A stretch of 64,000 nucleotides of DNA from Methanomassiliicoccaceae archaeon (GTDB taxonomy: Archaea > Thermoplasmatota > Thermoplasmata > Methanomassiliicoccales > Methanomassiliicoccaceae). Shown piece after piece: positions 1 to 64,000 of the stretch. The number at the start of each line of letters is the position of its first letter. Within the stretch, counting starts at the first letter, position 1. The translations under genes and the position numbers were made by a program. The notes beneath the pieces were generated by a model. It was given only the letters and a program-made list of their open reading frames with translations. It had not been told where the DNA came from and ran no database searches. The stretch covers positions 160,001 to 224,000 of the forward strand of contig CAVSJV010000003.1 of assembly GCA_963728405.1 (NCBI GenBank), written 5' to 3'.

Positions 1-1026
1 CTGTCGCTAAGTGATTTTGGAACCGGTTTACCGCAGCCAGAGCAATCGATGCTCGTGTTCCTCGGGTCGACTTGAACGAACAGCTTACCAGCGTTTTCAG
101 CTTTGTAAGCTAGTTTTTGGTTCAGTGAGCTCCAAGACGCATCGGATATACTTCTAGCCAGTCTATGGTTCTTGACCAAATTTCCTGGTTGCAGTTTCTC
201 GGTGACGATGAGATCGTAGTTATTAACATACTCTCTCGATAGTTTGTGCTGAAAGTCGTTTCTCTGGTTCTGAACTCTTTCGTATTGTCTTGCTACAATT
301 ATCCGCTTCTTCTCCCTGTTTTTAGATCCTTTCTGCTTCCTGCTCAATCGTCGTTGCTCTTTTCTCAGTTTCTTCAGCGCTTGCTTTAGGTGTCGAGGAT
401 TCTCGACCTCGTGGCCTCCGCTGTCGACGATATAATGCTCCAGGCCGACATCGAGACCTACTGCTTTTTCGATATCAATGATGTCGAAGTCACTTGAGCC
501 GTTGTCGACGATGATGTATGCATACCACTTACCGGACGGCATGTGCTTGATCGTCACCTGCTTGATCTCGCCTTCGATCGGACGATGCAATCGTATCGGA
601 ATATCGCCAATCTTCGATAGATGCAACAGACCGAACTTGTCGTTCTTAGGCAGCAAATTAAATCCTGACTGATTGAAAGTGAAGCTCCTGAAACTGTGCT
701 CGCTCTTAAATCGTAGATTGCCTACCTTGCGACCACGCTTCTTCATCTCCCTTAGTGCGGCGAGGTTAGCGAAAAGGTGTACGACTTCATATTGGAGCGT
801 CTTTGCATAAACAGTTTCCAAATCCTTGTCGGTCTTCTTCCAGATCGGCAGCAGAGATTGCAACGTTGGTCGATTATGCTCGCCGCCGTTGTACGTTTCC
901 AGTAAAAGATTATAAGTGTACTGACAAACTCCTTTGACCCATAACAGCTTCCGCTCATCCTCTTTGTTGGGGTGGATACGGAATTTATAGGCGAACGTGT
1001 CAGAGCACCGATATTCTTGACGACAT
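1..1026 (-). CDS. tnpB: RNA-guided endonuclease TnpB (3' end runs out of the window; nearest ATG at 1026 is out of frame)
   Basis: Manual translation: FAYKFRIHPN, GRKVGNLRFKS, RuvC-I AVGLDVGL, RuvC-II LIVTEKL, ISDASWS, YKAENAGKLFVQVDPRNTSIDCSGCG. Confidence 0.88.
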
Positions 1027-1118
1027 TCCTATATAAACGTCGAACGGGGAGGTGGCCGAAAGTGCTAGTGCTCGCTCTCATCCCCCAGCTATCGCAGGGG
1101 ACTTCCCGCTCGAATATG
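1..1118 (-). mobile_element. IS200/IS605-family element (tnpB only), right end outside the window
   Basis: Left-end-like hairpin at 1082-1100 (minus strand TTAA|CATATTCGAGCGGGAAGTCCCCTGCGATAGCTGGGGGATGAGAG) upstream of tnpB; lower GC than the host genes. Confidence 0.8.
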
Positions 1119-1178
1119 TTAAATAAGGATAACTTGTTCCATGGTAAGTCAGATTCATCTTCATAAGAGGGTACTGGG

Positions 1179-1424
1179 ATGAGAAAGTTCATAACTGAGC
1201 TCAAGGGAAAAACCGTCATGACCAACGATGGTCAGATCCTCGGCATGATCGAGAACTTCTTGGTGAACACTTCAACCGGAGACATCCAGAACGTGCTGGT
1301 GGTCCCGGCCGAAGAGGTGGAGACCCGCCTGTACAAGACCGATGCCCAGGGCCGTCTGGTGCTGCCGTTCAGCGAGATGAAGGCGGTACGCGACGTCGTG
1401 GTCATGTCCGTCTCCAACGCATAA
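1179..1424 (+). CDS. PRC-barrel domain protein, CdpB2-like cell-division protein
   Basis: LKGKTVMTNDGQILGMIEN...LVLPFSEMKAVRDVVV PRC-barrel pattern. Confidence 0.8.
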   Translation: MRKFITELKGKTVMTNDGQILGMIENFLVNTSTGDIQNVLVVPAEEVETRLYKTDAQGRLVLPFSEMKAVRDVVVMSVSNA

Positions 1425-1495
1425 ACATCTTCATTCGACAAAGGGTCCCAAGGGCCCCTTCCTAGTTTTTCATCTTTCTGAGGCCAGCGACAGCT

Positions 1496-1909
1496 TCATT
1501 TGTCCTCGACGAATTCCAATGCTCCGGAGTTCATACAATATCGGAGGCCGGTCGGCGCGGGGCCGTCCCTGAACACATGACCGAGATGTCCGCCGCAACG
1601 GGCGCATGAGACCGCATTACGGCGGGTACCGAAGCGTTTGTCCACGGTCGTCTCGACCGCGCCCTCGCACACCGGGACGTGAAAAGCTGGGCCATCCAGT
1701 GCCCGAGTCGAACTTCGTGGCAGATGAGAACAGCTCGCTCCGGCATCCCGCGCACAGGTAGGTGCCCTTCACATGATTGTCCCAGTATTTGTTGCGGAAC
1801 GGGGGCTCGGTGCCGTCCTGACATGTAGGATCCTGAACTGATCAGGAGTGAGGGCCCTCTTCCATTCGTCCTCCGACCGCTCCAATTTCTCACGTGTGCA
1901 CGGCGACAT
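1496..1909 (-). CDS. msrB: Peptide-methionine (R)-S-oxide reductase MsrB, two apparent frameshifts; missing from the ORF track
   Basis: Joined frames: [16 protein letters not shown] / [35 protein letters not shown] / [27 protein letters not shown]. Confidence 0.85.
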
Positions 1910-1949
1910 GATCACTATTAGCACTTTCCGACCTTTTCAGCGTTGTGCC

Positions 1950-3485
1950 TCATCGCAGCCGTTTGGCCACGTATACGCCATCCCGTTCATAACCGAGTGA
2001 GATGTAATATGGTCTGACCCCCACTCCGCTGGTCACGCGAAGGGCCGTGCACCCCTGCTCCTTGGCCCTCTCCTCTGCCCGGGCCACCAGTTCCTTGCCG
2101 AATCCCCGGTGCTGATAGCCTTCGACCTGGCGCTTGAACGGCACCATCCGCCCGAAGACCTTAAGCTCCCTAATGGCGGCCATGTCCCCATCGCCAGTCC
2201 TCAGACGCACATAGCCGACCAGCGCGTCCAGGTGGGGCAGGTCCAAGGAGATGAAATGCTCCTTGCCGCCTGAAGCGCCATACTCGATCTCGCTCATGCG
2301 AACATCCTGGGGGGAGTAGTCCTTGATACCCTTGAGACCGACCTCGTGGCAGCGGATGCAGCGGCACTCGTGGCCGTGCGCCCTCATCCGGTCCTTGATC
2401 AGTTCCCGCAGATGTCCCTTGTCCACCCCCGCCTCGATGAGAGGGGCCGGTATGTCCCGCTGGATCCGCTGGATCCGGGCCCATGGAGGTACCAGCCGCT
2501 TCATCTCGGCCATGGCCGAGACCGCATCCTCGGTGGTGTAAGGATCATATTCTCCCCTCTTCCACATATCATATAGCTGGGTGCCCTTGATCACCAGGGT
2601 CGGATAGAGCTTAAGCATGTCCGGACGGAAGTTCGGATCGCAGAACACCTTTCGGAAGCTTTCCAGGTCCTTCTCTGCCGACGAACCGGGAAGCCCGGGC
2701 ATGAGGTGGTAGCAAACCTTGAGACCGTTCTGCTTAGCGACCCTCGTTCCGTCGATAACCGCCTGTAGACCGTGGCCACGGTTCACTGCTCGGAGTATGT
2801 CCTCATCGAGTATCTGGACCCCCATCTCCACCCGCGTCATGCCTAAGCGCATGGAGACGTCCGCCTGCATCCCGGTCAAGGCATCTGGTCGGGTCTCGAT
2901 GGTCATGCCGATGCAGCGGTGCGGGGCGCTCTCGTTCTTCCTCTGCGCATCCTCCAGATCGGACGAGCTTTCCATATTCATGGCGTCGAAGCAGCGTTTG
3001 ATGAAGTCGACCTGGTACTCGGCCGGGCGGGAGGTGAACGTGCCCCCCATGACGATCAGGTCGATCTTATCGGTGCCATGGCCGATAGCCTCCAGCTGTT
3101 CGATGCGACCCTTGACCTGCTCATAGGGATCAAAGTCATAGGATGCCCCTCTCCGGGCCGCTGGTTCCTTCCCAGTATAGGATTGAGGAGACCCCGATTC
3201 AACGCCGCCCGGACAGTATATACATTTTCCGTGAGGGCAGGGCGCCGGGGAGGTCATGACCGCGACCACTGCCACTCCCGAGAGCGTTCGGACCGGCTTG
3301 CGACGGAGGATCTCCTCCACCAATGGTAGATCGTCCTTCTTTACCAGGGCGAGCGTCACCGAATTGGGTGGTACCCCCGGTAGCTCGTATAGGCGGCACA
3401 GGTCTATCTTGGCCCTTTGCAGCTCATCCTTATCCCCTATCCGTCCATCCAGTATCATCTGGATGATGTCCTCGTGATAACCCAA
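1950..3485 (-). CDS. elp3: tRNA uridine(34) acetyltransferase Elp3 (radical SAM plus GNAT)
   Basis: KPVRTLSGVAVVAVMT, CPHGKCIYCPGG, QSYTGKEPA, C-terminal YQHRGFG..GVGVRPYY. Confidence 0.95.
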   Translation of the reverse strand: MGYHEDIIQMILDGRIGDKDELQRAKIDLCRLYELPGVPPNSVTLALVKKDDLPLVEEILRRKPVRTLSGVAVVAVMTSPAPCPHGKCIYCPGGVESGSPQSYTGKEPAARRGASYDFDPYEQVKGRIEQLEAIGHGTDKIDLIVMGGTFTSRPAEYQVDFIKRCFDAMNMESSSDLEDAQRKNESAPHRCIGMTIETRPDALTGMQADVSMRLGMTRVEMGVQILDEDILRAVNRGHGLQAVIDGTRVAKQNGLKVCYHLMPGLPGSSAEKDLESFRKVFCDPNFRPDMLKLYPTLVIKGTQLYDMWKRGEYDPYTTEDAVSAMAEMKRLVPPWARIQRIQRDIPAPLIEAGVDKGHLRELIKDRMRAHGHECRCIRCHEVGLKGIKDYSPQDVRMSEIEYGASGGKEHFISLDLPHLDALVGYVRLRTGDGDMAAIRELKVFGRMVPFKRQVEGYQHRGFGKELVARAEERAKEQGCTALRVTSGVGVRPYYISLGYERDGVYVAKRLR

Positions 3486-3502
3486 TCAAGCACCCTTATG
3501 TC

Positions 3503-3787
3503 CTAACGATAGTAGACCCGGTTATCGTCCTTCTCCTCTTGGACCTTTTTGGGAGCCAGCTCCAGGACGTCGATGGCGAGGATAGCATGATACGGCAGGA
3601 ATCTTATCCGACCGGCCTCCTGACCGTTGGAACCATCCAACCGAAGGACCAGGGCGGTCTCGTTAGCGAACGCCGCATATCCACGGAACTCGCCCATGGA
3701 CATGAGGGGCTTGTCGTCCCCGCCCGTACTGACTATCTGGTACCTCGATCCGATCGTGATCATCTCTTCTATCTCTTTCACTGCCAT
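3503..3787 (-). CDS. Conserved hypothetical protein
   Basis: Overlaps the upstream HTH gene and lies directly before elp3; GGAGGA-type SD; protein-like composition. Confidence 0.65.
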   Translation of the reverse strand: MAVKEIEEMITIGSRYQIVSTGGDDKPLMSMGEFRGYAAFANETALVLRLDGSNGQEAGRIRFLPYHAILAIDVLELAPKKVQEEKDDNRVYYR

Positions 3788-4239
3788 TTCGATTCCTCCT
3801 CGACGAGCTTTTGGAAATGTTCGACCGTCTGTCGATAGTTCTGCATCGCCATATCTACGTTGGCCTCGGTGAAGCTCCATGCCTTACGCAGGTCCCCGTA
3901 CCGTATACGGTAGCCTTTCTTCATCGTTCCGTCCCGGTCGGTCTCGATCTCTTCCAGGATGTCGATGGCCTTGAGCTTGTTAAGATGCCGATAGATGGTC
4001 GGCTTGGTCGTTTTCATGTGAGCGGCCAGTTCGTCGACGAGCCACGGCCGCTTCATGTTCCTCATGAAGCATTCCATGAACAGGCGATATGGCACACTGT
4101 CCCGCGTGTCAATGACGTTGGTCTTTGGATTATAACCCTTGGGAAGGTACCCAATATGGGTCAAGAACTGCAGCGCGATGTCATCCACATCCTTCAACGG
4201 GGTCAGTGGCGTGTTGCTCTCGACGTTGATCTCGAACAT
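3778..4239 (-). CDS. ArsR-like winged-helix transcriptional regulator
   Basis: WLVDELAAHMKTTKPTIYRHLNKLKAIDILE HTH. Confidence 0.8.
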   Translation of the reverse strand: MFEINVESNTPLTPLKDVDDIALQFLTHIGYLPKGYNPKTNVIDTRDSVPYRLFMECFMRNMKRPWLVDELAAHMKTTKPTIYRHLNKLKAIDILEEIETDRDGTMKKGYRIRYGDLRKAWSFTEANVDMAMQNYRQTVEHFQKLVEEESKWQ

Positions 4240-4477
4240 TGGAATCGGCCAGGCATAAGCATGAAAGATATTAGCTTTTTTTGTTTAGTATGATGAGAGA
4301 ATATTTCCAGATAATGCCAAAGAAATGAACTGTGTCAGCAACGTTTTGACCGGGCATCAACATTTGATAATACACTTGTAGAATTGGCCGTGTTAACTTG
4401 CCTTTTTGGGTCAATATTTACCTAACTATACATAACTCATTTATATTGTCATAGTTGTAAAGTGTGCAGGTGCTCAA

Positions 4478-5596
4478 ATGAAGAGGAGAAATCTCATTAT
4501 TGCTGCAGTGACGATCGCCGCGGTACTGGTCGTTGCGGCAGTATTGATCGCGTTCGTTCCCCAAACAACGGGTAAGACCATCAAATACACCGATGTCCCG
4601 CCGGTGAACCAGCAGGCTTACATCCAACAGGGATTGATCGATGGCGGCGTAAGCTGGGAGCCATATTGCTCTGATTCCATTTCCAATGGGACCGGAAGTG
4701 CGTTGCTGTGGTCAAGTGATATCTGGCCCAACCACCCGTGCTGTGTGGTCGCGGTGGACGGGAACGTTCCTGACCTCGACACCTGGATGCGGTCCTGGGG
4801 GTCCTGAAGGCCCACATCGAGGCCAATCAATGGATCGCTCAGACCCTAGCCAATAAGAACACTACCGAGGGCCATGCCAACTACACACTGCTCCTCAACC
4901 TGGGCGCCGCGTTCAGCGGGCGGAACACCACCGTGGTGGAGATGGCCCTGGAGCATATGAAGCTGGACTACAACATCTCCAGCCAACAGATGGACTACCT
5001 CAAGCAGTTCACCAACGACTACGTGGACTCGGGTCTTATCAAGAGCGAGTCTGTACCGGATGTGAACTCGTTCATCAATGACCTGGTCGACACCTCCTAC
5101 CTCAGCCAGGCCAATGATCTGCAGCCGGTCCCTCTCCGGCTCTGCCCCGACCACCGTAAGGCTCGGCTACCTTAACGGCGACCTGCACCAGTTCGCCAGG
5201 GTCGTAGCGGAGAGCGCTGAGGTCGGAAGTCTTCTCGGCCTTGGTGACCGCAGCCTGTTCAACGCCTATGGAGTGCAGACCGATAACCCCTCGGGCATGC
5301 CCGGTAGCGGCTATGCCAACGGTGGGGCGGTCATGACCGGGTTCGCCGCCAAGAACGTCGATATGGGCTATCTGGGGGCTCCCCCTGCCATCCTGAACGT
5401 GGCCAACCAGAACCTCGACGTCAAGATCGTTGCGCTGGCCAACAGCGAAGGATCGGCCCTTATCGTGAAGAACGGGGTCAACTCCATCGATGATCTTAAC
5501 GGCCTGAAGATCGGTGAGCCGGGCATTTCTTCGATACAGTACCTGCTTCTTCTCGAGATCGGCAAGAAGTATGGATACCAGGTCGTAAAGGCCTAA
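4478..5596 (+). CDS. ABC substrate-binding protein, SsuA/NrtA type, circularly permuted; frameshifts near 4790 and 5135
   Basis: N-terminal membrane anchor; IDGGVSWEPY, WPNHPCCVVA, later TVRLGYLNGDLHQ, VDMGYLGAPPAI, EGSALIVK; first gene of an ABC operon. Confidence 0.85.
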
Positions 5597-5648
5597 ACCC
5601 CTTCACCAAACCTTTTTTATTTTCCAGTATCGTTGGGGAACCGACAAG

Positions 5649-6473
5649 ATGCCTCCTTTATTTGATACAAAAAAGTTCAGGAAGAACTTTTTCACCAAAA
5701 AATCGCTTACGAGGACCTCGTTGATGGTCGTTTCAATTCCTATTTTCATTGCGATCTGGTGGATGCTGGCGCTCTATCTTCAGGGCCAACACGTTTATTA
5801 CCTGCCGACCCCCGTGGAGATGCTGCAGGCCTTGAACCAGTCCTTGACACGGGACCCGGCCACCGGACTATCCCTCTGGGCGAACATCTATGCGAGCCTG
5901 GTACGATTTATATTGGGCTTCCTGTTGGCCGTGGCCATCGCGGTCCCCCTAGGCCTAATGATCGGTTTTTCCACCTACGCCAATGCGCTGGCCAGACCCA
6001 CCGTGGAAATGCTCAGACCCATTCCACCGATAGCTTGGGTACCTTTTCTGCTCATCGCTCTCGGATTCTTCTGGGGGCCCATCGTTACCATATTCGTGGG
6101 TGTGTTCTTTCCGATCCTGTCCAACGTAATATTTGGAGTCAATAGTGTGGATCCGCTCATAGTCGACGCGGCCAGGACTCAGGGTGCGAGCAAGTGGCAA
6201 GTATTCATTAAGGTCATCTTCCCTTCCTCCATCCCCTACCTGATGACTGGCATCAAGATCGGTCTTGGCGTCGGTTGGATGTGTATCGTGGCCGCTGAGT
6301 TCATCGCCGCTGAAGGCGGGGGAGTGGGCGCGATCATCGTCGGGGGGCAGACCATAGGTAGGTACGATATTATGTTCGCAGGCATGGTCACAATTGCCCT
6401 GCTGGGCCTAATGACTCTGGCGCTCAGCACTTTCGTGGAACGGGAGGTGAAACAGTGGATGGGCATGACGTGA
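5649..6473 (+). CDS. ABC transporter permease, SsuC/TauC type
   Basis: LRPIPPIAWVP and EAA loop DAARTQGASKWQVFIKVIFP. Confidence 0.92.
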   Translation: MPPLFDTKKFRKNFFTKKSLTRTSLMVVSIPIFIAIWWMLALYLQGQHVYYLPTPVEMLQALNQSLTRDPATGLSLWANIYASLVRFILGFLLAVAIAVPLGLMIGFSTYANALARPTVEMLRPIPPIAWVPFLLIALGFFWGPIVTIFVGVFFPILSNVIFGVNSVDPLIVDAARTQGASKWQVFIKVIFPSSIPYLMTGIKIGLGVGWMCIVAAEFIAAEGGGVGAIIVGGQTIGRYDIMFAGMVTIALLGLMTLALSTFVEREVKQWMGMT

Positions 6474-7225
6474 TCCTCTTGATAAGGGACCTGAGCAAGA
6501 CATTCCCCAAGGACGACGGGTCCATGGTGGCCATAGAGGGTTTCGACCTGGAAGTGCGCAATGGTGAGTTCATCTGTCTCCTGGGTCCCTCGGGCTGCGG
6601 CAAGACCACCGTGCTCCGCATCATCGCCGGCCTGCAGACCGCAACGACTGGTACGCTGACCCTCAACGGGAAGAATATCACTGGGCCCGGCTCTGACCGA
6701 GGGATGGTCTTCCAGGAATTTGGACTGTTTCCCTGGCGGACGGTCAAGAAGAACGTGGAGTTCGGCCTGGAGATCCAGAAGAAGAGCGAGAAAGAGATCG
6801 ACGCCATCTCCAAGAAATTCATCGGCCTGGTCGGCCTGACCGGGTTCGAGAACTCCCACCCCAATCAGCTGTCTGGGGGAATGAAGCAAAGAGTTGGCAT
6901 CGCCCGCGCCTTGGCCTCCAATCCAGCCATCCTATTAATGGATGAACCGTTCGGGGCATTGGACGCCCAGACCCGGAACCAGATGCAAAAGGAGCTCCTT
7001 CGGATATGGCAGGAGACCAAGAAGACCATCATATTCGTCACCCACTCGGTGGACGAAGCGGTCTACTTGGCCGACAGGATCATCGTGCTCACGACCCGCC
7101 CCGGCCATATCAAGAATATTTACAAGATAGAACTGCCCCGACCCAGGGACAGGGGCAACCCCGAGTTCATCGAGCTTAGGAAGACCATACTGGACGAACT
7201 GGAGCAGCAACGCCAGGGCGTCTAG
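6455..7225 (+). CDS. ABC transporter ATP-binding protein, SsuB/TauB type
   Basis: GPSGCGKT, LSGGMKQR, LLMDEPFGALD. Confidence 0.95.
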   Translation: MDGHDVILLIRDLSKTFPKDDGSMVAIEGFDLEVRNGEFICLLGPSGCGKTTVLRIIAGLQTATTGTLTLNGKNITGPGSDRGMVFQEFGLFPWRTVKKNVEFGLEIQKKSEKEIDAISKKFIGLVGLTGFENSHPNQLSGGMKQRVGIARALASNPAILLMDEPFGALDAQTRNQMQKELLRIWQETKKTIIFVTHSVDEAVYLADRIIVLTTRPGHIKNIYKIELPRPRDRGNPEFIELRKTILDELEQQRQGV

Positions 7226-7743
7226 AGAGTTTTCTGCGCGGCCACTTCGATGGCCCTGAGGATGCTGTCCCTAGGTATCACGATCGACACCGGGATGGTC
7301 AGGATCTTCTGGATGGTCGGCGCCACGATGGGGGCACACACGATTGCCAGGGCGCCGTCCTTCTCGGCCATTACCGCGGCCACGATGGCGTCCTCCATGC
7401 TGTTGGCCGGGTATTCCTTGACCCGGACGTCACGGTTGGCGACCCTGACCACTCGCTCCTCGATCCTGTTGAGGACAGGGCGTGCGGCAATCACGGCGAT
7501 GAAATTGCCATGGGGCTTGGTTTCCATCCGTCTGACCGCCCGCATGATGTCCCGGACCGTGCGCAGGTTCGGCTCTCGCTGGTCCTGCATGATCTTGTAG
7601 ATCGTCGAAGAGGAAAGACCGGTCTGGGCGCAGAACTCGTGGATGCTTATCTTGAGGTCCTCTTCCAGCACCTTGCGGAGCGCGTCCCGGAACCCGCCCT
7701 CCTCGCGCAAAATGCCGGCCACCAGCTCGTTCTCAAGGGACAT
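7222..7743 (-). CDS. XRE-type HTH transcriptional regulator, archaeal
   Basis: ISIHEFCAQTGLSSSTIYKIM..REPNLRT; C-terminal IAVIAARPVL..AIVCAPIV domain. Confidence 0.8.
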   Translation of the reverse strand: MSLENELVAGILREEGGFRDALRKVLEEDLKISIHEFCAQTGLSSSTIYKIMQDQREPNLRTVRDIMRAVRRMETKPHGNFIAVIAARPVLNRIEERVVRVANRDVRVKEYPANSMEDAIVAAVMAEKDGALAIVCAPIVAPTIQKILTIPVSIVIPRDSILRAIEVAAQKTL

Positions 7744-7747
7744 ACCC

Positions 7748-8638
7748 TCACTTCTCCTGCCGGATCAGCTTGGCAGCGTTGTCCCCGGCCACGCAGCCCT
7801 GGCCTACCGCCCGTGCCAGCTGCCACGGCATGCCGGTTACGTCACCACAGGCGTACACATTCTCCATATCCGTCTTCATGTCCGCGTCCACGACTATCTT
7901 GCCGGAAGGGTCGGGCAGGAGTCCCAGTTCTAGGGCCAGGTCGGTGGATCCTTTGGCACCCAGAGCGATGAACACACCCTGGACGTCCAGCCTTGCGCAG
8001 CCTTCCAGCTCCAAGCCGACGACCGTCTTCTCGCCGATGATCATTAGCGGTTTGCAGTATGCGATTATCTCCACATTGGTCCTCCTGACCTTCTCCATCA
8101 TATATTCCGATGCTTTGAGCTCGGGAGCGACCCAATACACTTTCTCCGCGTAGTCGTTGAGCAGATGGGCCGATTCTGCCGCCTCGCTCGCCTCACCGAT
8201 CACCGCGACCGTCTTACCTTTGAAGAAGAGGGCGTCACATGACGCACAATAAGATACTCCTCTGCCAAGGTACTCTTTTTCGCCAGGGATATTGAGCTTG
8301 GCCCGAGAGATGCCCATGGCCAGAATGAGCGCCCTCGACCTGATCTCTTGAGCGTGATCGGTCAGGGCGACAAACACATCACCATCTTTGGTCAATTTGA
8401 TGACGTCTTCCTCGACCAGTTCGGCCCCGAACCGCTTGGCCTGCTCCTGGCCTATGCTCAAAATATCCTTTCCAGCGATGGACTCGATGCCCAGGTAGTT
8501 CTCCACTTCCGCCTTGTTGTAAAGCGGAGAGTTCTCGCTCTTGCCTAAAACAGCGACCTTTACCTTCTTCCTAGCCGCGTGGATGGCCGCCTGAAGTCCG
8601 GCCGGGCCCGGGCCGATAATCATGATGTCCGTCTCCAT
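7748..8638 (-). CDS. trxB: Thioredoxin-disulfide reductase
   Basis: GPGPAG, GRGVSYCASCD redox motif, VYACGDVTG. Confidence 0.88.
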   Translation of the reverse strand: METDIMIIGPGPAGLQAAIHAARKKVKVAVLGKSENSPLYNKAEVENYLGIESIAGKDILSIGQEQAKRFGAELVEEDVIKLTKDGDVFVALTDHAQEIRSRALILAMGISRAKLNIPGEKEYLGRGVSYCASCDALFFKGKTVAVIGEASEAAESAHLLNDYAEKVYWVAPELKASEYMMEKVRRTNVEIIAYCKPLMIIGEKTVVGLELEGCARLDVQGVFIALGAKGSTDLALELGLLPDPSGKIVVDADMKTDMENVYACGDVTGMPWQLARAVGQGCVAGDNAAKLIRQEK

Positions 8639-8724
8639 GGTGATGCCTTAAGAACAGTAGACCCAGGCTTCTTTTTATACCTTTGGGTGACGCCAGACCA
8701 TAAAGTAGAAACAAAAGGGTTTAA

Positions 8725-9120
8725 TCAGAGGTGGGCCTGCAGCCTCCTGCTGAGGTCATCCTTCGGCCTGGAGCCGACCAGCCGCTCGACCATTTCCCCA
8801 TCCTTGAACACCAGAAGGGTAGGTATGGCCTCAATCTGGAAGCGCATGGAGGTCTTGGGGTTCTGGTCAGTGTTTAGCTTTCCGAAGGCCACTTTCCCAT
8901 TCATGTCCTTGGCCAGACCATCGATCACCGGGGACATCATGCGACAGGGGCCGCACCAAGGGGCCCAGCAATCGATCAGGACGACCGAATATTTCTTAAT
9001 GAAATCGTTGAACGTGACATCGCTTACCTCGATGGGCTCGGACGGCCATTCCGCCCCCTGCGGACCGCCTTTCATCATCTCCTGCCTCTTCTTCTCACGT
9101 ATCTGCTCAATCTCGTCCAT
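8725..9120 (-). CDS. trxA: Thioredoxin
   Basis: WAPWCGPC motif. Confidence 0.93.
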   Translation of the reverse strand: MDEIEQIREKKRQEMMKGGPQGAEWPSEPIEVSDVTFNDFIKKYSVVLIDCWAPWCGPCRMMSPVIDGLAKDMNGKVAFGKLNTDQNPKTSMRFQIEAIPTLLVFKDGEMVERLVGSRPKDDLSRRLQAHL

Positions 9121-9291
9121 ATCACAATCTCCGTCGGTTGTGCATTCTATCTGCAAAACCGTATGGGCCGTCCCCGAATATATAAATTTCCGATGAAGCG
9201 TACGGTCCTCCCCTCATTCCGGCCATCAAAAGGGAGCTAATCGCTCACAAAAGGTTAAAACATAAAAGGGGATATCACGCCGGGATGTCTC

Positions 9292-9555
9292 ATGCTCGAG
9301 GAAGCGTCTGAGCTAATTGGATTGCAGGTCTACACGTCGAACGGAATCTTTCTGGGAAACGTCAATAACCTGGTCATAGACCTTGACAACAAGCGCGTGG
9401 ACGGGCTCTTCGTGAGCGAGACCAACCCCCTGTTGGTAGAGGAATCCAAGGCGGTCAATGTGCCGTTCCGCTGGATCCAGTCGGTAGGGGACATTATAAT
9501 CCTGAAGTATTTCCCGAAGAGAGTAACGTCCAAGAAGGCCGCGGCCAAGATCTGA
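9292..9555 (+). CDS. PRC-barrel domain protein, CdpB1-like cell-division protein
   Basis: LIGLQVYTSNGIFLGNV...VPFRWIQSVGDIIIL. Confidence 0.82.
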   Translation: MLEEASELIGLQVYTSNGIFLGNVNNLVIDLDNKRVDGLFVSETNPLLVEESKAVNVPFRWIQSVGDIIILKYFPKRVTSKKAAAKI

Positions 9556-9562
9556 GCCGCGC

Positions 9563-10159
9563 TTAGTCCCATTTTTTAATTTCTAGCTCAATATAGCGAG
9601 AGCAAGGGCCCTCCCATTTCGCGGTGCCCATATCCTTGATGATCTCGTCGATGTCCCGGCCGCAAAGTTCGGACAGCTCCCTGTGCATAGCCAGCATCCT
9701 CTGGCCAGTGCTCTCGAAACCTTTTCGGACAAAGTCCCGATAGGACTCCTGAGAGGTAAGATAGGCGGCATCGCTCACCAGATTATCCGCATGGCAAACG
9801 ATCTTCTCCTCCTTGGTCGAGGGCATGAAATCAAGGTCCGGTAACCCGATCTCGGCTGCCTCCTTTGGCGAGATGCCGGCCCCGATATGTTTCTGTATTA
9901 TCAACACCAGCGGTTCCGGAAGATGGAGCGCGCGGGCGATGGACGCGCCCTCCACGGCGTGACGGATGCCGTGCGTCCTGGCCCTCCCAAGATCGTGGAG
10001 AAGGCCCCCCGCCCGCACCAGTTCGACGTCCGCTCCGCATCTTTCGGCGATAGCTACGGCGAGGACCATGACCGTGCAGACATGCTTGATGACCCGATCG
10101 GCAGCACCCTGCGCTCTTAGTATGTCCAAGCACTCCTGCTCACTCGGTATCGTTGACAA
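9563..10159 (-). CDS. HD-domain metal-dependent phosphohydrolase
   Basis: GLLHDLGR, KHIGAGI, EEKIVCHADNL. Confidence 0.88.
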   Translation of the reverse strand: MSTIPSEQECLDILRAQGAADRVIKHVCTVMVLAVAIAERCGADVELVRAGGLLHDLGRARTHGIRHAVEGASIARALHLPEPLVLIIQKHIGAGISPKEAAEIGLPDLDFMPSTKEEKIVCHADNLVSDAAYLTSQESYRDFVRKGFESTGQRMLAMHRELSELCGRDIDEIIKDMGTAKWEGPCSRYIELEIKKWD

Positions 10160-10676
10160 CCCGCTTCCCCCGCTCGCAGGGTATGACCTTCATGTGCCCC
10201 TTGAAATCGGTGCGCAGCCCCTGACCTTCTTTCAACCGGTCCAGGAATACTCCCAAGGCGGCCACCTCGGAGTGGGGCTGATTGCCCACGCCCACGTTGA
10301 AGGTCGCTGCCTGATAGACCTCGGGCGGCACCTTCTCTGCCCCGACCACGATCAGCATCCTCTCGGTCATCGCCTCGCGAACGCGGGGCATGGCGTCATC
10401 GATATGCGTCCCGTACATTGTCAGGTGGACCCTGGTCCCCTCGAACTTGCGCAGCAGGTCCTTCCACTTGACCCCAGTGGTGATCTCAAAATTCCCGCCG
10501 AAGCGCTTCACCACCGACCGGACGCTCCTCTCCAGCTCCTCGTCATAGGTGGACACGAAGATCCCTTGGGCACCGAAGGCCCTCGCGGTCAGAGCCACGT
10601 GGGTCGTTACCCGCTTGTCCCTCTCCGGGCGATGGCCCAGCCTAAGGACGTAGATATCGCCCATAGGGGCGATCAC
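10140..10676 (-). CDS. trm56: tRNA (cytidine(56)-2'-O)-methyltransferase aTrm56
   Basis: VLRLGHRPERDKRVTTHVALTARAFGA, VHLTMYG, VGAEKVP, NQPHSEVAAL. Confidence 0.95.
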   Translation of the reverse strand: MIAPMGDIYVLRLGHRPERDKRVTTHVALTARAFGAQGIFVSTYDEELERSVRSVVKRFGGNFEITTGVKWKDLLRKFEGTRVHLTMYGTHIDDAMPRVREAMTERMLIVVGAEKVPPEVYQAATFNVGVGNQPHSEVAALGVFLDRLKEGQGLRTDFKGHMKVIPCERGKRVVNDTE

Positions 10677-11176
10677 TCCTTCAACCGCTCTATGCGATGG
10701 CCCCGGTAATCAAGACGGACCGACCGCTTGACCAGACTGCGCAGCATGGTCGAAGTTATGCCTAACTTCTCGGCGATGTCCCCGGCAAAGCGACCTTCCG
10801 GACCTACCTCTTTGTAAATCTGCTTCTCCAGCTTATCGAACTCCTCCTCAGGCATCATGGCAGCGGCCAGGACGTCGGAGATCTCATAGACGGGCCAGGA
10901 TGCGTTGATGTGAAAGGAGGTGTAATAGGTATGATAGGCCTTTTCAGGGAAAGAACCGCTCGTTGATTGCCACCTGGTCTCCACGAGCTTCATCTTTTCA
11001 AAAAACTTGAGGGCATCGGACCCTTCGGTTCCGAATTTGGCCTCGATATCTTTGGCGGTACGCCATTCTAGCGTTACCTCCTTGAGAACCTCCCTCTTAA
11101 CCTTGGTATCAACGGCACGCAACATCGGTACAAGCTCCGATGGCTCGTTGATTACCTTGATTCTGTTCATAGCCAA
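10673..11176 (-). CDS. Archaeal ArsR-like transcriptional regulator
   Basis: INEPSELVPML..LVETRW..PEKAYHTYY pattern; coupled to trm56. Confidence 0.75.
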   Translation of the reverse strand: MAMNRIKVINEPSELVPMLRAVDTKVKREVLKEVTLEWRTAKDIEAKFGTEGSDALKFFEKMKLVETRWQSTSGSFPEKAYHTYYTSFHINASWPVYEISDVLAAAMMPEEEFDKLEKQIYKEVGPEGRFAGDIAEKLGITSTMLRSLVKRSVRLDYRGHRIERLKE

Positions 11177-11291
11177 CCTAATTAGTTTGATAGAATATAA
11201 AGGACTACCGCCCCATTCTATCTTCTTGGGTTAAATTGAGGCTGTAAGAAGACCTCAAAGATTATTAACACCATTTGAAATACACCTGGCG

Positions 11292-11477
11292 ATGGCGGCC
11301 AAGCAGAAGCCAAAGAAGATCAAATATCAGTGCGCCATGACCGGAAAGGTCTTCGACTCTGAGGAAGAGGCCCTCAAGGGCTGCGAAGGCCCGTTCCAGG
11401 TATACATGGAGGGTTACGATCGGTACCCCACGAAGGGCTTCTTCGGCATCATTACCTGGCGCAAGAAAAAGAAGTGA
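11292..11477 (+). CDS. Small basic hypothetical protein
   Basis: 61-aa Lys-rich ORF after an AT-rich promoter-like stretch; host-like codons. Confidence 0.6.
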   Translation: MAAKQKPKKIKYQCAMTGKVFDSEEEALKGCEGPFQVYMEGYDRYPTKGFFGIITWRKKKK

Positions 11478-11478
11478 T

Positions 11479-12054
11479 TTAGAAGCTCAATAGCAGCGCC
11501 AGCCCAATCAGAGGTATGACGATCATCAGGAAATCGTCATCTACATAGCTTGTTTTGAACCCTTCGGCCAACAGCGCCAGCGCCGATGCTATCGCTGCGG
11601 CCGCCACTATCCTAAGGTCGAGCGGCAGAAGCAGACCGAGAATCGTCAGCATGATCGCCAGGTGCAGAGCATAGGGAAACCAGGGATACCATTTCGTCCT
11701 TCGGAGCTTTCCTATGACCGGGTCCACGACGGCCATGCCCACGATGACCGGGGCGGCAAGCTCGAACGGGAAGAACAAGAAGGCGAAGGTCAGTGCTATT
11801 GCAGCCCATGCGCCGGCCGAGATCTGGTCCCGCTCGTAGCTCCTCATGCCTGGCACGTTAAAACCGATCACCAGGCGGAGGAGCTCGAAGCCCAGGGTCA
11901 AGGCCAGGGCGATGAGCAGGGCGACCTGGCGGGACGGCCCGCCATCCCATAAGGGCGAAGGAAGGAAATAGTATACCAGGAACACCGGGGCTGATATGTG
12001 AACGATCCTCCGGGCGATACTACCGTGATCCATTTGCTCCCTGAACAACATCAC
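11479..12054 (-). CDS. Membrane protein, dolichol/phytol kinase-like (CTP-transferase family)
   Basis: RRIVH, RSYERDQI, VDDDFLM; multiple TM segments. Confidence 0.65.
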   Translation of the reverse strand: MMLFREQMDHGSIARRIVHISAPVFLVYYFLPSPLWDGGPSRQVALLIALALTLGFELLRLVIGFNVPGMRSYERDQISAGAWAAIALTFAFLFFPFELAAPVIVGMAVVDPVIGKLRRTKWYPWFPYALHLAIMLTILGLLLPLDLRIVAAAAIASALALLAEGFKTSYVDDDFLMIVIPLIGLALLLSF

Positions 12055-12063
12055 ATTGCTCAG

Positions 12064-13536
12064 TTAAAACCTGTGTCCGACCACTTCCGATCGATCCGCT
12101 TGTACAGGTAATAAGTGCAGGCCGTCAAGAAGCTCAATACGACCACGATGGCCGCAGCCGTAATCACCGGGGTCCCGATCCACCGAGAAGGAAAGGATCG
12201 ATAGGCAGATATCCGGCAGCAGTGAGACCATGGTGAACTTGAACAGGACGTCGGGATTGAAGAGGAAGGAGTTGGGGTGAAGGCCGGTTAGGTAGGCGAT
12301 GGACACCACCATGTAGGCCGAGGTGACGTAAAGGACGGGCAGGGCGAGCCACAGCATCCTGGTCTCGTTGTTCAGGAAAGAGATCATCACCACGAAGGCG
12401 GTCGATATGCCGGTCGTGAGGAACAGGAACATGAACAGCTTTGAGCGGATGACTTTGGGTACGCTGACCGGCAAGGTCTCGTAGTAATCGACCACGTCCA
12501 TGTTGGTCAGCCAGGAGTAAAGCATCACTCCGAAGAAGCCGACCATGGCGGCATAGAAGACGGTGTTGAACCCCACCGGTACGTTAAGGCCGTTGTTCAC
12601 GTACCAGGTAGTGAAGCTTAGGAAGGTGAGCGGAGCGATGAAGGTGAAGGCCATCTTTCCTAGGGTTCCGCTCCTCAGCAGGTCGACGAACTCCTTGGCC
12701 AGCAGCGGCTGGTAGGTGCGGGCGAAGGCGAAGCGAGGGAGGTACGAGGGAAGCATGTCCGTTCGCGGTCCCTTCTTCCTGACCTCCCCTTCGTATGATT
12801 CGGCCACGAACAGCACGGCCAGGGCGGTGAAGATGAGGAACGAAAATAGAGCCAGCGCGAGGAACATGAACGCGGTCCCGACGTCACTGCCGAAGGGAGG
12901 AAGATAGAACTGGAAGCCCAGGGACGGAAGTATTACCTCCATTCCGTAAAGGTGGAATGCCCCGTAGCCGACCAGCAGAGCGAGCAATGCCGCCACCAGG
13001 ATGGCGAAGACGTAGCGGTTGCGAGAACCGATCACCGAGATGGCAAAGCTGAGCGATATGCCGAACAGGAAGGATAGGACCATGGTGGAGAAGACCATCA
13101 GGACCGATATCAGTGAATGGTAGACGATGAACGACCCCGCCAGCAGGCCGAGGAAGGCCGGTCCGAGCATGAGAACCAGGTAGAAGATCACGTCCCGCAG
13201 GTACATGCCCAGGAAAGTGGAGCGGTAGGACATCGGCAGCAGGGCGGGCATTGCCACCAGGAAGTTGTTCTTGCCCTGCCTTCGCTCCACATAGGTCTTG
13301 CCCAGGAAGCCGAAGGCACCTACGCTGATGCCGTAGAGGAAGACGCCGGCATTGAGGTTGGTGACCATGTCCTTGAGGCTGAAGGTCCCCTGGAGGTTGG
13401 TCAAGGTGATGGACATGATCAGGGCGATCACGAACACGAAGACCGGGATGGCCAGGAACATCCTGGCCGACGAATAGGAGATGTGTAGGCGATACTCCTC
13501 GCGGAGCATCAGCCTAAGTAGCGGCATCCTCACCAA
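12064..13536 (-). CDS. ABC exporter permease (multi-TM); probable frameshift near the 3' end
   Basis: Hydrophobic, two-repeat architecture, overlaps an ABC ATPase gene. Confidence 0.75.
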   Translation of the reverse strand: MVRMPLLRLMLREEYRLHISYSSARMFLAIPVFVFVIALIMSITLTNLQGTFSLKDMVTNLNAGVFLYGISVGAFGFLGKTYVERRQGKNNFLVAMPALLPMSYRSTFLGMYLRDVIFYLVLMLGPAFLGLLAGSFIVYHSLISVLMVFSTMVLSFLFGISLSFAISVIGSRNRYVFAILVAALLALLVGYGAFHLYGMEVILPSLGFQFYLPPFGSDVGTAFMFLALALFSFLIFTALAVLFVAESYEGEVRKKGPRTDMLPSYLPRFAFARTYQPLLAKEFVDLLRSGTLGKMAFTFIAPLTFLSFTTWYVNNGLNVPVGFNTVFYAAMVGFFGVMLYSWLTNMDVVDYYETLPVSVPKVIRSKLFMFLFLTTGISTAFVVMISFLNNETRMLWLALPVLYVTSAYMVVSIAYLTGLHPNSFLFNPDVLFKFTMVSLLPDICLSILSFSVDRDPGDYGCGHRGRIELLDGLHLLPVQADRSEVVGHRF

Positions 13537-14233
13537 CCATGCGCAGGAAGAGCGTCTCGAGATCCTCTTTGGCCGTAAGCTCGGCCACGCCGCCGCTGGC
13601 GATGACCTTGCCGCGGTTGATGATGACCATCTCCTGGCATAGCTTCTGAGCCATCTCCAGAATATGGGAGCATAGGAAGATGGTCCGCCCTTGCCCCCTT
13701 AGCTCCAGGAGGTACTCCCGGACCTTATGCTGGTAGATGGGGTCGAGGTTCACGAAGGGCTCATCGAGGAACAGTAGCTCCGGCTCGTGGATGAAGGCGG
13801 CCGAGAGCATTACCTTCTGGCGCATGCCCTTGGATAGGTCCTTGCACAGCGTGCCCTTGGTCTCCTGGAGGTCAAAGAACTTCAACCACCGATCGACCCG
13901 CGCCTCGATATCGTCGACCTTCCGGACCTCGGCCACGAAGTAAAGGAACTCATAGGCGGTCAGGTAGCTGGGAGGGGACTCCACCTCGGGAACGATACCC
14001 ACCTTCCCCCGTACTTGGATGCCGTGGTCCTTGACATCAAGGCCGAGCACCTGGGCCTCCCCGCTGGTCGGGGGGATCTGGCCGGTAAGCACCTTGAGCA
14101 ACGTGCTCTTCCCTGCCCCGTTGGGGCCGAAACAGCCGAAGAAGGTACCTTTTGGAACAGTGAAAGTGATGTCGTCCAGGGCATTAACGGTGGAGTACCT
14201 CTTGCGAAGGTTGCGCACCATGATGGCGGGCAT
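13514..14233 (-). CDS. ABC transporter ATP-binding protein (CcmA/DrrA type)
   Basis: GPNGAGKS, LSKGMRQK, LFLDEPF. Confidence 0.93.
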   Translation of the reverse strand: MPAIMVRNLRKRYSTVNALDDITFTVPKGTFFGCFGPNGAGKSTLLKVLTGQIPPTSGEAQVLGLDVKDHGIQVRGKVGIVPEVESPPSYLTAYEFLYFVAEVRKVDDIEARVDRWLKFFDLQETKGTLCKDLSKGMRQKVMLSAAFIHEPELLFLDEPFVNLDPIYQHKVREYLLELRGQGRTIFLCSHILEMAQKLCQEMVIINRGKVIASGGVAELTAKEDLETLFLRMVGEDAAT

Positions 14234-14609
14234 AGATGTTTCATCCGCTGGGCATTATATAACCCCTATTACGCAGTTATCAGCTGACTTTTCACCCGGG
14301 CCCAGTAAATAATATTTATTATTTATTTTATTATCCGTAATGAATGCGGTCGGTCGACCGCGCATCGCCATCAAGGGCTCCAAACCTTGGCGATCGGAGC
14401 GGCCCCGCTTTTCGGCCCCCAGTAGGCTTCAACTTCGGCCACATTGGCCTGGCCAATGGATGGCCACCATCCGGGCCGAGCTACCCATATCATCGCCCAG
14501 CAACTGTCCTGGCCAAGGGTCGAGGATGTGTCATAGGATATATCTGCTCAATTTTCATTTTATTCCATGATGCATGATTTTATTATACCCATGGGCCTTT
14601 TCATCCATT

Positions 14610-15098
14610 ATGACAACTTATCAACCGCCCGCACAACCGGCGCCCTATTACCCAGCGCCCCAGCGCCACCGCCCATTAGGTGTCACCATCATGGCCATCC
14701 TAGAGATCCTGGGCGGCCTGGGAGCGCTCGTCGTATCCCTTGCCATGTTCGTGGTCGCGGCATTGGCCACCAGCCAGGAGATCATCAACCAGCTGGGCCC
14801 GGACGTGCCACAATGGATCATTGACGCCGCCCCGGCCCTGTTCGCAGTGCTCGGAGCCGTGTTCCTTATCATCGCTCTCGTCTCCTTCCTTCTGGCATGG
14901 GGATTCTTGCGGGGGAAGAGATGGGCTCGGATGGTCGGTATCGTATTTGCGGCCATCAGCATCATCATGAACGTTGCCACCGCGATAATTTCCTTGAACG
15001 CCATCGGTCTCGCTACCCTCGGATTCTCGGTAATCATCCCGGTCGTCATCATCCTATATCTGATGATGCCCTCGGCCAAGGCCTGGTTCACTCAGTGA
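14610..15098 (+). CDS. Four-TM membrane protein
   Basis: RPLGVTIMAIL..GKRWAR..YLMMPSAKAWF pattern; pyrimidine-rich tract downstream. Confidence 0.75.
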   Translation: MTTYQPPAQPAPYYPAPQRHRPLGVTIMAILEILGGLGALVVSLAMFVVAALATSQEIINQLGPDVPQWIIDAAPALFAVLGAVFLIIALVSFLLAWGFLRGKRWARMVGIVFAAISIIMNVATAIISLNAIGLATLGFSVIIPVVIILYLMMPSAKAWFTQ

Positions 15099-15177
15099 GC
15101 CGATCAAACCCTTTCTTCCTTCTTTTCTGACATCACACTACTCAACATTGATTATCTGATAGTTCATTTCCCGCCCC

Positions 15178-15727
15178 ATGGCCTTGTCCAAGAAGCTCAT
15201 CCTCGGCATCGTGGCGATCGTGGTGGTCATCACCATGCTGCTGATGATCGTCCTACCCTACAACTCATTGATTTCGAAGGACCAGGATGTAAAGAACAAA
15301 TGGAGCAATATCAAGATCGAGCTGCAAAGGAAGTACGACCTTCTGCCTCAAGTATTGTCCGCTGTCAACACATCCATGGGATTCGAACAAAGCCTACTTA
15401 CTAACATCACCACATTAAGGACCCAATGGCTCAATGAGCTTGCTAGTAACAACGTACAGGGAACGGCGAACACCACCGCTGCACTCGATGTGCAAGTAGG
15501 ATCGTTCTTGTCCATCGCCGAGAACTATCCTGACATTAAATCCATCGCGGTCATCCAAGACTTTATCATTACTGTGGAAGGCTCGGAGAACCGCATCGCT
15601 GCGGCCAGGATCGTTCTATAACGATGCGGTAAATGATTACAATACCGCCGTCAGAAGCTTTCCCAACAACATGGTGGCGGGCTCCTTCGGCTTCGGCCAG
15701 GCAGAATACTTCCAGCAGGGGCTGTGA
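15178..15727 (+). CDS. lemA: LemA family protein (frameshift near 15615)
   Basis: YNSL..WSNIKIELQRKYDLLP, AENYPDIKS, EGSENRIAAAR / YNDAVNDYNTAVRSFPNN. Confidence 0.88.
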
Positions 15728-15733
15728 GACGGG

Positions 15734-16486
15734 GTGCGTTCGTCCACCCGGGTCGTGGCCGGCCTCCTGGTCCTGGCCATAGTGGTCGGCGGGACGGTTG
15801 CGGGAGCGTACCTGCTCCTCAAACCATCCTCCAGCGGCGGCTCTGATCCGGGGATACCGAAGCTTGACTACTACGCCACTGACCTGGCGGGGGCCATATC
15901 GGAGGATGATCTGTATTGGCTCGGGGAGGTCTGCTACGAGGTCGATTCCAACTCCTCCTGCGAGATGGCCGTGGTGGTGGTCAATACGACCCATCCCTAT
16001 GACATTAATTACTTCGCCCTGAGAACGTTCCAGTATAACCAGATAGGTAAGGCGGGAAAGGACAATGGCGTATTGGTGGTCGTGGCGACCGACGACAACA
16101 CCTGGAGGATCGAGGTCGGGTACGGGCTCGAGGGCATACTGACCGATGTCCGGGTCAAGCACCTGGCCCAAGAGTTCCTTGAACCCAATATGACTGCTGG
16201 CTCCTACGGCGACGGTCTCTTCGAGCTCACTGCTGCAATGGGCGACATCATTGAGATCGAGTACCAGGGAGATCGCTCCGGGACCCCCGCCTTCCAGATC
16301 TTCGGCGTTTCACTATCGTGGTTCGACATAGCCATTATCGCGGTTATCGTCATCGTGCTATCGATCATCACCAGAGGCCGGATCCTATGGCCGCTCGTCT
16401 GGGTACTGACCCTGATGAGCGGTAGGGGCGGAGGCAGCTTCGGCGGAGGGCGTTCCGGCGGCGGGGGGGCCTCAGGAGGACGATGA
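15734..16486 (+). CDS. TPM-domain protein with Gly-rich tail
   Basis: IGKAGKDNGVLVVVA..RIEVGYGLEGILTD, FGGGRSGGGGASG. Confidence 0.9.
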   Translation: MRSSTRVVAGLLVLAIVVGGTVAGAYLLLKPSSSGGSDPGIPKLDYYATDLAGAISEDDLYWLGEVCYEVDSNSSCEMAVVVVNTTHPYDINYFALRTFQYNQIGKAGKDNGVLVVVATDDNTWRIEVGYGLEGILTDVRVKHLAQEFLEPNMTAGSYGDGLFELTAAMGDIIEIEYQGDRSGTPAFQIFGVSLSWFDIAIIAVIVIVLSIITRGRILWPLVWVLTLMSGRGGGSFGGGRSGGGGASGGR

Positions 16487-16532
16487 CCGCTGGACATATT
16501 AGGCCCCAGAGCATCCTGCAAGGGAGCGGACG

Positions 16533-17084
16533 ATGAGGGCTTACTGCATGGTCGGGGTCAGGGGGAGCGGCAAGACCACGCTCATCCGTTCGGTGCTGCC
16601 CAGGGTGGGGCGCTTCGAGTATATCTCCACGGACACGGTGATACGCTCCCTGGTCGGCACTCAGTACCCCCAGTTCAACAACTTTCCGGATGAGGTCAAG
16701 AAACAGACCCGGAGCCGGGCCATAATGTACATGCGGGAGGAGACCGAGCGGTTCCATAGCCAACTGATCGTAGAGGACCACGCCACCCTCTACAACCCGA
16801 ACACCCGGAAGCTCGAGCGAGTCATCCCTGAGGAGGCCTCGTTCTTCTACTCGGACATCATCCTTCATTCCGTTGAGCCGAGAATGGTCCTGCAGCGGCG
16901 GCGCTCCGACCAGCTGGTCAGGCGGACCCTGGATCTAGAATTCATCAAGCGGGAGGTCCTGGTGGAGGAGGATATGGCCCGCAAATATGCCGACATCGCC
17001 GGCATGGACTTCCACGTCATCAAGGACCAGGGGGGCCCGGAGCCGGCCGAGAAGCTGTTCCGTCTGCTCTCAGGCTATCCTTGA
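16533..17084 (+). CDS. P-loop kinase, archaeal adenylate-kinase-like
   Basis: GVRGSGKTT Walker A, IVEDHA, RRRSD lid-like motif. Confidence 0.7.
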   Translation: MRAYCMVGVRGSGKTTLIRSVLPRVGRFEYISTDTVIRSLVGTQYPQFNNFPDEVKKQTRSRAIMYMREETERFHSQLIVEDHATLYNPNTRKLERVIPEEASFFYSDIILHSVEPRMVLQRRRSDQLVRRTLDLEFIKREVLVEEDMARKYADIAGMDFHVIKDQGGPEPAEKLFRLLSGYP

Positions 17085-17099
17085 TCCGATCTTGAAGAT

Positions 17100-17321
17100 T
17101 TAACAGTCGCAACCGCACTTGCGCGGAGCGGTCCTGCCCGAGCATCTGGAGCATACCTTCTTGCTCGTATCAGAAACGTTCCAATCGGTGCAGTCGCCGC
17201 ATACCCACTCGTTACACTGGGTGCATTCGTAACCGACCTTGGGAGCGCCCGCTTCGACCGAACGCTGCTTGGACATCTTCTTCCCGCAGGCCTGGCACTT
17301 GATCATGTTGCTGTCCGGCAT
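17100..17321 (-). CDS. Small Cys-rich zinc-binding protein
   Basis: Four CxxC pairs plus terminal CGCDC; GGTGG SD before ATG. Confidence 0.65.
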   Translation of the reverse strand: MPDSNMIKCQACGKKMSKQRSVEAGAPKVGYECTQCNEWVCGDCTDWNVSDTSKKVCSRCSGRTAPRKCGCDC

Positions 17322-17478
17322 GGTTCCACCTAAGATGGCATTCAAAGAGGTGATATTTCAAAGCACTAGGAATTTATTTCCGATGCGGTGTAGAAATTCA
17401 TAGATGTCGTCCAGGGCCTTTCCCTGAAAACCTCATATATACACCATGTTATCACGGCACACTCAACGGAGGGGGACC

Positions 17479-17787
17479 ATGAAGGGCAACAGTGTGCTTA
17501 CCAGCAAGATCGAGAACGAGATAGAGCTTCTCCAAAGGCACGTTCAAATGCTGAAGGCCATCATGGACAATGAGCCCATCGGGATCATCCGGTTGTCCGA
17601 GCTTTTAGACTTCCCCCAGCATAAGGTAAGGTATTCCCTACGCATTTTGGAGCAGGAAGGCCTCATCCACCCGTCACCAGAGGGAGCAGTGACTACGGAC
17701 AAGCTCAAGGCATTCATGGAGCACCTCAGGGTCATCCTCGACGACATGGAGAAGACCGTCAAGGAACTCAAGTCCCAGCTGGATTAG
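17479..17787 (+). CDS. Archaeal winged-helix protein (COG3388-like)
   Basis: EPIGIIRLSELLDFPQHKVRYSLRILEQEGLIHPSPEGA; SD GGAGG. Confidence 0.82.
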   Translation: MKGNSVLTSKIENEIELLQRHVQMLKAIMDNEPIGIIRLSELLDFPQHKVRYSLRILEQEGLIHPSPEGAVTTDKLKAFMEHLRVILDDMEKTVKELKSQLD

Positions 17788-17832
17788 GAGCGGAAAGGCT
17801 TAATATTAGAGGGTAATTGCACTTACCTACAC

Positions 17833-17927
17833 GCCGTCGTAGCTCAGCTGGTAGAGCGTGTGACTGTTAATCCCTGAACAGGGGAACGGTCATCACAAGG
17901 TCAACGGTTCGAGCCCGTTCGACGGCG
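17833..17927 (+). tRNA. tRNA-Asn(GTT) with a 22-nt intron (17870-17891) at position 37/38
   Basis: Acceptor GCCGTCG/CGACGGC, anticodon stem TGTGA/TCACA, GTTCGAG T-loop, BHB motif (CTGT/ACGG helix), TATA-like TTAATA upstream. Confidence 0.93.
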
Positions 17928-17954
17928 CCTTCCCTCTTCTCTTTTACCATCGTT

Positions 17955-18920
17955 GAAGTTAGTTGAATAAATCCTCGCGCGCATCGCGTTCCACATCCAG
18001 AACTTGTTCTCGACCTCCGAGAACATGAGGTCGCGGCGTCGCGACCTCACCTCGCTGCCGAGCGTTCGCTTCACCGCCGAGAATACATACTCGACCATCC
18101 AGCGCAACCCGTATTGCGTAGCGCTCTTCCCAGCCATTCTGGCCGATGGCGTTCCGCTCCCTGACCGCTCGCGGTCGAGCGAACGTATGACCGCGACAAC
18201 GCATCGTCGCGTCGCTGGCGATCCTGATGCCTGCCTCGATGCCATGACGATGTCAGCAGATCGAAGTTGTCCAGCGTGTCGTAGCCGCCGTCGGCGAGCA
18301 CTCTTGTCACCTGAATTCCGCGAGCCAGCACCTGCTCGACGAGCTCGGCGAGCACGCTGTTGTTCGCCGACCTTATCGTCCGTCACCACGACGCCGAGCA
18401 CTTCGAGCGTCCCCACATCGACAGCGACGTGCGCCTTGACGAAGCCACGACGCTTGTGCCAGTGATCGCGCATCCATTCCCCCCGCAACGAAGGTCGAGA
18501 AGCCCGTCGAGTCGACTTCGCTGATCGTCGCTCGACGAGGCGGCACCACCGGTGCCGCATGAAGCGCCTGAAGGCGCTTCCAGATCGTCGTGAAGTCCGG
18601 CGCTTTCATGCCGAGCACCGAGAGCATGCGGCGCAGATGTCCCTCGGCCGCGCGCATGCTCAAGCGCAGTTCGACGATCAAGCGGCGGACCTCGTCCAGC
18701 ATCGCCGGCGGCAGCACGAACGGCCGCCCCCGCCGGCGGCCGTTGACCCGCCGCAGCTCGCTGCGCCAGCGAGCCGCGTCGACCGCGGCGCGCTCGCCGC
18801 GAGCAACGTATACTTCGTCGTTCGCATGCCAACGATTAACTATTCGTGAGTCAGACAAAGTCGAGTCTGGCATAGTTTTTACTATCGTTGTGACCGGGCG
18901 ACAAGCCACCACAAGGCATC
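17955..18920 (-). mobile_element. IS5-family (IS903-group-like) element with a frameshifted DDE transposase (about 17959-18873); boundaries approximate
   Basis: RRGRPF, PDFTTIWKR, DSTGF, GEW, KAHVAVD, LADGGYDT, VEYVFSAVKR; GTTGAATAAATC at 17962-17973 resembles the IS903 terminus; CpG-rich atypical composition. Confidence 0.85.
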
Positions 18921-19047
18921 ATCGACCCTATCACTTATAGAGCCGATGATCGGGCATCGGTCATTTTCAGGTCACGGGTCACCATGGAAGAGCGACCCCG
19001 CGACCTATTGATCTCTAATCACCGGTGCTGTCGGAACGCCAGTGCAC

Positions 19048-19864
19048 TCAGGCTCGGTCGATCATACAGGAGGTTGTGTCCAGGGCGTCAAGCTTGGCCA
19101 TATCGCCATCGAACAGCTCGAAATCGAACACTTCCATATTCTCCTTCAAATGATCCCTAGAAGTGGCTTTGGGGATGACGATGGCCCCTTTCTGCAGCGC
19201 CCAGCGTAGCATAATCTGGGCCGGCCTCTTGCCGTATCCTTCGGCCAATTCCATTATGACCTTTTCCTGCAACCGATTCCCATGAGTGAGAGGACTATAC
19301 GCCTCGATGCGAATACCCTTACCTTTACAATAATTGATGAGCTCTTGCTCGTTAACGAAGGGGTTGAACTCGATCTGATTGATCGCCGGGACCTTCCCGG
19401 CCACTTTAAGAAGCTCTTCGATCTGGGAGATATCATAATTGCTAACTCCGATGGAACGACACCGTCCTGTTTCCAGAATCTCTTCCATTGCCCTCCACGT
19501 CTCGAGGCTTTTGCCGGAGACAGGCCAATGGATCAGGTAGAGATCGATATGGTCCATGTCCAAACGGGCCAGGCTGCGATCGAAGGCGGCTAGAGTACCC
19601 TCGTAGCCCTGCTCCCCTACTCCCACTTTCGTGGTGATGAAGAGGTCCCGACGACAGTTTTCCGCTCTCCCGCACCGCCCTGCCGATCTCTTCCTCGTTA
19701 TTGTACACGGAGGCGGTATCGATGAGCCGGTAGCCTATGTCCAAGGCATCTAGGACCGCCTGATAGCAACTCTCCCCTGCCATCTTCCAGGTCCCCAGGC
19801 CGATGACGGGCATTCTTACCCCGTCGTTCAGTTCCAATCTGGATGAGGACTTCAGCTCGGGCAT
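19048..19864 (-). CDS. Aldo/keto reductase (frameshift near 19650)
   Basis: MPVIGLGTW, GYRLIDTASVYNNE, DLYLIHWP, IGVSNY, IPKA. Confidence 0.9.
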
Positions 19865-19898
19865 TAGACATCCCCATCAATCATCGGGGCTAGTGGTA

Positions 19899-20520
19899 TT
19901 AATCAATTAGGAGGAGGCCGGTCCACACCGGCCGGTCCCCGGCGGGGATCTCGAACGGCAGGCCGGCGTTCTTCGCCGTCAGGTAGACATCGATGCCCAT
20001 CGCTTCCATCGACGGCCGCGATCGGAAAGGGTGACGGCAATTCTCACCCGAGCCTTGCCCGACACATTCGTCGCACAGTTTGCACGGTCCGCCGGTGAAT
20101 GCCGTGGCGAAGCGGTAGCCCATCCTCAAGGCCTCCGATTCCAGGTCCCCCAGCAGGTTGATGAACGCCTTCTCGCTGGCCACCAGCCGCTCGAAATATT
20201 CCCCCTTCTCGTAGATGTCCTCCAACTTCTTGTCCTTGGACCCTTCCATGAACGCCGTGTTGAGAGGGATGGGGAACTGCACCACGATGGTATGCAGGTA
20301 TCTCTTCAGCACCTTGGAGAACTCGCCCATACCCATGACTGTTAGGCGGGCACATCAGGTTGCGGCCGTAGTTGGCGCACATCGGGACCATGCACTTGAG
20401 CCTGACCCGGGGATCCATGATCACACCGGGGGTGGCCATGACCTCAGCTCCGGAAGCGCCCTTGGCCTTGGCCATCTCGCACAGCCTATTCAGGTCTATA
20501 TGGGAGGACATCTGGTTCAC
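19899..20520 (-). CDS. DUF2284 metal-binding protein (frameshift near 20340)
   Basis: RVRLKC..CANYGRNLMCPP / GGPCKLCDEC..CRHPFRSRPSMEAMGIDV. Confidence 0.85.
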
Positions 20521-20720
20521 CTCGATATTAATGTCACCCTTCCCTGTGGAGGGCGATACCGAGGTATCTACATTGGATGCAATAACCTTTCAGACTGTCG
20601 GAGGTCGTGACCTTGCATCGGATTCCGCTTTTCCACGTGCCCTCGGTCCGAGCCCCGCACCGTCCAATGTTTCCTAATGGATTAATAGCTGCCAATACTA
20701 ATTCATTGATGGTAACGAGC

Positions 20721-21002
20721 ATGGCTATCGAGCGGAAGATACCTGAGCACCAGCATTTCAGCAGTGCGACCGTGCTTATCGGGGCAGTGCTGGTCGCTAT
20801 GATCGCCATATTCGCAGCGTTGCTATACATCGCCTCTGGCCTCCTGGTGTCCGGCCTCATCCTGGCGTCGGGAGCGGTGATCGTCGGCCTGATGACCCGC
20901 CGAGTGGTCGGTGCGAGAGCGATGTGGCTATGCTTCGGACTGGCCGCCCTGGCCATCCTGGTGGGGGTGTTGCTTCAGCTCATGACGGCCATGATCTCCT
21001 AG
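20721..21002 (+). CDS. Small three-TM membrane protein
   Basis: Hydrophobic ORF. Confidence 0.55.
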   Translation: MAIERKIPEHQHFSSATVLIGAVLVAMIAIFAALLYIASGLLVSGLILASGAVIVGLMTRRVVGARAMWLCFGLAALAILVGVLLQLMTAMIS

Positions 21003-21003
21003 C

Positions 21004-21984
21004 TCACACTGACATCTCGCGCCATTCACAGGAATCGGTGATGCCGACTTCCAGGATGCCCTCGGGGAAGGGCTGGAAGAAGGTCTGGGCCTCGAGATGC
21101 TCGTTGCCGAACCGTATGATGTAGGAGCGCATGAGGTTCAGGCAGACGCTCAACGGGATCCGGGCGTCTCGGTACATCTGCAGGCTCTGCAGGAAGAACG
21201 CCTTCTCCTCCTTCTTCAACTGCTCCGAGAAGTAGCCCAAGGTGTGCATGAGCACGTTGATGGGGGCGTTGCACCGGGGTGGCCAGGAGAGCGCTGCCCG
21301 CAGATGGTCCCGGTATTCGCCGGTTAGGGCTGGAACGTCCCGTCCATCGCGGTTGGCCACGATGTTGCCCAATATCTTGAGCTCCTTCTGACTGTACATC
21401 ATCAGAAGCAGCTTGTTGCGGGTGTGGAACCCGATGAGGTCCGCCATCTCCGCATTCCTCATGCCGCGGAAGGAGGCGAGGGCGAACGTACCGGTCAAGA
21501 AGTGCTCTCCCAGCTTGATGTTCCTCAGCCTGGCCTCGTCCTCAATGGGGATCCCTTTCAATCGCTCGATGACCTCGCTTCCGAACATGCCCGATTCCTT
21601 TCGAATAGGGGGGGCTCCCTCCTTGTCAGGGTAAATGCGAACGTCCCTCACCCCGCAGGAAGGGGACCGGCTCTTCAGGATGAAGCCGTCCACATCCCCC
21701 AGCTCGTCCAGGAACTTGCCGCGGAAGGACACCATAGGCTCGGTGACATCCCGTCCGGTCGAAGGCTGTACCAGGTGCCTCTCTCCTCCCCTTAGGACGA
21801 TCCGGATGGGGCCCCTGGGAACCCCCAGACCGATCTCGACCTCCGGACATACCGGAACGAGAACAGCATGCTCTTTGAGCCGCTGCACGAACTCCGAACC
21901 GATCATCTCACCGTTGTACCGGCAGTGGTCGAACTCGATGCACCGGCTGATGCCCAGCCGGGGACGGGCGAAAGCAGCGGTCAT
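21004..21984 (-). CDS. DUF523-DUF1722 (YbgA-family, thiouracil-desulfurase-like) protein
   Basis: GISRC..CRYNG, VCPEVEIGLGVPR, LKSRSPSCG, FHTRNKLLLM. Confidence 0.9.
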   Translation of the reverse strand: MTAAFARPRLGISRCIEFDHCRYNGEMIGSEFVQRLKEHAVLVPVCPEVEIGLGVPRGPIRIVLRGGERHLVQPSTGRDVTEPMVSFRGKFLDELGDVDGFILKSRSPSCGVRDVRIYPDKEGAPPIRKESGMFGSEVIERLKGIPIEDEARLRNIKLGEHFLTGTFALASFRGMRNAEMADLIGFHTRNKLLLMMYSQKELKILGNIVANRDGRDVPALTGEYRDHLRAALSWPPRCNAPINVLMHTLGYFSEQLKKEEKAFFLQSLQMYRDARIPLSVCLNLMRSYIIRFGNEHLEAQTFFQPFPEGILEVGITDSCEWREMSV

Positions 21985-21994
21985 GGTCTAACCT

Positions 21995-22537
21995 TCATTT
22001 CATGCCCTCGTCGACGATCTCCACACCAACCTCGTTCCGGCGTAGGAACCCGGGGGCGAAGGGGCTGTTGTACCGCATCAGGAACGGCGAGCCCCTCGTG
22101 CTGATGCCGTTCTCCTTGAGCGCCCTCATCAGCTCCTCCTCTCGAACGATGACCTCCCGAACATAGGCATGCCCGCTGAACCTGAGCACAGCGACCAGGC
22201 GGGCGGGCACACCCACGACCTTTATTCGAGGGTCCAGCGGCCGGGGGGCTGTTCGGAGATCGTATTTTTCAGGCAGGGCGAACGAGAAAGAGGCCTGATC
22301 GGAGATCACCGGGGCGGTCATGGCGATCCTCTCGCCTCGGACCCGCTGGGAGACCACTGGAGCCGTCATGGCTATGCGCTCACCGGCCTCGTTGTTGCCG
22401 GAGATATATCTGAACAGTATGGAGAACGCAGTATCGTCATTGGGGTCGCTGACGGTCGCCAAAATGATCAGCGGGTACTTCCTGATCTCCACGGGCCCAA
22501 GGGCCCGGACCACCTGGTACTCCAGAGACGCGGTCAT
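21995..22537 (-). CDS. SOUL heme-binding family protein
   Basis: EIRKYP, LFRYISGNN, IAMTAPV twice, YNSPF..RRNEV. Confidence 0.9.
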   Translation of the reverse strand: MTASLEYQVVRALGPVEIRKYPLIILATVSDPNDDTAFSILFRYISGNNEAGERIAMTAPVVSQRVRGERIAMTAPVISDQASFSFALPEKYDLRTAPRPLDPRIKVVGVPARLVAVLRFSGHAYVREVIVREEELMRALKENGISTRGSPFLMRYNSPFAPGFLRRNEVGVEIVDEGMK

Positions 22538-22602
22538 CGACGTTCGATGGAAAATACCAATATAAATTAAGTGTGAACCCCCCCCTCCGAGTAGGTGAAG
22601 GT

Positions 22603-23085
22603 TCAGATGCGGCAGCCGGTCTGGCCCTTCTTCTCCAGGTACTTCTGGTGGTACTCCTCGGCCCGCCAGAACTTGGGAGCGGGGACGATCTCGGTGACGA
22701 TGGGGCCATGAAAGCGGCCTGACGACTGCGCCCGCTTCTTCGAGAGCTCCGCCAGGGCCTTTTGCTCCGGAGTGTAGTAGAAGATCGAGGACCGGTATTG
22801 GTCGCCGACATCGGGACCCTGGCGGTTCAGTGTGGTCGGGTTATGGATGCTCCAGAAAACATCGAGCAGTTGCTCATAAGTGAGCACCTCTGGATCAAAG
22901 ATGACGTCCACGACCTCGGCGTGACCGGTCTTATGGGAGCACACGTCCCGGTAGGTCGGGTTGTCGGTCGTGCCGCCCATGTACCCCACCTCGGTGGCTT
23001 TTACCCCTTTGGTTTGGTCGAAGGACAGCTGCACGCACCAGAAGCATCCGGCCCCAAAAGTGGCCCGTTCCGTTCTTCCGCTCAT
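22603..23085 (-). CDS. msrA: Peptide-methionine (S)-S-oxide reductase MsrA, copy 1
   Basis: GCFWC, TGHAE, RQGPDVGDQYRS, AEEYHQKY. Confidence 0.93.
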   Translation of the reverse strand: MSGRTERATFGAGCFWCVQLSFDQTKGVKATEVGYMGGTTDNPTYRDVCSHKTGHAEVVDVIFDPEVLTYEQLLDVFWSIHNPTTLNRQGPDVGDQYRSSIFYYTPEQKALAELSKKRAQSSGRFHGPIVTEIVPAPKFWRAEEYHQKYLEKKGQTGCRI

Positions 23086-23161
23086 GTCAGTCCTCGGTTC
23101 TCATTCTTGGAGATAGAGATACTTTTCATCGATGGAAAAGCCTTTCGCCGGTGAGACCGAC

Positions 23162-23644
23162 CTAGAGGGGGCAGACCGCCAGACCGCGCTTCTCAAGATA
23201 CCTTTGGTGGTACTCCTCGGCCCGCCAGAACTTGGGAGCGGGGACGATCTCGGTGACGACGTCGTTCTTATATTTGCCAGACTCCTGAAGCCGTTGCTTG
23301 GATTCTTCCGCTTCCTTCTTCTGCTCATCATTGTAGGTGAATATCACCGAGCGGTACTGATGGCCCACATCCGGCCCTTGGCGATTGGGGGTGGTCGGAT
23401 CATGGAGGTCCCAGAATACATCGAGCAGCTGCTCATAGGAAATCACCGAAGGATCGAAGGTCAGTTCCACGGTCTCGGCGTGGCCAGTCTTGCCAGAATG
23501 CACCTCTTCGTAGGTCGGGTTCTCGGTATGCCCGCCCATGTAACCCACCGCTGCGTCCGTTACTCCCTTCACTTTGCGAAAGTCCGCTTCCACGTGCCAG
23601 AAACAGCCTGCCGCGAATGCCGCCTTCTCGAGATTGGCTTCCAT
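23162..23644 (-). CDS. msrA: Peptide-methionine (S)-S-oxide reductase MsrA, copy 2
   Basis: GCFWH, TGHAE, RQGPDVGHQYRS, AEEYHQRY. Confidence 0.93.
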   Translation of the reverse strand: MEANLEKAAFAAGCFWHVEADFRKVKGVTDAAVGYMGGHTENPTYEEVHSGKTGHAETVELTFDPSVISYEQLLDVFWDLHDPTTPNRQGPDVGHQYRSVIFTYNDEQKKEAEESKQRLQESGKYKNDVVTEIVPAPKFWRAEEYHQRYLEKRGLAVCPL

Positions 23645-23773
23645 TTTTACACCTCGCCCATTACTTGCGAGACAGTGGTACTTATTGATTCGACCTGCTA
23701 TCGTGCAGGGGCCAGGCACTTTGAGCTGAGCCGGGAAATGTTTATATCGGTATGGCCGTTAACCAATTCGCAC

Positions 23774-23870
23774 GGGCCCGTAGCTTAGTCCGGTGGAGCG
23801 TCAGGCTCATAGGAGTCCCTGTGGGACCTGAGATACCCGATGGTCGTCGGTTCAAATCCGACCGGGCCCA
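23774..23870 (+). tRNA. CAT-anticodon tRNA, probably tRNA-Ile2 (alternatively Met), with a 23-nt intron (23812-23834)
   Basis: Acceptor GGGCCCG/CGGGCCC with A73, typical of archaeal Ile tRNAs; BHB with CTCA/TGAG helix; GTTCAAA T-loop; TTTATA box about 30 nt upstream. Confidence 0.88.
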
Positions 23871-23919
23871 CCTTTTCTATCCAATACTTTGAATATAAGT
23901 ATCGTTCGGTCAGCAGTTG

Positions 23920-24174
23920 ATAATCGCGCCGTTCTGCCTATCTTCTTCAACGCCTCGATCGTCCGGTGAAGTCATCGGCCAATCATCGGTTTGTTTGGGA
24001 ACAGGTCGGCGCCCAGCCCATGGCCTTCTCGCGGTCGCCCTTGAGCAGCGAGCCGGTCATGACGCTACCTTGGGCGCCCTGTCGGGGTACCTTTCCCTCA
24101 CGAATCTGAGCACCTCGTAGCCGTCGCGCTTGGGGATGTTGAGGTCGAGGACGCTGAGGTCAGGGGCCTCGGCA
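23920..24174 (-). pseudogene. Truncated response-regulator receiver remnant
   Basis: PDLSVLDLNIPKRDGYEVLRFVR, MTGS, GADLF..KP spread over several frames; N-terminus missing. Confidence 0.7.
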
Positions 24175-24181
24175 TCAGTTC

Positions 24182-25705
24182 TCACCGCTTTGGGATGGTG
24201 AAGTAGAATGTCGTTCCCTCTTCCGACGCCGACTCGAACCAGATGCGACCGCCGTGGCGCTCCACGATCCTCTTGGATAGCGCCAGTCCCATTCCGGTCC
24301 CCTCGTACTCAGCTCTAGTATGCAACCGTTGGAACATCTTGAACAGGCGGTCCTTGTATCGGGGGTCGATGCCAATGCCGTTGTCGCTGACAGAGAACAC
24401 CCAGTCCCGGCCATCCTCGTGCGCGGAGACGTGTATCTGTGGCGCGGCAACGCCCCGATACTTGACCGCGTTACCGATCAGGTTCCCCAATAGTAGGACC
24501 ATCTGAGACTTGTCAGCTACCGCTGTCGGCAGAGCATCGTTGGTTATCGAAGCGCCGCTCTCCTCGATACTCACCTTGAGGTCCTTGAGGACGACGGCCA
24601 GCACCTCGCCCATGTCCACGGGAGTGAATGAGTTACCCTGGGTCTCCACGCGCGAATAGGCGAGGAGGTCGTCGATCATTGCCACCATCCTCTTAGCGCC
24701 GTCCATGGCGAAGCGCATGTACTCTTTCGACCTATCATCTAGCTTGTTCTTGTTCACCCTCTCGAGGAGCTGCAGGTAGCTCGTCACCATCCTCAGCGGC
24801 TCCTTCAGGTCGTGCGAGGCGACGTAAGCGAACTGCTGCAGCTCGGCGTTGGAGCGTCTTAGCTCGTCCTCCATCTCCTTACGCTCGGTGATGTCCCGGG
24901 CCATGCCGACGATGCCGATTATCTTGCCATCAGAATCATGGTGCGGGGTCTTGGTCGTGAGGAAGGTCCTGTACCCTGCGGGCGTTTGCACCCGTTCTTC
25001 CAGCACCTCTCCGACGCCGGAGTCCATGATGCGGCGGTCGATGGCCATGAGGTTATGGCCGACCTCAGGGTCGTCGTATATCTCGGTATCGTTCTTGCCG
25101 AGCACCTCTTCGAGCGGTTTTCCCACGACCTGCAACAAAGCAGGATTGGCCAGCAGCCATCGGCTCTCCCGGTCTTTCAGGAACACCGGGTCGGTCGTGG
25201 TCTCCAGGACCGCTTTCAGGAGGGCTTCGCTCTCGCTCAGCTCCTTAGTGCGCTCATCCACTTTCTCTTCCAGGCCCTCCTTAGCTTCCTTAAGCATCTC
25301 GTTCGAGTCTTCGATGCTTCTCTCGGTGCGCTTCCTTTGGATGGCCAGGTATGCCATCAGCCAGATGAGAAACAGGGCGATGGCTCGATTGTAGTAGCTG
25401 TTGTAGGCAACACCGCCGGAAGGGGAGATCAGGTAGCCGATGGGGACGAGGACGCTGCATATTATGGCGATCGCATAGGTCATTCGCTCGCTCTTGGAGA
25501 GAATGGTCAAACCGACCGGAATGGTGTACAGCACGCCGATACCCAGCCCTACGGGCGTAAGTGCATCGATGGCCAGGATCGCCGCGAACGAAACTAGGCA
25601 GGCTGCTAGGACGAGCCTATCCCTTGTTTTATCTTCCGGCCTCATGCCCGGCGGCTCAGTGTTTTTCTTGTTTGCGCCCATTAGTGAGTTCCAGCCCTCG
25701 CCCAT
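24182..25705 (-). CDS. Membrane PAS sensor histidine kinase
   Basis: TM region, [21 protein letters not shown]-box, N/G1/F/G2 boxes. Confidence 0.93.
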
Positions 25706-26049
25706 TGGGTTATGGTCAATTATCCATTTGGATAATCATACTTGAACCCTCCCCACAAGCGAACGACAAGATGGGATTTATCAATATTGTATTTGTTTAG
25801 AATTTGGTCAATCCTCGGACCACTCAGTTACATAAGGGAATTAAAAATGAGGATCCAAATTTCTTAAGTTCTGGGGAATGCGTCAGCTTCGGTATTGGTC
25901 CCATGTTGGCCAAAGAAAAATGAAATGGGTTTTTTAAAAGCGCCAGCATACCACCACATGAGCATGTGCTCATCACAAATGTCGAACGGATACTCCTCGA
26001 CGAGACCGGCCGGTGCAGGCCTCATCCCCGTAAATCCTCGTTGCATCGC

Positions 26050-26631
26050 TCATCTGAACGGCCTGAATGACCAATCGCCAAGGCCAGGACGATTCGTATT
26101 GGATGGCAGATCACGTCTGAGCGCTCTCCGGTCTGGCATGTGTCGCTTTCTCGTATCGGCCATTAGCGCTGCACATGGGGCGTCCTGATGATCTTCCATT
26201 TGGCCCTTGCCATCCAATGGGACGATGTTCTTCCTCAACCACCGGCGGGTGGCGTCGAACTCGCTCTCCACCGATGGTTTGATGCGGTAGTCGGTCACGC
26301 CCATGGCCCGGGCTTTTTTCTCATCTTCCTTGTTCAACGAACCGGTCATGACCACCACAGGGATTGTCCTGAGCGCGGGTGTCGACTTCATGAACGCTAG
26401 GACCTCAAAGCCGTGGACCTTTGGAAGATTGAGATCCAGGATGACAAAGTCGGGGATGGGACTTTTGGGATGACCTCCCTCATTCCCTAGGATGTTCAGA
26501 GCTTGCTGTCCATTCTGAGCCAATGTGACGTGCAACGGCAATCCCATGGTTTCCAGTAACTCGGAGATGAGGAGGGCATCACCTGGGTTATCTTCGATAA
26601 TCAGAACTTCAATTGGCTTCTCCATGCTCAT
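26050..26631 (-). CDS. Response regulator receiver protein (C-terminal extent uncertain)
   Basis: LIIEDNPGD, PDFVILDLNLPKVHGFEVL, MTGS, KP; ATGA overlap with the kinase. Confidence 0.88.
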   Translation of the reverse strand: MSMEKPIEVLIIEDNPGDALLISELLETMGLPLHVTLAQNGQQALNILGNEGGHPKSPIPDFVILDLNLPKVHGFEVLAFMKSTPALRTIPVVVMTGSLNKEDEKKARAMGVTDYRIKPSVESEFDATRRWLRKNIVPLDGKGQMEDHQDAPCAALMADTRKRHMPDRRALRRDLPSNTNRPGLGDWSFRPFR

Positions 26632-28106
26632 CTTCTCAACTCCTTGGGAATGGTGAAGTAGAAGGTTGTTCCCCGTCCAGGTAGCGATTCGAACCATATC
26701 TTACCACCATGCCGCTCGACGATCTTCTTGCTGATGGCCAGACCGATACCAGTACCTTCATATTCTTGAGTACTGTGCAGCCGCTGGAACAGGATAAATA
26801 TTTTTTCCTTGTACCTTGGATCGATGCCGATGCCGTTGTCATGGATGGAGAATATCCATTCTTGGCCTCCGTCCTTGCAAGATATGTGTACGATAGGTCG
26901 CTCCGCCCCATGGAATTTGATGGCGTTGCTGATCAGGTTCTGCATTACCTGCACCATCTGCAATTCATCGGCCAGGATAGTAGGCAGAGGGTCATGAGAG
27001 ACGGAGGCGTTCAACTCTTTGATTCGGACCGAGAGATTGTCAAGGGTCTTGTCGAGCACTGCTTCCATGCTCGTCAGCTGGGTGGGGCTGACATGCATAT
27101 CGACCCTGGAGAACGCCAGTAGGTCCTGTACCAGGTCTTTCGCTCTCAACCCGCCATCGATGGCGAATTGCATGTACTGCCGTGCTTTTTCATCCAGCTG
27201 GCCCTTATAGCGTTTATCCAAGAGCGTCAGGTAAGCGGTCACCATTCTCAATGGCTCCTGCAGGTCGTGCGAGGCGACGTAAGCGAACTGCTGCAGCTCG
27301 GCGTTGGAGCGCTTAAGGTCCTCCTCCATCTCCTTCCTCTCGGTGATGTCCTCGTAGACGCCCAGGACCCCGAAGATGTTGCCGTCCGGATCGCGCAATG
27401 GCACCTTGGAGGTCTGCAGCCACCGCGTGCTGCCATCGCTCTGGACCTGTATCTCCTCGAAGTTGATCTTCGGTCTGCCGCTCTCGATGACCTGACGATC
27501 GTCCCTCTGGTAGCAGGCGGCCGACTCCCGCCAGGCCAGCTCGTGGTCGTTCTTGCCGATGATCTCCTTGGGATCGGAGAGCCCGGCGTCCCGGGCGGCG
27601 GTCCGGTTCGCACCCAGGAAGTTCAGCTCCCGGTCCTTCCAGAACACCCGGTCCGGCACATTGTCCAGGACCAGCTGGAGCATTTGTTGGGAGCTCTGCA
27701 ATGCCATCTCGGCCCTCTTGCGCTCGGTGATGAAGTGGTCCACCAAGACGGCCACGGTCCAAAGGGCGACCAGCGACTCGGGCCGGTTGAAGAGCGGGAA
27801 GAGGATTTCTCCCGGTGGCTTGAGCGGTACAGCGACCAAGGTAAGTATCGACGATACTGCTGCCACCAGGAAAATGGTCCGCCTCCTAGGTGACCAGATG
27901 CAGATCAGCACGGGGATGACGTACAGGATACTGACGACCAACCCGATTGCAAGCGATATGTCGAGGAGAAATATCGAAGCGATGAGCATACTGCATACTA
28001 TCAGGATGTCTTGTTCATTCAGTTCCAGCAGGAACTTTGGAAGGCGGGTTTTCTTCACCAGGGTGGTTTCTTTATTGTTACTCTGATCCTTATCTTCAGG
28101 AGCCAT
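26628..28106 (-). CDS. Membrane PAS sensor histidine kinase
   Basis: TM region, PAS/PAC, SHDLQEPLR, NAIKF, DNGIGI, GTGIGL. Confidence 0.93.
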   Translation of the reverse strand: MAPEDKDQSNNKETTLVKKTRLPKFLLELNEQDILIVCSMLIASIFLLDISLAIGLVVSILYVIPVLICIWSPRRRTIFLVAAVSSILTLVAVPLKPPGEILFPLFNRPESLVALWTVAVLVDHFITERKRAEMALQSSQQMLQLVLDNVPDRVFWKDRELNFLGANRTAARDAGLSDPKEIIGKNDHELAWRESAACYQRDDRQVIESGRPKINFEEIQVQSDGSTRWLQTSKVPLRDPDGNIFGVLGVYEDITERKEMEEDLKRSNAELQQFAYVASHDLQEPLRMVTAYLTLLDKRYKGQLDEKARQYMQFAIDGGLRAKDLVQDLLAFSRVDMHVSPTQLTSMEAVLDKTLDNLSVRIKELNASVSHDPLPTILADELQMVQVMQNLISNAIKFHGAERPIVHISCKDGGQEWIFSIHDNGIGIDPRYKEKIFILFQRLHSTQEYEGTGIGLAISKKIVERHGGKIWFESLPGRGTTFYFTIPKELRR

Positions 28107-28515
28107 GGAATTCCGTTTGCCAGATGCCCGGCTAGCTCAGATTAGATTGGCATCGCGGCATTTAATCGTTGGTATTTATTATGAAATGGCCAGGGAACCC
28201 AGATATAGAAAATGGCCAAAGTTGAATTGAAAAAGGGGCGTCCATTGAGTGTTCATGAACGGTGACGGCGGCCTCCAATAAACAATCTCGCGCAAATTGG
28301 TTGGAGCCGCTAACATTCGACCGGGGTACTTCTTTGTCCATCCCCCGCCGTCCATCGTGGTGAGGCCCCGATCTCGATTCGTTAAGGACGAGAGGCCGGG
28401 CCTAGGAGCTACGCGTTCTCCAATTACGAACCCCGTTCTCCATGATCGTGCGAGCGTTCGCCCCATCAACGTAACTTTAAAAAATGTAACCGTGTTCATC
28501 CCCCTGGATCACCCC

Positions 28516-30315
28516 ATGGATGCTGAGACCAGACTCCTATTTGACATAACCCTGATGCTGATCGTGGCGGGGGTTTGCTCGATCGTTCTGGCCAAGTTCA
28601 AGCTCCCCTCCATCATCGGCTATCTGACCGCAGGCATCCTCCTGGGCCCATACATCTTTCCCGAGGTCGTGGTCCAGCCGGACACGGTGGAGATCTTCGC
28701 GAAAATAGGCATCGTCATGCTGATGTTCTTCATCGGCCTCGAGCTCAACCTCAAAGGATTAAGGAAGGTTGCCTCTTTCGCCATGATCATCGCGGCCATC
28801 GAGATGACCCTGATGGTCGTCATCGGATATTCCATCGGCCTGGCCCTTGGTCTAGGCACCCCCGAGGCGGTCTTCCTCGGAGTGACCATCTCCTGCGCCA
28901 GCACCGCCGTGGTGCTGGGAGTGATGAAGGACAATAAGCACATGGATGGTAAACTTTCAAAGGCGGTGCTGGGCATCCTCATCATGGAGGACATCGGCAT
29001 CGTCATCATACTGGCGATATCGGCGCCGATCATGGGCACTAGCAGCTCATCGTCCATGCTGGACACGTTCATTGTGATCATAGCATTCATCGGTATGAGC
29101 GTGGTCATCGGCCTCGCCGCCGTCCCCAGAATGCTCAACTGGGTCAGGAAGCACTATTCGGGGGAAACGCTTTTCATCGTCTCGGTTGGCATCGGCTTCG
29201 GATTGGCCCTCATCTCCAACTACATCGGCCTGTCCGAGGCGATAGGGGCTTTCCTGGCCGGGATCATCGTTTCACAGGCCACCTGCTCGGATGACATCTG
29301 CATCAAGGTCGAGCCGATGAAGGAGCTGTTCATGTCCGTCTTCTTCCTGTCCATAGGTCTCCAGCTTGATCCGACATTGATGGTCTACGGTCTGCCCCTG
29401 GCCTTGACCATCGCGGCCATCTTCATCACCGGCAAGCTGGTCAGCGTGGGACTGGGCTGCTACATGGCCAATTTCAAGGCCCGATCGGCCTTTCTGGTCG
29501 CCGCAAGTATGGTGGCCATGGGTGAGTTCACCTTCGTAGTGGCAAAGATCGCCCTCGATGGAAAAGTTATCACCAATGCACTGTACTCGTCGGTCATCGG
29601 GGCGGCCCTGGTCACCATGCTCCTGCTGCCCTTCATCTCCAAGAGCGCCCCCTCGCTGTTCGATGGGGTCGTGGCAAGGATGCCCAGGGGCATCTGCGCC
29701 CCCCTGGGCAAGATAGAGAGCATGCGCATGGCCGCTCGGGAGAGGTTGAGGACCTCGGCGGAGCTGAAGAGGAAGATCCGGAACCAGCTGCTGTTCATCT
29801 TCGTCGACTTCGTCATCATCCTGGTCATTCTGCTCGCGGCGAATCTCCTGACCTTTGTTAGGGATATCGCGACCAGCTATTCGGATGATGTTAACATCCT
29901 CCCATCGATCTTGCTCTTCATCATCGAGCTCGCCCTCACCCTCCCCGTGGTCATCAATATCGTGAGCAGGCTGAGAAGGATCGCCGAGCTTTTGACCCGG
30001 GCCTTGACGGACCAGGATGAGCATCTGGCGATCGGCAAGACCGGAACCTACAAATTCTTCCGCAATATCGGTTCGGCTCTCTCGTTGGTGCTACTGTCAT
30101 TGGTGATCGCGCAGTTCCTCCCAGGTGTGGAGGGCCTTCCCCCGGCCTGGATATTCCAGATCGCCATTGCAGTGCTGGCCGTGACCTGGCTTACCTGGGA
30201 CACCATCCATTCGTTCCACGGGAAGCTATCCACCTCCCTCAGCAAAGGGATCATAGGGACCGAACCGGGGTTGGAAGAAGGGAAAGAGAGGGCCCATCCG
30301 CCAATGAAGCAGTAA
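28516..30315 (+). CDS. Cation:proton antiporter (CPA2/KefB-like) with a C-terminal membrane extension
   Basis: PSIIGYLTAGILLGP, FFIGLE, STAVV, GILIMED, GAFLAG, GEF. Confidence 0.9.
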   Translation: MDAETRLLFDITLMLIVAGVCSIVLAKFKLPSIIGYLTAGILLGPYIFPEVVVQPDTVEIFAKIGIVMLMFFIGLELNLKGLRKVASFAMIIAAIEMTLMVVIGYSIGLALGLGTPEAVFLGVTISCASTAVVLGVMKDNKHMDGKLSKAVLGILIMEDIGIVIILAISAPIMGTSSSSSMLDTFIVIIAFIGMSVVIGLAAVPRMLNWVRKHYSGETLFIVSVGIGFGLALISNYIGLSEAIGAFLAGIIVSQATCSDDICIKVEPMKELFMSVFFLSIGLQLDPTLMVYGLPLALTIAAIFITGKLVSVGLGCYMANFKARSAFLVAASMVAMGEFTFVVAKIALDGKVITNALYSSVIGAALVTMLLLPFISKSAPSLFDGVVARMPRGICAPLGKIESMRMAARERLRTSAELKRKIRNQLLFIFVDFVIILVILLAANLLTFVRDIATSYSDDVNILPSILLFIIELALTLPVVINIVSRLRRIAELLTRALTDQDEHLAIGKTGTYKFFRNIGSALSLVLLSLVIAQFLPGVEGLPPAWIFQIAIAVLAVTWLTWDTIHSFHGKLSTSLSKGIIGTEPGLEEGKERAHPPMKQ

Positions 30316-30460
30316 CGCTGGCGACCAGGAGGAGGGACCCCCCTGCCCACCTCTAAGCCGGTACGAGCGCGCTTGTCCACCGCTCCCTTCTAATCTCCCC
30401 AGGCCTCGCCTGCCAACGGGTCAGCCCCTTTCCTTGCAGCATATTCGCTTAGGCCGTTCG

Positions 30461-31207
30461 CTAAACCTTATCGATCACATACAAATGGCAAATGCCAAAG
30501 GTCAGCGGGATCGACCTGACCACCCTGAAACGATGCTCCTCGAACAATGCCTCGATGGATTCGGGAGAGGGGAACCTCCTGATAGACTCGCCAAGGTATC
30601 CATAAGCAGCGCGGTTCCCAGATTGTAGACCACCTATGAACGGCAATATCTTGGTCAGATAAGCGAGGTAGATTTGCTTGATCATTGGATATTTGGGCAT
30701 GGAGAACTCCAGGAGGGCCAGCTTGCCCCGGGGTCGCAGGATGCGATGAGTCTCTTCCAAGAAGGCCCCAATGTCGGTCATGTTCCTAATCCCGAAGCCT
30801 ACCATGGCCCTATCGAAGGTCCCATCAGCGAAGGGCATGTTCAGCGCGTCGCCCTGAATGGCCGAGATTGTTTCCCCATCGAACGCCGTTCCCCATTTTC
30901 GTGAGGCCGCCATGAGCATGTTCCTGGACAGATCTATACCGACGACTGGGCAACCTATCGTGGATCTAGCCAGGATAGCAAGGTCTCCCGTGCCGGTGGC
31001 GATATCAAGGACCGTGTCGCCCTTCCGGATGGCAAGCTCGTCCAAGGCAAGCGTCCTCCATCTGACATCCACCGACATCGACAAAATATGGTTCAGCAGA
31101 TCATAGGTCGGGGTGATGTCATCAAACAACTTTCCGATCCGTTTTGGGGCCTTGTCGATCGTTCCCTCCACATCCATCCCCCCGAATTTCCTATCTGGTC
31201 CGTTCAT
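30461..31207 (-). CDS. menG: Demethylmenaquinone methyltransferase (UbiE/MenG family)
   Basis: FDDITPTYDLLNHILS..WR, LDIATGTGD, GFGIRN, AYGYLGESIRRFP. Confidence 0.87.
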   Translation of the reverse strand: MNGPDRKFGGMDVEGTIDKAPKRIGKLFDDITPTYDLLNHILSMSVDVRWRTLALDELAIRKGDTVLDIATGTGDLAILARSTIGCPVVGIDLSRNMLMAASRKWGTAFDGETISAIQGDALNMPFADGTFDRAMVGFGIRNMTDIGAFLEETHRILRPRGKLALLEFSMPKYPMIKQIYLAYLTKILPFIGGLQSGNRAAYGYLGESIRRFPSPESIEALFEEHRFRVVRSIPLTFGICHLYVIDKV

Positions 31208-31213
31208 TGCGCC

Positions 31214-32113
31214 TCAGAGCGTTAATAGTAACGACACCACGATGCCGATCGACACGAACACTTGAGTTATCAGAACGACCTGTACATTCGCTTTCAGGCT
31301 TTGCACGAACGACTCGATCCTTCTCGGGTCCGTGAACGACATGTTCGCAGCTTTGAATGCGAAGGGGATGGTGATCAGCCCAAGGAGGCATAGTGGCGGT
31401 ATCATGCTCATGCCGACGAACAGGATGATAATCCCGTAGACCGAGAAGGTCAGTAGGGTGTAGAGCTTCGCCGCCCGCTTCGTACCGAGACTGATCACCA
31501 GGTTTCTCCGCCCTCCCCTGATGTCGGCATCGACGTCAGGGAACTCATTGAGCAGCAACAGGTTAAAGGTGAGAATGCCCGCGGCTACGGCCAAGATCAC
31601 GCAGTCTGATGATATGATCGGTCGGTGCACCATGTACGCACCGATGACCGGCAGGAATCCGAGACCAAGTCCAGCAGATATCTCTCCTAGCTTGTTCCTA
31701 GCAAATATCTGAGTGTAGAACAACGAAAAGACCATCCCCAGGACGACCAGGGGCAGTAGGACCAGACCGACCTCGATTACCAGGTATGCGCTCAGAAAGG
31801 CAGCGAGGATGAAACAACCAATGGCCGCATCGAGGACCTGGCGAGGCATAAGCAACCCTTCTTGCAGAGTACCAGTGCCTCCATTGAACATCGTCCGGTT
31901 TGTATGGAGATCCAATCCGGTCTTATGGTCGTAGTATTCATTCAAGGTATTCACGGTTATATGGAGCAGCACCAGGATCGCTGTGAACAAGATAAAGTTC
32001 AAGACATCGAAATTACCGTCATAGAGCGCTAGTGAGGCTCCAACTAGAGAAAGAATCACGGGTAGGAGCAGAAAGGGCGCCCTGATCTCGACCATCCATA
32101 CCTTGAGCGACAT
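31214..32113 (-). CDS. menA: MenA-like prenyltransferase (UbiA superfamily)
   Basis: NEYYDHKTGLD, GGTG, LGE, NEFPDVDADIRGGRRNL; multi-TM; adjacent to menG. Confidence 0.8.
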   Translation of the reverse strand: MSLKVWMVEIRAPFLLLPVILSLVGASLALYDGNFDVLNFILFTAILVLLHITVNTLNEYYDHKTGLDLHTNRTMFNGGTGTLQEGLLMPRQVLDAAIGCFILAAFLSAYLVIEVGLVLLPLVVLGMVFSLFYTQIFARNKLGEISAGLGLGFLPVIGAYMVHRPIISSDCVILAVAAGILTFNLLLLNEFPDVDADIRGGRRNLVISLGTKRAAKLYTLLTFSVYGIIILFVGMSMIPPLCLLGLITIPFAFKAANMSFTDPRRIESFVQSLKANVQVVLITQVFVSIGIVVSLLLTL

Positions 32114-32662
32114 ACCCCCTGATTATCCCCAACATATTAATGAGTTTCAAGCTGACTACCGTATAAAGGCCTCCTCCCCGCTACCGGCTAGTTCCGCAGA
32201 TCGTCTCGAGGTGTGATCGATCGAGCGCAATGCTTACCAATCGGACCAATTCACCAAATGATAACGAGAGCATCTGACAAGGAAGGAAGAGCACGAGCGA
32301 TCAATGCTGCGTTAACGTATGCTTCGAGCAAATGCTCGAATAGAGCGGCGCCCAGAGACAGACGATCTCTTCGTTTTCTGTTCGATCGCATGCATTTTCT
32401 TGTTGTCGGAATCACATCCGTTCGGTGTGAGATCTATTTTCCACTCGATAGTAAGCATTCATATGAACATCGAAAAATAAAAAATAGAAAGAGTATACTC
32501 AGCTAGCGGTTCTTGCACGAAGGCCCCGCTATTGAAATGATATCCGAGATGCTGGACTTGGCCCGCTCAAATCCGACCAGGGGCATTCTTCGTATACATA
32601 TTACTCAAATTAATTTTGAAAAGTCCCAGGGCCTTAGGAGGCCTCGCCGTTCTACTCATCCA

Positions 32663-33613
32663 TTAGCTATCATGATTGTATTTTTGGATTATCGTCAGCT
32701 CGGGGACCGCAGCTAGAGTCATGGTGTCCGAACCGATCCTGATCCGGTCGGACCCTTGGACCGCCTCGAACATGAGCTGGAACAATTTACTGCGGACCAT
32801 CCTTCGTTCATGGACCCGGGTGATATAGCGAACGAAGATGTCCACCCAGTTGTCGTTGAAGGACATGTATAGCGTGGGCCTGACCTCTCGCTTGGTCAGA
32901 TAGTACTTCTCCATTACCACCTCGGTCATGGCCTCCTCGGCCATCCTGGCGACTTCCTCCCTCTCCTCCTCAACGATGTTCTGGAACCGCTCCATGGCAT
33001 ACGCCAGATCGCTATCCAATGAGATGGGGAACCTGATCTCATCCCAGAGGAAGGGGAAATCCTTGGTATAATTGTTCATGATGCCGGATATAGCACGACT
33101 GTTGGGGATGGTGGTCAACCGGCCGGTGGCCTGGTCGCCGTCCACCCACTCCCGCATCTCCAAAAGGGTTGTGTAGAGCAACCCAATGTCCACCACATCT
33201 CCTAGCTTGCTCTCGACCTCGATCCGGTCGCCGATGCCGTAAATGCCGGTCGCCAGGATGGCCAGCCCGCCAATGAAGTTTCTGATGCTGTCCTGAAGGA
33301 CGAATGCCCCGGCGGCGCCGATCAATCCCACCGACACGACCAGGACCTCGGGCGTCTGGACCCACAGGACGAGGACCGTACCGATAAAGATGAGCACATA
33401 AAGAACGGTGAGCGCCTTGCTGATGCTGTACCGTGTCTTTCGGTCCTTGATCCGTCTAGAGATCAGTCCCTGAACAACTATCGATAACAGGAAATATATC
33501 ACTGCCAAGGCAAAGAAAGAGTAGGCCAGTACACTTCGTCCGGACAGGTTCAGGGTCAGGAAGAATATCCCTACCATTACGATGGCGACCAGGATGATGA
33601 TCTTCCTAATCAC
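32663..33613 (-). CDS. Small-conductance mechanosensitive channel (MscS family)
   Basis: LQDSIRNFIGG, GDRIE, GDVVDIGLLYT, IPNS. Confidence 0.9.
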   Translation of the reverse strand: MIRKIIILVAIVMVGIFFLTLNLSGRSVLAYSFFALAVIYFLLSIVVQGLISRRIKDRKTRYSISKALTVLYVLIFIGTVLVLWVQTPEVLVVSVGLIGAAGAFVLQDSIRNFIGGLAILATGIYGIGDRIEVESKLGDVVDIGLLYTTLLEMREWVDGDQATGRLTTIPNSRAISGIMNNYTKDFPFLWDEIRFPISLDSDLAYAMERFQNIVEEEREEVARMAEEAMTEVVMEKYYLTKREVRPTLYMSFNDNWVDIFVRYITRVHERRMVRSKLFQLMFEAVQGSDRIRIGSDTMTLAAVPELTIIQKYNHDS

Positions 33614-34027
33614 ACATTCTAGATGCTGAACTCGTCGTGTAAATACTTATGCGCCTTTGGCCGAGATGAGCGCCGCTCCAGGCACCTAAGGCCACCGGTG
33701 GCGATTCATAGGGGCCAAGGAGGGCTGTGCATAGGACGACCGTCATGCGCATCAGTGCACCTCAAGTGGGGCTGGGACTATCAGGATAGTAATAAGAATC
33801 ATTTTTACCCGCATTATATAAGTTGAGTGGCATCATCGTCATACTGGCTCATATCGGCATCATCGTCATTCCAGGTCGACGGACAATCGGAACCTTGAGT
33901 GAAGGTGGAAAGCCCATACCATGAATTCATAGTATTGTAGGTACGGGATGGGGAAATATCCCGCGGTCCGGACGCTCAAGATGTGACGCATGGTAAAGGT
34001 GAGGGCGGCACCAATCCGGTCGTTCCA

Positions 34028-34348
34028 TCAGTCGGGAAGGAACTCGATGCACAACTGCTTCTTTGCCCTAGCTACGGAACCGGCGATCATCCCGGCCTCC
34101 ACCCAGGCCGCGGTCAGGATCCCTGAGGGCACCAGGCAGTTGGCGCTCATGTCGGAGAGCAGAAAATCATGGAATACCTTGCTGGCATCCTTCTGTATCA
34201 GATCGGTCAAGGTCAAGGGGCCAAGTCCCTCGACCAGCTTCTGGGCCTTCGGGCAAGTGGTGGTCACTCGGACACCATAGGTCCCGTCCTCACCGGCAGA
34301 GACCTCGATCAACGAGGTGTTCTGGCACGGATACATGTTAATGTTCAC
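34028..34348 (-). CDS. Hypothetical protein (DUF6951-like, Cys-containing)
   Basis: PC..TTCP..CLVPSGILTAAWVEAGM pattern. Confidence 0.65.
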   Translation of the reverse strand: MNINMYPCQNTSLIEVSAGEDGTYGVRVTTTCPKAQKLVEGLGPLTLTDLIQKDASKVFHDFLLSDMSANCLVPSGILTAAWVEAGMIAGSVARAKKQLCIEFLPD

Positions 34349-34460
34349 CTTGGAAGTCGTGATGCTACCTCACCGTGATATCGTCTTGACTAGGATAAAA
34401 AGGCCGTTTCTAAATCCGTGACAACTAATATGTTCTGCCAGGCCGATATGTAATTGGGTA

Positions 34461-35171
34461 TTGACCGTGACCGTATGCGCAGAGGAATCCAAGAAACTGG
34501 TCGATGCGTTGGGATTGAAGTACGAACCAGTGGCCATAACCCTGATCAGGAAGGGGGGGTCGGTGCCGGAAAGCTACACGGTGCCGGAAACCCCGATACG
34601 CCATTGCCAGGCCATCATGCGCGCCCGAAAGGGAGAGAGCCTAGTGGTCCACGCCGACAAGCAAGCCTGTCCCGTCGGATCGTCATCCCTTGGCCTGACC
34701 CCTATTACTGAAAAGGTGGCGTCGGGAGAGTTCCACTACAATATGGGCATGTACGAACGTCAGGAGGCGGCGAAGGAGACCATGGAGGTGAGGCCTTCCC
34801 TGGAGGCCGGCAGCGTGGAGGCGACCGCCGTGGCCCCCCTGAGCAAGGCGATGCTCAAGCCAGACGTGGTGGTGATCACCGGAACGCCGGAACAGGTCTT
34901 CTGGCTGCTACCAGCGGCGTCCACGTTCTCGATGGGGGGACGGGTCACCGTGGAGATGGCTTCGGTGCAAGCGGCATGCGCCGATTCGACCGTGATCCCT
35001 TACCTGACCGGCCACGTCAACATCTCCCTAGGGTGCTTCGGTTGCCGGAAGACCACCGACATCGCCCCCGAGGAGATGCTGGTGGGGATCCCGGGCACTA
35101 AGCTCAAGGAGATCGTGGCCGCGGTGGACAAGATGAAAGAGGGGCCCATCCCGAAGTCCCGCGCCAAGTAG
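34461..35171 (+). CDS. DUF169 family protein
   Basis: PVAI, HCQA, CPVG, PDVV, QAACAD, SLGCFGCR. Confidence 0.88.
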   Translation: MTVTVCAEESKKLVDALGLKYEPVAITLIRKGGSVPESYTVPETPIRHCQAIMRARKGESLVVHADKQACPVGSSSLGLTPITEKVASGEFHYNMGMYERQEAAKETMEVRPSLEAGSVEATAVAPLSKAMLKPDVVVITGTPEQVFWLLPAASTFSMGGRVTVEMASVQAACADSTVIPYLTGHVNISLGCFGCRKTTDIAPEEMLVGIPGTKLKEIVAAVDKMKEGPIPKSRAK

Positions 35172-35184
35172 ATGGAGGCACATC

Positions 35185-35847
35185 ATGCAAGGAAAGGATG
35201 ACAGAACTCAGCAGGAGCAATGGGACCAAACCTATGCTGGCGCGCAGGATTTCTTCGGCAAATTGCCGAGCGAGCTAGCGGTGAGGGCGCTCAATACCCT
35301 CAGAGAGAACAAGGCCGGAATCCTTTTGGAGCTGGGCTGCGGCCAGGGCCGGGACACCTGGTTCTTTGCCCACAATGGCCTGGAGGTGACCGCTCTCGAC
35401 TATTCTGAGGCGGGCATCTGCCAGATGAGAGCTAGGGCCAAAGATCAGGGGGCGAAGATCACCTTGAATGTCCATGATGCCCGTGACCCCTTGCCGTTCC
35501 CCGATGGATCCTTCGATGCCGTGTACTCCCACATGTTCTTCACCATGGAGTTCACCGATGATCAGATCTCGATGATGCTTGCAGAGTGCCGCCGGGTGCT
35601 GCGACCAGGCGGTCTGAACATATACTCGGTCAGGAACGACCACGATCCTCACTACGGCAAGTTCACCCCTAAGGGCAAGGATATGTGGCAGAACCCGCTG
35701 GGCTTCGTCGTGCACTTCTTCTCTGAAGAAAAGATCAGACAGCTTTCCACCGGTTACGATCTTCTCTGGATCAAAGAGTTCGAGGACCCTTTGCCGCCCT
35801 TCACCAAGAAGCTGTACGAGGTCGTCCTGCGGAAGCCGAGCATCTGA
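35185..35847 (+). CDS. Class I SAM-dependent methyltransferase
   Basis: LELGCGQGRD, FDAVYS, VLRPGG. Confidence 0.9.
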   Translation: MQGKDDRTQQEQWDQTYAGAQDFFGKLPSELAVRALNTLRENKAGILLELGCGQGRDTWFFAHNGLEVTALDYSEAGICQMRARAKDQGAKITLNVHDARDPLPFPDGSFDAVYSHMFFTMEFTDDQISMMLAECRRVLRPGGLNIYSVRNDHDPHYGKFTPKGKDMWQNPLGFVVHFFSEEKIRQLSTGYDLLWIKEFEDPLPPFTKKLYEVVLRKPSI

Positions 35848-35937
35848 CAAGGGCCGAGCGATCGGCTTGGCCGCGCGGTGGGACGGTCATGATGCGTCAA
35901 CGCTAAGACCTGACGCACGATTACATGAGCGATATCG

Positions 35938-36498
35938 ATGATCTGCCCTCAATGCAAGTCCGGGGTCGCCGACGCGATCAATTTCTGCCCGAATTGCGGA
36001 ACGCCGAAGGCCAAGTTCCTGCCGGGCGGTACCTTTGCTCCTCATCAACCAGCATCCCCTATCCTGGCTCCCGTTCAGATCTCCCCCGCCGTTCTCCAAG
36101 CCCTATTCCTTCGCCCGGGGGAGCGCGCGGTCGGGGTCTGGAGGGCAGGCTATGTGCTCCCTGACCGCTCGTTCGATGATGAGGAGGCATCCACGCCCAT
36201 GACCCCTGGAATCTTAGTGGCCTCCGACCAGCGGCTCATCTTCGTGCAGGAGAAGGGCATACTGAACAAGAGCTACCGGCCGATGGATTCCATGGAACTC
36301 CGGCAGATAACCGGTCACCGGATCACCTCCCTGCTCAGGATGAAGGAGCTGGAGGTCGAGCTGCAGGACCAGAAGGGACGCAGAAAGCAACGGTTCTCTA
36401 ACCTGTACGAGATCGACCCCCTCTCCCTCAAGCCGCTCCGGCCGTCCACCCCGGATGAGGCTAGGTCCTTCTTCGGTAACCTGATCGGGGCGCGATGA
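35938..36498 (+). CDS. Zinc-ribbon protein with a PH-like C-terminal domain
   Basis: CPQC..FCPNCG; GILVASDQRLIF. Confidence 0.72.
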   Translation: MICPQCKSGVADAINFCPNCGTPKAKFLPGGTFAPHQPASPILAPVQISPAVLQALFLRPGERAVGVWRAGYVLPDRSFDDEEASTPMTPGILVASDQRLIFVQEKGILNKSYRPMDSMELRQITGHRITSLLRMKELEVELQDQKGRRKQRFSNLYEIDPLSLKPLRPSTPDEARSFFGNLIGAR

Positions 36499-36533
36499 GA
36501 GGGGAGCGGCCACCAGAACTGGAGCCTCATTAC

Positions 36534-36579
36534 AAACATGGAGCGAGAAAGCCCACGAATTTATTCGTGGGAGTGTCAA
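36534..36579 (+). mobile_element. 46-bp single-hairpin IS200/IS605 derivative
   Basis: TTAC|AAACATGGAGCGAG-AAAG-CCCACGAATTTATTCGTGGG-AGTG-TCAA: IS608-type target, guide, perfect hairpin and right cleavage motif. Confidence 0.8.
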
Positions 36580-37455
36580 GAATCGCGGATCCCGATGTCC
36601 TCGGCGACGAACCGCTTCTTAAGTTCGGTGAGGAATTCTGAGACGATCTCGTCGCGCTTGTTGATCTCACTGTATCCATATACGGATAGCGATCCGGACC
36701 CGACTGCCCTGGACGTCGACCACGTTCACCTGGGGGTTCAGCATGCTGAGATCGCAGCTGGAACCGAACAGGGCGCGAATGGAGGGACGCTCGAAGAGCT
36801 TAACGACCGCTTTCTTCTCCTCCTCGAGCACAAGCGGCAGGATACGAGGATGGATGTCCGCCTCATCGAGGACGATCTTCCTTATCCGCTCGAGATCACT
36901 GACCGGAGCGATCCACATAGGGACCGTCAGTGCTACGAAGCCGGCCTTCGTGTAGTTGACCACCTTGCCATTGATTATCTGTGAGTTCGGGACTATCGCG
37001 ATGCGCCCGTCCACATCCCGTAGTACGGTGGACATCAAGGTGATGTCCTTGACCCGGGATACCCCGGTGGTCGGGGCCAGACCGACCTCTATCCAATCTT
37101 CCAGCTGGATCGGCCTTGTGATGGAGATGATGAGCCCGGACAACATGTTCTGGATGATCTGCTGGGAGGCGAAGGCGATGACCACGCCCACCAAGCCCAG
37201 GGAGATGACAAGGCCGGTAAGCTGCAGCTGGAGCAACTCGCTGAAACCAATGATAGCGGCCGTGCCGATGATGACATACTGGGCGGTCCGAGCCACTACC
37301 TTGGACAGCCGACGACCTACCTTCTCGTCCAGGTTCCTCCTGATGAGCATGCTGGCGACCTTCCCCAACAGCACGCCCACGATCAGGAGGAGCGCGAAGA
37401 GGATCGAACTTGTGGCCGTTATGCCACCGATGATGGGCTCCTCCAACCAGCTCAT
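36576..37455 (-). CDS. MscS-family mechanosensitive channel (frameshift near 36668)
   Basis: FASQQIIQNMLSG, DWIE, VPNS; second frame EINKRDEIVSEFLTELKKRF..DS*. Confidence 0.88.
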
Positions 37456-37474
37456 CCGATCCCTCCCGTTCTAC

Positions 37475-37956
37475 TCACTGAGCGTTATCCTTATTGAAGA
37501 GGTCCTTTCCCTTTAAGAACAACTCCAAGCTGATTATCTCGCCTATCAGACGGCCTTCGTTGTCAACCACTGGGAGATCGTTGAGTGCTCCTGGATCATG
37601 ATGTCCAGCGCCTCGGTCAACCGGGCCTCCTTGACCACTGACCGTGTGGGCGTGATGAGACCCTCCACCCCCTCCTTGAACATATCGCGGAGGAAGCGAT
37701 AGAACGAGAGGCCGCCCAGCTCTCGCACTCCGACCCGGTAACCGATCAGCCTCAGGAGGGTCTCGGTGTTGATCATGCCCAAAAGCTTACCGTCATCATT
37801 GACGACATATACCTTCCTGGAGATGGGGTTCTGGAGCATTGCCTCAATGACCTCTTTGATCTCCCCATCCTTCTTCACAGTGGAGGGCCTCTTCACCATG
37901 AGCTCGTAAACGTCACTGACGAGGGTATCGCTGAACTTCTTATCCATCTCTACCAT
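37475..37956 (-). CDS. CBS-domain pair protein (frameshift near 37580)
   Basis: VYVVNDDGKLLGMI / LPVVDNEGRLIGEI. Confidence 0.85.
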
Positions 37957-38086
37957 GTGCCTGAAATGCAGAACTCGATACTTGAAATCGATGTCCTATC
38001 GGGAAGGCGACCACCATCTTGGAGGACCTATTGATCGGCTCCCCGTCTCAAACGCTCCTTGACGTCGCGAGCCAGTGGGCTGACCA

Positions 38087-38728
38087 TCATGTGCTCTTGC
38101 AGGGGCGCAGGGCGATCACTTCGATCAGGCTATCCCAGTCCAGGATGGTCTCAACGCAGCCGTCCTTGGAGGTGATCACACCCATGGCCAGGAGATCCAT
38201 GCGATCCGCCATCTCCAGCCCTTCCTTCACTTCCATGATGCAGCCGACGCCCACGATGGCCTCCGGGCGGTACTTCTTGATCAGACGAGTAACGAAGGTC
38301 GATCCGGGAACGATGAACACCTTGCACCCATGACCTTCCAGTTCGTCAATGGTCTTCCCGATGTCACAGCGCATGCACCGCTTGCATACCAGGCCTTCAG
38401 TGGTCAAGCTGGCTGGGCAGTCCGCAGAACGGAGGCATTGAGGGAGGAACACCATGCGCCGGGCCACTGGGACATTGCTGAACCGGTCTCGGTTCATCTG
38501 GTTGTGAAGCCGAATGGTGAAGGAGATCAGGTCGTTACCATCGATCTTTCCCATCCTCCAAAGGACCTTGATTAGCCCCTCGAAGACTATGAGGCCGGGG
38601 CGGAGCAACCAGGGCAGATAAAATTGCCCCTTGCGCATGGAGAGGAGGGTCAATGCCACCATGAAAAGGGATAAGACCAGCACGCCCACCAACAGGATGA
38701 TCGTGATGTAGCCTAGGATGGACATCAT
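38087..38728 (-). CDS. DUF116 family protein
   Basis: FLPQCLRSADC, CKRCMRCDI, IVPGS, GVGC. Confidence 0.85.
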   Translation of the reverse strand: MMSILGYITIILLVGVLVLSLFMVALTLLSMRKGQFYLPWLLRPGLIVFEGLIKVLWRMGKIDGNDLISFTIRLHNQMNRDRFSNVPVARRMVFLPQCLRSADCPASLTTEGLVCKRCMRCDIGKTIDELEGHGCKVFIVPGSTFVTRLIKKYRPEAIVGVGCIMEVKEGLEMADRMDLLAMGVITSKDGCVETILDWDSLIEVIALRPCKST

Positions 38729-38993
38729 CTGATCGAAGGAAGGAAGGACTATGACCACGGGCGGCCATAGGAGGACCCCACTATAACAGTATGCCCTTTT
38801 GATTCCGACAAAACGCGAGGTCGACCGCCCCATTTCAGCAGCACTTAATAGGCTAAGGGTTCGAGCGCACGGGGATCCAGAACGACAGCGTACCGAGCAA
38901 TGACCTTTTCTTTTCGTTAGATCGTTCTGGATTTCTTTTTAAATCGCTGGCTCTCAAAATGGGGGCCGAACCTGATTCGGACCCGGTGGGAAT

Positions 38994-39945
38994 GTGAAGA
39001 AGGTCGCGATCTTAGCGGTGGCCGTTGCCCTTATCCTTGTGGCGGCGGAGGCGTATGTGATATTGATCTCCGGTAAATGGTCCAACAATGCGGTATTGTC
39101 GCCGGTCGACAACAATGGGGCGAACGATACCGGAGACCAGCAGCTCCCTGCATCAGGCAATGATTCCTTATCGGTACCGTTCCCGATGGACATCGCTCCG
39201 GTGGATGCCAAGATTGCCTTGGAGCTCAGCTACCCTGGAAAGGGGGGGGAGGGAAACGTACAACTATGCCTGGGATCAGTCCTACGGGTTCCGGCTCAAC
39301 ATCTCGGTCCTTAACGGTTTCGAGGGGCCGAGTGCTCACCAAGGTCTTCGCCAATAAGTCCGAGGAGATCGGAACGCATTGTCTGATCATCACTCCGGCC
39401 GGAGGGCCGCCCATATCCTGGCAGTCGAACGAGAAGAGTGGGATCAACATCATCAGCGGCGACCTGGAACTGGACCAGCAACGGGACCGGTGGTAACGCT
39501 GTCGCGTTCACCCCGATATTCAACCGGGCGGGGGACTTCAACAGCACCTTCCAGTCGTTCGACCTGGACACCAGCAAGCCGCTGTCCACCCCGTTGACGG
39601 TGGGTCCATTGCGCACACCAGTGATCGGGACCCTCCGAGTAGATGCCCTTGGCCCAGGAAGCTATCGGGCCGAAGGGGGATACGACCTACTACGCGATAC
39701 TGATCAACGTCACCAATGGTTGGAACATAAGGTATGTGGTGGACGCCTCAAACCTGGTGCTTAGCAATGGGACCTCGGAAGTAAGGGCCAACCTAAGTGC
39801 GATGTCCTTCGGGAACCAGAGCCTGGCCGCCGGTCAGTCTACTCAATTCCTGGCCTATTTCGATATCACCGGGGACATCGATACTTTCCGGCTGGAGTAC
39901 CGGGGCCTGAACAGCGCTCAGGTCATCACGGTACCGCTGGGCTGA
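38994..39945 (+). CDS. Secreted or membrane-anchored Asn/Thr-rich protein, split by several frameshifts
   Basis: N-terminal hydrophobic anchor; consecutive overlapping ORFs rich in N-x-S/T sequons. Confidence 0.55.
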
Positions 39946-40026
39946 CCCAAACTCCTTTCTTCTTTATTTGGCGCCCTGGCCAGGGCATGCATGTTTATCT
40001 TGGGAGATCGCATTCACGTTGAGGCC

Positions 40027-40855
40027 ATGGCGGAGCTGTCCCTTGCTAGCCAGATAACTCTCAACAACGGAGTGACCATACCAAATCTGGGCCTGGGGGT
40101 GTTCCAGGTGCCCAACGACGCAGCCCATCGGATCGTTCTGCAGGCCCTGAACATCGGTTACCGGCACATCGACACGGCGGCCTATTACCAGAACGAGGAG
40201 GGAGTGGGCCGGGCGGTCCGGGAGAGCGGGGTTCCGAGGGAAGAGGTCTTCGTGACCACTAAGCTTTGGAACAGCGATCATGGGTTCAGGGAGGCCTTGA
40301 ACGCCTGCGACCGCAGCCTTAGGGCGCTCGGCCTGGACTATGTGGACCTGTATCTCATCCATTGGCCTCGCAGCGACCGTCGGGTGGAGACCTGGAGGGC
40401 CCTGGAGCGCATCCTGGACGAAGGGAAGGCCCGGGCCATCGGGGTGAGCAATTATCTCCCCCGGCATCTGGATGAGACGATAGCGAACGCCTCGGTCGTT
40501 CCGGCGATCGATCAGGTGGAATTCTCCCCATTCCTGTACCAAAAAGAGCTGCTGTCCTACCGTCCGGTCCAAGGGCATGGTGCTGGAAGCGTTCAGCCCG
40601 CTCACCAGGGGAAGGAAGCTGGGGGATCCCCGCCTCCTCGCCTTGGCCAAGGACTATGGGCGATCCCCGGCCCAGCTATTGATCCGGTGGGTCCTGCAGA
40701 AAGGAATGGTGGTCATTCCCAAGTCCGTTGACCCAGGCAGGCTCAAGGAGAACGCCAGCGTTTTCGATTTTGCCATCTCTGCCCGGGACGAGGGGGCGAT
40801 GGATTCCTGGAGCGAAGACTTCCATACCACCTGGAACCCTGCGGACATCCCCTGA
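40027..40855 (+). CDS. Aldo/keto reductase (frameshift near 40570)
   Basis: GYRHIDTAAYYQNE, TTKLW, DLYLIHWP, IPKS. Confidence 0.9.
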
Positions 40856-40920
40856 CCTCGCTCAGCTCAGCTATCCTTTAGGCGAACAACTTATGGCCCC
40901 GGCCGACGATAAGGGAGGCC

Positions 40921-41728
40921 ATGACCGGACCGATGGAGGCCATCCGGAAGAAGTGCGAACAGCTCGACGTTCCGCTGGTAGGCGTAGCTCCGGTCGATCG
41001 GTGGGACGAGGAGCCGTTCCAACCATGGGTGCCGCCCGACTTCCGGCCGAGGAACATCTATCCAGAAGCAAGGTCGGTGGTCGTCATCGGCCTGCCGGTG
41101 GACCTGCCGGTGCTGGAAACGACCCCTTCCATCTTCTACCATGAGCTATACAACACGGTGAACCGGCTGCTGGACGAGAGCGCCTATCGCATCGCCGTCA
41201 TGCTCAACGGGATGGGCCATCCGTCCATCTTCACCCCCCGGGACGGGTATGGCATGCTGGACGTGCTGAAGGACCGCCCCCTGGCGTTCTTCTCCCACCG
41301 CCACGCGGCTTACCTTGCCGGCCTAGGTACGTTCGGGGTCAACAATATGCTCCTGACCCCGCGATACGGCCCCCGGGTGCGATTCACATCGATACTGACC
41401 ACGGCGCCACTGCCGCCCGACCCGATCATGGAGGAAGAACTGTGCATCAGGTGCATGCGCTGCGCCAGGTCCTGCCCTGCCCAGGCCCTGGAGGAGAAAG
41501 GGTACCCCGAGGGGCTCACCCTGAAGGACCGCTGCACAGAATACAATCTCGGCCTGGCCGAGCGGTACAGTCTCGCCCTGCGGGGTCTGCATCAAGGTCT
41601 GCCCAGTAGGAGCAGACCGTGGGGCCTTCGACCGCCGGGACGCCCGCATCTACGATGACCGGCAGAAGTTCGACAGGCATCATCGCGCCTGGGAACATGT
41701 CCGCGCCTATGGGGGAAAGCGCAGTTAG
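40921..41728 (+). CDS. Epoxyqueuosine-reductase-like Fe-S protein (frameshift near 41570)
   Basis: FSHRHAAYLAGLGTFG, YGPRVRF, CIRCMRCARSCP / CGVCIKVCP. Confidence 0.83.
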
Positions 41729-41821
41729 ATGTGAGGGGGCGGAGAAACCCCCAAATTTTCTGGACGAGTTGCGTTAAATCCTTTGGATTCCATCGAGAAA
41801 AAGGCATCAACTTACTGTTAA

Positions 41822-42082
41822 TCGAGGCTTCCTCCTCTCACTGGAGGATGAGGACAAGTTAACTCTGTCCGATTGGGTCTACGAATACGAGCTCTGTGGT
41901 TTGGAGATGGGCCGCGACCTGAACACCACCAATAACATACTCGCTAGGGCCGGACCGAAGTCACGCCTGTGGAGACGATGTAGTTCCTTCGCTATCGAAG
42001 GTCATTGTCGCTGAAGCAGGAACTATATGCTTGGTAAAGGCCGAGATGGGAATACCACGATCAAACCGTGGGAGGATGTCAC
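41822..42082 (+). mobile_element. Miniature IS200/IS605 derivative: degenerate left end, decayed tnpB 3' tip, omegaRNA-like right end
   Basis: TTAA then CCTCC/GGAGG hairpin and ATGAG; KLTLSDWVYEYELCGLEMGRDLNTTNNIL; GAAGCAGGAA; CCACG/CGTGG hairpin and GGAGGATGTCAC end. Confidence 0.8.
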
Positions 42083-42116
42083 AAAGCATTTTGTCCAGCT
42101 CCCCCTATGAGGTCGT

Positions 42117-42515
42117 ATGAAGCAGGAAGTGAAGGCGTTCCTGGACACCGCGGCGGGCAGGCGGGCAGCTCAGCTCCGGAAGCAGGACCCCGAGGTCAAA
42201 GCATCTTACGTCCTGGATGACCAGGCACCTCGAGCGGTGGTCAAGGCAGAGAAGGACGGCCAGGTGTTGGCCTTCGAGTTCCTGGAGACCGCCGAGACCG
42301 CGGCAATCCAGGCCAATATGGAGGACTATGTGTTCTCGGCCAACGAGTTCGGGGCAGTGACCGTGTGCCTGCCGGAAGCGAACTATCCCCGGGAGATCGC
42401 CTCCACCGTCCTCACCGATCTTCAAGGCCGCATCAGGAAGGGCGGGGCCACTGGCGATTTCAGGTTCTCCGGCTACGTCTACGACACCATGGGAAATTTC
42501 AAGAAGGTCAAGTGA
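42117..42515 (+). CDS. Hypothetical protein
   Basis: GAGGT SD, host-like codon usage. Confidence 0.7.
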   Translation: MKQEVKAFLDTAAGRRAAQLRKQDPEVKASYVLDDQAPRAVVKAEKDGQVLAFEFLETAETAAIQANMEDYVFSANEFGAVTVCLPEANYPREIASTVLTDLQGRIRKGGATGDFRFSGYVYDTMGNFKKVK

Positions 42516-42549
42516 GCTGGGTTCGCCGAGCGGTAGAGGTCCTGATCCC

Positions 42550-43533
42550 ATGGAAGAGCCCGATAGCGAGACCATCTGGTGGCGATGTGCCTATTATGCC
42601 TATCTTGATAGTTGGAAGCGGGCCGACCTCGCCGATGAGGATGAGGCCAGGGAACGGGCCATCGACACCTTACAGGATACCGTTGGCGGATTCTTGGAAG
42701 GCGCTCTTAACTTTGGCACCTTGAAATATCGAATGGACAACGTCTCGACGGAGAACGGTTCGACCTTTCCGCCAAGGGCGGTGTCCTCGGCCCTCAGCGA
42801 CCTGGCGCTGGGAGTCCCCATCGACGATCTGGAGCCGGCTCTGCGCCGCGCGGCCCGTCTCCCCGAGGGACCGGGGGAGGCCAAGGGAACGCTGATGGAC
42901 CTCGAGGATTTCATCGAGAGCGAGGTCTCCAGGGGGAACCTGAAGAGGGGGCAGGCCCTACCAGAGCGGTGGCCTGAACTGATGGCCTGCCTGTGGCATA
43001 TCCAGGAGCCGTCCGGCTGGCCGCTCATCAGCGCCCCGGCCTTGGACTACCTGAAAGGGAGAGGTGAGGTCGTACCGCTGGAACCAGCCCATGACTATGC
43101 GGAATACGCAGGGTTCATGAGACGGCTGTCCGAACTGACCGGAGGCGACCTGATAGCGCTAGAGCACCTGCTCTCCAGTCTGGGGGAGGACGAGGTGGTG
43201 GTTCCGGACGCCGAGGAGTGCTTCCGACGGAGTTTGGAGAGGGCCAAGGAGCTGGAGGACGAGGGAGCGGCCGACCAGGCACTGGCGATGTACGAACGGG
43301 CCCTCTCCCTCCGTCCTCGGACCCCGGACGCCCTCCGCCGTAAGGCCGATATCTATGAGGAGAAAGGGCTCACCATGGCCGCCATCGGGGAGATGGAAGC
43401 GCTGGTGGAGATTGAGCCCCGGGACCTGTCGGCCCACCGTAGGCTCATAGTGCTCTACAAGGCACAGAATATGGTCCGCGAGCACAATATCGAGGTGCGG
43501 CGGTTCAAGGCCCTCAGGGAAAAGAGGGAATGA
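42550..43533 (+). CDS. Protein with C-terminal TPR repeats
   Basis: ALAMYERALSLRP..ALRRKADIY..AIGEMEALVEIEP. Confidence 0.8.
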   Translation: MEEPDSETIWWRCAYYAYLDSWKRADLADEDEARERAIDTLQDTVGGFLEGALNFGTLKYRMDNVSTENGSTFPPRAVSSALSDLALGVPIDDLEPALRRAARLPEGPGEAKGTLMDLEDFIESEVSRGNLKRGQALPERWPELMACLWHIQEPSGWPLISAPALDYLKGRGEVVPLEPAHDYAEYAGFMRRLSELTGGDLIALEHLLSSLGEDEVVVPDAEECFRRSLERAKELEDEGAADQALAMYERALSLRPRTPDALRRKADIYEEKGLTMAAIGEMEALVEIEPRDLSAHRRLIVLYKAQNMVREHNIEVRRFKALREKRE

Positions 43534-43657
43534 GCGGGGACGCCGTCCTGATGACGGCCGTCCGCCCCCAGTGAATGACCCATCCTCGGAGATGTGCCAA
43601 AATGTTCGTCGCGCCCCCTGGATGGCCTAAAATATTCACCACTCCGATCAACGTCCG

Positions 43658-44452
43658 ATGCAAACTTCGACCCAGCTTACCTTCGGTTCCAGGGTCCGGT
43701 TGAACAGCGGTGCTTCCATGCCCGTCCTCGGCTTCGGCACTTGGCAGCTTCGAGGCCAACAGGCCAGGGTGGCCGTGGAGACGGCCATCGACATCGGATA
43801 TCGACTGGTCGATACCGCCAGCAGATATGATAACGAGATCGAGGTGGGCGAGGCGGTTCGAAGGAGCGGCGTCCCTCGCGAGGGACTTTTCATAACGTCC
43901 AAGCTATGGAGCCATGAGCATGGCCACGCTGAGGCCAAGGCGGCCTGCAGGCGGAGCTTGGAACGACTGGGTCTGGAGCATCTAGACCTGTACCTCATCC
44001 ACTGGCCTTCCGGAGGGAGGAACGTGGAGACCTGGCAGGCCCTTATCGAGCTGTTACAGGAAGGGCGGACCAGGGCCATCGGGGTGAGCAACTTCAGCAT
44101 GGAGGATATGGCTCCCTTGATCGCTGACACTGGTGTCGTCCCTTCGGTTGATCAGGTGGAGTTCAACCCATACCATCATGATGAACACCTCCTCGTCGAA
44201 TGCGCCAAGGCCGGCATCCAGGTGGAGGCGTACAGCCCCTTGAACGGCATGGACCTGAAGGACAGAACGGTCGCGGGATCGGCCCTTCGTCATCACCGCA
44301 GCCCGGCGCAGGTGGTGCTCCGGTGGTGTCTCCAGAAAGGTACGGTCGTTCTGACAAAATCATCCCATGCCGGACGGATCGCCGAGAACTCCCAGATCTT
44401 CGATTTTGAACTTGCATCGGACGAGATGGCAGAGCTGGATCATCTCCAATAG
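43658..44452 (+). CDS. Aldo/keto reductase
   Basis: MPVLGFGTW, DTASRY, TSKLW, DLYLIHWP. Confidence 0.92.
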   Translation: MQTSTQLTFGSRVRLNSGASMPVLGFGTWQLRGQQARVAVETAIDIGYRLVDTASRYDNEIEVGEAVRRSGVPREGLFITSKLWSHEHGHAEAKAACRRSLERLGLEHLDLYLIHWPSGGRNVETWQALIELLQEGRTRAIGVSNFSMEDMAPLIADTGVVPSVDQVEFNPYHHDEHLLVECAKAGIQVEAYSPLNGMDLKDRTVAGSALRHHRSPAQVVLRWCLQKGTVVLTKSSHAGRIAENSQIFDFELASDEMAELDHLQ

Positions 44453-44509
44453 GCGCCGGTCGCGTGATCGGCCCCTCTTGCGCTTTCCGTAAATCTTAAT
44501 CGATGGATC

Positions 44510-44665
44510 GGGATGCCTCGCTGCCCCACAGCGTCACCACGGTGGTGGGAGCCTCCTGCTGGGCATGGCATGTTCGACATCCCGTTCTTCCTGGCCACGG
44601 GGCCCTATGTCATCGCCATCGCCTTGTTCTACGCCAACTTCAGGGGTGTTGAGCCCAAGGAATGA
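44510..44665 (+). pseudogene. Possible remnant of an MFS transporter C-terminus
   Basis: MFDIPFFLATGPYVIAIALFYANFRGVEPKE* resembles a final TM helix; no upstream gene body. Confidence 0.35.
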
Positions 44666-44719
44666 GCGGGCCAAACCCTATAATCTCCCAGACCCAATAA
44701 CTTGATACTTGGTGAACAG

Positions 44720-45160
44720 ATGATGGGGCAACGGGACGACCGAGTGAGAGGGCTGCAGTGGAGAGCGGTACTGTCCATCGTCGCAGTGTTCGGATGGCTC
44801 ATCTTCGTGGTGCTGTGGCTGTTCTTCATCACATCTCAGCTGGGGGACGCCCAGAACCTCGCCGTGTTGCTCATCTCGCTCCTGCTCCTCATCGCCCTGT
44901 TGGCAGTGACCTGGGTTACCTGGGGCCTCAAGCACCCGCCCCTCTACCCCCAGCCTACCGCCTATGGGCAGTATTATCAAAGACCTCGCTGGAAGGTCGC
45001 TTTGGGGGGAGCGACCGTGATCGCATGGGCCGCCTTCATCGTGGTCTGGCTGTTCTTCTACGCCAGCGAATTCACCCTGTATCAGAATCTGGGAGCCGTC
45101 CTGGCCTCTCTGCTGGTAGTAGGTGGCATCAACTGGGCCATCAGCCTCTTTGGACGGTAG
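44720..45160 (+). CDS. Membrane protein with an internal two-helix repeat
   Basis: W..FxVxWLFF...QNL(A/G) unit twice; paralog at 50589. Confidence 0.75.
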   Translation: MMGQRDDRVRGLQWRAVLSIVAVFGWLIFVVLWLFFITSQLGDAQNLAVLLISLLLLIALLAVTWVTWGLKHPPLYPQPTAYGQYYQRPRWKVALGGATVIAWAAFIVVWLFFYASEFTLYQNLGAVLASLLVVGGINWAISLFGR

Positions 45161-45612
45161 CGAGAGCGCATGGCATGATTCCCACCCTCTAGTTGCGGGC
45201 GGACCGAGACCTTATTAGACCTGGTTTTCGGACGGGGCTGCCCCTAGGCGCCATCGCCCTCTGAGCGATCGGCCGCAGGCGGTCTAGATGACGGTTTTCC
45301 GCGGTCTTTTCCGGTTCGCCTTCAGTTCTTCATCTCATAGAGGTTTGGATGACCAGCTCGTAGATCATGTCGGCTGTCCGCATTGAGGCCGTTGGAACGA
45401 CGGGGTTGAACATCGCACTCCTTCTACCGATCATCATCGAACCGTACCTCCTCAATATCCTGGCCTTCGATGTCCCGCTCAAGGATCCCCTGCTCCGATC
45501 GACGCTTGGATAGGGGCTGCTCTTCCTTCGAACATTAGCCCCGTCGTTCCACCCGATGTCTCGGTTCCTGGCACACCAGATATTATCTAGCAGACGCTCC
45601 CAATAATATGCG

Positions 45613-46102
45613 GTGATGGGAATGAAGGACCAGAGAGCCCCTTTTCGTTATGTGATGACCTGGAAGAAGGCCGAGAATGAGAGGATCGCCATCGAGGCGC
45701 GCTACCAGAACTTCCTGAAAGGGAGGGGGCGGGAGGAAGCCTTGGAGCTGGGGTGGGTGGAGGGCACCCGGTGCTCGCTGATGAGGAGGTTGGCCCGGAA
45801 CGGTAGAAAGACGATACCGCCACGGAGAGGGCGACGGCACGGTCAGCGTGGACCTGCCCTACGGCCCGGCCGGCGAGGACCTCGGACGGCGGATGGCCCT
45901 TATCGCCTCGGTACTTCGAGAGGCCCCCGTCAGCGCTGCACTGGACCGAGCCTATGACTATCTGGATGCCGCATCGTCGGTGGAGATCGACTTCTGGGCG
46001 AGCAAGCTTTTGGACCAGGAGGTTGGCCCCCAGAGGGTAGTGCCGGCGCTGCTGCTGGTCAGCCGGGCGATGAGGGTGCGGCCAGCAGAGCAGGAGCACT
46101 AG
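45613..46102 (+). CDS. Hypothetical protein (frameshift near 45830)
   Basis: Two overlapping ORFs with host-like codons that join into one helical protein. Confidence 0.55.
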
Positions 46103-46142
46103 GGCCGCATAGCATTATCAATGGCCGGTCGATTCCCTGGTC

Positions 46143-46742
46143 ATGAACGACCGCCAGTGGGCCGGCCTTGCCCTATTCATCGGGGGAGCCCAGTTCATGC
46201 TAGGGCTCCTGATTGCCGAGGCCTTGTATCCTGGGTATAGTGTCGCGCTCAATTTCATCAGCGACCTGGGGGTGGGCCCAGAACCGTCCCGGACGATCTT
46301 CAGCGTCTCGGTGTTCCTGTTCGGACTGTTCGGCCTGGCCGCCTCGATACTGCTGCTCAGGTCAAAGGGAGACCGGGTCGTTCCTTACATGCTACTGGCG
46401 TCAGGCCTGGGGGCCATGGGGGTTGGGCTCATCAATGAGCATATGGCCCCCTATCACACCATTATGGCGTTCCTTGCCTTCTTCATGGGGGGCCTGGCCG
46501 CCGTGTTCTCGTACCGTCTGGTGCGGTGGCCCCTGGGCCTCCTTTCAGCGACGCTCGGCCTCATCAGCCTGGCCGCGCTGGTCCTAACCGGGGCGGGCTT
46601 CGATCTCGGAATGGGCAAGGGAGGCATCGAACGGATGATACTCTATCCGTCGATGACCTGGTTGGTAGGGCTGGGGGCGGTCCTAGTGTCTCAGAACGGA
46701 GAGACTGGACCGCAGGATGGTCCTAACGGACCAGCTCGCTGA
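46143..46742 (+). CDS. DUF998 membrane protein
   Basis: YPGYS...ISDLG, H, GGIERM..YP. Confidence 0.85.
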   Translation: MNDRQWAGLALFIGGAQFMLGLLIAEALYPGYSVALNFISDLGVGPEPSRTIFSVSVFLFGLFGLAASILLLRSKGDRVVPYMLLASGLGAMGVGLINEHMAPYHTIMAFLAFFMGGLAAVFSYRLVRWPLGLLSATLGLISLAALVLTGAGFDLGMGKGGIERMILYPSMTWLVGLGAVLVSQNGETGPQDGPNGPAR

Positions 46743-48174
46743 TGTGCTGGGCCGGCCTCTTCCCCTTTCTCTTGCTCACGTAGATATTGCGTCCCTTCTT
46801 GTGCAGGGTGAAGACGTCGTTGAACTCTTCCAGGAACTCCCTCAGGCCGGCCTTGCCGTGGCTCTTGAAGTCGATCTGGGGATCGAGGTGCTTGACCTCC
46901 TTGCTGAGCTGGGGCAGGAACGCTAGGCCGTCGTCCTTGACCACGTTGTCGAAGGCCGAGGTGATCACCTTCAGCAGATCTATCTGACTGCGGACGGGCC
47001 CGCGGGCCTCGAGCGGTTCCGGTTCAGGTTCTGGCTCTCCCATCGGGGCCTCGACCGGGACAGGTTCCACAGGGGGAAGGACATCCTCGATCTCTTCCTC
47101 GGCCTTCTCGACCTTCTTCACCAGCATGCTCTTTCCTCGGCGGAGCAGCATGAAGTGGCCAGGCAGAGCTTCCAGCAGGTGGGAGATCTTCTCCTTTCCA
47201 AAGTTGGCGCTGTCGAAATTGGGGTCGATCCGTTTAGCGGCCTTGAACAGGCGGAAGGTGTCGGCGCTCCCATCGCTGTTCTTGTCCACCGCCTCGTAGG
47301 CCTGGAGCAGTAGCGGCAGGGCATCGTGGGCGGTGCGTCCGGTGGACACGACCTTGGCTAGTTCCTTCTCCAGGCAGGGAGGGCAGATAACCTCGGGAGG
47401 GGGGACCGGGCGGGAGCCATCCTTCTTTCGGATGTAGATCGCCCCGTTGCTGGCCCGCTCTACCTCGAACACATCATCCAGCTCGTCAATGAGATTGAGC
47501 AGCGAGGCCTTGCCGAAGGTCCTGGTGTCGAACGCCGGGTCCAGCCTGCGCAGCGCCGCGCCGATGTCGCCATTCAGCGCGCGGCCATCATCGTTCACGG
47601 CGTACTCGAACGCCCTGTTGAGTATGTCCGCCGCATCGCGGGGCGTTTTCCTGGGCCGGGCATGACCCTTGGGAGCGCGAGGGGCTTCCTTGTCCTCTTC
47701 CTCCTCGGCATCCTTTCCCAGATTCTCTGTGGACACGAACACGTCGCAAGCTCGGCGGAACGAGTCGTGGGTCTCCTTCTTCCCTATGCCAATGACGAAC
47801 AGCCCGTGCTCGCGTATCTTGATGGCTAGGGAGGTGTAATCGGAATCGCTCGACACGATCACGAAGCCCTTCACGATGCCATCATGGAGGATGTCCATGG
47901 CGTCGATGATGAGGGCGATGTCGGTGGCGTTCTTGGTTACATAACGATTGGAAATATTGGGGAACTGCTGGTAAGGCGAAAGCGCATATTCCTTGAGCTT
48001 TAACTTCCAGGAATTGACCTGTCCGCCGGCGGTCCAGTTGCCATAGACCCTGCGGATGATGACCGATCCGTACTTGGAGGCCTCTGCCAGCATCTCTTCT
48101 ATCATCGTGGCTGAGGCGTTATCTCCGTCGACCAGGAAGGCCAACTGCCTGTCCTCGATGCGCTTCTCGTCCAT
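46723..48174 (-). CDS. NYN (LabA/DUF88) ribonuclease domain with three OST-HTH/LOTUS repeats
   Basis: LVDGDN, RRVYGNW, KNATDIALIIDAMD, VSSDSDY; three DPxFD...G repeats. Confidence 0.9.
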   Translation of the reverse strand: MDEKRIEDRQLAFLVDGDNASATMIEEMLAEASKYGSVIIRRVYGNWTAGGQVNSWKLKLKEYALSPYQQFPNISNRYVTKNATDIALIIDAMDILHDGIVKGFVIVSSDSDYTSLAIKIREHGLFVIGIGKKETHDSFRRACDVFVSTENLGKDAEEEEDKEAPRAPKGHARPRKTPRDAADILNRAFEYAVNDDGRALNGDIGAALRRLDPAFDTRTFGKASLLNLIDELDDVFEVERASNGAIYIRKKDGSRPVPPPEVICPPCLEKELAKVVSTGRTAHDALPLLLQAYEAVDKNSDGSADTFRLFKAAKRIDPNFDSANFGKEKISHLLEALPGHFMLLRRGKSMLVKKVEKAEEEIEDVLPPVEPVPVEAPMGEPEPEPEPLEARGPVRSQIDLLKVITSAFDNVVKDDGLAFLPQLSKEVKHLDPQIDFKSHGKAGLREFLEEFNDVFTLHKKGRNIYVSKRKGKRPAQHISELVR

Positions 48175-48252
48175 AATTGAATGTCTCCGTTGTATCTATA
48201 ACGCCAGTATCGAGCAATTATTTAATAAGGCGGTTGAAAGCGGCGGCCTTCT

Positions 48253-48687
48253 TCACCACGGTCTGGCTCCCGTCTCGGCCACCCGGTCGTTGTACCGCCT
48301 GGCTATGCGATAGGCATCGTACACCTGCCATCCCCAGATCAACACCGCCGCCACCAGGGTGATGATGAGGATGTATAGCATGAGAAGGGAGATGGTGATG
48401 ATCAATATGGCCAGGCCCTGTGCGAACTTGCGTCCGTAGATATGTCCTAGGCCGGGGACGAGCAACGCCAGAATGACCGCCAGGGGGACGCTCTTGGGTT
48501 CCACCCTCGGCGGTTGCCAGGGTGGCGGAGCCGGATCTGGTATACGATAGGCCTCGGCCGGCTCTTCATCCACCCCGAATCCTTCATCGAACGGACGGTT
48601 GACTCTATCGGTCACCTTGCGGCCGCGCACTGCATGCTCAGTAGGGCTAATCACATTCTGGACCATGGTATGGCCTCCCATTTTCAT
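48253..48687 (-). CDS. TM2-like membrane protein
   Basis: KSVPLAVILALLVPGLGHIY, DAY..A..YN. Confidence 0.75.
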   Translation of the reverse strand: MKMGGHTMVQNVISPTEHAVRGRKVTDRVNRPFDEGFGVDEEPAEAYRIPDPAPPPWQPPRVEPKSVPLAVILALLVPGLGHIYGRKFAQGLAILIITISLLMLYILIITLVAAVLIWGWQVYDAYRIARRYNDRVAETGARPW

Positions 48688-48755
48688 GGTACCCAGACAG
48701 TACTTTAGGCTTTTTCATCCAAACTTCCTTTTCCACATCCTCCGTTCAAGGGACC

Positions 48756-48926
48756 ATGGACGAGCTCGATGTCCGTCTGTGCGGCCTGCTGAACCTGAAC
48801 TCCTGCGCCCCTTACCGGGAGCTCGCCGACAAGCTGGGACTAGGCCTGCAGGCGGTCCACCGCCCCATCTCCCCCCATGAGGTCAATGGCGCGATCGGGA
48901 GCACCGTGGGGCGATTCACCGAATAA
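48756..48926 (+). pseudogene. Truncated Lrp/AsnC-family regulator (HTH only)
   Basis: MDELDVRLCGLLNLNSCAPYRELADKLGLGLQAVHR, then the similarity stops. Confidence 0.65.
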
Positions 48927-48958
48927 GATAGATATCCTGGCAGAGCATAGAACGACCC

Positions 48959-49855
48959 ATGGCCAAGCTTCGCTCACTATTGCTCCGTAACTACCGTCGG
49001 TTCGCCGGCGAAATCGAGCTACCGCTGGACCCGGGGATCAACCTTATCGCCATCCCGGCCGGCCTGGGCAAGACCAGCATATTGGAGGCTGTTTCGTGGT
49101 GCCTGTTGGGGACAGAACTGGTCTGCGAACCAGAGCAGGTGCCCAACATCGAGGCACTGGGCAAGGGAATGGCCGATGTACTGGTGGGCCTGGAGTTCGT
49201 AAACGGCGAACGGCTGGAGCGGTTCGCTCTGTTCTCCTACGTGTCAGGGGGGGTCGAGCGGGAGGCCTGGGGATGGAGGCTGGTGGACGCCGCCAGCGGC
49301 AAAGTGATCATCGAAGGGGACGACGGAGATGATTTCGCCGACCAGCAGGAGCGGTTGTTCCCGGAGACCTGCGTTCACGCCAACCTGATCAATGGTCCGG
49401 CCCTCCGGAGAGCGGCGGAGGGCTGCCGCAGTGGGGTGGAGAGGGCGGTGAACAGCAGCAACAACTGGTGCACCAGCGATCTGTCCCTTAGGTGCTCGAT
49501 GGAGGCCACTGGCCTGTTCCTCTCCCTGTGCCCGCAAGCCCCGGTGAACGCTCTGAGCTACGGTCCCGAGGGCCGCCTGGAGGTGTCGGTGCATGGTCCT
49601 CTGACCGAGACCGAGGTTCGGCTGGCACTATTGAGCCACGCCGTGGCCTTCGCCAAGGAGAGCGCTAAGGTCTGCCCAATCTTCCTGGACGACCCCTTCG
49701 GCCAGGCCGATGAGCTTGACCATGCCGCCCTATTCAAGAGGATCGTGGAGATGCTCCCCTCCAGGCAGGTGGTGTTCCTGCTTTCGGGCCAGAAGGACAT
49801 CGCCGACTTGAGGTCCACCGGCAGGGTGGACAAGGAGCTGGAGATACGCGGATAG
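48959..49855 (+). CDS. SMC/Rad50/DndD-like ABC-ATPase head lacking the coiled coil, with degenerate motifs
   Basis: LRNYRRFAG, AGLGKTSILEAVSWCLLG, PIFLDDPFGQAD, QVVFL. Confidence 0.78.
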   Translation: MAKLRSLLLRNYRRFAGEIELPLDPGINLIAIPAGLGKTSILEAVSWCLLGTELVCEPEQVPNIEALGKGMADVLVGLEFVNGERLERFALFSYVSGGVEREAWGWRLVDAASGKVIIEGDDGDDFADQQERLFPETCVHANLINGPALRRAAEGCRSGVERAVNSSNNWCTSDLSLRCSMEATGLFLSLCPQAPVNALSYGPEGRLEVSVHGPLTETEVRLALLSHAVAFAKESAKVCPIFLDDPFGQADELDHAALFKRIVEMLPSRQVVFLLSGQKDIADLRSTGRVDKELEIRG

Positions 49856-49857
49856 GG

Positions 49858-50187
49858 TTGACACGCCCACCAATGAAGTCATGGAATCCAGAGGTCACCG
49901 TCGTTCCGAGCGTACTTCCTGAGGACCGGGTTCGCTGTCGCCGGGGGCAGACCTACATCTTTGGCATCCTTTGACAGTTATGCCGCCGGCCCGCTAAGCG
50001 AACTTCACCGCCCACCGGGCTTTCACTAACTCAGCACTGAAGTCTCGTCCGTGCTTGACCTTGAAGGTCAGGAGCGTCCACTTCCTCGATGGTCCGAGGC
50101 TATAAACGCATTACGGGAGGCCACTGAAAGTACTACTTATCGCAATTCATCCCACGATTCAAATCGTGGGCTTTCTTGCTCAAGGCC
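49858..50187 (-). mobile_element. 330-bp internally deleted IS200/IS605 element with a decayed tnpB 5' fragment
   Basis: Minus strand TTAC|GGCCTTGAGCAAG-AAAG-CCCACGATTTGAATCGTGGG left end; LLTFKVKHGRDFSAELVKAR..SKDAKDVGL..VLRKYARN; degenerate right hairpin ending GTGTCAA. Confidence 0.82.
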
Positions 50188-50224
50188 GTAAACTTCATCA
50201 CCTCTCCCGCTCAATGAAAGGGCC

Positions 50225-50548
50225 ATGAGCCCAGTGCAGACCATCCCTCCGAACGAGTTTGGCACTTTCAAAAAAGAGATCGAGGAGGGGAGATGCCTCC
50301 TTCTGGACGTCAGGGAGCCAAGAGAGTATGAGGCTGGCCACATCCCATCAGCGCAGACCCGACCCCTATCGCAGATGGCCCACTGGCCGAGCGAATTTGC
50401 CAAGGACCGGATGATCATTGTATATTGCCGCACCAGCAACCGCAGTCGGAGATGCGCCGAGCACCTGATGGCCCGAGGATTCCAGGACATGTACGTGCTA
50501 GAGGGGGGCTTCAGCGCCTGGTCCTTGGGCCGGCCCGGACCAAAATGA
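50225..50548 (+). CDS. Rhodanese-like protein
   Basis: LLDVREPREYEAGHIP, YCRTSNRS, LEGG. Confidence 0.9.
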   Translation: MSPVQTIPPNEFGTFKKEIEEGRCLLLDVREPREYEAGHIPSAQTRPLSQMAHWPSEFAKDRMIIVYCRTSNRSRRCAEHLMARGFQDMYVLEGGFSAWSLGRPGPK

Positions 50549-50588
50549 ATAATAATATCTCCGCCCAACTCGATCTCGGATCGAGAAT

Positions 50589-51042
50589 ATGATGCCCGCG
50601 GCACCTAGGGAGATGCGGGGAATGGGATGGCGGATACCTGCCAGCATCCTCATCGCCGTAGGTTGGCTCGCGTTCATCGTGATCTGGCTGTTCTTCTTCG
50701 CTTCGGATTATAGCATCTACAAGAACCTGGCCATCCTGTTCGTATCGGCCCTCATCGGCATGGTCGTTCTAGTCGCCATGTGGATAGGTTTCGGGCTGCG
50801 CATGGGAATGATGTATGCCCCGGACCGCCGCGAATGGACCGACTACCGCAACAGTTCGGTGGAGGGGGGCGTTCAGCGTTCTGGTAGTGTTGGCCTGGTC
50901 GGCGTTCTTGCTCATATGGTTGTTCGTTTACGCCGACAGCCATACTGGCTATCAGAACATCGCAGTTATCTTTGTCTCCCTGCTCATCGCCGGAGGACTG
51001 TCCGCATCGATCTGGAGCAGATGGTGGCGCTACTATCGTTGA
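50589..51042 (+). CDS. Membrane protein, paralog of 44720-45160 (frameshift near 50850)
   Basis: FIVIWLFFFA..YKNLA / LIWLFVYA..YQNIA repeats. Confidence 0.72.
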
Positions 51043-51164
51043 TTCCACAATAATGGATGGCACGTCATGAACAGGACAGTGCTGCTATAGTTTTTGAGAG
51101 TAGAAAGGCGATATTCTTATATCTTGGAATTATCGCCACATCATTGTTCCCTCGCAAATTCAGC

Positions 51165-51422
51165 ATGATATGCATCGCCACGCTGATCGCGGTGGTCGTC
51201 CTGGCCATGGCCATGGTGGCGATGAGCCCACAAAGCGTCATCAATGACGCGCCTCAGAGCGCTAGCTCCGCCGCGGTCGACGGAAATGCCGCTGGAGAGC
51301 TAGGGATCATGCCCATAGGCCTGGGCCTGTCGCTCACCATCGTGGTCGATGTGGGCCTGATGACCCTGGGCCTGGTGATCCTGTTCAAGGAAGAGGCTCC
51401 CAGCCGCTACCGGGTGCGCTGA
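51165..51422 (+). CDS. Small two-TM membrane protein
   Basis: Two hydrophobic segments. Confidence 0.5.
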   Translation: MICIATLIAVVVLAMAMVAMSPQSVINDAPQSASSAAVDGNAAGELGIMPIGLGLSLTIVVDVGLMTLGLVILFKEEAPSRYRVR

Positions 51423-52741
51423 ACCGGCCTTGTTCTGTCCTTTTTCGGCAACGCGTCCAGGTCGAATATGCTGGGAGCTAGGGCCTGGCCGTTCAGCACG
51501 TCCCCTATCCTACTGGCCCCCGCCACCGCCGAAAGGAGGCCAACCCCATTGCACCCCAGGTTGTAGTACAGAGGTGAGAGATTTGGGTCCTGCCCAACTG
51601 CCCGAACCCCCGTGCTCGTGTACCCCATCAATCCCTGCCATTGTCGGTCGTGGCCTCCCCAGGGGTCCAGCATGGTCCCCTTCATGAACCCTTCCAGGCG
51701 GTCGAACGCTCCCGAGTTGTAGATCGTGTTAGATTTGTAGTCGCGGCCTACGAGAGGATCTTCCGGACCGCCCACCGCGGTAAGCCAGGCATCCAAATAC
51801 TTCCTTCTGGTCAGGTAAAAGTATGGCTCGTTCCCCTGACCCCCCCGGAAGTACGCCCGGGCCCCCGGGACACCTCGTGGCTGGGTGCCGGAGATCATGT
51901 ACCCCACTACTCCCCGGATCCGCCCGTCGATCGCTGGCATGGAGCAGGCCTCTATTCGGGGAGGCCGATAGCCATTAGTGCACAGGACGACCTGGTCCGC
52001 CACGACGGTCCGTCCGTTGCATCTGAGAACGGCCTCATCGCCCAGCCTGATCAGGTCGACCGGGGAGCGCTCGAACAGCATGAAACGATCGGGATAGGAG
52101 GCCAGCAGATGCTCGGCCATTCGTTCGGTGAACAAGTAGCTGTTCATCAGTCCCACGGGCGTCTCGACCGCCGCCAGGTAGCGGTGGTCCTTTGACCACA
52201 GCAGGTCCTCGATCACATCCCGATAGGTTAGTTCGACATCATCTCCCAGGCGGGGCGATACACGGACATCATCGGCCGCCCTGACAATTCCGGACGGCAG
52301 CCCCAGTTCCCGGCGCTTCCTCATCTCTGCATCCCATGACCGCAGGCCTTCCGTGGCCGATATGCCCAACTGCCCAGACACCACCTGCAACGCACCCTCA
52401 TTTCCGATGGACTGGAGCATTTCGTGGAGAAGGCTCCACGCCGAGTTCAGCTCCTTGTAACCTTGGACCGTTCGTTCCTCCCCCAGTGCCTCGACCATGG
52501 CATCGAACCGTAGCTCGAAGGCCGCGATCACCTGACCGCCGTTATGCCCGGTAGCGCCATGACCGATCAGGTCCTTCTCTAAAAGCATCACCTGCCGATC
52601 ACTTCCCTTCAGCAGGCAATAGGCGGTGGCCAGGCCGGAGATCCCGCCTCCCACTATGGCCACGTCTGCGCCGTCGTCATCTTCCAACATCCTCTCTGGC
52701 CTGATACGGGGGGCCTCGTCCAACCAGGGTGAGCCTTTCAT
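51407..52741 (-). CDS. FAD-dependent oxidoreductase (DadA/PuuB-like)
   Basis: VGGGISG, GATGHNGG, VVLCTNGY, GCNGVG. Confidence 0.88.
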   Translation of the reverse strand: MKGSPWLDEAPRIRPERMLEDDDGADVAIVGGGISGLATAYCLLKGSDRQVMLLEKDLIGHGATGHNGGQVIAAFELRFDAMVEALGEERTVQGYKELNSAWSLLHEMLQSIGNEGALQVVSGQLGISATEGLRSWDAEMRKRRELGLPSGIVRAADDVRVSPRLGDDVELTYRDVIEDLLWSKDHRYLAAVETPVGLMNSYLFTERMAEHLLASYPDRFMLFERSPVDLIRLGDEAVLRCNGRTVVADQVVLCTNGYRPPRIEACSMPAIDGRIRGVVGYMISGTQPRGVPGARAYFRGGQGNEPYFYLTRRKYLDAWLTAVGGPEDPLVGRDYKSNTIYNSGAFDRLEGFMKGTMLDPWGGHDRQWQGLMGYTSTGVRAVGQDPNLSPLYYNLGCNGVGLLSAVAGASRIGDVLNGQALAPSIFDLDALPKKDRTRPVQRTR

Positions 52742-52778
52742 CGTCCCATCTAGATTGTTACCGTTGACCGGTAATTAA

Positions 52779-52901
52779 TGTTGTGCGAGCGGATGGCCTC
52801 TAGAATGAGCTAGGGTGAGAGGGGGAGCATTTTCGAAAATTCCTCGGGAGACGGTGGTGGATGCTGCAGGAAGCTCCGTCCCTGAGATCGGGGCAATTCA
52901 C
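52779..52901 (+). mobile_element. About 120-bp degenerate IS200/IS605 miniature (left end joined to right end)
   Basis: TTAA|TGTTGTGCGAGCGG..TGAGAG resembles the left end at 1075-1118; right end GCAG-GAAG-CTCCG/CGGGG-CAAT-TCAC. Confidence 0.6.
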
Positions 52902-52964
52902 GGGTATGGGCGCGATGATACGGATGAGGGCCCTCCGGTTCTGACGAAGCGGCGGTCCCGCCCC

Positions 52965-54007
52965 TCACTGGCCTAACGACCCGATGGCGCCCCCAGCGAT
53001 GACGGGATTGATCTCATAGCCGATGCCGTGGCGTCCGGTCTGGGCGGCCGCTCTTAATGTGGTCCCCGAACCCAGGAAGGGGTCCAGGACCAGCTCGCCC
53101 TTGTAACTATACGCCCGGATAAGCCGGGTGGGGAGTTCCAGAGGGAAGGGAGCGACATGACCCCGTCGGTCCCCGCTGCCCTGGGGAGCCATGGACCATC
53201 ACGTCACTGTTCTTGATGGAAAGCCAGAACTCTTTATCCAGGATGGAGGCCTCCTTGACCTCGCGCGCCACATGGGCATATTTCCGCCCTCTCTGCACGC
53301 GCGTGCATGGTTTATCCAGTTCGATGATGAACTCATGCATGTTGTTGAGCAATATTCCTCCGGGGTACGGGTAGGTCCCAAAGGGGGCGCGGACACCGTT
53401 GGTCTTATGCCAGACAATGTCACGCTTGAAGATGAAGCCCAGGTCCTCGCACAGTTGCACCGTTCTACCCATCAGGTTCAAGGTGCGGTAGCTCCCGTCC
53501 TCCAGCCTCACCGGGAGATTCATGATGTTGATGAAGAACTTGCGGCCAGGCTGCAGGACCCTGAACACCTCCTTCCAGACATCCCCGATCCGGTCGAACC
53601 ACTCGTCCACCGAATGCATGTCGCCCAGGTCCCCGGGGATGGGCTGGGAGGAGTACATCTTAGTGTTGAAATAGGGAGGCGAAGTGAGCGCCAGGTTGAT
53701 CGCTCCATCCTCCAGCTCTCCCATCGAGACGGCGCTCCGACAGATCACTTCCTGCCGAGTGCCCAGCAGCTTCGACGGCCGCTCTTTCGGGAGGTCGAGG
53801 GGGCGGCTCCTCCGCATTGGCCAGGCCGCTCAAGGAGGCTAGGTCGAAGCGTTGCTGGCCGCTCCCTGATAGGGTCATGGGCACCTTCTCCTCCCGAACC
53901 AGTCGGTGGAGCTGCCGGACCGTAGTGCCAAGATATCTAGCGGCCTCCCCGGCCGAGAGATATCTTCTATCGCTGTAATCTGGATTGACCTTAGCTTCCT
54001 CCACCAA
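52965..54007 (-). CDS. Orphan beta-class N4-C/N6-A DNA methyltransferase with an N-terminal excisionase/MerR-like HTH (two frameshifts)
   Basis: [15 protein letters not shown]; [25 protein letters not shown]. Confidence 0.85.
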
Positions 54008-54058
54008 GGACCACTGGTCTAAGTGATTGGAGGATAGGCCAGTTAAGTCTTTTGGAGA

Positions 54059-54466
54059 CTAGGCCTTCCTGTTGACCAGGTACGCGGACTCGATCGCCAT
54101 GTAGGCCAACGTCCACATGGCCAGGTTAATGCTGACTGTGGTGCTTCCGCCCCTCAGCAGGCCGGCCTCCAACTCCACCATGACCTCGGTCTTCCCATCG
54201 GCCCGGGGGTTGAAGTTGTGAGTGGTCTTTATCCCTTCCTTGGTGCCCAGGGTCACCAGCCCGAACGTCCTCGACGTCCTCGACGACCTCATCGGGGGAG
54301 TAGTTCACCAGCTCCAACGATCGGTCCTGCAGAAATGGCTTGGCCTTATCGTCCAGGTTCCTTACGATCCTGTACAGATCTGCATTGGGGACCTCCAGAA
54401 GGAAGTTCCTCACGCCTTTGGCCAAATCTGGGACCTCCGCTGGGGCGGCAAAAGATGTGTGTCCAT
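54059..54466 (-). CDS. Hypothetical protein (frameshifted)
   Basis: Overlapping minus-strand ORFs with host-like codons. Confidence 0.45.
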
Positions 54467-54539
54467 TAATATATTTGGGCCCGAGTTCGGAGGACTTGCC
54501 AAGACAAAGATGATGAACGTTCCGCTCCAAGCTATTACT

Positions 54540-54812
54540 ATGAAGCTGAGCGAGGAGTTGGCAGAGAAGGTGCTCGATGGGATGGAGGGAGAGGAGAAGA
54601 AGGACCTCATCATGAAGCTGGGCGATCATCTCATATCCTCCCTGAGCCCGGAGGACCGCAAGGACCTGATGATCCGGATGTTCCCTTCAATGCTGGAGAA
54701 GGTGCTCGATGGCCTGGACCCTCAGGAGAAGGCGGCCCTGGTCCGTCAGCTCATGCCCAGCGTGGTGGATCTGCTCATGGGCCCCCCGAACGCTAAGCGA
54801 GCTCAACCGTAG
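54540..54812 (+). CDS. Small helical-repeat hypothetical protein
   Basis: Repeated EKVLDG..E(E/D)(K/R)KDL units. Confidence 0.65.
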   Translation: MKLSEELAEKVLDGMEGEEKKDLIMKLGDHLISSLSPEDRKDLMIRMFPSMLEKVLDGLDPQEKAALVRQLMPSVVDLLMGPPNAKRAQP

Positions 54813-55213
54813 CCGTCCTGTTCGTAGGTGACTCTCTTGGACCGTAAGGCGCAGGCGGCCTGGTGGCGGATCATGTCCTTGATGGTGTTCCTGAGCACGG
54901 TGGCGTTCGTCTCTCCGATGACCTCTCCCAGGAACCTGTCACGACAGAACAGTTTGAAGGTCGGTGTGCCCACTACGCCGTACTGGAGGGCCATGTCCAG
55001 ATTGGCCTGCGCGTCCACCTTGACGAAAACCGCCTCTTCGGCAAGTTCCTGGGCAAGCTGCTCGTAGACCGGCTCCATGGCCTGGCATACCTCACAGTTA
55101 TCCAGGTAGAACTCCACGATCACCAGCTTATCGGTGTTGCTGACCAGTTGCTGGAACGACAGGTGGTCCAGTTCCAGGATTTCTTTGCTAAGTATGAGCG
55201 GGCCGATGTCCAT
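54803..55213 (-). CDS. Thioredoxin-family protein
   Basis: VEFYLDNCEVC, YGVVGTPTF. Confidence 0.85.
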   Translation of the reverse strand: MDIGPLILSKEILELDHLSFQQLVSNTDKLVIVEFYLDNCEVCQAMEPVYEQLAQELAEEAVFVKVDAQANLDMALQYGVVGTPTFKLFCRDRFLGEVIGETNATVLRNTIKDMIRHQAACALRSKRVTYEQDGYG

Positions 55214-55286
55214 AATCGCTCCACCTCTTTACAAGATGATAGAAAGCATTGTCAGATGTCCATGATAATTTTTTCGAAGCGCTGCC

Positions 55287-55682
55287 TCAACCTGGCGGCT
55301 CCTTTCTGCCGCCATAGCGGGGAAGATGCTCCACCCGATACTCGTGCCTAGGCAGATCGACCGAAAAGATGTGGACCACCGGCGCGGTGTCCGGCATGGA
55401 GTACTCCTCGACCATAGATATTGTCTGGGTAGGGCACACCTCCACGCAGGTGTCGCAGGCGATGCACCGGTTCCTCACCACCGTCTGGGTCTTCGCGTCC
55501 TTGTTCGTGGTTATGGCATTGGTAGGGCAGTTCCGCTCGCATTTCCGGCAGAAGATGCACTTGGACATGTCGTACAGGATCCTGCCACGGTTCCCAGGAG
55601 GCAGTTGGGCCGGCTCCTTGGGATACCTGGTGGTGAACGGCCGCCGGAAGAGGTTCTTCAACGAGGAGGAGAGCATGGACAT
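55287..55682 (-). CDS. echF: Ech hydrogenase subunit F (2x[4Fe-4S])
   Basis: PFTTRYP, CIFCRKCERNCP, CIACDTCVEVCP. Confidence 0.88.
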   Translation of the reverse strand: MSMLSSSLKNLFRRPFTTRYPKEPAQLPPGNRGRILYDMSKCIFCRKCERNCPTNAITTNKDAKTQTVVRNRCIACDTCVEVCPTQTISMVEEYSMPDTAPVVHIFSVDLPRHEYRVEHLPRYGGRKEPPG

Positions 55683-55686
55683 GACA

Positions 55687-56763
55687 TCACCGGTCCGTGC
55701 AACAGATACAGGGATCGACGGACACCGTGATGGTGGGGACATCCGCAAGCTGGCATCCTGGCAGCATGGCCAGCAAAGCCTGGACGTTCATGAACGCGGG
55801 CGTCCTCAGCTTGATCCGGTCCAGGGCCAAGGAGCCCTTGGCCTTGATGTAATACACCAGCTCTCCCCGGGGCGCCTCCACCCTGGAGAACGATTCTCCG
55901 GTGGGGTGTCCTTTCAGTTGCACCGCCACCGGCCCATCTTGGAGAAGCGGCAGACACTCCTCGATAATATCCACGGCCTGTACGCACTCGTCGATCCGGA
56001 CCACCATGCGGGCATAGCAGTCCCCTTCCTCGCGCACGACCGGAGCGAACTTGACCATAGAGTAGGCGGCGAAACCATCCTGACGGATGTCCTGGGCGAT
56101 GCCCGAAGCCCTCGACACCGGCCCGACCACACCCCATTCCGCTGCGACGGGACGGGGGAGCCTGCCCACCCCCTTTGTCCGCTTGCTCAGGGTGCTGTCC
56201 TTCTTGAAGATGCGCTGCAGCTCCTCGAGCCGTGGCCTCAGCATGCCTACGGTGCTCTCGATGTCCTTGACCAGCTCGGGGGTCAGGTCCCTCTTGACCC
56301 CACCCACCACATTGACGCTGTAATGCACCCGGTTACCGGATATGCGGTTCACCAGCGTCATCACGTACTCGCGCTCCCGGAAGCACTGCATGAACAGATT
56401 CTCATAGCCGACCGCCTCGGCAATGTGGCCGAGGGCGAGAAGATGAGAGGTCAATCTCTGGCATTCCATCAGGATGGTGCGGATGATCTTGGCCCGCTCT
56501 GGCACATCCGCATTGTAGATCATCTCCACTCCCTGGCAGTAGGCCGAGGAGTGGTGATAGGAACAGATGCCACATACCCGCTCCGCCAGATACTGCGATT
56601 TCCTATAGTCCAGGGACAGGGCGTACTCCATGCCCCGGTGATTGTACCCTTGGTTCAGCTCCGCACCGACGACCTTCTCTTCCTCCAGGGTAAGCTTGAC
56701 GTTCAACGGCTCCAGGAACGCGGCGTGTTGCGGACCGAACGGTATTATCGTGGCCTTAGCCAT
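55687..56763 (-). CDS. echE: Ech [NiFe]-hydrogenase large subunit E (group 4)
   Basis: PFGPQH, ERVCGICSYHH (L1), EAPRGE, DPCICCTDR (L2). Confidence 0.92.
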   Translation of the reverse strand: MAKATIIPFGPQHAAFLEPLNVKLTLEEEKVVGAELNQGYNHRGMEYALSLDYRKSQYLAERVCGICSYHHSSAYCQGVEMIYNADVPERAKIIRTILMECQRLTSHLLALGHIAEAVGYENLFMQCFREREYVMTLVNRISGNRVHYSVNVVGGVKRDLTPELVKDIESTVGMLRPRLEELQRIFKKDSTLSKRTKGVGRLPRPVAAEWGVVGPVSRASGIAQDIRQDGFAAYSMVKFAPVVREEGDCYARMVVRIDECVQAVDIIEECLPLLQDGPVAVQLKGHPTGESFSRVEAPRGELVYYIKAKGSLALDRIKLRTPAFMNVQALLAMLPGCQLADVPTITVSVDPCICCTDR

Positions 56764-57148
56764 CGGCGTCACCCCCCTTGACCTCGGCGGCGCGTTGCTT
56801 CCGGAGCGGGGCGACATTGCTCATGCCCAGGACTAGGAGCAACCCGGGCTGCACTCCCTTGAAATGCAGACCGAACAGGTCCACCACCTCACGCTCCAGG
56901 TTCAACGCTCCTTTGAAGATGTCCACCACGGAGTCGACTTCCCACTCTGGCAGGATGACGAAACGGAAGTTCACCATTTGACCGGCCCGATCGAACAAGT
57001 AGATCAGCTCGATCGTGCCATCGTCGTTCTCACGGGCAATGATGCCGCCCATACGGGCGCCGCTCGCGATCATTTCATGCACCTTCACCCGGACCGAGCG
57101 GAAGGCTTCCCGATCGAATTCATGGATCGGCACGGTGTCTGCGGTCAT
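56756..57148 (-). CDS. echD: Ech subunit D (NuoC-like)
   Basis: IELIYLF, EREVVDLFG; operon position. Confidence 0.82.
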   Translation of the reverse strand: MTADTVPIHEFDREAFRSVRVKVHEMIASGARMGGIIARENDDGTIELIYLFDRAGQMVNFRFVILPEWEVDSVVDIFKGALNLEREVVDLFGLHFKGVQPGLLLVLGMSNVAPLRKQRAAEVKGGDADG

Positions 57149-57603
57149 TTTTCTTCCTCCTTTGACCTCTCGGTGCCCTCCACCTTCTTGTCCCACAGGG
57201 AAAGGGCGAGCACGAAGCCGTCGATCAGCGCTTCCGGCCGCGCGGCGCAGCCAGGGATGTACACATCCACCGGAATGACCTTGTCCACTCCGGCGTTGAC
57301 GTTATAACAGTTATGGAACGGTGCTCCCGTGGATGCACAGTCGCCACAGGCCACCACCAGCTTCGGTTCCGGCGTCTGATCGTACAGATTTCGAAGCCGG
57401 TCCTCGCACTTTTTGGTCACCGGGCCGGTGATAAGGAGAATGTCAGCATGTTTGGGGTTCGCCCGGTTCAGGCCTCCGAACCGCTCCACGTCATAGCGCG
57501 GAGATAGCAGGGCCCAGACCTCTAGGTCGCACCCGTTGCAGGAACCCGTGTCGAAGTGCAGTATCCAGGGCGATCTCTTCCTCATCGTCTCGATTATCCC
57601 CAT
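57145..57603 (-). CDS. echC: Ech small subunit C
   Basis: SPW, GSCNGCD, GDCA, IPGC. Confidence 0.9.
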   Translation of the reverse strand: MGIIETMRKRSPWILHFDTGSCNGCDLEVWALLSPRYDVERFGGLNRANPKHADILLITGPVTKKCEDRLRNLYDQTPEPKLVVACGDCASTGAPFHNCYNVNAGVDKVIPVDVYIPGCAARPEALIDGFVLALSLWDKKVEGTERSKEEEK

Positions 57604-58466
57604 CGCATTACCCCCCGGAATATGAACAGCACCAATAGATTGATCGCCACCAGCCCGATGCCAGCGGTAAGCATGAAGATGACCATTCTCGCCCTGGTCA
57701 GCCGGGCGGTGATGTTGTCAATGATGATGGCAACGAACAGCGCCAGGAAGGCGATGGACACCTTGCCGATGACGGAGACCAGGCCATCGTCGCTCCAGAT
57801 GAACAGGGTGAAGATGCCATAGACGAACGCCAGATGGAACCAGCGGGCGACCTCCAGGATCACCAGGTAGGGGCCGGAGTACTCGATGTACGGGCCGGTG
57901 ATGATCTCCTGATGAGCGGTCGGGATGTCGTAGGGGGACTTCTCGAGCAGGATGACCAGCACCGGTACCAGGGCCAGCAGGGCCAATGGCAGCTGGAGCA
58001 GCAGACCGCCCCCGATAGCGCCGACCAGGAACGACGACTCCAGGCCGATCGAGAGGATGACCAGGAACAGGACCGGCTCGTAGGCGAAGATGGCCAATAG
58101 CTCCCTCTGCCCACCGATGTAAGAGTATGGGGACCGGGCAGAGAACGCCCCCATCACCAGACAGGCCGACCCGGCCCCGGAGACAAAGAAGGCGACCAAA
58201 AGGTCCCCACCAGCCACGAACAGGGCGAAGGCCGCGGCCTGGAACAGCAAGGCCGCTCCAGCGAACACCACCTGGAGATTGTTGATGAGCATCGGCTTCT
58301 TTAGCAGCAGCTTGCCCATGTCATAGAACGGCTGGATGATGGGGGGTCCCCGGCGGTTCTGAAGCCGAGCCGTTAGCTTGCGGTCAATACCGGTGCTCAG
58401 CCCCACCACCAGCGGGACGGCGACGATGATAAGAACCTGGAACAGTAGCATCGCCAGGTCCATCAC
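57594..58466 (-). CDS. echB: Ech membrane subunit B (NuoH-like)
   Basis: GIDRKLTARLQNRRGPPIIQPFYD, KSPYD, EYSG. Confidence 0.9.
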   Translation of the reverse strand: MMDLAMLLFQVLIIVAVPLVVGLSTGIDRKLTARLQNRRGPPIIQPFYDMGKLLLKKPMLINNLQVVFAGAALLFQAAAFALFVAGGDLLVAFFVSGAGSACLVMGAFSARSPYSYIGGQRELLAIFAYEPVLFLVILSIGLESSFLVGAIGGGLLLQLPLALLALVPVLVILLEKSPYDIPTAHQEIITGPYIEYSGPYLVILEVARWFHLAFVYGIFTLFIWSDDGLVSVIGKVSIAFLALFVAIIIDNITARLTRARMVIFMLTAGIGLVAINLLVLFIFRGVMRWG

Positions 58467-60344
58467 AGCACCTCCAGGAGGAAAGGAGTGAGCAGCAGGA
58501 CGATGACCAGGAACACCCCGGCCCCCTCCGCCACATTGACGACTTGTACGACAGTACGCTCGCCCAGATAGTAGTTGCTACGCGATTCGAAGTGGAAGTC
58601 CTCGCCGCAGGCGTACGGGGTCGACATCTCCTCCTTGGACGGGCGTACGAGGAAGCCCAGCCCGATGAAGATCAGAGCCACGAAGAGCAGGAACAGGAAC
58701 ACCGGGAACTCCCCGGCCGCAGTGAACAAGGTCAGATCATCCGTTCCGATGGGCAAGGTGAAATAACGGTTGATGAACGGGGCGATAAGATAGCGCAGCA
58801 CTGGGCCGATCAGGGCGGACAGTACCACCGCCCCCGTCATGAGGGCCCCTAGGGTCCACTTATAACTTCGGGGCAATGGATCGTCCCGCCATTTGACCGT
58901 CCTCGCTCCCGGCTCCGTCGAGAGAATGGTCCCCAGCCACTTGAAATAGAAGACGAAGGTACCGGCAAAACCGGCAGCCAGGAGGAAGATGAGGAAGGGG
59001 AAGGAGACCACCGCCTCGCTGATGAGCCACTTGGAGGCGAACATTCCGAAGGGGGGGAGCACAATGGTGATTATGCCGATAAAGATGGCCAGCGATGCGA
59101 ACGGCATGGCCGTTCGGATACCTTGCATCGATTCGATGTCCTCGCTACCAGTGCGTTCCTTCACCGCGCCCACCGACAGGAACATCAGGGCCTTGGAGAT
59201 AGCATGGTAGAGCAGCAGGATCACCGCCGCGGTGATGGCCAGGGGGGTCGATATCCCTACGCACATGATCATGAGGCCGAGGTTTCCCACGGTAGACCAG
59301 GCCAGCACCCGCTTGGCATTGCTCTGGGTTATCGCCAGCAAGGACGCCATCAGGAAGGACAGTTCCTCCCACCAGGGCGATGGCCCAGTTCAGAGAGTTG
59401 GCGGCCACGATGCTCGGCGACATCCGGATGAGGAGATAGACGCCCAGGTTGACCATGGTAGCGCTATGCAGTAGCGCCGATACGGGAGTAGGAGCGACCA
59501 TCGCTCCCAGCAACCAGGACTGGAAGGGCAGCTGGGCCGACTTGGTGAACGCGGCGACCGCGAATAAGGAAAGAGGCAGGAGGGATAATCCGGCCAGGCC
59601 CACCACGGGCAGGTCCGCGAGCGACGTCGAACCGTAATAATGGAAGGAAAGGACCGCCCCGGCGATGAACGTCAGACCTCCGGCAAGGGTGATGATGAGC
59701 GCCCACCTCGCCGCTTTCTTCGCTTCCTCCGTTCCGGTGTGGCCGATGAGCAGGAACGAGCATAGCGTGGTCACGTCCCAGAACAGGAACAACCATAGCA
59801 TATCGTTCGAGAACACCGCTCCGTTCATGGCCCCGAGGAACAGCAACACAGCGGCGAAGAACCGAGGCTGGCGGGGATCATGCTCCATGTACCGGAGACT
59901 GTAAATGGCGATTATCGAGCCGATGATGGAGGTTATCAGCGCCATCAGGACGCTCAGATTGTCGATGAGGATGGCCGGGCTGGCTTCGGTGAAGTCAAGC
60001 CAGCTTTCCAAGGCGAACGCCAATATCAGGTTGGCCAGGGCAAATGCCACCACCAGGTAGCTCCGGATGCGCCAGCCTATGTAAATGAAGAGGAACAGGA
60101 GAAGGAAGTCAAGAACGATGAGCAAAGGACCTAGGGGGTAGAGGTCCTGGGCCTCGATGGTCAGAACGGGGGTCGAGCTTGAGGCCAGGTACAGTAACAG
60201 TCCGACCGAGGACAGGGAGATTATGGCCGATGTGATGGCCACGGTCCAGTACATGACCGGCCGGTTTCTCAGCGCCAGGATCGCCAGCGCTCCCAGGACA
60301 GGGACCGATATCAATACTACCGCCAACAATGCTCCCGCGTTCAT
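58463..60344 (-). CDS. echA: Ech membrane subunit A (NuoL/MrpA-like; frameshift near 59360)
   Basis: KSAQLPFQSWLLGAMVAPTPVSALLHSATMV / KRVLAWST, HAISKALMF. Confidence 0.9.
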
Positions 60345-60477
60345 CCTGACGGGTGTTTAATCGTAGTCTTTGTATTCTTATCTTCGCACCGCTCGAGGAC
60401 GAGGGGCCGAAGAATGTGTTCTCCGAAACGACCGGCCACCGAAAATATATAATTACCCAGTACCTGATGTGACAGGC

Positions 60478-60906
60478 ATGGAGGATAGCTCGATTGCAGA
60501 GCCATTGGTGCAGGGGAAGAACCTGCTCCTGGCCACGGATGGCAAGCCCCATTCTGCTAAGGCCATTAGGTACGCGATAGAGCTGGCCAAGTTGACCTCG
60601 TCAAAGCTTTTCATCATCTACGTGGTCAGCCCCAAGAACGAGGCGGAGAAGAAGGACCTGATCAAGGAGGGTCTCGACCGGCTCCAGGGGCTCAAGGCCT
60701 TGGCGGCCGAGAGCAATGTGGAGGTGACCACCCTATTGGAGGGCGGTTCTCCTTACCAGACGATAATCTCTACCGCCGAGCGCATCAAGGCTGGCGCGAT
60801 CATCGTGGGAACCTCGGGAAAATCAGCACTGGACCGCGTTCTCATCGGCTCGGTCTCGGAGTTCGTGGTGCGAAACTCCGGCTGCTCGGTGATCGTCGTC
60901 AAGTGA
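60478..60906 (+). CDS. Universal stress protein
   Basis: LLATDG, IIVGTSGKS..LIGSVSEFVVRNSGCSVIVVK. Confidence 0.92.
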   Translation: MEDSSIAEPLVQGKNLLLATDGKPHSAKAIRYAIELAKLTSSKLFIIYVVSPKNEAEKKDLIKEGLDRLQGLKALAAESNVEVTTLLEGGSPYQTIISTAERIKAGAIIVGTSGKSALDRVLIGSVSEFVVRNSGCSVIVVK

Positions 60907-60956
60907 TCCATGGTATTCTAACGGGCAAGTTTATTTCCCCTCCCAGACTGGTGCCG

Positions 60957-61395
60957 ATGGCGATGGAACCGAGCGTGTCCGCCTATTATTCGTTGCGGAG
61001 CAAGAATATTCTCCTGGCTACTGATGGAAAGCCTAGCTCTGAGAAGGCCATCTGGATAGCCATCGACCTGGCCAAGGCCCTAGGTTCCAAGTTGTACGTT
61101 TCTCCTAGTCATCAGCCCCTCGGGCTCCGAGCGGGAGCGGAAGGCCCAGATCAAGGAAGGGAAGAAGAAGCTGAACGACATCGTGGGGCTGGCGGCTGAT
61201 CAGGACCTGGAAGTGGCGGCCCTTATGGAGGGCGGCTCTCCCTACGATACAATCGTGACCGCGGCCGAGCGCCTGGATGCCGGTGCGGTGGTGGTTGGCA
61301 CATCGGAGAAGACCGCTCTGAACCGGGTGCTCATCGGCAGCGTGTCGGAGCATGTCGTCCGCAACTGTGGCTGTACGGTCATCGTAGTGAAGTGA
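60957..61395 (+). CDS. Universal stress protein, tandem paralog (frameshift in the T run near 61100)
   Basis: ILLATDG / LIGSVSEHVVRNCGCTVIVVK. Confidence 0.88.
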
Positions 61396-61401
61396 GCGCC
61401 T

Positions 61402-61869
61402 TTACTTCTCCATCTTCGCTTCCATCTTGCCGACGGCCACCATTATTCCCTGGATTATGGCCTGAGGGCGGGGCGGGCAGCCGGGGATGTAGACGTCCAC
61501 CGGGACGATCTGGTCCACGCCGTTCATTACGGCGTAGGAATCACGGAATATGCCGCCGGAGATAGCACAGGAGCCCATGGCGACGACCATCTTCGGCGAT
61601 GGAGTGGCACGATAGGTCTGCTGCAGAGCGTGGACCATATTCCGGGTGACCGGTCCGGTGACCAGTAGCATGTCGGCATGGCGGGGCGAGGCCACGATAT
61701 GCAGCCCGAAGCGTTCGATGTCGTGGATAGCATTGGTGAGGGAGTTCACCTCCACCTCACAGCCGTTGCAGGAGCCGGCATCGACCTCCCGTATGGACAG
61801 GGAGCGGCCGAACACCTTCCTGATCCTTGCCTTCAGCTCCTCGCCCAGCTTCTCGCTCTGCTCATCCAT
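61402..61869 (-). CDS. Ehr/Hyf-type small subunit (NuoB-like)
   Basis: GSCNGCEVE, SPRHAD, GSCA, PGCPPRP. Confidence 0.9.
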   Translation of the reverse strand: MDEQSEKLGEELKARIRKVFGRSLSIREVDAGSCNGCEVEVNSLTNAIHDIERFGLHIVASPRHADMLLVTGPVTRNMVHALQQTYRATPSPKMVVAMGSCAISGGIFRDSYAVMNGVDQIVPVDVYIPGCPPRPQAIIQGIMVAVGKMEAKMEK

Positions 61870-62188
61870 GCCGGTACACCACCTTCAGCTGTTCTCTAGT
61901 TCTCGAGGCGAGCTCGAACTCCTTGCTCATGCTGATCGCGTTCGGGCAGGCGTCGGCGCAGGCGGCGCAGAAGATACATCTTTCTAATGATATCTCAAGC
62001 CCCTCCGGAAGGACGGTTATGGCCTGCACCGGGCATACATCGGCGCACCGGCCGCAGTGGTCGCACTTGCTCATGTCCACCACCGGAAGTCCCATGAAGG
62101 CATCGTAAAGCTCGACCTTCTCCTGGGGATACCGCCTCGTCTGGACCCCTCGCTTGAGCACTCCGAGCTTTAGGAACTTGAACATCAT
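61862..62188 (-). CDS. Ehr/Hyf-type 2x[4Fe-4S] subunit
   Basis: CDHCGRCADVCP, CIFCAACADACP. Confidence 0.88.
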   Translation of the reverse strand: MMFKFLKLGVLKRGVQTRRYPQEKVELYDAFMGLPVVDMSKCDHCGRCADVCPVQAITVLPEGLEISLERCIFCAACADACPNAISMSKEFELASRTREQLKVVYRHG

Positions 62189-62193
62189 CTCAC

Positions 62194-63411
62194 ACTCCGG
62201 GCGATAGGAAGCCCACCATTAAAATCGTGGGAGGAATCGTGCCAAATCCTATTACGTATTGAAGCATATCATCCCTCCGTGCTCCTGACTCACAAGGTCA
62301 AACTGCTCCCTACCGAGGAGCAGGGGGCCGCTCTGCTGGAGACCATGGAACGGTTCAACGAGGCTTGTGACTTCGTTGCTGTCGCTGCATTCCGTATCCA
62401 GTCTGCCAATAAGATGCGCCTCCAGAAAGAGGTCTACTATGAGCTGAGGGAGCGCTATGAGCTCCCTGCTCAACTGGCCATCCGCGCTATAGCCAAGGTC
62501 TGCGAGGCGTACAAGCACGACAAAACCATCCGGCCTAGCTTCGACAAGCATGGTGCGGTGGTCTACGACCAGCGCATCCTGTCTTGGAAAGGTCCAGATC
62601 GTGCATCCTTGGTGACTGTTTACGGAAGAACGATCATGCCCTTCCTCTCTTGCGATTATTACGAATCGAGGAAAGACATCGTTCGCTGCCAGGCAGACCT
62701 TATCTTGCAGAACGGTGTTTTTTACTTGTGCGTCATCGTCGAAGTTCCCGAGGCCGATGAGATTAAGCCACTTGATGCTCTCGGTGTCGATCTCGGCATT
62801 GTCAACATCGCGGTCGATTCCGACGGTGAGGTTCATTCCGGTGAAGCCATCTGTAAAACTAGAAAACGCAATGCCAAGCTGTGCTCCACTCTGCAATCCT
62901 GTGGTTCGAGGTCTGCTAAAAAGCATCTCAAGAAGCTTTCCGGTAAAGAAAAGAAGTATCAAAGGGACATTAACCACTGCATCTCCAAGCGTATCGTCGC
63001 GAAGGCCAAAGACACGAAGAGAGCGGTCGTCCTCGAAGATTTGGGGGGCATCCGTTCTCGGACTGCGGTTTCTAAGGCACAGCGTCGCGACCTCCACGCT
63101 TGGGGATTCCACCAACTCCGCTCTTTTGTTGAGTACAAGGCGAAAATTGCTGGAATCCCAATAGTTTTCGTCGACCCAAGAAACACCTCGCGAACTTGCC
63201 CAGTCTGCGGGTGCGTTGACCGGAAGAACAGAAAGACCAGAGATAATTTCGAGTGTGTTCGGTGCGGGTTCGCTGGTCTGGCCGACCACATAGCAGCTAT
63301 TAACATAGCTGCCGGGGGTCGAGTCAACGACCCTATCGTGACGGGGGATTTTTTGAGCCATGTTGGTCCACCTCAGTCGCAAGCCCACAGAGTCATTCAT
63401 GGGTAGTTGAC
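62194..63411 (+). mobile_element. Complete tnpB-only IS200/IS605 element
   Basis: TCAC|ACTCCGGGCGATAG-GAAG-CCCAC/GTGGG left end; CAAG-CCCA/TGGG-TAGT-TGAC right end. Confidence 0.88.
62279..63406 (+). CDS. tnpB: RNA-guided endonuclease TnpB, 375 aa, catalytic triad intact
   Basis: LGVDLG, VVLEDL, CPVCG/CVRCG zinc finger, ADHIAAINI. Confidence 0.93.
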   Translation: MLLTHKVKLLPTEEQGAALLETMERFNEACDFVAVAAFRIQSANKMRLQKEVYYELRERYELPAQLAIRAIAKVCEAYKHDKTIRPSFDKHGAVVYDQRILSWKGPDRASLVTVYGRTIMPFLSCDYYESRKDIVRCQADLILQNGVFYLCVIVEVPEADEIKPLDALGVDLGIVNIAVDSDGEVHSGEAICKTRKRNAKLCSTLQSCGSRSAKKHLKKLSGKEKKYQRDINHCISKRIVAKAKDTKRAVVLEDLGGIRSRTAVSKAQRRDLHAWGFHQLRSFVEYKAKIAGIPIVFVDPRNTSRTCPVCGCVDRKNRKTRDNFECVRCGFAGLADHIAAINIAAGGRVNDPIVTGDFLSHVGPPQSQAHRVIHG

Positions 63412-63412
63412 C

Positions 63413-64000
63413 TCACAGATCGTTTCCTGAATAGGACAGGTTGAAGCTCTTGTTGATCAGCGGGAAGTCCGGGACGATGTTGCCCAGGACGGCCTGCTCC
63501 ATCGACAGCCAGTTGCTGAAGGAAGCGTCCCGGATCTTATGCCGGAAGGGCATCCCTTTGCCGGCCATGATCCAGTGGACCAGCTCCCCCCGCGGCGATT
63601 CCACCAAAGAGAATGCGGTGCCGCCAGCGGGGATGTTTCCGACCTTGGTACGATACGGCCCGGTGGGCATGCCGTCCAAGGCCTGCTCGATGATGGAGAA
63701 CGATTCGCGGACCTCATCCATCTTGATCCTCATGCGCGCGTTAACGTCCCCCGCGGTCTGCTTGGGCACCAGGAAGTTCAGTCGTCCGTAAGCGGCGTAA
63801 GGATGATCTCTCCGCACGTCCCGATCGATGCCGCTGGCCCTGGCCACTGGACCGACCACGTTGAACTCCCGCGCCAGCTCCTTGCTCAGGACCCCGGTGG
63901 TCTCCACCCGATCCAGCATGGATGGTGACGATAGCATGAGGTCCACCAGATCCTCGAACTCCAGCTTCAGCTTGACCAGCGCGGCCAGGATCTTGACCTT
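63413..64000 (-). CDS. Ehr/Hyf-type large subunit lacking C-terminal Ni-binding cysteines (partial)
   Basis: GPVARASG, GDVNAR, VESPRGE, ends NKSFNLSYSGNDL instead of DPCxxC. Confidence 0.88.
   Translation of the reverse strand, partial: KVKILAALVKLKLEFEDLVDLMLSSPSMLDRVETTGVLSKELAREFNVVGPVARASGIDRDVRRDHPYAAYGRLNFLVPKQTAGDVNARMRIKMDEVRESFSIIEQALDGMPTGPYRTKVGNIPAGGTAFSLVESPRGELVHWIMAGKGMPFRHKIRDASFSNWLSMEQAVLGNIVPDFPLINKSFNLSYSGNDL

What the first reader, a model, noticed from the sequence alone, without database searches (positions are those of the whole stretch)
36530..36590. 46-bp solo-hairpin IS605 derivative that silently swaps a host stop codon
Seen: TTAC, a 14-nt leader, AAAG, a perfect hairpin CCCACGAATTTATTCGTGGG, then AGTG-TCAA, with nothing else in between. 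Known: in IS608 the left cleavage site TTAC is read by an AAAG guide at the hairpin foot, and the right end finishes in TCAA. Inference: left and right ends collapsed into one hairpin by recombination, giving a minimal REP-like unit. Removing 36534-36579 turns the mscS 3' end from GAT TCT TGA into GAT TCG TAA, so the protein (D-S-stop) is unchanged. The target supplies TAA and the element end supplies TGA. This suggests a neutral insertion niche at stop codons that also adds a hairpin between convergent genes.
Basis: partly seen in the sequence, partly recalled or inferred. Interest (0 to 1): 0.75.

Follow-up and report, generated by a model that had tools for sequence, protein, structure and literature searches.

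The report
One-hairpin transposon remnant at stop codon
A 46-base leftover of an IS608-type insertion sequence, collapsed to a single hairpin, sits exactly on the stop codon of a channel gene in an archaeon and supplies a replacement stop; leftovers of this kind are already described, so it is a clean example rather than a new system.

Summary
The sequence is exactly as described: TTAC (36530-36533), 14-nt leader, AAAG, perfect 8-bp/4-nt hairpin (36552-36571), AGTG-TCAA (to 36579). It is a hybrid of the two ends of an IS608-type IS200/IS605 family present in this archaeal genus. Its left part matches left ends (TTAC|~15 nt-GGAGCAAGAAAG-hairpin). Its hairpin and tail match right ends (GAAT-hairpin-AGTGTCAA|). 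Relatives hold 1.3-kb, 1.2-kb, ~350-bp and ~230-bp members, and the window holds a 330-bp one.

This one-palindrome collapse by repeat-mediated deletion is already published for Haloquadratum (52-bp "terminal-only PATEs", PMC3119063). The unit is a singleton: 1 copy in its genome and 1 of 261 genomes of the order. No Y1 transposase was found in the genome, and the right-end guide GAAT is missing, so it is most likely an immobile fossil, not a REP-like family.

The stop-swap arithmetic is right and the MscS C-terminus position is conserved in 9 of 9 relatives. However, this assembly's mscS is frameshifted about 90 nt upstream, and no relative shows the inferred TTAC/TAA.

The "stop-codon niche" has some support. 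In 5 of 20 right ends in the family (4 of 19 without this one), TCAA supplies the TGA stop of a convergent Pfam-supported gene. The baseline is about 5-7%.

The parts
36530..36533 (+). TTAC: target / left cleavage site (CL), not part of the element. Its complement GTAA would have held the inferred original TAA stop of mscS.
   Evidence: TTAC flanks every left end of this family seen in relatives. The role of TTAC in IS608 is from PMC3201880 (passages).
36534..36551 (+). Left-end leader (14 nt) plus the AAAG guide (GL); 18 nt between TTAC and the hairpin foot.
   Evidence: It matches left ends ...GGAGCAAGAAAG-hairpin of G003:C37, G010:C31, G010:C3, G021, G023 and window 50187, whose leaders are 17-19 nt. 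In IS608 the distance is 19 nt (PMC3201880).
36552..36571 (+). Single subterminal hairpin CCCACGAA-TTTA-TTCGTGGG, the TnpA binding-site type.
   Evidence: By inspection it is 19 of 20 identical to the right-end hairpin of G003:C37 and 17 of 20 to that element's left-end hairpin.
36572..36579 (+). Right-end tail AGTGTCAA ending in the right cleavage site TCAA (CR).
   Evidence: It is 8 of 8 identical to the tails of right ends in the own genome (C3:63052, C3:307985, C5:236792) and in relatives.
36576..36578 (-). TGA stop of the mscS 3' frame, supplied by the element's TCAA.
36579..36668 (-). Last 30 codons of mscS, out of frame with the main ORF in this assembly.
   Evidence: tblastn with the G003 protein: residues 274-302 in frame -3, 26 of 29 identical. 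There are 11 synonymous against 4 non-synonymous codon differences to G003.
36667..37455 (-). mscS main ORF (262 codons) ending prematurely at TGA 36667-36669; the frameshift lies near 36668-36672.
   Evidence: Pfam MS_channel_2nd, 1.2e-17. Alignment to G003.
35938..36498 (+). Convergent upstream gene (186 aa, N-terminal zinc ribbon); its stop lies 35 nt before the unit.
   Evidence: the zinc-ribbon hits are below the curated cut-offs.
49858..50187 (-). 330-bp internally deleted member (PATE) of the same IS family: TTAC (50188-50191), left end, the first ~58 codons of tnpB, and a degenerate right end ...CGTGTCAA.

Best explanation
Window 36534-36579 is a terminal-only remnant of an IS608-type IS200/IS605 element. 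A parent element, either a tnpB-carrying copy or an already shortened PATE, inserted 3' of a TTAC whose complement (G|TAA) overlapped the mscS stop codon. Because this family's right end finishes in TCAA (complement TTGA), the insertion itself recreated an in-frame TGA and changed only the wobble base of the last sense codon (TCG to TCT, Ser). Later the interior and one copy of the near-identical subterminal hairpin were lost by repeat-mediated deletion between the left-end and right-end hairpins. That left the left leader with its AAAG guide, one hairpin and the right tail. The product has one TnpA binding site, no GAAT guide for its TCAA and no transposase in the genome, so it is an immobile fossil. 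Shown here: the hybrid anatomy, the family and its deletion series, singleton status, and absence of the unit from orthologous loci. Inferred: the order of events, the ancestral TAA and the immobility.
For: Anatomy. Family with the same ends in the same genus: G010:C31 has TTAC|19-nt leader ending AAAG-hairpin-ATGAATTGCGA, a Y1_Tnp remnant (Pfam 4e-06), a 339-aa TnpB (Pfam 6e-22) and the right end GAAT-hairpin-AGTGTCAA, 1,332 bp in all. Shorter members are G010:C3 ~1.24 kb, G003:C37 351 bp, G023:C12 ~227 bp, G021:C9 ~360 bp and window 49858-50187, 330 bp. The own genome holds decayed copies with the same right tail and tnpB fragments 52-90% identical to the G010 TnpB. The IS608 code TTAC/AAAG and TCAA/GAAT is from PMC3201880 and PMC5934647 (passages). 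The collapse mechanism is documented: in Haloquadratum, deletion between the two near-terminal palindromes (22- and 19-bp direct repeats) turns a PATE and a 1500-bp tnpB element into 52-bp terminal-only versions (PMC3119063, passages). Singleton status: 1 unit in the genome and 1 of 261 genomes of the order. No Y1 transposase in the genome, and only 2 of 41 sampled relatives have any. The unit is absent from the mscS 3' flank in 9 of 9 relatives, and the closest relative (81% identity) is ~47 nt shorter there. The MscS C-terminus is at the same position in 9 of 9 relatives. The same one-hairpin architecture recurs in bacteria: 16 loci, 12 of them with TTAC 13-15 nt before AAAG although TTAC was not in the pattern. 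Parent left and right ends occur in the same cyanobacterial genomes.
Against: No strain with the full parent or a true empty site at this locus was found. The closest relative is too diverged for its intergenic spacer to be aligned. None of 9 relatives has TTAC/TAA at the mscS stop; all use TGA, two of them as TTGA, so the ancestral TAA rests only on the transposition rule. The genome is 93.75% complete, so a transposase could be unassembled. PMC3119063 reports six strain-specific insertions of a 52-bp version and suggests such units might move. The Prochloron MAG has two near-identical one-hairpin units at different loci. The mscS frameshift means the swapped stop is not the one used by the ORF as assembled.
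Confidence: 0.8

Rival explanations
1. The 46-nt one-hairpin unit is itself a mobile mini-element (a minimal PATE or REP-like unit) that inserted in its present form, moved in trans by a Y1 transposase.
For: [quoted passage not shown] There are two near-identical units at different loci in one Prochloron MAG. In three bacterial genomes the unit is the only exact match to the right-end tail pattern CGNGGNAGTGTCAA.
Against: There is a single copy in this genome and the unit occurs in 1 of 261 genomes of the order. No Y1 transposase was found here. The unit has AAAG but not the GAAT guide that reads TCAA, and only one hairpin for a dimer that binds two. Removing GR or CR prevents a robust synaptic complex in vitro (PMC3201880, passages). 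In Prochloron the units are 2 of 17 right-tail matches, against 11 ordinary GAAT-type ends, so repeated collapse is enough to explain them.
Confidence: 0.12
2. Whatever its origin, the hairpin is now kept for a host function: a 3' end or stability element for the convergent mscS and zinc-ribbon transcripts, or a brake on termination because it starts 4 nt after the stop.
For: It lies between convergent genes and begins 4 nt after the TGA. Its last bases are now the stop codon, so imprecise loss would be selected against (inference).
Against: No terminator-like site was found on either strand (0 found). There is no run of five or more T next to the hairpin. There is no Rfam match above noise. 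It is absent from 9 of 9 relatives. No RNA data could be obtained.
Confidence: 0.06
3. It is a chance intergenic palindrome unrelated to insertion sequences.
For: None beyond its small size.
Against: There is a 28-nt match with 2 mismatches (E 9e-05) and exact 17-18-nt matches to right ends in the same genome. It matches both left-end and right-end consensus in relatives. 0 of 100 shuffles give any match.
Confidence: 0.01

Closest known systems
Terminal-only PATEs of Haloquadratum walsbyi (HqIRS46 and ISHwa23 derivatives, 52 bp; PMC3119063, passages read)
   Same: It is derived from IS200/IS605-type elements, reduced to fused termini with one copy of the near-terminal palindrome, about 50 bp, non-coding and archaeal. 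The proposed origin is repeat-mediated deletion between the two palindromes.
   Different: It comes from a different archaeal lineage and IS subfamily (TTAC/TCAA code, CCCACGA stem) and is 46 rather than 52 bp. There is one copy here, against several there. No full/collapsed strain pair is available here. An overlap with a host stop codon is not mentioned in the passages I read.
IS608 of Helicobacter pylori (IS200/IS605 family; PMC3201880 and PMC5934647, passages read)
   Same: It has the same cleavage and guide code: TTAC left flank, AAAG 5' of the hairpin foot and an end in TCAA. The family's true right ends carry GAAT. The spacing is similar (18 against 19 nt on the left).
   Different: It has no tnpA or tnpB, one hairpin instead of two, and no GAAT. 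The tail is 8 nt in total, whereas TCAA lies 10 nt from the foot in IS608.
REP / BIME elements with RAYT (TnpA-REP) transposases
   Same: It is a short extragenic hairpin with a conserved tetranucleotide 5' of the stem, related to IS200/IS605 ends (the relation is recalled; PMC3479197 was seen only in a search listing).
   Different: REPs are high-copy and come with a RAYT gene. Here there is one copy and no Y1-family gene.
Solo LTRs of retroelements (analogy only)
   Same: The interior is lost by recombination between the element's own direct repeats, leaving one hybrid repeat as a footprint.
   Different: The element class is unrelated, and the repeats here are 20-nt hairpins, not LTRs.

Membership tests
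IS200/IS605, IS608-type ends | Inserted 3' of the target tetranucleotide TTAC, which lies 17-19 nt 5' of the left hairpin foot | tested here: met
   TTAC at 36530-36533, 18 nt before the foot. Relatives have 17-19 nt. IS608 has 19 nt (PMC3201880).
IS200/IS605, IS608-type ends | Left guide AAAG immediately 5' of the hairpin foot | tested here: met
   36548-36551. GL = AAAG in PMC5934647.
IS200/IS605, IS608-type ends | Element ends in the right cleavage site TCAA a few nt 3' of a hairpin | tested here: met
   AGTGTCAA at 36572-36579, identical to the family's right tails.
IS200/IS605, IS608-type ends | Right guide GAAT 5' of the right-end hairpin | tested here: not met
   The only hairpin is preceded by AAAG. 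True right ends of the family have GAAT.
IS200/IS605, IS608-type ends | Two subterminal hairpins, one per TnpA monomer | tested here: not met
   There is one hairpin in 46 nt.
IS200/IS605, IS608-type ends | Encodes tnpA and/or tnpB, or has a cognate TnpA in the genome | tested here: not met
   46 nt, non-coding. PF01797 gives 0 matches in the genome, which is 93.75% complete. tnpB copies are present: 16 PF07282 matches.
Terminal-only PATE (PMC3119063) | Fused left and right termini around a single copy of the near-terminal palindrome, about 50 bp | tested here: met
   Left leader plus guide, one hairpin and right tail, 46 bp.
Terminal-only PATE (PMC3119063) | Parent elements carry the palindrome as a direct repeat at both ends | tested here: met
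   G003:C37, G010:C3 and G023:C12 elements have CCCACGA...TCGTGGG at both ends.
Terminal-only PATE (PMC3119063) | Complete and core-deleted versions at the same locus in different strains | not testable with these tools
   The closest genome held is 81% identical. No sequencing run was listed and there was no metagenome relative.
REP with RAYT | Many copies per genome and a RAYT (Y1) gene | tested here: not met
   1 copy; no PF01797 match.
Intrinsic-terminator-like hairpin | G+C-rich stem followed by a T run | tested here: not met
   0 terminator-like sites in 36300-36800.

The most novel reading that the evidence does not exclude
The TTAC target and TCAA end of IS608-type elements form a built-in stop-codon safe harbour. 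Insertion at any G|TAA stop read from the other strand regenerates TGA in frame (GTAA becomes TTGA). On this reading these elements, and the one-hairpin fossils they leave, accumulate preferentially on stop codons of convergent genes. They are then locked in because their last bases have become the host stop. The one-hairpin form may also still be mobilisable in trans.
Probability: 0.12. Interest if true: 0.55.

Novelty: new member of a known kind. Interest (0 to 1): 0.33.

Why it matters
The unit gives a clean, fully dissected archaeal example of how IS200/IS605 elements decay to a roughly 50-bp one-hairpin footprint. The same footprint recurs in cyanobacteria, Nitrospira, Ktedonobacteria and Clostridia, which is useful for annotating short orphan hairpins and for dating IS extinction in a lineage without a transposase.

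The one possibly new point is the stop-codon rule. In this family a quarter of surviving right ends supply the TGA of a convergent gene. If that holds in a proper census it would be a simple, general way in which a transposon's end sequence lowers the cost of insertion. I found no paper stating it in three searches.

The evidence here is small (5 of 20), and a survival filter explains it without any special mechanism.

Tried and rejected
- Public sequencing runs for 36200-37000, wanted to check the frameshift and look for alleles with or without the unit: none was listed.
- Metagenome contigs searched with the MscS protein for a closer strain: 138 pattern matches, none a relative. I did not use the second scan.
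- Rfam at permissive threshold on 36300-36800: only a noise hit, E 0.93.
- Terminator/promoter scan: 0 sites.
- One-hairpin pattern in 261 genomes of the order: only the window itself. The pattern was exact, so degenerate copies would be missed. G011:C25 (L044) may be one such.
- Generic search in the own genome for TTAC-leader-hairpin-TCAA with any guide: 3 sites against 3 in the reversed-genome control, so nothing beyond the unit itself.
- I considered that the native stop was TCT TGA, as in two relatives that end in TTGA, and that the boundaries differ. I rejected this because cleavage 3' of TTAC and 3' of TCAA fixes the junctions in this family; it remains an inference.
- I considered a link between the unit and the TnpB guide RNA. 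The unit keeps only the last hairpin and 8 nt of the right end, too little for a guide-RNA scaffold (inference, not tested).

Full report
**Observation**

It reads TTAC, a 14-nt leader AAACATGGAGCGAG, AAAG, the perfect palindromic hairpin CCCACGAA-TTTA-TTCGTGGG (36552-36571), AGTG and TCAA, followed by GAATCGCGG.

The hairpin dominates the predicted fold of the 76-nt surroundings: -11.7 kcal/mol, z = -2.16, 5 of 200 shuffles as good. With up to three mismatches the 20-mer is found 4 times in the window against none in 100 shuffles. Two of those four are the palindrome itself on both strands. The other two, 50151-50170 and 62212-62231, turned out to be ends of other IS200/IS605 elements.

The genome is an archaeon: the archaeal SSU model scores 1168 bits and wins its clan. 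It has 2.73 Mb in 18 contigs and is 93.75% complete.

**What family it belongs to**

The genome has no Y1 (IS200-type) transposase, with 0 PF01797 matches. It has 16 matches to the TnpB zinc-ribbon domain, many of them in shortened frames.

A short-word BLAST of the unit against the genome gave matches to its hairpin-plus-tail half:
- C3:63025 (28 nt, 2 mismatches, E 9e-05)
- C3:307969
- C5:236808(-)

All of these read ...GACCTCAGAAT-hairpin-AGTGTCAA and lie just after tnpB 3' ends or fragments of them. The same BLAST matched the unit's leader-plus-hairpin half at window 50150-50181(-), which reads TTTAC|GGCCTTGAGCAAGAAAG-hairpin-ATGAATTGCG.

Relatives in the same genus and family show what these pieces are.
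- G010:C31 (L038) carries a 1,332-bp element. It has TTAC, a 19-nt leader ending AAAG, a hairpin and ATGAATTGCGA. It then has a decayed Y1 transposase remnant (Pfam 4e-06), a 339-aa TnpB (Pfam 6e-22) and GACCTCAGAAT-hairpin-AGTGTCAA.
- Shorter members with the same two ends are G010:C3 (~1.24 kb), G003:C37 (351 bp) and G023:C12 (~227 bp), and G021:C9 (~360 bp).
- The window itself holds a 330-bp one at 49858-50187(-), with a degenerate right end.

TTAC/AAAG on the left and GAAT/TCAA on the right are exactly the cleavage and guide tetranucleotides of IS608 (PMC5934647 and PMC3201880, passages read). The latter also gives TTAC 19 nt 5' of the left hairpin foot. So the family is IS608-type, and the 46-bp unit is a hybrid. 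Its 18 nt before the hairpin are a left end, and its 8 nt after the hairpin are a right end. By inspection, its hairpin is 19 of 20 identical to a right-end hairpin (G003:C37) and 17 of 20 to that element's left-end hairpin. This places the junction in the first bases of the stem.

**How it arose**

The simplest route is deletion between the two near-identical hairpins of a parent element, which are direct repeats. This is not new. In Haloquadratum walsbyi, comparison of two strains showed the same loss of the core and one palindrome copy. A PATE with a 22-bp palindrome repeat and a 1500-bp tnpB element with a 19-bp repeat both shortened to 52-bp "terminal-only" versions. The authors attribute this to repeat-mediated deletion (PMC3119063, passages read).

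I could not observe the event at this locus. The closest genome held (G003) is 81% identical. It lacks the unit, its spacer is about 47 nt shorter, and its spacer is otherwise not alignable.

**Is it a repeated or mobile unit?**

Evidence that it is not:
- A search of the own genome for TTAC, a 16-20-nt leader ending in AAAG, a perfect stem of 6 or more, a short tail and TCAA finds only this unit. With any guide it finds 3 sites, against 3 in a reversed-genome control.
- The pattern that joins a left guide and a right tail around one hairpin occurs in 1 of 261 genomes of the order, namely this one. The pattern was exact, so degenerate copies would be missed.
- Y1 transposase was found in only 2 of 41 sampled relatives: one intact copy in G013 and fragments in G010.
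- The unit has no GAAT to read its TCAA and offers one hairpin to a dimer that binds two. In vitro, removing the right guide or the right cleavage site prevents a robust synaptic complex (PMC3201880, passages).

I therefore read it as an immobile fossil. The reservations are:
- PMC3119063 mentions six strain-specific insertions that all carry the 52-bp form.
- A scan of all species-representative genomes found 16 bacterial loci with the same one-hairpin build (Nitrospira, Ktedonobacteria, Clostridia, a Solirubrobacteraceae MAG and nine cyanobacterial loci). Twelve of them have TTAC 13-15 nt before AAAG although TTAC was not in the pattern. One has TTAT and three have neither.
- One Prochloron MAG has two near-identical units at different loci.

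Against those reservations, the Prochloron units are 2 of 17 right-tail matches beside 11 ordinary GAAT-type ends and 4 others. Ordinary left ends with the same leader exist in Prochloron and Scytonema, including a ~1.35-kb element in Scytonema. Repeated collapse is therefore a sufficient explanation.

**The stop codon**

On the minus strand the text reads CGC GAT TCT TGA. Without 36534-36579 it would read CGC GAT TCG TAA TGA. The arithmetic is right.

It follows from a general property of this family. The target TTAC reads GTAA on the other strand and the element end TCAA reads TTGA. Any insertion on a G|TAA stop therefore recreates TGA in frame and changes only the last sense codon from NNG to NNT.

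The MscS homologues of 9 of 9 relatives end at the same position, with (R/K)(D/S/N)(P/G/S)-stop. RDS-stop is therefore the native C-terminus.

There are three caveats.
1. In this assembly the stop is out of frame with the main ORF. The 262-codon ORF ends at 36667 (...IRIWIQ*), and the last 30 codons are in another frame, because of one extra base relative to G003. Those 30 codons differ from G003 at 11 synonymous and 4 non-synonymous codons. That frame was therefore translated until recently, or the extra base is an assembly error. I could not check reads.
2. None of the 9 relatives has TTAC/TAA there. All use TGA, so the ancestral TAA is inferred from the transposition rule only.
3. The swap happened when the parent inserted, whatever its size, and is not a property of the 46-bp form.

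**Is there a stop-codon niche?**

I took every match to GGRAGTGTCAA in the 24 genomes of the family, 34 matches in all. I classed them by context (together).
- 20 are right ends of this IS family.
- 12 are chance or genic matches and were dropped.
- 2 had no locus and were not assessed.

In 5 of the 20 right ends, an open frame of 100 or more codons on the opposite strand ends exactly in the element's TGA. All five are Pfam-supported genes:
- the window's MscS, with the frameshift caveat
- G010:C31, peptidase M48
- G023:C12, NAD-dependent epimerase
- G021:C8, nucleotidyl transferase
- G021:C9, a VWA-domain protein

The inferred changes of the last codon are silent in three (TCG>TCT, CGG>CGT twice). 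The other two are Glu>Asp and Gln>His.

The two other frames at the same 20 sites are open for 100 or more codons in 2 of 40 cases. Fisher's one-sided p is 0.036, or 0.088 without the window.

For a baseline I used a crude gene proxy for this genome. Of 8,194 TTAC sites, 119 (1.45%) overlap a G|TAA stop. That is 5.0% of the sites that are either intergenic or stop-overlapping. Four of 19, leaving the window out, then has binomial p = 0.014.

Among the 16 bacterial one-hairpin units, 3 end a Pfam-supported gene (luciferase-like, DUF421, MlaE). Among 12 ordinary GAAT-type right ends in Prochloron and Scytonema, none does.

The idea therefore has some support in the archaeal family. The sample is small, the genomes are related, and the baseline is rough. 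Survival of only harmless insertions explains the excess without any targeting.

**Function of the hairpin**

No terminator-like site was found on either strand. No Rfam family matched above noise. There is no run of five or more T beside the stem. The unit is absent in 9 of 9 relatives. I found no evidence for a host function, and no RNA data were obtainable.

**Verdict**

The unit is a singleton fossil of a decaying IS family and a new member of an already described kind (terminal-only PATE), not a REP-like family. The stop-codon regeneration rule is a neat corollary that I did not find stated in three literature searches (only listings and the passages named above were read). It deserves a proper census.

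Noticed in passing
window 36667-36672 (minus strand): mscS carries a one-base frameshift relative to the closest relative (window ATACAGTGAGATC, G003 ATCCGTGAGATC). The assembled ORF therefore stops 30 codons early. The downstream frame still shows 11 synonymous against 4 non-synonymous differences, so the shift is recent or an assembly error.
   Followed up: partly
window 49858-50191 (minus strand): A 330-bp internally deleted element of the same IS family. Its right end stops 2 nt after the TAG of the convergent 298-aa ORF 48959..49855. The co-directional ORF 50137..50604(-) runs through TTAC and ends inside the left end.
   Followed up: partly
window 62212-63420: A tnpB element of another subfamily: left hairpin CCCACCATTAAAATCGTGGG preceded by GGAAG, a 375-codon ORF 62279..63406(+), and an end ...GGGTAG|TTGAC. 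A long antisense ORF 62252..63400(-) overlaps it.
   Followed up: no
window 1-134 (G000:C3:159937-160134, minus strand): A further tnpB zinc-ribbon match straddles the start of the window. It belongs to a subfamily that ends ...GGGTAG|TTCAC.
   Followed up: no
L051-L066 (bacterial genome records): One-hairpin units (TTAC, ~14 nt, AAAG, hairpin, AGTGTCAA) occur in Nitrospira, Ktedonobacteria, Clostridia and many cyanobacteria. In the Ktedonospora, Clostridium and Nitrospira genomes checked, the unit is the only exact match to the right-end tail pattern in the genome.
   Followed up: partly
L044 1402-1470 (G011:C25): A left-end leader and hairpin followed by GGAGTTAAAT instead of ATGAATTG, with TCAC instead of TTAC upstream. 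This may be a degenerate second one-hairpin unit in the family.
   Followed up: no
41 genomes of the order: Y1 transposase is nearly absent (2 of 41 genomes, one intact copy), although tnpB genes and IS608-type ends are common. The same puzzle is noted for Haloquadratum in PMC3119063.
   Followed up: no
L047 1413-1432 and L049 3730-3749: Another hairpin family, CTGGAAG-CCCAC..GTGGG-AGGATGTCAC, shares the CCCAC stem with the unit but has different guide and tail sequences.
   Followed up: no

Follow-up and report, generated by a model that had tools for sequence, protein, structure and literature searches.

A 261-bp tnpB-derived element in a Methanomassiliicoccaceae archaeon, most likely a decaying relic with an inherited guide-RNA fold

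We analyzed a 64-kb stretch of DNA from a Methanomassiliicoccaceae archaeon, hereafter the window. Positions 41822-42082 (+) hold a 261-bp element that, as read from its sequence, is an internally deleted, non-autonomous IS200/IS605 copy of the IS1341 type (tnpB-only). The element resembles a PATE or a MITE, and it is a fresh archaeal case of an already published kind, the gene-less elements with guide RNAs (PATEs). Most likely (probability about 0.68) it is an inert, slowly decaying relic whose fold is inherited and not currently selected.

The element consists of a left-end hairpin, a decayed tnpB 3' end and a right end. It contains no intact protein gene, its sole ORF being 37 aa of remnant codons, and its GC content is ~0.5, with flanks of 0.6-0.66. 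Upstream lies a gene with a 4Fe-4S domain (40921-41658, +), and downstream an unnamed ORF of 132 aa (42117-42515, +). Three independent homology signals fell on the same ~260 bp, namely protein, a family covariance model and a curated Rfam model, and homology to the TnpB guide scaffold is well supported. The original prediction had described a protein-less miniature TnpB derivative with a degenerate left end joined directly to a tnpB 3' remnant and a 3' part homologous to the omegaRNA scaffold. Our analysis agreed on all of these points, with the named features found where they had been placed and the scaffold homology recovered by covariance model R1, by RAGATH-18 and by the family structure. 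The features, with the evidence for each in brackets, are as follows.

41806-41821 (+): left flank with the candidate target-adjacent motif (TAM), either CTTAC at 41811-41815 or TTAA at 41818-41821 (left-end alignment)
41822-41858 (+): left-end remnant, a hairpin of CCTCC 41831-41835 and GGAGG 41843-41847 with loop TCTCACT, then ATGAGGAC (left-end alignment)
41862-41951 (+): 30 codons left over from the zinc-finger and RuvC-III region of tnpB, LSDWVYEYELCGLEMGRDLNTTNNILARAG (tblastn, translation)
41944-41963 (+): remains of hairpin P1, CTAGGGCCGGACCGAAG, with the loop and part of the 3' arm gone (R1: 5-position gap, non-pairs)
41954-42022 (+): final tnpB codons (TPVE...KQE tail) in a shifted frame, overlapping the RNA scaffold (second tblastn HSPs, translation)
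41966-42020 (+): scaffold core, with P2 41966-41970/42016-42020, P3 41974-41980/42003-42009 and P4 41986-41991/41996-42001 (R1, folds, RAGATH-18)
42030-42045 (+): possible extra hairpin CTTGG/CCGAG with loop TAAAGG (read from the sequence; absent from minimum-free-energy folds)
42055-42071 (+): terminal (right-end) hairpin CCACG/CGTGG, 42055-42059/42067-42071, loop ATCAAAC (folds; aligns with the hairpins of related loci L022, L037 and L065)
42072-42082 (+): scaffold tail GAGGATGTCAC, the right boundary (identity with the L022 right end)
42083-42102 (+): flank that would act as guide, AAAGCATTTTGTCCAGCTCC (follows from the right boundary)

Left end and tnpB remnant

Both the hairpin and the GGATGAG motif of the left-end remnant could be aligned with the family left end, GAGCGGGAAGTCCCC..GGGGGATGAGAGCGAGC. 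Missing beyond them is the block ...GCACTTTCGG..CCCGTTCGACGTTTATATA, where intact elements have their TATA-like box, and the element has no such box of its own. In relatives, TTTAAC or TTAAC stands 5-7 nt ahead of the left-end core GAGCGGG; both candidates here are mis-spaced, and the left boundary and TAM, as placed by alignment, are ambiguous.

For the coding remnant, the tblastn queries were 121 TnpB proteins: P0001, the partial protein from the window, plus the 120 best relatives of it in the database. At 41862-41951, 56 of the 121 queries matched at E<0.1 (best P0011, 53% over 30 aa, E 2.5e-4). In a different frame, P0117, P0112 and P0107 each gave one further HSP, starting at 41951/41954/41957 and ending at 42022. 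The prediction of a remnant was therefore sound and its length too short: it had counted the last ~30 tnpB codons, and ~55 survive, the tail going on in the shifted frame of 41954-42022. Translated in one frame, 41853-41960 reads DKLTLSDWVYEYELCGLEMGRDLNTTNNILARAGPK. Pfam assigned 0 families to the 61-aa remnant translation.

Seven residues were taken as family invariants from an alignment of 25 TnpB relatives (H340, C342, C345, R351, D352, I359, L360). Two of them, H340 and C342 (the first Cys), are Tyr in the remnant, and the other five are kept; the remnant also has NTT where relatives have NAA or NAS. The coding decay noticed earlier (one zinc-finger Cys lost, NAA changed to NTT) is thus real, and the change of His to Tyr adds to it. 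By type the remnant peptide is CGLE.DRD.N..NIL.RA, and its nearest peptides are CGLEMDRDYNSAINILKRA (L014) and CGLELDRDLNAARNIL (Hadarchaeota loci), not the CGLSLSRDHNASINIL type of the database protein P0019.

A second copy of the element was found neither within the 64-kb window nor in 80 related loci. Blastn of 41800-42110 gave one 27-nt chance match (E 0.9) in a plasmid collection and no match in a phage collection, and tblastn of the four flanking proteins against the 80 loci gave no match.

The family guide RNA and what this locus keeps of it

The alignment of 25 TnpB relatives led to 80 loci from genome contigs, the window's own genome not being among them. Most came from archaeal metagenome-assembled genomes (Methanomassiliicoccales, Aenigmatarchaeota, Hadarchaeota, Woesearchaeota and others). 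The 3' ends of 48 full-length elements were alike from the zinc finger to a sharp shared end, ...GGGGTAGTTCAC, beyond which the similarity stops. RNAalifold folded these 48 right ends with 30 pairs, 25 of which showed compensatory double changes. The family fold opens with hairpin P1 and has a closing helix P2 (CCUGU/GCAGG), a further helix P3, a hairpin P4 that varies and a terminal hairpin P5, after which comes the tail UAGUUCAC; P2 covaries in the family between CCUG/CAGG and CUUG/CAAG. This fold matches what is expected of a TnpB omegaRNA scaffold, which shares sequence with the tnpB 3' end and extends as far as the right end, with the guide in the flank. Rfam, run on 10 related loci, placed no family at its cut-off on any right end. 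The covariance model R1 built from the alignment (113 positions and 30 pairs from the 48 right ends) defines a well-supported guide-RNA structure, with 25/30 pairs covarying, for a TnpB family across several archaeal lineages.

Applied to all 64 kb of the window with its filters off, R1 returned 15 matches at E<=10, the best of them at 41944-42058 (+) with 32.4 bits and an E of about 2e-5, E values being rough after a shortened calibration. Homology between the element and the right ends of full elements was thereby found, with the element as the top match in the window. Its score is modest by the standard of the family: cognate right ends in the 80 loci scored 41-122 bits, the element lying far below, and of 75 R1 matches in the loci 74 scored higher and only L074 5474-5623 (30 bits) scored lower. 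An nhmmer profile of ten Methanomassiliicoccales right ends left the element undetected at E<=1, which indicates that a structure-aware model is needed.

The four nested stems that had been predicted were all present at their predicted places and in minimum-free-energy folds. These are, besides the terminal hairpin, P2 CCTG(T)/(G)CAGG, P3 GACGATG/CATTGTC and P4 CCTTCG/CGAAGG. In the R1 alignment P2 forms 5/5 pairs, and P3 and P4 pair fully through bases unlike the family consensus. The Rfam model RAGATH-18 (RF03064) matched 41966-42022 with 24.6 bits, against a cut-off of 44.9 (E 0.01-0.026), and its conserved letters CCUGUGGAG...UGAAGCAGGAA are all present in the element. At gathering cut-offs, Rfam found two tRNAs only in the whole window. 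At the place of the possible extra hairpin, intact L022 elements have a two-hairpin 3' domain. We also considered a pseudoknot pairing the CUCUAC loop with GUAG of the tail and dropped it for its clash with predicted helices. Folding energy was not unusual for 41860-42082 (z = +0.53, 137/200 shuffles folding as well) or for 41944-42082 (z = -1.10, 21/200), and we did not count it as evidence.

Hairpin P1 is broken. Of the 48 relatives, 46-48 form any given one of its 6 pairs. Here P1 reads CTAGGGCCGGACCGAAG as against CTAGGGCAGGAACTGCCCGAAG in the closest relatives, L019 and L028, nine bases having become four with no loop. The net 5-base deletion coincides exactly with the shift in reading frame, which implies that P1 was lost after coding function or together with it. 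The claim that the scaffold was retained thus stands for P2, P3, P4 and the terminal hairpin and fails for P1, which this deletion destroyed.

We then counted how many family-conserved columns (>=80%) the element keeps in each part. The counts were 19/24 in the coding-only part, 8/12 in P1, 24/33 in the core and 7/15 in the 3' domain, against a mean of 0.92-0.93 in every part for family members under leave-one-out; the comparison rests on a MAFFT alignment that is uncertain near P1 and mixes decay with descent from an unsampled subgroup. The RNA part is no better preserved than the coding remnant, a result of the kind that the original prediction itself had named as refuting it (stem positions as mutated as the coding remnant).

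Right end, would-be guide and candidate partners

The element ends GGGAGGATGTCAC at 42082. Over its last 17 nt (CCGTGGGAGGATGTCAC) it matches the L022 copy ending at 11333 without a difference, and 41 nt at the right end are ~80% identical to the L022 right end ending at 14789. The 3' module as a whole (42044-42082, GAGATGGGAATACCACGATCAAACCGTGGGAGGATGTCAC) is a ~80% match to the right ends of L022, L037 and L065, closing with GAGGATGTCAC and not TAGTTCAC; the pattern GRGGATGTCAC occurs in 5/80 loci. A right boundary at 42058, the end of the R1 global alignment, was rejected, first because R1 stops likewise inside the two-hairpin ends of intact L022 elements, and second because the 42044-42082 module aligns with the L022, L037 and L065 ends. 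Given an L022-like two-hairpin end with R1 stopping inside it, we placed the right boundary at 42082. This boundary, and hence the predicted guide start at 42083, agrees with the point where full-length relatives stop being alike.

Locus L022, a Bathyarchaeota contig, itself has right ends at 8196-8336, 11084-11333, 14669-14789 and 17971-18091, with two tail types, GAGTTCAC and GGATGTCAC, within 10 kb. It includes a solo GGATGTCAC terminal module ~100 nt past the end of an intact element.

The would-be guide contains a T4 run at 42089-42092, 7-10 nt in. Its first 16 nt had no other match in the window at <=3 mismatches. The original prediction had drawn attention to the guide lying just upstream of the 42117 gene; this position carries no added meaning, since in the family the guide is always the flank. 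Between the 40921-41658 gene and the element, at 41735-41762 (+), is a terminator-like G+C hairpin, GGGGGCGGAGAAACCCCC, followed by a T-run, AAATTTTCTG. Archaeal RNA polymerase terminates at oligo-T. Read-through into the element is therefore doubtful, and transcription reaching the T4 run in the guide could likewise end early.

Two TnpBs are encoded in the window. That at 1-1028 (-) has OrfB_IS605, Cas12f1-like_TNB and HTH_OrfB_IS605 domains, and its C-terminus is cut by the window edge. P0019, a 100%-identical database protein, supplies the C-terminus, ...KQEAPSEG, of peptide type CGLSLSRDHNASINIL, and close relatives of this TnpB (81-100% identical to P0002) have right ends closing GGGGTAGTTCAC. 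We infer that its scaffold tail is UAGUUCAC / TAGTTCAC, as against GGAUGUCAC in the mini-element. The tail of the mini-element is of the GGATGTCAC type, a different subgroup from the 1-1028 TnpB. The TnpB element at 1-1140 (-) has a left-end hairpin, a TTTATATA box and a TTTAAC flank at 1118-1123, and its right end and guide lie beyond the window.

The second full-length TnpB element, 62200-63411 (+), belongs to another subgroup and encodes P0122 (375 aa, gene 62279-63406, OrfB_IS605 and Cas12f1-like_TNB). Its left-end hairpin (62212-62237) resembles the right-end hairpin of the mini-element, and its right end, GGGTAGTTGAC at 63411, holds the gene's own stop codon and abuts the stop of a Complex1_49kDa gene on the opposite strand.

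A cognate TnpB with a GGAUGUCAC-type tail is absent from the window, both window TnpBs having other tails (that of 1-1028 presumably so). Y1_Tnp was searched for in the 64-kb window and found in 0/60 ORFs of at least 150 aa and 0/143 stop-to-stop frames of 100-164 aa (203 ORFs in all).

Relic or working guide RNA

On the preferred reading, a deletion fused some 40 nt from the start of the left end to the last ~55 tnpB codons. Apart from the right-end hairpin, most of what is left corresponds to the part from which intact elements make their TnpB guide RNA (omegaRNA/reRNA) by transcription and processing. A later net 5-base deletion destroyed P1, and the element's own TATA-like box is gone; the RAGATH-18-like core (P2-P4), the terminal hairpin and the tail can still fold. 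Were the RNA made and taken up by a matching TnpB, it would direct cutting of the TAM-flanked empty donor site beginning AAAGCATTTTGTCC. Cutting of this kind is the homing role already known, and the only gain would be that the element itself is retained.

That the element is now an inert relic is suggested by P1 being broken at the frameshift, by poorly kept conserved columns, by a single copy and no Y1 transposase in the window, by the upstream hairpin with its T-run and by an ordinary folding energy. Several observations pull the other way. P2-P4 pair perfectly via non-consensus bases, the RAGATH-18 letters are all present, and the 17-nt identity with a right end from another phylum (L022) exceeds what uniform decay would lead one to expect. 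Moreover, the divergence may stem largely from an unsampled parent subgroup, in which case column retention would overstate the decay, and the window covers only 64 kb of the genome, the rest of which may contain more copies, a TnpA and a cognate TnpB.

The original prediction had proposed a stand-alone guide-RNA locus in working order. This would be a PATE with an omegaRNA, transcribed from a promoter in the flank and loaded in trans by a GGAUGUCAC-type TnpB encoded elsewhere, which would protect the mini-element by cutting the empty donor site. We consider this unlikely. It agrees with the intact core stems, terminal hairpin and tail, and with complete TnpB-less copies that have a TATA-like box in related genomes, L001 2410-2640(-) and L009 5460-5679. 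It also has precedents. In Geobacillus stearothermophilus, PATE-like gene-less IS200/IS605 elements have both ends, and many of them encode guide RNAs that would depend on another element's TnpB; use in trans is proposed for them (PMC10055086). In Halobacterium salinarum, IS1341-type sotRNAs and PATE-derived intergenic RNAs are reported to be transcribed, one of them from a truncated 120-bp IS1341 pseudogene (PMC4615843). Against a working guide stand the destroyed P1, the deleted TATA-like box, the hairpin and T-run upstream, the T4 run in the guide and an RNA part kept no better than the coding one; further, the R1 score is under 74/75 locus matches, and neither window TnpB has such a tail.

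The likenesses to these systems are partial. The G. stearothermophilus PATEs are also minimal, with both ends and no protein gene; they are multi-copy with intact ends and a known TnpA adjoining (PMC10055086), whereas here there is one decayed copy in 64 kb, P1 is broken and the window has no TnpA. The H. salinarum sotRNAs are likewise archaeal, derive from the tnpB 3' end and have a right-end-like terminal hairpin (PMC4615843); transcription is shown there, and the host lineage differs, being Methanomassiliicoccales here. RAGATH-18 is described as the core of the IS607 TnpB reRNA, which lies outside the coding sequence and has IS607 TnpB as its partner (PMC11061315). Its closing helix and the letters CCUGUGGAG...UGAAGCAGGAA are common to both. 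The score here is below cut-off, however, and part of the scaffold lies within the tnpB 3' end, an arrangement found in IS605/IS1341 elements.

Among the related loci, R1 found TnpB-less copies with a complete scaffold at L001 2410-2640(-), 81 bits, and L009 5460-5679(+), 74 bits. Their build is that of the present element, in which tnpB is missing and the left-end hairpin leads straight into scaffold and right end; unlike it, they keep P1, the TATA-like box and the UAGUUCAC tail, whereas the element here has 32 bits and lacks P1 and the box. Further gene-less copies are a tandem solo scaffold at L001 11251-11354 (+), 62 bits, and the L074 5474-5623 match (30 bits).

A more ambitious idea, which we regard as improbable, is that the mini-element is a naturally minimized omegaRNA in which P1 is dispensable and which a GGAUGUCAC-type TnpB elsewhere would load. 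It would then be part of a wider Methanomassiliicoccales habit (52760-52901, L001 2410-2640, L009 5460-5679) of spreading as parasites of other elements' TnpB. If the RNA were made and loaded, it would reveal which scaffold parts are dispensable, which bears on trimming TnpB guide RNAs for genome editing.

Co-option of the relic into the promoter or 5' leader of the 42117 gene, 35 nt downstream, is quite improbable. The element does occupy most of the intergenic space before this gene, contains an A+T-richer stretch and has a CTATATGC box at about 42022-42029. A promoter scan, with a bacterial-type model in what is an archaeal host, gave 0 sites, though, and intergenic insertion is the default for such elements.

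More doubtful still is the idea that the 1-1028 TnpB, the partner that had been suggested (as 1-1026), is the specific user of this guide locus in trans. Both belong to the same broad superfamily of TnpB and right ends, and the TTTAAC at 1118-1123 (-) in the left flank of the 1-1140 element contains TTAA. The remnant peptide and the tail of the mini-element are nonetheless those of a different subgroup. The tail of the 1-1028 TnpB would be of the GGGGTAGTTCAC type, judging from the P0019 end and close relatives, versus GGGAGGATGTCAC here; the mini-element has an extra hairpin and no P1; and the Methanomassiliicoccales right-end nhmmer profile misses it at E<=1.

Chance resemblance with no real feature behind it, which a folding energy no better than shuffles and the silence of Pfam on the 61-aa remnant would allow, is scarcely credible in view of the three homology signals, the 17-nt L022 identity and the alignment of the left end with those of the family.

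On the preferred reading, that of a decaying relic, the locus is an archaeal example of a known pattern, IS200/IS605 elements shrinking to gene-less units that retain the guide-RNA region. For annotation, the proper label for the ~260 bp is TnpB-element relic, not novel RNA gene.

Several other small elements were noticed. A separate TnpB-less, scaffold-only lineage with its own short P3/P4 occurs in three genomes: window 52760-52901 (+), L001 2410-2640 (-), L009 5460-5679 (+) and L001 11251-11354 (+). The window copy is truncated (R1: 19.9 bits, E 0.012) and ends GCAATTCAC at 52901. A gene-less mini-element at 49857-50185 (-), undetected by R1, has a left end 100% identical over 42 nt to L004 8457-8498, is 67% alike over 172 nt to L004 8934-9104 and ends ...GGTGGGCGTGTCAAC. 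The full element in L004 has a Y1 transposase at 8525-8926 (Pfam 1.4e-40), a 320-aa TnpB at 8982-9944 and the end ...CGTGGGAGTGTCAAC. At 36541-36585 (+) is a solo hairpin, GAGCGAGAAAGCCCACGAATTTATTCGTGGGAGTGTCAAG, 88% complementary to 50150-50181; it looks like the 5' half of a left end fused to the 3' half of a right end from the same IS605-type family.

Elsewhere in the window, the two tRNA matches, 17833-17927 and 23774-23870 (+), span 95 and 97 nt against a 71-position model, which suggests intron-bearing archaeal tRNA genes. A repeat links 23852-23883 to 32567-32598 and may be a tRNA 3' fragment. Adjoining the tRNA at 17833-17927 is a DDE transposase, 17904-18912 (-), split over two ORFs (DDE_Tnp_1 and DDE_Tnp_1_5). 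Two aldo/keto reductase genes, 39991-40855 (+) and 19051-19876 (-), each appear split into overlapping ORFs in different frames, and these splits may be frameshifts or assembly errors; an intact aldo/keto reductase paralogue lies at 43658-44452.
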